DNA of 30,277 nucleotides from Verrucomicrobiota bacterium (GCA_019236035.1 JAFAJU010000092.1:1-30277), one strand, 5' to 3'. Shown: positions 1 to 30,277, counted from the first letter of the stretch. The notes: a model not told the origin generated them from the sequence alone. A program made the numbers and translations.

Positions 1-125
1 GGACGACCGAACCGGTAACCGCTCACCGGGAAGTTCAGGACGGCTCGCTGGGTCGTTGCGCCGTAGAGCGCGTCGGAGGGCACCTCCATGATGCCCATGG
101 AATCTTTTTCGGGTCGGGTTTGCAT
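1..125 (-). CDS. fumC: Class II fumarate hydratase, N-terminal 41 codons (runs off window)
   Basis: Hand translation of the minus strand from ATG at 125: [41 protein letters not shown], the 'EKDSMG..EVP....YGA.TQRA..NF' N-terminus of FumC/AspA. Aspartase cannot be excluded from this fragment. Confidence 0.8.
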
Positions 126-180
126 AGTAGGGATTAGGTATTGATCCCCCCGCCTCCCGAAAAATGAAAGCCAATTCTGC

Positions 181-218
181 CGGTAGGGTCGGCTGCCGGC
201 GGTAGCGCGACCCTACCG
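181..218. repeat. REP-like GTAG hairpin
   Basis: Perfect 11-bp inverted repeat cggtagggtcg (181-191) / cgaccctaccg (208-218) between divergent genes. Confidence 0.7.
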
Positions 219-219
219 C

Positions 220-248
220 TTGACGTGCTGGACTTATTTTCATAACAG
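220..248 (+). promoter_or_regulatory. Possible sigma70 promoter for the Xis-REC gene
   Basis: TTGACG (220-225), N17, TAACAG (243-248), about 40 nt upstream of the GTG start; the -10 is imperfect. Confidence 0.35.
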
Positions 249-287
249 TCATACATTCCCTTTTTAACTTCATTATCTGCTTCATCT

Positions 288-851
288 GTGAGCGAAACTC
301 CTAATCACAATCTTCTCACCGTAAAAGAAACAGCCGAATATTTACGGATACCTCTCCCCACGGTTTATTACCTTGTCCAACGAGGACAGATCCCCGCGAT
401 TCAAATTGGCGGTCGGTGGAGAATTAAGAAATCTTCACTGGATCGAGATATTCTTCGCCAGGACAAACAGGGTCAGCCCACTGTTTTAGTGGTTGATGAT
501 GATCCCGGCCTGCAAGAGTTGTTTAAGACGTTTTTGAAAAAGATCGGATTCAGCCGGGTGGTTGTGGGGACCGCCAAGGACGCTATCACCAGCCTGCGAA
601 AACAAAAGTTCGATCTGATGTTCCTGGATCTCCAATTACCGGATGCGCCCGGAGATCAGGTGTACAAAACCGCGAAGCAGATTGATCCGGATCTGAATGT
701 CATCGTAATCACCGGTTATCCGGACAGCGAAGTGCTGGACAGGATCCTGCAAGTAAGCCCAGTCACGGTTCTGAAGAAGCCTCTTAAGATCGAGCAGCTA
801 AACCAGACGGTGAAGATTCTCGGCCATTCCACGTCCAGGGTGGAACCCTAA
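288..851 (+). CDS. Response regulator: N-terminal excisionase-like HTH (HTH_17) + C-terminal receiver domain
   Basis: LLTVKETAEYLRIPLPTVYYLVQRGQIPAIQIGGRWRI is Xis/MerR-like HTH; VLVVDDD...LMFLDLQLPD...VITGY...KKP has the receiver acidic pocket, phospho-Asp, Thr and Lys. Confidence 0.9.
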   Translation: MSETPNHNLLTVKETAEYLRIPLPTVYYLVQRGQIPAIQIGGRWRIKKSSLDRDILRQDKQGQPTVLVVDDDPGLQELFKTFLKKIGFSRVVVGTAKDAITSLRKQKFDLMFLDLQLPDAPGDQVYKTAKQIDPDLNVIVITGYPDSEVLDRILQVSPVTVLKKPLKIEQLNQTVKILGHSTSRVEP

Positions 852-885
852 TCCGGCCCCGCCGCATTTCGCCTAATCGCCCTAG

Positions 886-1110
886 AACTCGTCCTCGCAC
901 TCGATCTTCGGGTGCGAGCCGGAAGCCTGTGCCAGCGTTGCAACGTACGATCCGGGCGGAAGCAAAGTAGCATAGGCGTCCCGCCTGTCGAGCGTGTAGC
1001 AGCAACGTGAACACAGGGGGTCGAGTGCTTGAACCGAAATCCCGAAGTTAGAAATCGTGCTCGTGCTCGTAATCGAGAGAAGCCGGCAGATCGAGGGCGA
1101 GGACGATGCC
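886..1110. repeat. Mosaic of REP-like elements between convergent genes
   Basis: gtagcataggcgtcccgcctgt (967-988) with a minus-strand relative at 915-936, plus ctcgtcctcgcactcga / tcgtgctcgtgctcgtaatcga / tcgagggcgaggacga motifs of a second family. Confidence 0.7.
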
Positions 1111-1132
1111 ACCAGGGCTTTTCTCGAGTCAA

Positions 1133-1942
1133 TTAGATCGCTGCAGCCAGAGGCTCGCGACCCTCCGGTGTCCGGTCCAACTCTACAACTTGAAACCTGA
1201 CGCCGCGCTTTGTGAACGCCTCGGAAAACTCCGCCGGCATTCCAAAATCTGTGATCGTCAAGTGTATCTCTGAGAGGCTGGCAAAAGTCGCCAGGCAAGC
1301 ATGACCGAATTTTGTCGAGTCCGCGAGTACATAACTCTCATCAGCGGAACGCATCATCGCCTGCTTCACCTCCGCGTCGAGCGGATTCGGCGTACTATGC
1401 CCATGCGTGAGGGTAATTCCGGAACTACCGAGAAAAGCCCGGTCCGCGTGGAAAGTCCCCAGCGTCTTGATCGCCGTGGGTCCAATTAAGGCTAGACTAT
1501 GGTTCCGGACCTGACCGCCAACCAACAAGATCTCGTACCCGGCCCGCGATAACTCTATCGCGGCGGGCACCGAACTCGTGATGACATAGAGAGAACGGAA
1601 CTGGCTCGGAAGCACCTGGGCCAATGCTAAAGTTGTGCTGCCGGCATCCATGATGATCGTATCACCATCGTGAATATAGGCCAGGGCCGCTCGCGCTATC
1701 AGGTCCTTGGAAGAACCATGCATCTGCAGCTTCTGGAAAAACGAGGCGTTGAATCTGCTCCGATGCGAGAAAATTGCACCCCCATACGTTCGCTGGAGCA
1801 TACCCTGCTCTTCCAGCTCGGCCAGATCTTTGCGCACCGTGACCTGGCTTACTTCGAATAGTCCGGCCAGCTCCTCGACTTTGACGTTCCCTTCGGTCTC
1901 GAGAAGTTGCAAAATTCTTCGTCGCCGTGCTTCCGCTGTCAC
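1133..1942 (-). CDS. DeoR/GlpR family transcriptional regulator
   Basis: RRRRILQLL...VKVEELAGLFEVSQVTVRKDLAELEEQG..RTYGGA HTH; DAGSTT, GGQVR, DSTKFG sensor motifs. Start set at GTG 1942 because the track's extension to 2011 lies in a REP doublet. Confidence 0.92.
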   Translation of the reverse strand: MTAEARRRRILQLLETEGNVKVEELAGLFEVSQVTVRKDLAELEEQGMLQRTYGGAIFSHRSRFNASFFQKLQMHGSSKDLIARAALAYIHDGDTIIMDAGSTTLALAQVLPSQFRSLYVITSSVPAAIELSRAGYEILLVGGQVRNHSLALIGPTAIKTLGTFHADRAFLGSSGITLTHGHSTPNPLDAEVKQAMMRSADESYVLADSTKFGHACLATFASLSEIHLTITDFGMPAEFSEAFTKRGVRFQVVELDRTPEGREPLAAAI

Positions 1943-1954
1943 AAAATATTTGCC

Positions 1955-2043
1955 GGTAGGGCTGCCCTCCTGCGCGTCCGGGGGAGCACGTCCACAACAT
2001 CTCGAACGCACATATCCCGGACGCGCTGGAGCGCGGTCCTACC
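1955..2043. repeat. REP doublet (GTAG class) overlapping the iolB stop codon
   Basis: ggtagggctgccctcctgcgcgtccggg ... cccggacgcgctggagcgcggtcctacc imperfect inverted pair; core gcgcgtccggg/cccggacgcgc is perfect. Confidence 0.75.
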
Positions 2044-2860
2044 GAGTACCTTTCACCGGAATCTCAATTGGTTTGCCGTCCCAGTTCTTTGTTACCCAGT
2101 CGTAGTGTGGATCGTTAATCGCATTGATCTTTCTAAGATCGCCCGCGAGGAAATTCAGGTAGTAGGCGTTTGTACCCGGTGCTTTCACCACCGGATGATA
2201 GCCTTCATGCACTAATACCAAATCGCCGTCGTGCAGCGGGATCGCCACATCCAAATCGGTGTCTCTGGTGTAAATCCGTTGAATGGCGAATCCGTCCGGG
2301 GGTGTTAACCGGTAATAGTAAGTCTCTTCGTGGTACGAAGAGTTATCCCGCGTATCATGCCGGTGCGGCGGAAAACTGGACCAGTTGCCACTTGGAGTAT
2401 GAATCTCGTAAACGGTCAGGCGTTCGCTCAACTCGTCAGAATCTAACAACGCGCTTACGCCGCGTTTCACATTTGCGCCTCCGCGAATTCCAGACGGAAT
2501 CTCTCCCCGCCGGATTACGCGAGCAGGCAGTTTTCCCGCTGCAGGTGCTCCGCCGATGGCCACTTCGAAGCCGTCACTGCTCGTCAGCACGTAGGCCGTA
2601 CGGGGCGGAAGATAAACGACATCGGCCAGTTCGCGAAAAAGATCTTCGCGACCTAATTGGAGAGTTTCCTGATTAAAGGCGATTGCTCCATGACCTACCA
2701 GTGGGACAACGACAACTTCCTCTTCACCGGTATTTCCTTCCAACTGCTGGCCCGCGGCGAGCGCCGCAACTTTGAAAGAGAGATACTTCCAATGCGCGGT
2801 TTCCGGACGCACATCGTGCAGGTAAAGATGGCCATGGTTAGGTCTATAATGCCGCTTCAT
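2039..2860 (-). CDS. iolB: 5-deoxy-glucuronate isomerase
   Basis: GNWSSFPPHRHD, YHEETYYY, DGDLVLVHEGYHPVV and AYYLNFLAG are the KduI/IolB signature motifs. Confidence 0.93.
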   Translation of the reverse strand: MKRHYRPNHGHLYLHDVRPETAHWKYLSFKVAALAAGQQLEGNTGEEEVVVVPLVGHGAIAFNQETLQLGREDLFRELADVVYLPPRTAYVLTSSDGFEVAIGGAPAAGKLPARVIRRGEIPSGIRGGANVKRGVSALLDSDELSERLTVYEIHTPSGNWSSFPPHRHDTRDNSSYHEETYYYRLTPPDGFAIQRIYTRDTDLDVAIPLHDGDLVLVHEGYHPVVKAPGTNAYYLNFLAGDLRKINAINDPHYDWVTKNWDGKPIEIPVKGTR

Positions 2861-3873
2861 GCCTGTATCTCCGAAACCTTGACCGGACGATTTTCCCGCC
2901 AGCTCTTAGTGGTTGCTAACGCCAGGCGCAGCGTTTCCAGAGCATCCTCCGGCCCTGGAGAGGGTTTTCTTCCCGCTAACAACGCCCCAAAGAAAGCCTC
3001 CAGTTCTAAGCGATAAGCCAGTTCAAAACGGTCTGGGAAGTTTTCGAAATGATCGAAGCTTGAATTGAAGTCCTTAGCGAAAAGGAGCGGCGTTTTCTGT
3101 GGAGCTTCAACTACGACCTTGCCGATCGCACCGGCTACTTCGGTACGAATGTCATATCCCCAATTGGAATGACGAGAGGTCTCCGCAACTCCCAACGCGC
3201 CGTTAACAAACTTGAGAAACGTCACCGCCGTGTCAGCATCGCTTGCCTTGGCGAATCTCTCATCTACCAAAACCGTGCCCCACGCCTGGACCTCTTCAAC
3301 TTCGCCTACCAGAAAACGGGCGAGGTCCAGATCGTGCACCGCCATGTCGAGAAAAAGGCCGCCGCTTCCCATTAAGAATTCGAGGCTCGGGGGATAAGTA
3401 TCGCGGCTGAGAGCTCGAAACAATTCGATTCGACCGAGGTCATCTGCCTCAATTTTTTGCTTGGCGCGCGCATAACCGGGATCGAATCGACGCATGAATC
3501 CCAATTGCACCGAGATTCCTCGATCCTGAATTAACTTCACCACGCGGGTGGTCTCGGCGAGGTCGAGCGCGATCGGCTTTTCGCTGAAGACAGCTTTACC
3601 CGCGTTCGCCGCCAACTCGAGCAATCGAGCATGCGTATCGGTCGGAGTCACTATCACGACCGCGTCAACGCCTGGATGAGTGATCGCCTGCTCGACGTCC
3701 GTTAAAGCCTGTTCCGCGCCGACGAGCGCTCTTCCGCGTTCGGCCGCTTCGCGCCTGGGATCAGCGACGACCAAGACTTTTACTCCCGATATCCCCAGCA
3801 GATTACGTAGATGGGTTTCACCCATTCGGCCAACACCGAGGAATGCGACGCCTATCGAGGATCCGATACTCAT
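2857..3873 (-). CDS. iolG: Gfo/Idh/MocA oxidoreductase, inositol 2-dehydrogenase-like
   Basis: GVGRMG NAD-binding motif, EKPIA, GFMRRFDPGY, DMAVHDLD; lies between iolD and iolB. The exact inositol isomer specificity is unknown. Confidence 0.8.
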   Translation of the reverse strand: MSIGSSIGVAFLGVGRMGETHLRNLLGISGVKVLVVADPRREAAERGRALVGAEQALTDVEQAITHPGVDAVVIVTPTDTHARLLELAANAGKAVFSEKPIALDLAETTRVVKLIQDRGISVQLGFMRRFDPGYARAKQKIEADDLGRIELFRALSRDTYPPSLEFLMGSGGLFLDMAVHDLDLARFLVGEVEEVQAWGTVLVDERFAKASDADTAVTFLKFVNGALGVAETSRHSNWGYDIRTEVAGAIGKVVVEAPQKTPLLFAKDFNSSFDHFENFPDRFELAYRLELEAFFGALLAGRKPSPGPEDALETLRLALATTKSWRENRPVKVSEIQA

Positions 3874-4748
3874 AAAACCGCCTCTTCAACACCAAGTTCC
3901 GCAGCGACTATGTTGAGCTCTTCCTTCGTGGCGACTTTTGAATGCCATTCGTGCTTACCTTCGGCGAAGTGAACGCCTTTGCCTTTTACCGTGCGGGCTA
4001 TGATTAAAGTTGGCTGATCTGAACTTCCGGAGGCTTTAGCCGCCTCTAGCGCTGGGACAATCTGTGAAAAGTCGTGCCCATCGATTTCCTGAACGCGCCA
4101 ACCGAGTCTTTCGAAGATCCCTTTGAGGTCCACGCTATCCCACGGGTCACGCCGGTCGCCGCGATGCTTCTGACCTGGCCTAAGCAGCCAACCAAACTGC
4201 TGCAGCCCGTTCCAGTCAAGAATCGTGGTCAGGTTTCCGAGTTTGTACCTGGGAGCCACATGCAACGCCTCCCAAATCATTCCCTCCTGGAGTTCGCCAT
4301 CACCAATCATCACAAAGGTGTGAAAATGCTGTCCGCGCAACCGAGCACCCAGAGCAATTCCAAGCCCAACCGACAATCCCTGGCCCAGTGAACCCGTCGA
4401 AGTCTCTAAGCCGGGCAGTTTTGTGACATCCGGATGCCCCTGCAATCGCGAGCGCCCCTTGTCAAACGTCTTTAGCTCTTCAACCGGAAGATATCCTCGC
4501 AGTGCCATTACAGTGTATTGCCCAATCGCAGAATGCCCTTTTGAAAGAATAAACCTGTCTCGCTCCGGCCAGTGCGGTTCTTCCGGTCTGACCTTCATTA
4601 CCCGAAAATAAAGCGACACCATGAGATCCATGGCCGAAAACGGTCCGCCCACGTGTCCCGCACCGCTTCCGGCCACCGTGCTGATCACCAGCCAGCGCCC
4701 TCTCTGAGCTAGCTCCGCTAAGGGCTTGAAGTCTGCTTCACCGCTCAT
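3870..4748 (-). CDS. Transketolase N-terminal (TPP-binding) subunit, stand-alone
   Basis: GHVGG, DRFILSKGH, LQGHP, TGSLGQG, GDGELQEG...WE (TPP motif), DGHD, TVKGKG; 292 aa, so no pyrimidine-binding or C-terminal domain. Confidence 0.92.
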   Translation of the reverse strand: MSGEADFKPLAELAQRGRWLVISTVAGSGAGHVGGPFSAMDLMVSLYFRVMKVRPEEPHWPERDRFILSKGHSAIGQYTVMALRGYLPVEELKTFDKGRSRLQGHPDVTKLPGLETSTGSLGQGLSVGLGIALGARLRGQHFHTFVMIGDGELQEGMIWEALHVAPRYKLGNLTTILDWNGLQQFGWLLRPGQKHRGDRRDPWDSVDLKGIFERLGWRVQEIDGHDFSQIVPALEAAKASGSSDQPTLIIARTVKGKGVHFAEGKHEWHSKVATKEELNIVAAELGVEEAVL

Positions 4749-4784
4749 AACCTTGTCCGGCTCAGCACGGTGCGGTCGCCAGCT

Positions 4785-6674
4785 TTACGCGAAAACAGGG
4801 CGTTGTTTCTCGGTCGCTTTTTCGTAATTTTCCCTGGTTTTACGGGTTTTCTCTTCCGCGCTGACTTCCGCTACGGGCACATCCCACCAAGTACCCAACC
4901 CGGGCATCCGTTTTTCCGGGTCGACCGGAACCACAATGACAGTGACTCGGTCAGCGTTACGCGCATCGTTAATGGCCTTCTTAAGGTCTGCTGCGTTCCG
5001 TGCGAAGATCGCATTGGCGCCCATCGACTCGGCATGTTTCTGAAAGTCGACCGGGATATACTCGCCCGTCAGCTGCTTAGTGGCACGATCACGATACCGC
5101 AATTCGTTTCCGAAATCCGATACGCCGACAGCGCGCTGTAACCCCAGAATGCATTGGTAGCCGTGATTGTCGACCAGTACGATCGTCAGCTTGAGGCCTT
5201 CGCCCACAGCGGTGACTATTTCGGAGTTCATCATCAGGTAAGAGCCGTCTCCCACCATGACGACCACTTCACGGCCAGGCTCTGCCAGCTTGACTCCTAG
5301 CCCTCCTGCAATCTCGTAGCCCATACATGAGTAGCCGTACTCCATGTGATACGCTTTTGGGTCTTCCGGTCGCCAGAGACGCAACAACTCGCCAGGCATT
5401 CCCCCGGCTGCGCAAACCACAGTCGCCTTGCCCCCGACTGTCTCATTCACTAGCCCGATGACGGCCAACTCTCCCAGTGGCTCGGAACCTCCCTGCGGCG
5501 TTCGCAACTCAGTGACTTTCGCATCCCAGTCCTCTTTTAGATGCTGTATCTCGCTCCGGTACGCCGCCTGAGTCCCGGAATACCCTGCTCCCTTGAGCTC
5601 CCCTCGCAGTGTACTTAGCGCACGTCTCGCGTCCGCGATGAGCGGCCGCGACCCAAGCTTGTTAGCATCCATTGGCGCGACGTTTATGCCTACGAATCGG
5701 ACGGTCGGGTTCTGAAACGCTGACTTTGAAGCAGTCGTAAAATCACTCAACCTTGTTCCCAGAGTGATAATCAGGTCGGCTTCACGGGCCAGTTTGTTGG
5801 CAGATGTGGCGCCGTTCGATCCTATCGGTCCGGCGTTCATTGGATGATTCCAATTCAGGACTCCTTTACCGGCCTGGGTTTCAGTCACTGGAATACCGAA
5901 CTCTTCCGCAAACTGCCTCAGTTCTTCGGACGCTTCAGAATAAATCGTGCCGCCACCTGAAATGATCAAGGGACGCTGGGCGCCTTTCAGCAGATTTACG
6001 ACTTCCCGCACTAGCTCAGGTTCCGGCACCGGGCGGCGCACGTGCCAAACTCTTTTCTCAAAGAACTCAATAGGCCAATTATGCGCTTCAGCTTGAACGT
6101 CCTCTGGAAGAGTTATAGTCACTGCCCCGGTCTCTGCGGGATCGGTCAGCACGCGAAAGGCCTCAGGCAGACTTGCCACCAATTGCTCCGGGCGAGAAAT
6201 CCGATCGAAAAAGCGCGACACCGGTCGGAACGCGTCGCTGGCACTGACATCGCGCTCGAGCGGATGCTCAAGCTGCTGCAACACTGGATCCGGTACTCGA
6301 TTCGCGAAATAATCGCTTGGCAAAAGAAGCACCGGAATACGGTTTACGGTGGCCCCCGCAGCGCCTGTAACCATGTTGGTTGCGCCCGGCCCGATAGAAG
6401 TCGTGCAGGCGAAAGTAGCCAGCCGATTTCGGTGCTTTGCGAATGCTGCCGCGGTGTGAACCATGGCCTGCTCATTCTGCGGTCGATAAAATCTGAGACC
6501 TTCCGCTTGACTGAACTCGACAATACCCTGACCTAGCCCTGCGACGTTGCCATGCCCAAAAATTGCCCAAATTCCTTCGATAAATCGGTTCTCGCGCCCG
6601 TCTCGTTCGACGAATTGGCGCGCCATGAATCGGACTAAGGCTTGTCCGGTAGTTAGACGAATGAATCTATTCAT
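4785..6674 (-). CDS. iolD: 3D-(3,5/4)-trihydroxycyclohexane-1,2-dione acylhydrolase (TPP-dependent)
   Basis: LTTGQALVRFM, IFGHGNVAGLGQ, QNEQAM, LQQLE, YHMEYGYSCMGYEIAG, VGDGSYLM; strong SD AGGAGG 6 nt upstream (6681-6686). Confidence 0.95.
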   Translation of the reverse strand: MNRFIRLTTGQALVRFMARQFVERDGRENRFIEGIWAIFGHGNVAGLGQGIVEFSQAEGLRFYRPQNEQAMVHTAAAFAKHRNRLATFACTTSIGPGATNMVTGAAGATVNRIPVLLLPSDYFANRVPDPVLQQLEHPLERDVSASDAFRPVSRFFDRISRPEQLVASLPEAFRVLTDPAETGAVTITLPEDVQAEAHNWPIEFFEKRVWHVRRPVPEPELVREVVNLLKGAQRPLIISGGGTIYSEASEELRQFAEEFGIPVTETQAGKGVLNWNHPMNAGPIGSNGATSANKLAREADLIITLGTRLSDFTTASKSAFQNPTVRFVGINVAPMDANKLGSRPLIADARRALSTLRGELKGAGYSGTQAAYRSEIQHLKEDWDAKVTELRTPQGGSEPLGELAVIGLVNETVGGKATVVCAAGGMPGELLRLWRPEDPKAYHMEYGYSCMGYEIAGGLGVKLAEPGREVVVMVGDGSYLMMNSEIVTAVGEGLKLTIVLVDNHGYQCILGLQRAVGVSDFGNELRYRDRATKQLTGEYIPVDFQKHAESMGANAIFARNAADLKKAINDARNADRVTVIVVPVDPEKRMPGLGTWWDVPVAEVSAEEKTRKTRENYEKATEKQRPVFA

Positions 6675-6760
6675 TAATGACCTCCTTCCAGAAACGCACT
6701 GGTAGTGGGAAAAGCCGCAAACTGGGAACGGACGACATACAGACCCTTTGGGGGAACGGA

Positions 6761-6809
6761 GATTTCGATTTGTTTCGAACTGTTAACAGAATGAAACCCG
6801 GCTAGTCAA
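6761..6809 (-). promoter_or_regulatory. Candidate iolD promoter with adjacent operator-like direct repeat
   Basis: Minus strand TTGACT (6804-6809), N17-18, T/TAACAG; directly downstream TCGAAA-N4-TCGAAA (TTTCGA at + 6763 and 6773, 10-bp period). Confidence 0.4.
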
Positions 6810-7011
6810 GTGGAACTCCAGCGATTTGCGCAAGCTTCCTTTCTCCGATATTAGAATCTCCTCGGAGACCCTCTCGGAAGAAATCTGCTTCAGCAAGAAA
6901 AAACTGAGGTTTCGAATCGAAATACTAAGGGCAGGCTTGCACAGAAGGTCCACTTGGATCGGTCCCTGTTCTCGGCGTCCTCTGTGGTAAAATGTCCCCT
7001 CCTTGCCCTTC

Positions 7012-7959
7012 CTAATCGCGATGTTCCGCTAGACCGCGAGTAAAAATGTGGTTGTGAATCGGCCTTAAGATTTCGAGCACTTCCGCCAGTAAGGCTTCAT
7101 CAATTGGTTCGTTTACAAAGGCGATGTCTTCCCGCATTTCCTCCGGGCGTCCTGTGCCAACCAAGGTCGTAGCAATGTCGGAATTTGTGCAACAATATTG
7201 GACCGCAAGTTTGACGATGTTCACGCCTTTTGCCGCACAGTGAGCCACAGCGTTCTGGCATCCCTGTTTGATAGCTTCGCCTGCAGGGTGCCAGACCGGC
7301 GGACCTTCCGGGGTGAGCAAACCCATACCGACCGGAGCGGCATTGATGATGCCGACGCCCTTTGATTTTAGGTAAGGAATCAAACCCGCCAGGGTGTTGT
7401 CATTTAATGTATAGTGGCAAAACGACAAAATGGTCTCGATAGTGCCGGGTGCAACACGGTCCAGAATGCTCGGAAAAATCTTTAAGGGAAGCCCGGTAAT
7501 GCCAATATGGCGAACAAGGCCCTGGCGCTTGAGAAGCTGAAGCGCCGGTATCGTTTCATCCACGATCTGGTCGTGATTTCCAAATTCGATGTCGTGGCAC
7601 TGAATGAGATCCACATAGTCGACACCAAGTCGCTTCAGGCTGTGCTCGACACTGCGCTCCGTGCTAGCACGCGAATAGTCGTAATCATGTCTCGCCTCGC
7701 TGTAGCTGCCAATTTTTGTCGCGAGATAGTATCGTTCACGCGGCACTCCCCGCAGCGCGCGGCCGAGATTCAATTCCGCTAACGTGCCGCCGTACGCGGG
7801 AGAGACATCTATGAAATTTATCCCGCCTTCAAACGCGGCATGGACAGTCTCGATGCACTGATCAAGCTTCGCGCCACGAGATACCTCCCCAAGCGAACGC
7901 GCTCCGAAACTGAGACATGAAACCTGGAGGCCGGTTGGACCGAGTTTGTTGTACTTCAT
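7012..7959 (-). CDS. Aldo/keto reductase (L-galactose / D-threo-aldose dehydrogenase-like)
   Basis: MKYNKLGPTGLQVSCLSFG, GINFIDVSPAYG (catalytic D, Y), TKIG, SLKRLGVDYVDLIQCHD; start at ATG 7959 fits the family N-terminus. Confidence 0.88.
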   Translation of the reverse strand: MKYNKLGPTGLQVSCLSFGARSLGEVSRGAKLDQCIETVHAAFEGGINFIDVSPAYGGTLAELNLGRALRGVPRERYYLATKIGSYSEARHDYDYSRASTERSVEHSLKRLGVDYVDLIQCHDIEFGNHDQIVDETIPALQLLKRQGLVRHIGITGLPLKIFPSILDRVAPGTIETILSFCHYTLNDNTLAGLIPYLKSKGVGIINAAPVGMGLLTPEGPPVWHPAGEAIKQGCQNAVAHCAAKGVNIVKLAVQYCCTNSDIATTLVGTGRPEEMREDIAFVNEPIDEALLAEVLEILRPIHNHIFTRGLAEHRD

Positions 7960-8109
7960 TTGGTCGGCCTCAGGAATTCGCAACACGAGCCAATAAGCCG
8001 TTGACAGCGGGATCGGAGATACTGCGATTCAGGCCGCGGGTAACCGCATACATTGAATTCTTCCCGTTCATTGAAATTATTGTGATTATCTGGCAAGTCC
8101 TGTTTTAGC

Positions 8110-9423
8110 TTGCCATGTGCTGCGGATGAAAATAGATGTGGCGAACTCTGTATGGTTGGGAGCCCTTTGCTTATCGCAGAAAAAGCACGGACCCGATTAC
8201 AGTCAGTGATTGCTTCTTTGCGGGAAGGCCGACCCACGAACTTGAATGTTGTTCGGTTGCCCAACCCGGCAGACGTCGTCGTCACTCCATGTGAAGTCAA
8301 CGAATTACATGGCACGGGCACTTTGCTTTTGAGGATATTCAAAGATTCACCCTCAGTAATTTCGTTGCGAACAAGTAATTTCTATGACCTCCCGCAAAAT
8401 TTCGGAGTCGCAAATTTCTGTTTGCCGCTGGCCCAAGCTTCCCGCTCCGAGGTCCTGTCCTGGGTCAAATGGTGGCTGAACACAACTTCTGTCCGCCGCG
8501 TCGTCTGCCTGCCCTATCTCCCTGCAGATCCTGTTGTTGGCATTACGGTGAAAGAACTCTTCAACGCTCGATTGTGCACCTATATCATGGACGATAAGAA
8601 CGTCTGTACCAATGGAATTCCCGATTCCTTAATGGAAGAGTTGCTTGCTAAGTCGGATCTCCGCCTGGTCATTTCGCCGGAAATGCGCGAAGCCTACGAA
8701 AAGAAATATCGTCTCAAGTTCTATCTTCTCCCCCCGCTCGTCTCGGATGAGTTGCTTAGGAAAACTCCCCTTCGGCAACTTAATGGAGTGAAACCTCGAC
8801 GATGTGTTCTGATCGGAAACATTTGGGGTCAGCGGTGGCTTGACTTGCTTCGGAATACGATTCGCAACAGCGGCTATCAAATTGATTGGTATTGCAATCA
8901 AAAAAAACCGAGAGCCCTTTGCTTTGACCGCAATGAATTAGAACAAGACGGCATCCGGCTGCTGGATCCGATCCCTGAGGTTGATCTTCCTGCAATTCTT
9001 GCGCAATACGCTTGTGCCATTGTCCCGTCCGATACCCTCGACGGAAAAAGTCCGCCGAATGTGCAGGCGATAGCGGAGTTGAGCCTGCCCAGTAGGATTC
9101 CGTTCGTGATCGCGACATCGCATCTCCCCATAGTCGTCCTTGGCCATCCTGCAACCTCCGCGGCCCGCTTTGTTGATCGATTTAAGTTTGGCGCGGTCGT
9201 CCCTTATGATGCTGATGCTGTCCGAACCGCTTTGGAAAGGCTTTCTGAACCTGAGACACAGGCGGCTATACGGTGCCGCGCAGCGGCATTAAGCGGGAGC
9301 TTTTCAGCGCGAGGTTCTTCCGACTGGATTTGGCGTTCCCTCGAAGCAGGCAAAGCGTGCGACCTTACTTTCGAAAAATTGATGCCTCCCTCGGAAGGTG
9401 AAAGTCTTCTAGAGGGCAATTGA
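8110..9423 (+). CDS. Putative GT-B fold glycosyltransferase (divergent GT4-like); start uncertain (TTG 8110 or ATG 8152)
   Basis: YIMDD...SDLRLVISPEMREAYEKKY and SLPSRIPFVIATSHLPIVVLG resemble the GT4 'ISxxM' and 'PSKLxEYxAxGxPI' elements; context next to methyl- and sulfotransferase genes. Confidence 0.55.
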   Translation: MPCAADENRCGELCMVGSPLLIAEKARTRLQSVIASLREGRPTNLNVVRLPNPADVVVTPCEVNELHGTGTLLLRIFKDSPSVISLRTSNFYDLPQNFGVANFCLPLAQASRSEVLSWVKWWLNTTSVRRVVCLPYLPADPVVGITVKELFNARLCTYIMDDKNVCTNGIPDSLMEELLAKSDLRLVISPEMREAYEKKYRLKFYLLPPLVSDELLRKTPLRQLNGVKPRRCVLIGNIWGQRWLDLLRNTIRNSGYQIDWYCNQKKPRALCFDRNELEQDGIRLLDPIPEVDLPAILAQYACAIVPSDTLDGKSPPNVQAIAELSLPSRIPFVIATSHLPIVVLGHPATSAARFVDRFKFGAVVPYDADAVRTALERLSEPETQAAIRCRAAALSGSFSARGSSDWIWRSLEAGKACDLTFEKLMPPSEGESLLEGN

Positions 9424-9427
9424 CCTG

Positions 9428-10459
9428 ATGAACGAATCCGTGGATGCCCAATCTTTGTATGAGTTGGAGAGCATACTCCACTCGCTGGTTGCGAATGATA
9501 CCGCTATCCTGGACGCGCTTGCGCAAATGCTCACCGCTCTACAACAGATGCAGGCCAGGAGCGAACAAAGCCTGGGCAATCTTTGTGGCGAGGTCCGCGA
9601 ACTGCGAGCGGAAGTACGCAACCTGAGCCTCGAGTTAACCGAAGCCAGAGAGAAGACCGCCAGCAGGCGCCAGCCTTTCATTGTGACAGAGGATGCGGTT
9701 TCAGCACAGAATCCAGAGCTGGGTTTGCTTGAATATCTGTATTCCTTTTTGACTAATACAAATGCCATCGATGTGGGCGCCAATGTGGGCAGAGTCTCAG
9801 AGCGCCTGCTAAAATCCGGTTACATCGTCTACGCTTTCGAGCCGTTTGGCCCTTCGTTTCAGATGCTGTGTAAAAGGCTGAAAGCCAGCCAGAGTTTTCA
9901 TCCATTCAACGTCGCGCTCGGGCCGGCGGACGCAACGATGAATCTGCATATCGCCTCGGATCTATCCGGAGTCAGCAAATGGGATTCCAGCCTTTTTCAC
10001 AGTTTGATTGAGCGACCGATGCTGCAGGATCTCCAGTTTACGCAGTCCGTTCCTGTTCAAGTGCGTAGTCTCGAAAGCTTACGCCGAAATGGTGAGATTC
10101 CGGAGTCCGCCGGTCTGCTGAAGATCGATACAGAAGGTTTCGATCTTGAAGTCATCCGCGGCATGGGAAACGGCGATTTTACTGTCGTGATGTCTGAGTT
10201 TTGGGATCCTGCGCATCCCTTTGGCCGTCTAGCCACCGGGAGACTCGAAGATCTTGTTACCGAAATGAAGAGCAGAGGCTACCACTGGCATATTGTGATT
10301 TATCACCAGGATGAGACCTCGGCGATCTCCTACTATTGTAATCGCGCACAAACGGTTCCCAACTCGTGGGGGAATGCATTCTTCTTCCGAGACCACGCGA
10401 TTTTCGCCAAAGCACTTCGTTGGTGCGAGGAAGTTCTTGTCGCAACCCTATATCACTGA
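9428..10459 (+). CDS. FkbM family SAM-dependent methyltransferase with N-terminal coiled-coil extension
   Basis: AIDVGANVG, YAFEP, NVALG, LLKIDTEGFDLEVIRG; first ~75 aa are heptad-rich (LRAEVRNLSLELTEARE). Confidence 0.88.
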   Translation: MNESVDAQSLYELESILHSLVANDTAILDALAQMLTALQQMQARSEQSLGNLCGEVRELRAEVRNLSLELTEAREKTASRRQPFIVTEDAVSAQNPELGLLEYLYSFLTNTNAIDVGANVGRVSERLLKSGYIVYAFEPFGPSFQMLCKRLKASQSFHPFNVALGPADATMNLHIASDLSGVSKWDSSLFHSLIERPMLQDLQFTQSVPVQVRSLESLRRNGEIPESAGLLKIDTEGFDLEVIRGMGNGDFTVVMSEFWDPAHPFGRLATGRLEDLVTEMKSRGYHWHIVIYHQDETSAISYYCNRAQTVPNSWGNAFFFRDHAIFAKALRWCEEVLVATLYH

Positions 10460-10461
10460 CG

Positions 10462-11196
10462 ATGCAGGGACAGGGTATAATACTTTGTTGCGGAATGATC
10501 CGTTCAGCGTCAACGCTGCAGTACCAAGTCGTTGCGGACCTTGTTAAACGAAGCCGCCTTGGCCAGAGTATTGGCTATGCAGATCGACAGAGCATCCCGG
10601 AAGTTATGCAGAAATTGGACCGGGTTGCCGGTTTCGCGGTAGTTAAAACACACGAAGTTCTTCCGGAATTGGACCCGTTCATAGAACAGGGGCTGGTTCG
10701 CCTCTTGTATTCTTTTCGTGATCTGCGGGCCGTCGCGCTCTCAGTAATGCGAAAGTGGGAAATCCCATTTGCGCATGTGATCGGCCGAAATGGATGGCTC
10801 GACACTGCGGTCGCTTCTTCTACCCGCTGGCTTTCAGTCCCTGGGGTTTGCGCAAGCCGCTATGAGGATATGGTCTTGGCGCTGCCTGGCGAAGTCACGA
10901 AATGGGCGTACGCTCTTGGTTTGAATATCAGGCGGGGGCAGGCCGAGGAGTTGGCCGCGCGATATTGCATCGAAGCGCAGCGGGATCGGATTCGAATGAT
11001 CCAGAACCCAGGTGAAGCCGGCGGACCCACTGAATACTTTGATCCCGAAAGCTTGCTTCACCCCAACCATATCATTGACGGTTCGTTGGAGGGATGGAAG
11101 ATAGGATTGGAGAAATGGCAGATTCGTCAAATTGAGGGTCGTTTTTCCAGGTGGCTGTTGGATCATGGCTATCAACTCACTAGCGCTGCTGGGTAG
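10462..11196 (+). CDS. PAPS-dependent sulfotransferase domain protein
   Basis: CGMIRSASTL (5'-PSB loop), KTH, YSFRDLRAVALS (3'-PB), RYEDM; ATG 10462 is 2 nt after the FkbM stop. Confidence 0.8.
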   Translation: MQGQGIILCCGMIRSASTLQYQVVADLVKRSRLGQSIGYADRQSIPEVMQKLDRVAGFAVVKTHEVLPELDPFIEQGLVRLLYSFRDLRAVALSVMRKWEIPFAHVIGRNGWLDTAVASSTRWLSVPGVCASRYEDMVLALPGEVTKWAYALGLNIRRGQAEELAARYCIEAQRDRIRMIQNPGEAGGPTEYFDPESLLHPNHIIDGSLEGWKIGLEKWQIRQIEGRFSRWLLDHGYQLTSAAG

Positions 11197-11280
11197 GGAG
11201 GCGCTTCCGCTGGTCTGCGCATGCGCGTGCCCGCTCTGGTGGGCGCGCTGTCCCGGACGCGCACGAGCGCGTCCCTAACA
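11193..11280. repeat. Degenerate REP-like element beginning in the sulfotransferase stop (G-TAG)
   Basis: gtagggaggcgcttcc ... cccggacgcgcacgagcgcgtccctaac; shares cccggacgcgc with the 1955-2043 element. Confidence 0.6.
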
Positions 11281-11292
11281 GACCACCTCTGT

Positions 11293-12054
11293 ATGCGAGA
11301 CAGTGCACTAGTCGAAGTCCAACATCTGACGAAGCTATTTGGAAACTTCAAGGCGGTCGATGACGTATCGTTTTTCGTTCGGGCCAGCGAGATCGTTGGC
11401 CTTCTTGGCCCGAGTGGTGCGGGGAAGACAACGACGATTCACATGATGCTGGGCTTGATTTCACCAACTGCCGGCAGCGTGCGGATTTTCGGCAAGCGCC
11501 TTGAGGAGAACCGTGAACAGATTTTGCAAAAGGTTAGCTTCACAGCTCCGTACGTGCTCTTCCCTACCCGGCTTACCGTCTTCGAAAATTTGCTGGTCTT
11601 TGCCCGGCTTTACAGAGTCAATCATCCGTCATCGAAGATCCGGGAACTCCTGCGGATGTTCGCCATAGAGCACCTGAAGAACAAACCTGTCTCGCGTTTA
11701 TCCTCGGGGGAAAATACCCGGGTAGGGCTTTGCAAAGCGTTTATGAGTGATCCGAAATTGCTGCTGATGGACGAACCAACTGCCTACCTCGATCCGCAAC
11801 TAGCCCTTCACGTGAAAGAAATTCTCCTGAATATGCAGTACAGGTCTGGCACGACCATTCTCTACACGTCGCACAACATGGCGGAGGTAGAGGAGATGTG
11901 CAGCCGAATCATATTTCTCAACCGAGGCCGGGTGCTTGCCACCGGTACTCCGATTGAAGTAACTCAGACCATCCTTAAAGAAAATCGCACTGAACCGGCA
12001 CTGAGGGAGGTTTTCCTGCACTTAGCGAGGAGGCAGCCAAATGAAGTCGCATAG
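11293..12054 (+). CDS. ABC transporter ATP-binding subunit (ABC-2 / NodI-DrrA-like exporter)
   Basis: Walker A GPSGAGKTT, variant signature LSSGE, Walker B LLLMDEP, H-loop YTSH. Start moved to ATG 11293 because the upstream extension is REP DNA. Confidence 0.92.
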   Translation: MRDSALVEVQHLTKLFGNFKAVDDVSFFVRASEIVGLLGPSGAGKTTTIHMMLGLISPTAGSVRIFGKRLEENREQILQKVSFTAPYVLFPTRLTVFENLLVFARLYRVNHPSSKIRELLRMFAIEHLKNKPVSRLSSGENTRVGLCKAFMSDPKLLLMDEPTAYLDPQLALHVKEILLNMQYRSGTTILYTSHNMAEVEEMCSRIIFLNRGRVLATGTPIEVTQTILKENRTEPALREVFLHLARRQPNEVA

Positions 12055-12829
12055 GATCGAGGCGATCATCCTGCGGCACACCTGCGAAGCCCGGCACAAT
12101 TTGAATCGGATCGCCGAGATGGTGTACTGGCCAGTGCAGAACATAGTCGTTTGGGGGTTTTTCACTGTTTATCTGGCCCGGGATAACCATCTGCGGCCGG
12201 GCGCGGTCAGCTTCCTGCTGGGTGCAGCCATTCTCTGGGGAATGTTCTATGCCTTCCAGCGCGACCTGGCCACGGGGTTTCTGGAAGAGCTCTGGTCGCG
12301 AAACATCATTAACTTATTCTCCACACCTCTGAGCATTTCGGAGTACTTAACTGGTCTGATTATCGTAAATCTTCTAAAGGCGCTGCTTGGCATGATAGCA
12401 GCGGCCCTGACTGCCTGGGTCTGTTATGCCTACAACATCTTTCCGAAATCACTTGCCTTGATCCCGTTTATGCTGAATCTGGCTCTGTTCGCCCTGGCTA
12501 TTGGCGTGATTATTATCGGCCTGATTGTCAGGTATACCACCAGAATCCAGACTCTCGCGTGGAGCTTTGCCGGGTTACTGATGCCCTTCTCTTGTGTATT
12601 CTATCCTTTGAACTCGCTACCAAAACTTTTGCGTCCTTTCGCCTGGGTCCTGCCAACTACTCATGCCTTTGAAGGGATGAGGCAGGCGATCCAGGGGGGA
12701 GGATTTTCGACTCTGCACTTCGCCTGGGCGATTACATTAAATGCGCTCTACTTTCTGCTCGCGATCCCGATCTTTCGGATGATGTTTGAGTCTGCACGCT
12801 CGCGCGGGCTCTTGGTAAAACTGGAATAG
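12041..12829 (+). CDS. ABC-2 type transporter permease
   Basis: About six hydrophobic segments; FSCVFYPLNSLP...LPTTHAFEGMR is the ABC-2 membrane motif; overlaps the ATPase gene by 14 nt. Confidence 0.9.
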   Translation: MKSHRIEAIILRHTCEARHNLNRIAEMVYWPVQNIVVWGFFTVYLARDNHLRPGAVSFLLGAAILWGMFYAFQRDLATGFLEELWSRNIINLFSTPLSISEYLTGLIIVNLLKALLGMIAAALTAWVCYAYNIFPKSLALIPFMLNLALFALAIGVIIIGLIVRYTTRIQTLAWSFAGLLMPFSCVFYPLNSLPKLLRPFAWVLPTTHAFEGMRQAIQGGGFSTLHFAWAITLNALYFLLAIPIFRMMFESARSRGLLVKLE

Positions 12830-12842
12830 AGGCATTGAGTTT

Positions 12843-13640
12843 ATGTTTCAGCAGGTTAGCTCTGCTATGTGGGGGTTCACCACCTATGTGTTCCCCGCGT
12901 CTCTGGCAGGTACCTTGCTCGAGGTCTTGATTCCGGGAGAAAAGCAATCCGTCCAGTCGCGTCTCCGGGCAATTCCTATCTGGATAGTTTATATTTTCAT
13001 TGGGGTTAGTTCCGGAGCGCTTCTTAGGTGTCTTCTCGATTTACTGCATATCCGGCCACTGCTCTCAGTGGATCTGAAGAACGCAACTAATTCAAACGAT
13101 GTTGTTGTTATCATCGCGGCCTACGCGGTGTTTCCCGCCGTCGGTTTCTTCATCTACGATTTCTTCTATTACTGGTTTCACCGGCTCCAACATACATTCC
13201 GCGTGCTTTGGCGCGTGCATGCTGTCCATCATTCCATTGAGGAGTTGAACGCCTTTAACGACTATCATCATTGGCTGGAAAACGCGTTACGGGTGCCCTT
13301 GATTCTGCTTCCGATGTCATTGCTTATTTCCGTGCGTACCTTCGACGTCATTGTTTACACGATGATCCTCCAGTTCATGGGGCAGATGACGCATGCCAAT
13401 TCAAAAATCAGTTATGGCCTCTTCCGATACGTTTTTTCTGAGCCCAGGTATCACCGGATTCATCATTCGGCGGAGAAACGCCACTGGGGCAAGAACTTCG
13501 CCTTCATGTTTCCTTTCTGGGACGTGGTTTTCGGTACGGCCTATTTCCCAAAACCCGACGAATATCCACGGACAGGGCTTCCGCAGCAGAGAGAGCCACG
13601 CTCAATCGTAGAGTATATCACGGCTCCTTTCCGGCGCTAA
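12843..13640 (+). CDS. Sterol desaturase / fatty acid hydroxylase family membrane di-iron enzyme
   Basis: His boxes YWFHRLQH, HAVHH, THAN, HRIHH, followed by NFAFMFPFWDVVFGT. Confidence 0.9.
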   Translation: MFQQVSSAMWGFTTYVFPASLAGTLLEVLIPGEKQSVQSRLRAIPIWIVYIFIGVSSGALLRCLLDLLHIRPLLSVDLKNATNSNDVVVIIAAYAVFPAVGFFIYDFFYYWFHRLQHTFRVLWRVHAVHHSIEELNAFNDYHHWLENALRVPLILLPMSLLISVRTFDVIVYTMILQFMGQMTHANSKISYGLFRYVFSEPRYHRIHHSAEKRHWGKNFAFMFPFWDVVFGTAYFPKPDEYPRTGLPQQREPRSIVEYITAPFRR

Positions 13641-13641
13641 A

Positions 13642-13775
13642 GTAGCATAGGCTTCCAGCCTGTCGGGCGCGGCGCTGCCCCGCAAATACAGGCTGGGAGC
13701 CGTGTCCCGGAGGGACGGCTTGCAAGCCCTAAAAAATGCCCAAACTCCACATACAGGCTGGAAGCCTGTGTGCTC
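13642..13775. repeat. REP cluster (three copies of the GTAGCA family)
   Basis: gtagcataggcttccagcctgt (13642-13663), acaggctgggagccgtg (13688-), acaggctggaagcctgtg (13753-), between convergent genes. Confidence 0.8.
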
Positions 13776-13790
13776 GCCAGGCCGGCCTCG

Positions 13791-14405
13791 TTACGTAATA
13801 AAGTAGCTCAGGTTCTCCAGCTCGATCGCGAGATTGACATTGTTGACTACGACGTTGTTTGGAACCTGCAGAATCGATGGAGAGAAGTTCAGGATCGCCT
13901 GGATACCCGCTTCGACCAGCGCGTTAGTAACCGCCTGCGCATTCGTCCCTGGAACGGTCAGGATGGCGAGTTTTACGCTGTGCTCAGAGATAAATCCACC
14001 TAAGCGGTCCATCGGCAGAATCGGCGGATTTCCGCCTTTTGCGCGCTCCGGCCGGATATCAAACGCCGCCACGATTTCGAAACCCTCTTTGGCAAAACCG
14101 TCATAGTGAATCAAAGCGGACCCCAGATTGCCGGCGCCAATGAGAATGACCGGCTGAAAGCGCGCGGTCCGAAGCACGCTCGCCAACTGGGTGACCAGCG
14201 AGCTCACCTTATAGCCGAGCCCTCTGGTACCGAACTGGCCAAAGTATGTAAGATCTTTCCGGAGCTGGGTCGGCTTGACACCCGCGGCCTTCGCTAGCGC
14301 AGCTGATGAAACCGTTTCAATCCGATTCTGGTGGAGTCGTTCAACAATCCTGAAATACAGCGAGAGCCGATAGACAGTCTTCCGGGGGATGACAAACTTC
14401 GCCAC
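13791..14405 (-). CDS. rex: Redox-sensing transcriptional repressor Rex
   Basis: IPRKTVYRLSLY, VSSAALA...QLRKDLTYFGQFGTRGLGY, GAGNLGSAL, ILNF; GTG start at 14405 gives 204 aa and is preceded by a promoter-like motif. Confidence 0.95.
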   Translation of the reverse strand: MAKFVIPRKTVYRLSLYFRIVERLHQNRIETVSSAALAKAAGVKPTQLRKDLTYFGQFGTRGLGYKVSSLVTQLASVLRTARFQPVILIGAGNLGSALIHYDGFAKEGFEIVAAFDIRPERAKGGNPPILPMDRLGGFISEHSVKLAILTVPGTNAQAVTNALVEAGIQAILNFSPSILQVPNNVVVNNVNLAIELENLSYFIT

Positions 14406-14411
14406 ATGTGA

Positions 14412-14440
14412 AAAATATCGAATCCCCGCAACAGCGTCAA
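14412..14440 (-). promoter_or_regulatory. Leaderless-type promoter for rex
   Basis: TTGACG (14435-14440), N17, TATTTT (14412-14417), N6, GTG. Confidence 0.6.
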
Positions 14441-14658
14441 CGGGTGGTCCGCCCAACGGAATCGTCCCGGCTCTCGTGATTCCTGCTCTCTGCCGCAGCC
14501 GGTTTCTGGAAAAACCGGGAGACCAGCCATCCCAGATTCTCAATCTCGATCTTCGAGCCTTCGATGAAGTTTTCCGGTCCATGCTCAATCACTACGACCC
14601 AGCAAAACGCTGCGATCGCGAAAAAAATAAACCAGAGCAGTAACCGGATGTGATGCAC
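14437..14658 (-). CDS. Small single-pass membrane protein (73 aa), hypothetical
   Basis: GTG start: MHHIRLLLWFIFFAIAAFCWVVVIEHGPENFIEGSKIEIENLGW...; hydrophobic N-terminal helix; TTGCGG-N17-TATTTT-N5 directly upstream. Confidence 0.6.
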   Translation of the reverse strand: MHHIRLLLWFIFFAIAAFCWVVVIEHGPENFIEGSKIEIENLGWLVSRFFQKPAAAESRNHESRDDSVGRTTR

Positions 14659-14706
14659 AGGCGAAAATAATCGTGCGGGATTTAGACCGCAAGGCGGCCA
14701 GGACTC

Positions 14707-14736
14707 TTGCGACTGTTGAAATATCCTGGCTAGATT
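14707..14736 (+). promoter_or_regulatory. Leaderless-type promoter for dnaX
   Basis: TTGCGA (14707-14712), N18, TAGATT (14731-14736), N6, GTG 14743; no SD. Confidence 0.5.
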
Positions 14737-14742
14737 ATCGGC

Positions 14743-16437
14743 GTGAGTTATCAAGTCTTCGCGCGAAAATATCGGCCCCAAGTATTCGACGACGTTTTGG
14801 GCCAAGATCACGTCGTGCAAACCTTGAAAAATGCGATTGAGCGCGGACGCATTGCGCACGCCTACCTGTTTGTCGGTCCGCGCGGTACTGGAAAAACTTC
14901 GACAGCCCGGATCTTGGCCAAGGCTCTAAATTGCATCCATGGCCCAACGGTCAATCCATGCGGAGTCTGCGATTCATGCCGGGAGATTTCCCAGAGCGTC
15001 AGCCTCGACGTGCTCGAAATCGATGGCGCCAGCAACAACAGCGTCGATCAGATCCGCGAACTCCGGGATAACGTCCGCTTCGCACCGGCGCGTGGCCATT
15101 TCAAGGTCTACATCATCGATGAGGTTCATATGTTGACGCAGCAAGCGTTCAACGCTCTCCTGAAAACCCTGGAAGAACCGCCGGCTCACGTGATTTTTAT
15201 ATTTGCGACGACTGAGCCGCACAAGGTTCTGCCGACCATCCTTAGCCGATGTCAGCGGTTCGATCTACGCCGGATCCCGGCCCTCACTATCGCGAAGCAT
15301 CTGGCTTACATTGCCGGCAAAGAAGGGGTAACCCTCTCCCAGGATGCGGCTGCGGCTATTGCCGTCGCAGCGGAGGGAGGTTTGCGAGACGCCGAGTCGA
15401 TGCTGGATCAGTTGGTCGCATTTTGTGGAAACACAATTGGCGAGCAGGAAGTGCTTGAGGTTTTTGGTCTTACCTCCGAACACGTCGTCGCAAACCTGAC
15501 GCGCGCAATTCTCAATCAGAAAGCTGCTGAGGCACTCGCTATCGTCCATCAACAAGCGGAAGCAGGCAAAGATTTGACCAAACTTCTCAGCGACCTCCTG
15601 GCATTTTTTCGAAACCTCTTGATTTACAAGATTGACCCCCAAAGTTTGCGGGAAGAAATCAGCGAGCAGGCTCGAACCTCACTTGAGGAATTGGTTACGG
15701 TGGTTGACACGCAGCGGGTGCTGCGCCTGATCGAAGGAATTTCGGAGGTTGAAGCCACGATTAAGTGGACACCGAACAGGAAGCTTCACCTGGAAATTGC
15801 TTTGATCCGCGCGATTCATATGCTCAGCGAGGTCAGCTTGGAAAGCGTTATCGACGCCTTGGAAAATCTGCGCGGGGATTCGGAGACCCACGCGGGCAAA
15901 GAGACGACTCCCGTGCAGGAACAGGGCGCGGTCACGGAAACGCCCAAAAGCCAAGACACGCCAAAGCAGGTTGCAGGAGAGTCTCCCCCAATTAAACCGG
16001 AGCCCGAAGAAACGCCAAAAGATCGATCTGACCAAGCGACCGAAGCGGCGACAGCGCCGAGCGAGCAGTTGGAATCAGTTTGGCCGCGTATTCTTCAGGA
16101 AGTGCGTAACCGCAGGCCCTTCATTGTGTCCTGGATTGAGCCCGCGACTCCGCTTTCTCTTGAAGGCGGAACGCTTAAACTTGGATTCCCAAAAGATCTC
16201 GCAATCGGGGTCGAGTCGTTGTCTCGACCGAACAACCAGAAACTTCTGGAGGAAGTCGTCGGTGAGATTGTCGGTGGCACGTGGAAAGTCGTGTTCGAAT
16301 TGCGAGACGACCTCGCTGCTGCGGAGGTGCGACCCTCTCCGAACTCGCCGCCAAGTCCGATGGAGGACTTTAAGAATGATCCAATGATTCAAAAAGCTCT
16401 GGAAATATTCAAGGCGGAGATCCAGGCTGAGCGTTAG
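14743..16437 (+). CDS. dnaX: DNA polymerase III subunit gamma/tau
   Basis: SYQVFARKYRPQ, GPRGTGKTS, C-x8-C-x2-C zinc site, EIDGASN, DEVHML, FNALLKTLEEPP, SRCQ. Confidence 0.98.
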   Translation: MSYQVFARKYRPQVFDDVLGQDHVVQTLKNAIERGRIAHAYLFVGPRGTGKTSTARILAKALNCIHGPTVNPCGVCDSCREISQSVSLDVLEIDGASNNSVDQIRELRDNVRFAPARGHFKVYIIDEVHMLTQQAFNALLKTLEEPPAHVIFIFATTEPHKVLPTILSRCQRFDLRRIPALTIAKHLAYIAGKEGVTLSQDAAAAIAVAAEGGLRDAESMLDQLVAFCGNTIGEQEVLEVFGLTSEHVVANLTRAILNQKAAEALAIVHQQAEAGKDLTKLLSDLLAFFRNLLIYKIDPQSLREEISEQARTSLEELVTVVDTQRVLRLIEGISEVEATIKWTPNRKLHLEIALIRAIHMLSEVSLESVIDALENLRGDSETHAGKETTPVQEQGAVTETPKSQDTPKQVAGESPPIKPEPEETPKDRSDQATEAATAPSEQLESVWPRILQEVRNRRPFIVSWIEPATPLSLEGGTLKLGFPKDLAIGVESLSRPNNQKLLEEVVGEIVGGTWKVVFELRDDLAAAEVRPSPNSPPSPMEDFKNDPMIQKALEIFKAEIQAER

Positions 16438-16440
16438 ACG

Positions 16441-16743
16441 ATGAACATCCAGAAGATGATGAAGCAGGCTGCGAAGATGCAGGAACAGTTGAGTGCCGCT
16501 CTCGCAGAGAAAACTGTCGAGGTTAGCGTCGGGGGCGAGAAAGTGACCGTCGTTGCAAACGGCCTGGGCGATATAGTTTCGATCAAGATTTCCAAGGAAG
16601 TCGTCGACCCTGAAGACATCGAAATGCTGGAGGATCTGATCCTGAGTGGGGTCAAACAGGCCATCGAAAAGGGCAAAAGTTTGGCCCAGAGCGAGATGGG
16701 TCGCATGACCTCAGGACTCGGATTGCCGCCGGGATTGGTGTAG
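16441..16743 (+). CDS. ybaB: YbaB/EbfC nucleoid-associated protein
   Basis: MMKQAAKMQEQL...GGEKVTV...DPEDIEMLEDLILSGV; canonical position 3 nt after dnaX. Confidence 0.93.
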   Translation: MNIQKMMKQAAKMQEQLSAALAEKTVEVSVGGEKVTVVANGLGDIVSIKISKEVVDPEDIEMLEDLILSGVKQAIEKGKSLAQSEMGRMTSGLGLPPGLV

Positions 16744-16889
16744 GGCGGTAGGGCGAGGCTCCGCCCGAGCCGCGGCACGTGGCGTCATCAAAGGCAGTTC
16801 ATCGCGCTGGTCCCGCGGCTCGGGCGGAGCCTCGTATAGCTCCGTCCACCTTGCCCGCGCGCCAAAGGTAGCATAGGCTCCCAGCCTGA
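16740..16889. repeat. Composite REP cluster
   Basis: Tandem GTAGGGCG x2 (16740-16755); perfect 22-bp inverted repeat 16754-16775 / 16813-16834; GTAGCA-family copy at 16868-16889. Confidence 0.8.
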
Positions 16890-16960
16890 CGTCCAGCCTC
16901 TATGTTGCGCCTAGCCCGCCAGCCACTAGCCACTTATATTCACCCCAACAAGTAACCGCT

Positions 16961-25113: not shown

Positions 25114-25325
25114 CGGATTCGGCGCCGAAGGCGCGATATCAAAGAGGCCTAGGGCGTCGGCCTTACCGCGCAGCGGTTACAGATCTCAGGGCTTCAGCCC
25201 TGCGTGGCACGGGCGTCTCGCTCGTGTTCCATGGCCCATCCACGGGCGAGACGCCCGTGCTACAGAGGGCTGAAGCCCAGCCCTAGCCCCCATTTTTTCG
25301 CGTCCTTTAGCGTGTTTCGCGGGCC
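25114..25325. repeat. Composite repeat region
   Basis: cggattcggcgccgaaggcgcgatatcaaagaggcctagggc (25114-25155); cagggcttcagccctg palindrome; REP pair 25204-25225 / 25242-25263. Confidence 0.8.
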
Positions 25326-26207
25326 TCAACACCCTATCAAGATCGGCCAAATCGTTTGCAGCGCACGAAGATTGACCGCACGCCTTTGGGTATCGGCAAC
25401 AGATCGTTCGCGTGGATGATCGAACCGTCCCGCCAGAGCCTGAAACCATGATCCGTACCGCGCGGGCGAAAAAGCGCCACAGAGGTCTCCTCCAACAATC
25501 CGCGCTTTTTGCCGAAGGAGGCTGATTGCCCAGACAATATCAGCCAACGAAAACCGCCCGTTTTCCCAGTTGGTGATTGCCTCGCTCTCCGTCAGGCTGT
25601 CCAGATCCACGGTCACATAGACAGGTAAAGGTTGCAGCGATTCCGCGTATCGGGCAAAAGCCGAACGCCAATCAAGCGTAGACATTGGATAGAGCCAGGA
25701 AGGATAATTTTGGCCCTCAGATCGCCAGGGGGCAACCCACAAGCGACCGGAGCGGCACGCAGACCGGTTTCCGAGCAGACGCCAAGGAAGCCGGCATTCA
25801 AAGCTCCCGCAACCCCAAACTGCGACCTGCTTGACCAGGGGGTTCTCCAGAGCTCGATTGACCCATGCGCCGCACGACCAATGCGGCGGACGGACGTCCC
25901 AGTCCGGATGATTATCAAAGGACACAATTACAAACGGTTCTTTCACTTGACGGACGAAAATCGCTGTCAGGTGATGGAAGTCCCCCGAACCAGAAAGGAC
26001 GAATGGGCGCAAAAGTTCGCCGAATTTTCGATGGAACTCTTCAATCATCCGCCTCGAAGTGATGAATCGCAGGGACGGCCCGATTTCTCGAGCATCTAGA
26101 CGAGAAGGAGGTTCAAAGGACTCCGATCTGCCAAAATCCCAGGCGTCGTCGAACGCAAGCCAAACAGCTCCGGCGGTTTCAGGGCTTGAACCCGGACTGT
26201 TTACCAT
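25326..26207 (-). CDS. Arginase/ureohydrolase-superfamily metallohydrolase
   Basis: GSGDFHHL, FDNHPD (DxHxD) and VTVDLDSL (DxD) metal-ligand motifs; GGDLCG. Confidence 0.75.
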   Translation of the reverse strand: MVNSPGSSPETAGAVWLAFDDAWDFGRSESFEPPSRLDAREIGPSLRFITSRRMIEEFHRKFGELLRPFVLSGSGDFHHLTAIFVRQVKEPFVIVSFDNHPDWDVRPPHWSCGAWVNRALENPLVKQVAVWGCGSFECRLPWRLLGNRSACRSGRLWVAPWRSEGQNYPSWLYPMSTLDWRSAFARYAESLQPLPVYVTVDLDSLTESEAITNWENGRFSLADIVWAISLLRQKARIVGGDLCGAFSPARYGSWFQALAGRFDHPRERSVADTQRRAVNLRALQTIWPILIGC

Positions 26208-27445
26208 AGCTCACTCGCATTCGCGAACTTCCGAATGACCGGATCGTATCTCGTCGGCTCCAGCAGGGGCAGGATTCGTTTAAAGACAGGATTCAGCCAG
26301 CCGTAGGGCGAGCGGACATAGAGGTCCAACGGCTCCAGTTCCATCCTGAAATGGTACTTGGGATCGTAGTTCAAAGGCGCGCTGTGATAGGTGTGAATTC
26401 CGTTCCTGAGTGCCCAGGTGATCGTGTCGCGCCAAGTCAGAAAATAGAGATGATAGTCGAGGGCCACAGAATAATCCAGGCCGATGTAGTTGTCCCGGAG
26501 TACGCCTTGGTGAACGATCGTCGAGGCAAAGGCGATGATCCGGCCCTGTTGCCGCCACAAAAAGAATCTGGCGCGGTCATTCATCCGCTCACCGAGCGCA
26601 CAAAGGTAAGTCTTCGTCAGTTCTTCAAACTTGAATTCTGACCGGCTCAGCGTTTGCCGATACAGCCCATGGACTTCGTCCACGTATGGTGAAATATCGG
26701 CGACAACCTCGCATTCGATCGGCGGCCCGCTCTCTGCCTTGCGAAACTTCTTACGCAGATTTTTCCGCATCGTGTAGCTGACCCGCTGTTTGAGGTAGTC
26801 CTCAAAATCTGCAAAATTCAGATCCAGCTTGGTGGCCGGCATGCTCGGGATCCGCGTAAACCCGCATGCGCGCATCCGGTCCAGATATTGGCGGTAGAAT
26901 TTTGGATAGTCCTTGAAAACAATTAGAACTGCCCGTAGCCGCCGCGCAACCGGCGTCAGGCTCTCTTTCAAAGCGTCAATCGTCCAACCGAAATCGCGAC
27001 TTACCTTTTCGAGAACAATGTCCCCTTCCCCGGCCGAGCAACCAACCATCAGCATTTTTAGCTTCAAGAATCCCGGGAAACGCTTCCGGATCTGAGCCAG
27101 GAGATTCCGAATGAAAGCAGGAGTTCCGGTCGCGAGGTCTTGACTTACAGTCAAGAACGGCTGTATTGCCCGGGTCACGCCGCCGGCGTCCTTAAGCAAC
27201 AGATAGTAATGAACAAACTGATCCTTTAGCGATTCGTGAACAATCTCATAATACCGGTGATCGACCGGGCAATCTTCAAAGCCGGCAACCCAGGTCTCGT
27301 AATCCTCAGCTGGAATAGCATCAACGACCGCCGCTGATCCAAAAGACGTTTTGACGGTGACAAGAAACGAGGGCTGAGACTTTAGCTGCGGATTTTCCGG
27401 AGTTTCCGTTTGTGAATCCCGCGCGGATGAACCTGAAGGATACAT
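26201..27445 (-). CDS. GNAT / FemAB-like acyltransferase (Acetyltransf_6 type)
   Basis: LDLNFADFEDYLKQRVSYTMRKNLRKKFRK, IIAFAS, YIGLDY...LYF, YDPK; overlaps the ureohydrolase gene by 7 nt. Confidence 0.8.
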   Translation of the reverse strand: MYPSGSSARDSQTETPENPQLKSQPSFLVTVKTSFGSAAVVDAIPAEDYETWVAGFEDCPVDHRYYEIVHESLKDQFVHYYLLLKDAGGVTRAIQPFLTVSQDLATGTPAFIRNLLAQIRKRFPGFLKLKMLMVGCSAGEGDIVLEKVSRDFGWTIDALKESLTPVARRLRAVLIVFKDYPKFYRQYLDRMRACGFTRIPSMPATKLDLNFADFEDYLKQRVSYTMRKNLRKKFRKAESGPPIECEVVADISPYVDEVHGLYRQTLSRSEFKFEELTKTYLCALGERMNDRARFFLWRQQGRIIAFASTIVHQGVLRDNYIGLDYSVALDYHLYFLTWRDTITWALRNGIHTYHSAPLNYDPKYHFRMELEPLDLYVRSPYGWLNPVFKRILPLLEPTRYDPVIRKFANASELW

Positions 27446-27530
27446 GGCATCAAAATGGCTCCGACCTGGTTAACGGGCGCCTTAAAACCGTGACTCATAG
27501 AGCCTCATCACCAAGGGCGCAACCCGAATA

Positions 27531-27818
27531 ATGACTAAAACCCTTAAATCTGTTGCGGCTGTTCCGCCCGGTAAACCCTTCTCACCGGATCGCCCCAGCT
27601 GGTATGCCGTAGGCATTGCTTCGATGGCAACCTGGTTCTTTATCTGGCTGCACTTGATACGTTTCTTTGACCTGAATCGCCTATTTGCATTTGAAGGAGT
27701 AAGCCCTCTGTTAGTGGCTGGCGCCTCCGCGCTCTTTCTCGAAGAAAAGATTAGCGCACGCGCATGGTCCGCTTCCGTACTCATCGCATTCGGCATCGTC
27801 CTGGTCGCACTCTTCTAG
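27531..27818 (+). CDS. EamA/SMR-like small membrane protein, apparently lacking the first TM helix
   Basis: WFFIWLHLIRFFDLNRLFAFEGVSPLLVAGASALFLEEKIS...LIAFGIVLV matches the EamA-half/ArnE pattern (FLxEKIS); in-frame stop at 27498 limits it to three helices. Confidence 0.6.
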   Translation: MTKTLKSVAAVPPGKPFSPDRPSWYAVGIASMATWFFIWLHLIRFFDLNRLFAFEGVSPLLVAGASALFLEEKISARAWSASVLIAFGIVLVALF

Positions 27819-28074
27819 TGACTAGTCTGCATCCTCAAAAAGCGGCCTGGCGGCAACCAAATCGTCTCGAACTCGTCCCGATTCTCTGGAGGGGAGCCGC
27901 TTCGGCCCTCGTCAAGCCATGGCCGCCAGATGCAGCTCAAGGCGTCGTAAGCATCGCCGATCCGGAACCTGACAGCGGCTCCCTGGCGTTGCAAGCAATG
28001 CCCCTCCAAGCCTCATTCCTAGATCCAAACCGATTCTACATCAAAGGTGGAGGACGAGTTCGACAGCCAACCAC

Positions 28075-28971
28075 TCACGACGACGCTTGCGAGCTCACTT
28101 CAGGCGTCAGCGGCCGGCTCTTTTTCGGCAATGTCGGGTCCAGGAACGCGAGCGCGTGCGGCGGTGCGATTACTCGGGTCCCTTCCTTGCGCTGTTCCTC
28201 TACGATCTGTGAATGGAGCAGTTTCATTTTCGTCCAATGCAGTTTCGGACGAAAGTGGTGCTCGGCGTGATATCCGTTGTTAAACCAAAGAAGGTTGTAG
28301 ATCTTCTCGTACGAACTGACACCCCAAGCGATCGGTTTGTCAGGGTTCCCGCCGAAATGAAGAAAGTAGCCGTTCAAATACGAAAGACAGTGCCCCAAAT
28401 AATAGAACGGCAAAAAGAACAGGATAAATTTCCAGTTCAAGACGCCCAGTAGAACAAAAAAGCTAAGGAACGCCACAATCTCAATCACACCCCAATGGGC
28501 GTCTGCCGGGCTCTTTCGTTTGACTTCCGCATAAATTGCTTTCGGGTCATCGCGCAAGTAGCTGAGAAAGATGTAGCTCCAAACATTCTCAGCCTCGCCA
28601 TCATGGCCATGTCGATAGATCGATAACCAATCGACGGTCTCCCCGTGTTCATCAGGTTTGTCACTGTTCCCCATATGATGCCTGTGATGCACATATTTAT
28701 AGAATGTTTGAGAGAACCCGAGAGAGAGGGATTCGACCAACCCAAATATTCGATTCAAGGGGCGCCAGGTGAAATAGGGGTTATGCAGAAAGTTATGCGA
28801 GATGCCGTTAATATTCCAGGAGATGCTGATTGAGTAGATGCATCCCATGCAAATCAACAGCCACCAGGGAGCAACGGGAAACAGCGCGAAAAAGGTCAGA
28901 ACATATGCGAAATGCAAAAAACCGCACAGGGCCGGCACCGCATCCCATTTTGAGTAAGCCAAAACCTTCAT
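28075..28971 (-). CDS. Membrane-bound fatty acid desaturase family protein
   Basis: His boxes HNFLH, HHRHH, HAEHH; start set at ATG 28971 (alternative 28986) because the track's N-terminus is translated REP DNA. Confidence 0.88.
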   Translation of the reverse strand: MKVLAYSKWDAVPALCGFLHFAYVLTFFALFPVAPWWLLICMGCIYSISISWNINGISHNFLHNPYFTWRPLNRIFGLVESLSLGFSQTFYKYVHHRHHMGNSDKPDEHGETVDWLSIYRHGHDGEAENVWSYIFLSYLRDDPKAIYAEVKRKSPADAHWGVIEIVAFLSFFVLLGVLNWKFILFFLPFYYLGHCLSYLNGYFLHFGGNPDKPIAWGVSSYEKIYNLLWFNNGYHAEHHFRPKLHWTKMKLLHSQIVEEQRKEGTRVIAPPHALAFLDPTLPKKSRPLTPEVSSQASS

Positions 28972-29020
28972 AAACAGTAGACTCATAGAGTACTTCGAGG
29001 AAATTCGCCACCCGAAGTTT

Positions 29021-29110
29021 TGTGACATGGGCGTCCCGCCCGTGCTTTCAACCGGGACCACGGGCGGGACGCCCATGTCACATTGAGCAAAGCGGGACGC
29101 TTCGCCTACC
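29021..29110. repeat. REP doublet plus variant copy
   Basis: Perfect 24-bp inverted repeat 29021-29044 / 29059-29082 (tgtgacatgggcgtcccgcccgtg); adjacent minus-strand gtaggcgaagcgtcccgctttgc. Confidence 0.85.
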
Positions 29111-29125
29111 TAAGCCGTACTCGTA

Positions 29126-30277
29126 TCAACCCCTGATATCTCTATCCTTAGTCTCCTGGAGAAACAGCATACCGACAACAAAGGTAACGCTGGCGACGAT
29201 GATGGGATACCAGAGACCGGAATAGATATTCCCTGTTGCCACGCTTACCGCGGCAGCAATGAAGGGCAATAGACCCCCAAATATTCCGTTACCAATGTGG
29301 TACGGAAATGACATTGACGTATAACGAATCTGGGTCGGGAACAACTCGACAAGCAGGGCAGCGATCGGCCCATAGACCATGGTGACGTACAGGACGAGGA
29401 TCACAAGTACAAGAATCGCTCCCGGGTAGTTGATCTTTGCTGGATCTGCCACTTTTGGATACCCAGCGGCAGCCAGAGCTGCCCCGAGCGCCTTAGCGTC
29501 ATAGCCCTGCAATTGATTCGAGCCGATCGAAATGGTGACACCCGCTCCGGCTTCAGGCGCCTTAACCGTAAACGAATAGCCTCGCGCGTTCAGATCCTGC
29601 TTGATCTTCTCCAGGTCGGGCCCGTTTTCAGCCGAAATCACTATCGGAGCGCTTTTTAGCGCGGCGGCGAGGGCCGGATTTACGAAATTGGTGAGTTGAT
29701 GAAAAAGTGGGAAATAGGTCAGCACTGCCAGGAGACATCCGGCCATGATGATGCCCTTCCGCCCGACCCTATCCGAAAGCCAACCGAAAAAGATGAAAAA
29801 AGGCGTGCCGATCACCAGGGAAATCGCGATCAGCGTATAGGCCGTCGTAAAGTCTTTGAGACTCAGGGCGTTCTGGAGGAAGAATAAGGCGTGGAACTGT
29901 CCGGTATACCAGACGACCCCTTGGCCGGCGGTTGCACCGAACAAGGCGAGCCAGACGTATTTCGCGTTTGGCATCCTCAAAAAGCTGTCCCGCAAGGGAG
30001 CTGTTGATCCCTTACCCTGCGCCTTCATCTCTGCGAAAATGGGAGATTCCTGAAGTCTCAGCCGGATATACACAGAGATCGCAAGGAGGATGACGGAGAG
30101 CAGAAAAGGAATTCGCCAACCCCAGGCTTTAAAAGCGTCAGCCGACAGCGATAACCGGCAAGTCAAAATCACCGCGAGCGCGAGAAACAGACCCAAAGTG
30201 GCCGTCGTCTGAATCCAGCTCGTGTAAAACCCACGCTTCCCGTGCGGAGCGTGCTCCGCGACGTAAGTAGCAGCGCC
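29126..30277 (-). CDS. MFS transporter, metabolite:H+ symporter (MHS) family, 5'-truncated by window
   Basis: Frame is open to the window end: GAATYVAEHAPHGKRGFYTSWIQTTAT, WGWRIPF, LQESPIF, GWLSDRVGRK, ELFPTQIRYT. Confidence 0.92.
   Translation of the reverse strand, partial: GAATYVAEHAPHGKRGFYTSWIQTTATLGLFLALAVILTCRLSLSADAFKAWGWRIPFLLSVILLAISVYIRLRLQESPIFAEMKAQGKGSTAPLRDSFLRMPNAKYVWLALFGATAGQGVVWYTGQFHALFFLQNALSLKDFTTAYTLIAISLVIGTPFFIFFGWLSDRVGRKGIIMAGCLLAVLTYFPLFHQLTNFVNPALAAALKSAPIVISAENGPDLEKIKQDLNARGYSFTVKAPEAGAGVTISIGSNQLQGYDAKALGAALAAAGYPKVADPAKINYPGAILVLVILVLYVTMVYGPIAALLVELFPTQIRYTSMSFPYHIGNGIFGGLLPFIAAAVSVATGNIYSGLWYPIIVASVTFVVGMLFLQETKDRDIRG

Follow-up and report, generated by a model that had tools for sequence, protein, structure and literature searches.

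A reduced inositol operon with an orphan transketolase N-subunit gene in a soil Verrucomicrobium, and a probable partner subunit in a paralogous cluster

Genes and features of the locus

The window, meaning the whole 30-kb stretch of DNA analysed here, is a single contig from the metagenome-assembled genome (MAG) of a soil Verrucomicrobium. That genome is split over 615 contigs, with 75% completeness and 3.6% contamination, and genome-wide absences from it are therefore weak evidence. The initial annotation described an operon with the genes iolD-tktN-iolG-iolB-deoR, lacking iolE, iolC and tktC, and this gene set is borne out by open reading frames on the minus strand and by agreeing profile matches. 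The features are as follows.

7012..7986, minus strand: aldo/keto reductase (PF00248), upstream of iolD, its link to the operon uncertain
6763..6809, minus strand: candidate promoter (TTGACT), overlapped by TCGAAA repeats and by a palindrome of 24 bp that is imperfect; the block precedes the start of iolD by about 90 nt
6674-4785, minus strand: iolD, 629 aa, TPP-dependent ring-cleaving hydrolase (3D-(3,5/4)-trihydroxycyclohexane-1,2-dione acylhydrolase; TIGR04377)
4749..4784, minus strand: iolD-tktN spacer, in which some 19 nt remain as a stub of the 5' end of a deleted iolE
4748-3870, minus strand: tktN, 292 aa, orphan N-terminal (PP-domain, ThDP-binding) subunit of a split transketolase (PF00456)
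3870..3873, minus strand: ATGA junction, scar of an exact tktC excision
3873-2857, minus strand: iolG' (iolG-like), 338 aa, Gfo/Idh/MocA inositol-dehydrogenase paralog, the second of the full cluster's two iolG genes
2860-2039, minus strand: iolB, 273 aa, 5-deoxy-glucuronate isomerase (TIGR04378)
2011-1133, minus strand: deoR, 292 aa, DeoR-family regulator (IolR-like; HTH_DeoR and DeoRC domains)

In profile searches IolD scores 903 bits on TIGR04377 (cut-off 715) and IolB 265 bits on TIGR04378 (cut-off 205), while the iolG-like protein, at 343.6 bits on TIGR04380, falls slightly below the cut-off of 355. TktN matches Transketolase_N only (PF00456, 177 bits), covering positions 12-284 of the 627-position full-length transketolase model. 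ATGA overlaps join tktN to iolG' (3870-3873) and iolG' to iolB (2857-2860). No further iol-family or transketolase-family gene was found elsewhere in the 30-kb window, nor was a transporter or an aldehyde dehydrogenase found in the window copy to serve the reduced operon.

The palindrome block over TTGACT is likely to be the DeoR/IolR operator of the operon; the block is kept upstream of iolD in L082, G017, G019, G020 and G008. A scan for consensus promoters and terminators returned sites no more frequently than in shuffled sequence. The aldo/keto reductase gene adjoins iolD in G017 as well (80% identity) and is absent at that place in L082.

Excision of tktC and iolE from a family-wide cluster

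Comparison with relatives indicates that the window carries a reduced copy of an operon, here called type 1, common to a family of Chthoniobacterales/Terrimicrobiaceae-like Verrucomicrobia. The full cluster runs iolD-iolE-tktN-tktC-iolG-iolG'-iolB-deoR-ABC transporter, with a terminal aldehyde dehydrogenase in some genomes; compared with the window, the relatives' clusters add an IolE-like gene and an inositol-type ABC transporter, and keep deoR in the same position. A close TktN occurs in 32 of 43 family genomes (the window's own counted), and in all 28 of the relatives' loci with enough sequence tktN is followed by tktC. The nearest relatives, at 85-92% protein identity, have tktC exactly at the site where the window has none.

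The alignment to the closest relative, G017, whose IolD is 92% identical, locates the event. Both tktC junctions of G017 are ATGA overlaps reading ATGAAAG; the alignment ends at the tktN/tktC ATGA and restarts just past the iolG' start codon, at the tktC/iolG ATGA. By this alignment, the window sequence is shown to have lost precisely tktC, cut out from between two junctions of translational coupling that read ATGA(AAG), and the clean tktN/iolG' overlap exists because of it. A similar comparison applies to iolE. Homology to G020 extends about 19 nt beyond the iolD stop into iolE and resumes inside tktN, and the gene that G020 has in the iolE position matches TIGR04379 along its whole length, with 235 bits; alignment with this relative shows that iolE was deleted, leaving a stub behind iolD. 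The proximal iolG is likewise absent, both from the window and from its nearest relative. The iolG' gene that remains is 87-89% identical to the distal iolG of G017, G019 and G020, and just 50% identical to the proximal one; on TIGR04380 the relatives' proximal copies score 380-388 bits, and the second (distal) copy in G008 scores 360.

The initial annotation had taken the clean ATGA overlap as an argument against deletion. That argument does not hold, with tktC present at this place in relatives and both of its junctions ATGA: an exact excision recreates a clean ATGA. It had also proposed that homologous clusters carrying both transketolase subunits together with iolC would mark the window as a decayed copy; the relatives' clusters do have both subunits, and iolE too, but iolC they lack. 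As judged by these comparisons, the window copy is a reduced derivative. What looked like special design in an isolated half-gene is the product of an exact deletion, which advises caution in reading clean overlaps as intact architecture.

That the deletion is real, and belongs to a natural lineage, is shown by two JGI contigs, each from a different metagenome: at 96.5-96.9% nucleotide identity they repeat both the tktN-ATGA-iolG' junction and the gene order; homology to one metagenome contig, L083, stops exactly at the deoR stop codon. An assembly or binning artefact could be suspected in a genome of 615 contigs, the more so as its structure beyond deoR, at the operon's left end, and upstream of iolD differs from that of the two metagenome contigs, but it is contradicted already by the same junction in contigs assembled independently from other metagenomes, and a 7-nt microhomology is not something an assembler would join on; we consider it very improbable. 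Hardly more tenable is the version in the initial annotation, a purpose-built operon that never had tktC or iolE and whose ATGA coupling is original design: the overlaps are clean and all reading frames intact, but the iolE stub in the spacer and the presence of tktC at exactly that place in the nearest relatives, that is, both synteny and scar, contradict it.

A second cluster and the state of the orphan subunit

The initial annotation expected the missing partner subunit to be encoded elsewhere, and an intact candidate lies in the same MAG. Contig C551 carries an ABC ATPase, a permease and an intact tktN2-tktC2 pair, tktN2 being 83% identical to the tktN of the window and tktC2 78% identical to the tktC1 of G017. 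Contig C249 has part of iolD2, together with iolB2, an SSADH-like aldehyde dehydrogenase and the first part of an IolE-like gene. In relatives these two gene sets form one cluster (type 2), and its iolD and iolB are just about 40% identical to those of type 1, against 83% for the Tkt proteins, so that the transketolase pair may have been copied between the cluster types. The two contigs are only presumptively from the same cell as the window, being binned in a MAG of 75% completeness and 3.6% contamination. Within the genome no orphan tktC was found; the other Transket_pyr genes are E1-beta subunits or parts of full-length or paired transketolases. Stand-alone Transket_pyr genes on contigs C504 and C581 were considered as partners for TktN and rejected, being E1-beta subunits that adjoin E1-alpha genes.

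Two polypeptides contribute to the active site of a transketolase, one with its PP domain and the other with its Pyr domain, so an N-half is unable to work alone, and TktN1 would therefore probably pair in trans with TktC2 of the paralogous type-2 cluster. That cluster would also supply an IolE-like enzyme, a transporter and an aldehyde dehydrogenase.

The best solved match of TktN is the N component of a split-chain transketolase (PDB 6YAK), and the GH, SKGH, GHPD, GDGE...N and EWH motifs are retained; the GDG...N and catalytic His motifs align with both 6YAK and human transketolase. At 99 columns at least 97% conserved among 58 relatives, tktN has one deviation (controls 0-4). The reading frames that remain, that of tktN among them, are undamaged, and codon-level comparison shows purifying selection on them. 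The strength of that selection differs among them. In the tktC-less lineage dN/dS is 0.01-0.04 for iolD, 0.07 for iolB and 0.01-0.09 over iolD, iolB and deoR together; for tktN it is 0.18-0.26, against 0.04-0.06 in comparisons with tktC-bearing relatives, a three- to five-fold rise after the loss of tktC and the largest among the five genes.

This rise fits slow decay too, and with it a reading in which orphan tktN is a functionless relic: the type-1 copy, redundant with the type-2 cluster once tktC was lost, would be losing its genes one after another (iolE, proximal iolG, tktC and, after them, the transporter), with tktN not yet degraded. Successive gene losses are indeed documented, and sister genomes show partial losses of their own (G017 is without iolB and iolE, and G014 without iolB and deoR at the locus). 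Set against this, the tktN frame is intact in three independent sequences about 3.5% apart in nucleotides, its dN/dS is well under 1 with only 0-1 changes at the 99 highly conserved columns, and the promoter/operator block is conserved. The very strong constraint on iolD, iolB and deoR means, moreover, that the operon as a whole is not decaying. We regard a relic as rather unlikely.

Another reading, also doubtful, is that the substrate of the reduced operon is some other cyclitol, for example an inosamine or the scyllo- or chiro- form of inositol. IolG' would oxidise it and the intermediates would enter the type-2 pathway, so that the reduced operon need encode no more than the differing steps. 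Of the two dehydrogenase paralogs, the less canonical has been kept (below its cut-off at 343.6 bits), the canonical one (380-388 bits) being absent; the binding protein encoded in the full type-1 cluster has the rhizopine (inosamine) SBP model as its nearest match, scoring 355 bits under a cut-off of 420; and the low identity between the iolD and iolB genes of the two cluster types points the same way. The window copy is without a transporter, though, and its iolD and iolB duplicate type-2 steps rather than complement them. The different-cyclitol reading is compatible with the explanation we prefer as a whole.

That preferred explanation, to which we give a probability of roughly 0.55, is a reduced type-1 operon whose TktN works in trans with TktC2, in a pathway where a specialised transketolase replaces IolC and IolJ.

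A proposed transketolase step in place of IolC and IolJ, and comparison with known systems

In both cluster types the transketolase would remove a glycolaldehyde unit, C6-C5, from 5-dehydro-2-deoxy-D-gluconate, which is what IolB produces. The compound would suit such a reaction as a free ketose with the D-threo configuration required of transketolase donors. The remainder would be a four-carbon acid semialdehyde, which the aldehyde dehydrogenase could oxidise to malate (D-malate by stereochemical reasoning). The replacement of IolC and IolJ by a specialised transketolase gains support from the genomes surveyed, as an interpretation of gene content. Asked whether iolD clusters with split transketolases tend to lack iolC, as the initial annotation suggested, the homologous clusters answer that they do: none carries it. 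In the window's genome (75% complete) the best iolC match scores 162 bits, under a cut-off of 300, and is fitted better by KDG kinase models; in five relatives (91-95% complete) none is above the cut-off, the best, at 189 bits, being unlinked. These PfkB kinases, at 160-190 bits on the iolC model in the window's genome and its relatives, count against replacement, as do class-II aldolases, one of them on C504 beside the E1 genes. Among five genomes (the window's and those of four relatives), G008 and G020 have a stand-alone DUF2090 gene (aldolase-type domain), in both cases unlinked, and the window's genome, G023 and G035 have none; its occurrence in those two also weighs against replacement. 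A kinase or an aldolase could also lie in unassembled DNA of this MAG. For iolE, the best matches in the window's genome are 33 and 29 bits (cut-off 290), the 29-bit match being the fragment at the end of C249.

Replacement is further supported by the pocket of the C-subunit, which is specifically altered. In all iol-linked TktC sequences examined, Tyr stands in place of the phosphate-binding His, (L/F/Y)-Thr in place of Glu-Asp and Lys in place of Pro, and both Arg residues and the Ser are kept. The signature A-Y-x-G-x-x-T-G-(L/F/Y)-T-G-K-T-H, by which we define an iol-linked specialised transketolase subfamily in this analysis, occurs in about 110 TktC sequences, drawn from three phyla, and in the TktC2 of C551. 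Linkage of the transketolase to iolD/iolB likewise recurs in three phyla, another point in favour of replacement, and linkage to iolD/iolB/iolE/iolG is seen in Thermaceae and Chloroflexota too. A sample of 400 genomes from across the Verrucomicrobiota, none of them in this family, contained nothing close to the iol-type TktC (best 44% identity), so the subfamily looks confined to this family within the phylum sample; its nearest relatives outside the family are in Chloroflexota and Thermaceae. Through the window, a Verrucomicrobial family joins the carriers of the transketolase-iol cluster, which it has in two paralogous versions; the window is the only case seen in this analysis with the C-subunit gene excised.

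More tentatively, and at somewhat under even odds, two paralogous operons in one cell may share a single transketolase C-subunit, a TktN1-TktC2 hybrid cleaving 5-dehydro-2-deoxy-D-gluconate without ATP to a C2 unit and D-malate semialdehyde. If true, inositol catabolism would have a lower branch not described before, and split ThDP enzymes a natural example of subunit exchange. Inositol is a major plant- and soil-derived carbon source whose bacterial breakdown is textbook biochemistry. To our knowledge, genome surveys of inositol use currently require iolC and iolJ, and a kinase-free transketolase ending, if real, would change how genomes are scored. Our literature search found no paper linking a transketolase to the iol pathway; a non-canonical inositol route in Dysosmobacter has been proposed to use an FBA-type aldolase on a phosphorylated intermediate, not a transketolase (PMC13311982).

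Three known systems offer points of comparison. The canonical myo-inositol operon, of the Bacillus subtilis iolABCDEFGHIJ type, encodes IolG, IolE, IolD, IolB, IolC, IolJ and IolA. The window resembles it in IolD and IolB above equivalog cut-offs, an IolG-family dehydrogenase and a DeoR-type repressor; it differs in having no IolC kinase, no IolJ aldolase and no iolE, and the full cluster differs in the split transketolase between iolD/iolE and iolG.

Among solved structures, both halves match the split-chain transketolase of Carboxydothermus hydrogenoformans (PDB 6YAJ/6YAK) best, TktN with 229 bits and the TktC of a relative with 272, and share its cofactor-binding and catalytic motifs. The pocket of that enzyme is canonical (His ... 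Gly-Glu-Asp-Gly-Ala-Ser-His-Gln), whereas the iol-linked TktC reads Tyr ... Gly-(L/F/Y)-Thr-Gly-Lys-Thr-His-Gln; relative to 6YAK about 11 residues are inserted behind the DWNG motif in the TktN of the window, and relative to 6YAJ/6YAK the C chain is missing from the window altogether.

The sulfofructose transketolase SqwGH and the apulose-4-phosphate transketolase AptA/AptB are two-gene catabolic transketolases with unusual ketose donors. The likeness to them is one of logic only, taken from their descriptions: a dedicated two-gene transketolase in a sugar-catabolic operon, where removal of a C2 unit replaces a kinase/aldolase step. The proposed substrate here is instead a deoxy-keto sugar acid from inositol; if true, this would give transketolase enzymology a new class of natural substrate and, with His changed to Tyr and Asp to Thr, a naturally occurring variant of the pocket that is of interest for biocatalysis.

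A trimmed inositol operon and its complete relatives

ORF reading of the window gives five closely spaced genes on the minus strand, running from 6674 to 1133:

6674-4785, minus: iolD, above the curated equivalog cut-off
4748-3870, minus: tktN, 292 aa, no more than the N-terminal, ThDP-binding portion of a transketolase
3873-2857, minus: iolG', an IolG-family dehydrogenase (343.6 bits, just below the iolG-model cut-off of 355 bits)
2860-2039, minus: iolB, above the curated equivalog cut-off
2011-1133, minus: deoR, a DeoR-family regulator

Overlaps of 4 nt (ATGA) occur at both the tktN/iolG' and the iolG'/iolB junctions, and the 30-kb window holds no inositol- or transketolase-family gene beyond these five, so the gene content and arrangement described in the initial annotation are confirmed. 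The window is a whole contig of a 3.27-Mb MAG (615 contigs, 75% complete, 3.6% contamination). Judged by the organisms from which its close homologues come, the MAG belongs to the Verrucomicrobiota, among the Chthoniobacterales/Terrimicrobiaceae.

A search with TktN against 43 genomes of the same family finds a close match in 32, the genome under study among them. A gene for the C-subunit, tktC (Transket_pyr/Transketolase_C), lies directly 3' of tktN in 28 out of 28 relatives' loci long enough to show it. The longer loci give the full order of what we call the type-1 cluster: iolD, iolE-like, tktN, tktC, iolG, iolG', iolB, deoR, binding protein, permease, ATPase. Scores are 213-235 bits for its iolE-like gene, across the whole model length, and 380-388 bits for its proximal iolG; in some genomes an aldehyde dehydrogenase closes the cluster. 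The closest relative, G017 (identity to the window 92% for iolD, 88% for TktN, 89% for IolG' and 89% for DeoR), has the order iolD-tktN-tktC-iolG'-deoR. Erosion of the type-1 cluster differs among sister genomes: the G017 locus (L067) is without iolE and iolB, and that of G014 (L064) is without iolB and deoR. Another relative, G023, has three transketolase pairs, each in a different iol-like context (L076, L080, L081).

The DNA alignment of the window with G017 runs to the ATGA at which tktN ends and tktC starts, and picks up again just past the first codon of iolG', at the ATGA shared by the tktC end and the iolG' start. Both tktC junctions in G017 read ATGAAAG. Excision between these two translational-coupling junctions takes out tktC exactly and restores a clean ATGA; the feature that had been thought to argue against a deletion is thus the signature of one, and the alignment and twin junctions refute the earlier argument. 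The 36-nt spacer between iolD and tktN retains the first ~19 nt of iolE, which was therefore deleted too; in the relative G020, the iolE start overlaps the iolD stop as ATGA. Judged from these comparisons, the stand-alone tktN is a deletion product.

A degenerate DNA pattern in which the tktN 3' end and the iolG' 5' end had to lie 75-105 nt apart matched only the genome's own copies among 81 loci examined. In the metagenome collection it matched two contigs, from different JGI metagenomes, both with 96.5-96.9% identity to the window and the same gene order. One spans iolD and tktN and reaches into the start of iolG'; the second (L083) covers iolD, tktN, iolG', iolB and deoR and continues into an inositol-type binding-protein gene. 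These matches show that the tktC deletion is real and a property of a natural lineage.

Flanks of the operon and constraint on the orphan subunit

Homology between the window and L083 ends precisely with the deoR stop codon, and a search for a transporter remnant beyond that stop in the window found none. Instead of the binding-protein gene, positions 1-1132 carry an ORF of 94 aa plus a response regulator (288-851) whose HTH is of the excisionase type; the boundary is due either to a breakpoint of rearrangement or to a join made in assembly. On the other side, a 6.9-kb segment (6925-13784: AKR, a 437-aa gene, FkbM methyltransferase, ABC-2 exporter, fatty-acid hydroxylase) parts the iolD promoter from rex/dnaX. 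The segment is absent from metagenome contig L082 (96.5% identical), in which rex/dnaX directly adjoin the sequence 5' of iolD, and it has the look of an indel that varies between strains; G017 has at least its AKR. The block at 6763-6809 combines a conserved TTGACT promoter box with TCGAAA repeats and an imperfect 24-bp palindrome (centre TGTTAACA) that overlap the box; a second TTTCGATTCGAAA element lies ~140 nt farther upstream. Both the block and the element are conserved 5' of iolD in several relatives, and together they form a candidate IolR operator.

Against relatives that carry tktC (G017, G019, G020), tktN shows a dN/dS of 0.04-0.06, similar to its neighbour genes. In the lineage lacking tktC, dN/dS is 0.18-0.26 for tktN, 0.11-0.15 for iolG', 0.09 for deoR, 0.07 for iolB and 0.01-0.04 for iolD, from small counts (11-13 non-synonymous vs 15-18 synonymous) in three non-independent sequences. 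Constraint on tktN is relaxed more than in the neighbour genes, yet the gene is nowhere near neutral evolution. An alignment of 58 distinct TktN relatives, drawn from three phyla, has 99 columns conserved at 97% or more; at these the window protein deviates once (A175T), the metagenome copies once and not at all, and controls 0-4 times. The cofactor and catalytic motifs of TktN align with those of the split transketolase 6YAK and human transketolase.

A sister cluster in the same genome

The genome also encodes four full-length transketolases and two further split pairs. This number of transketolase paralogs (contigs C583, C500, C491, C396) is unusually high for a MAG of 75% completeness. Its other stand-alone Transket_pyr genes adjoin E1-alpha genes and are E1-beta subunits. 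On contig C551, an ABC ATPase and a permease are followed by a tktN2-tktC2 pair; TktN2 is 83% identical to the window TktN and TktC2 78% identical to the type-1 TktC of G017. The suggestion that the partner subunit is encoded elsewhere is supported by this pair. A further contig, C249, carries:

second iolD, C-terminal half (362 bits for half the model), 42% identical to the window iolD
second iolB (327 bits), 38% identical to the window iolB
SSADH-like aldehyde dehydrogenase
start of an IolE-like gene, at the contig end

In relatives (loci L073, L077, L079) the pieces on C551 and C249 form one cluster, type-2. It includes an SDR, and has several (four) Gfo/Idh/MocA oxidoreductases with an IolE-like TIM-barrel protein ahead of tktN2, tktC2, a single ~1000-aa protein that joins an FAD-linked oxidase to 4Fe-4S domains, iolD2, iolB2, an SSADH-like aldehyde dehydrogenase and iolE2. 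The two cluster types often occur together within one genome of the family. Their transketolase pairs are ~80% identical, vs ~40% for iolD and iolB, which implies that the pair was duplicated or gene-converted fairly recently between otherwise old paralogous clusters. The window holds a trimmed copy, probably dependent on its sister cluster, not a self-sufficient remodelled operon.

A proposed role for the transketolase in place of IolC and IolJ

The iol-linked TktC has an altered substrate pocket, common to every one examined (~110 sequences, both cluster types, three phyla). The canonical pocket, His...Gly-Glu-Asp-Gly-Pro-(Thr/Ser)-(His)-Gln, is held by the split enzyme of C. hydrogenoformans, by human transketolase and by the genome's own full-length copies; the iol-linked pocket reads Tyr...Gly-(Leu/Phe/Tyr)-Thr-Gly-Lys-Thr-His-Gln. 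The replaced residues are those equivalent to E. coli His461, which binds the substrate phosphate, and Asp469, which reads a substrate hydroxyl. The two arginines and the serine of the phosphate site are retained and could take a carboxylate.

Neither this genome (75% complete) nor any of five relatives (91-95% complete) has a protein reaching the iolC cut-off. A stand-alone DUF2090 gene occurs in two of the five genomes searched for it (this one and four relatives), and methylmalonate-semialdehyde dehydrogenase is present, both unlinked. Linkage of this transketolase to iolD, iolB, iolE and iolG is also seen in Thermaceae and Chloroflexota (Limnocylindrales). Contigs binned as Steroidobacteraceae (Gammaproteobacteria; L109, L111) carry tktN-tktC-iolB, 74-76% identical to the Verrucomicrobial arrangement, through either mis-binning or recent horizontal transfer.

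The altered pocket, the lack of an iolC match above cut-off and the cross-phylum linkage to iol genes support the chemical idea of the initial annotation, that a transketolase could replace IolC and IolJ, and strengthen it on comparative grounds. By reasoning from established transketolase chemistry, the IolB product would end in a free hydroxymethyl ketone, in the D-threo configuration that transketolase donors need, and IolC phosphorylation would block this end. Removal of C6-C5 would leave 3-hydroxy-4-oxobutanoate, which a linked aldehyde dehydrogenase could oxidise to malate (D configuration), a possible substrate of the FAD-linked 2-hydroxyacid-type oxidase of the type-2 cluster. A full-text literature search found no publication linking transketolase to the iol pathway. 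For a non-canonical inositol route in Dysosmobacter, an aldolase acting on a phosphorylated intermediate has been invoked (PMC13311982).

Set against the canonical iol operon, the window cluster matches the upper half but not the lower half. Its transketolase belongs with the split-chain transketolases, from which the iol-linked form differs by its distinctive pocket.
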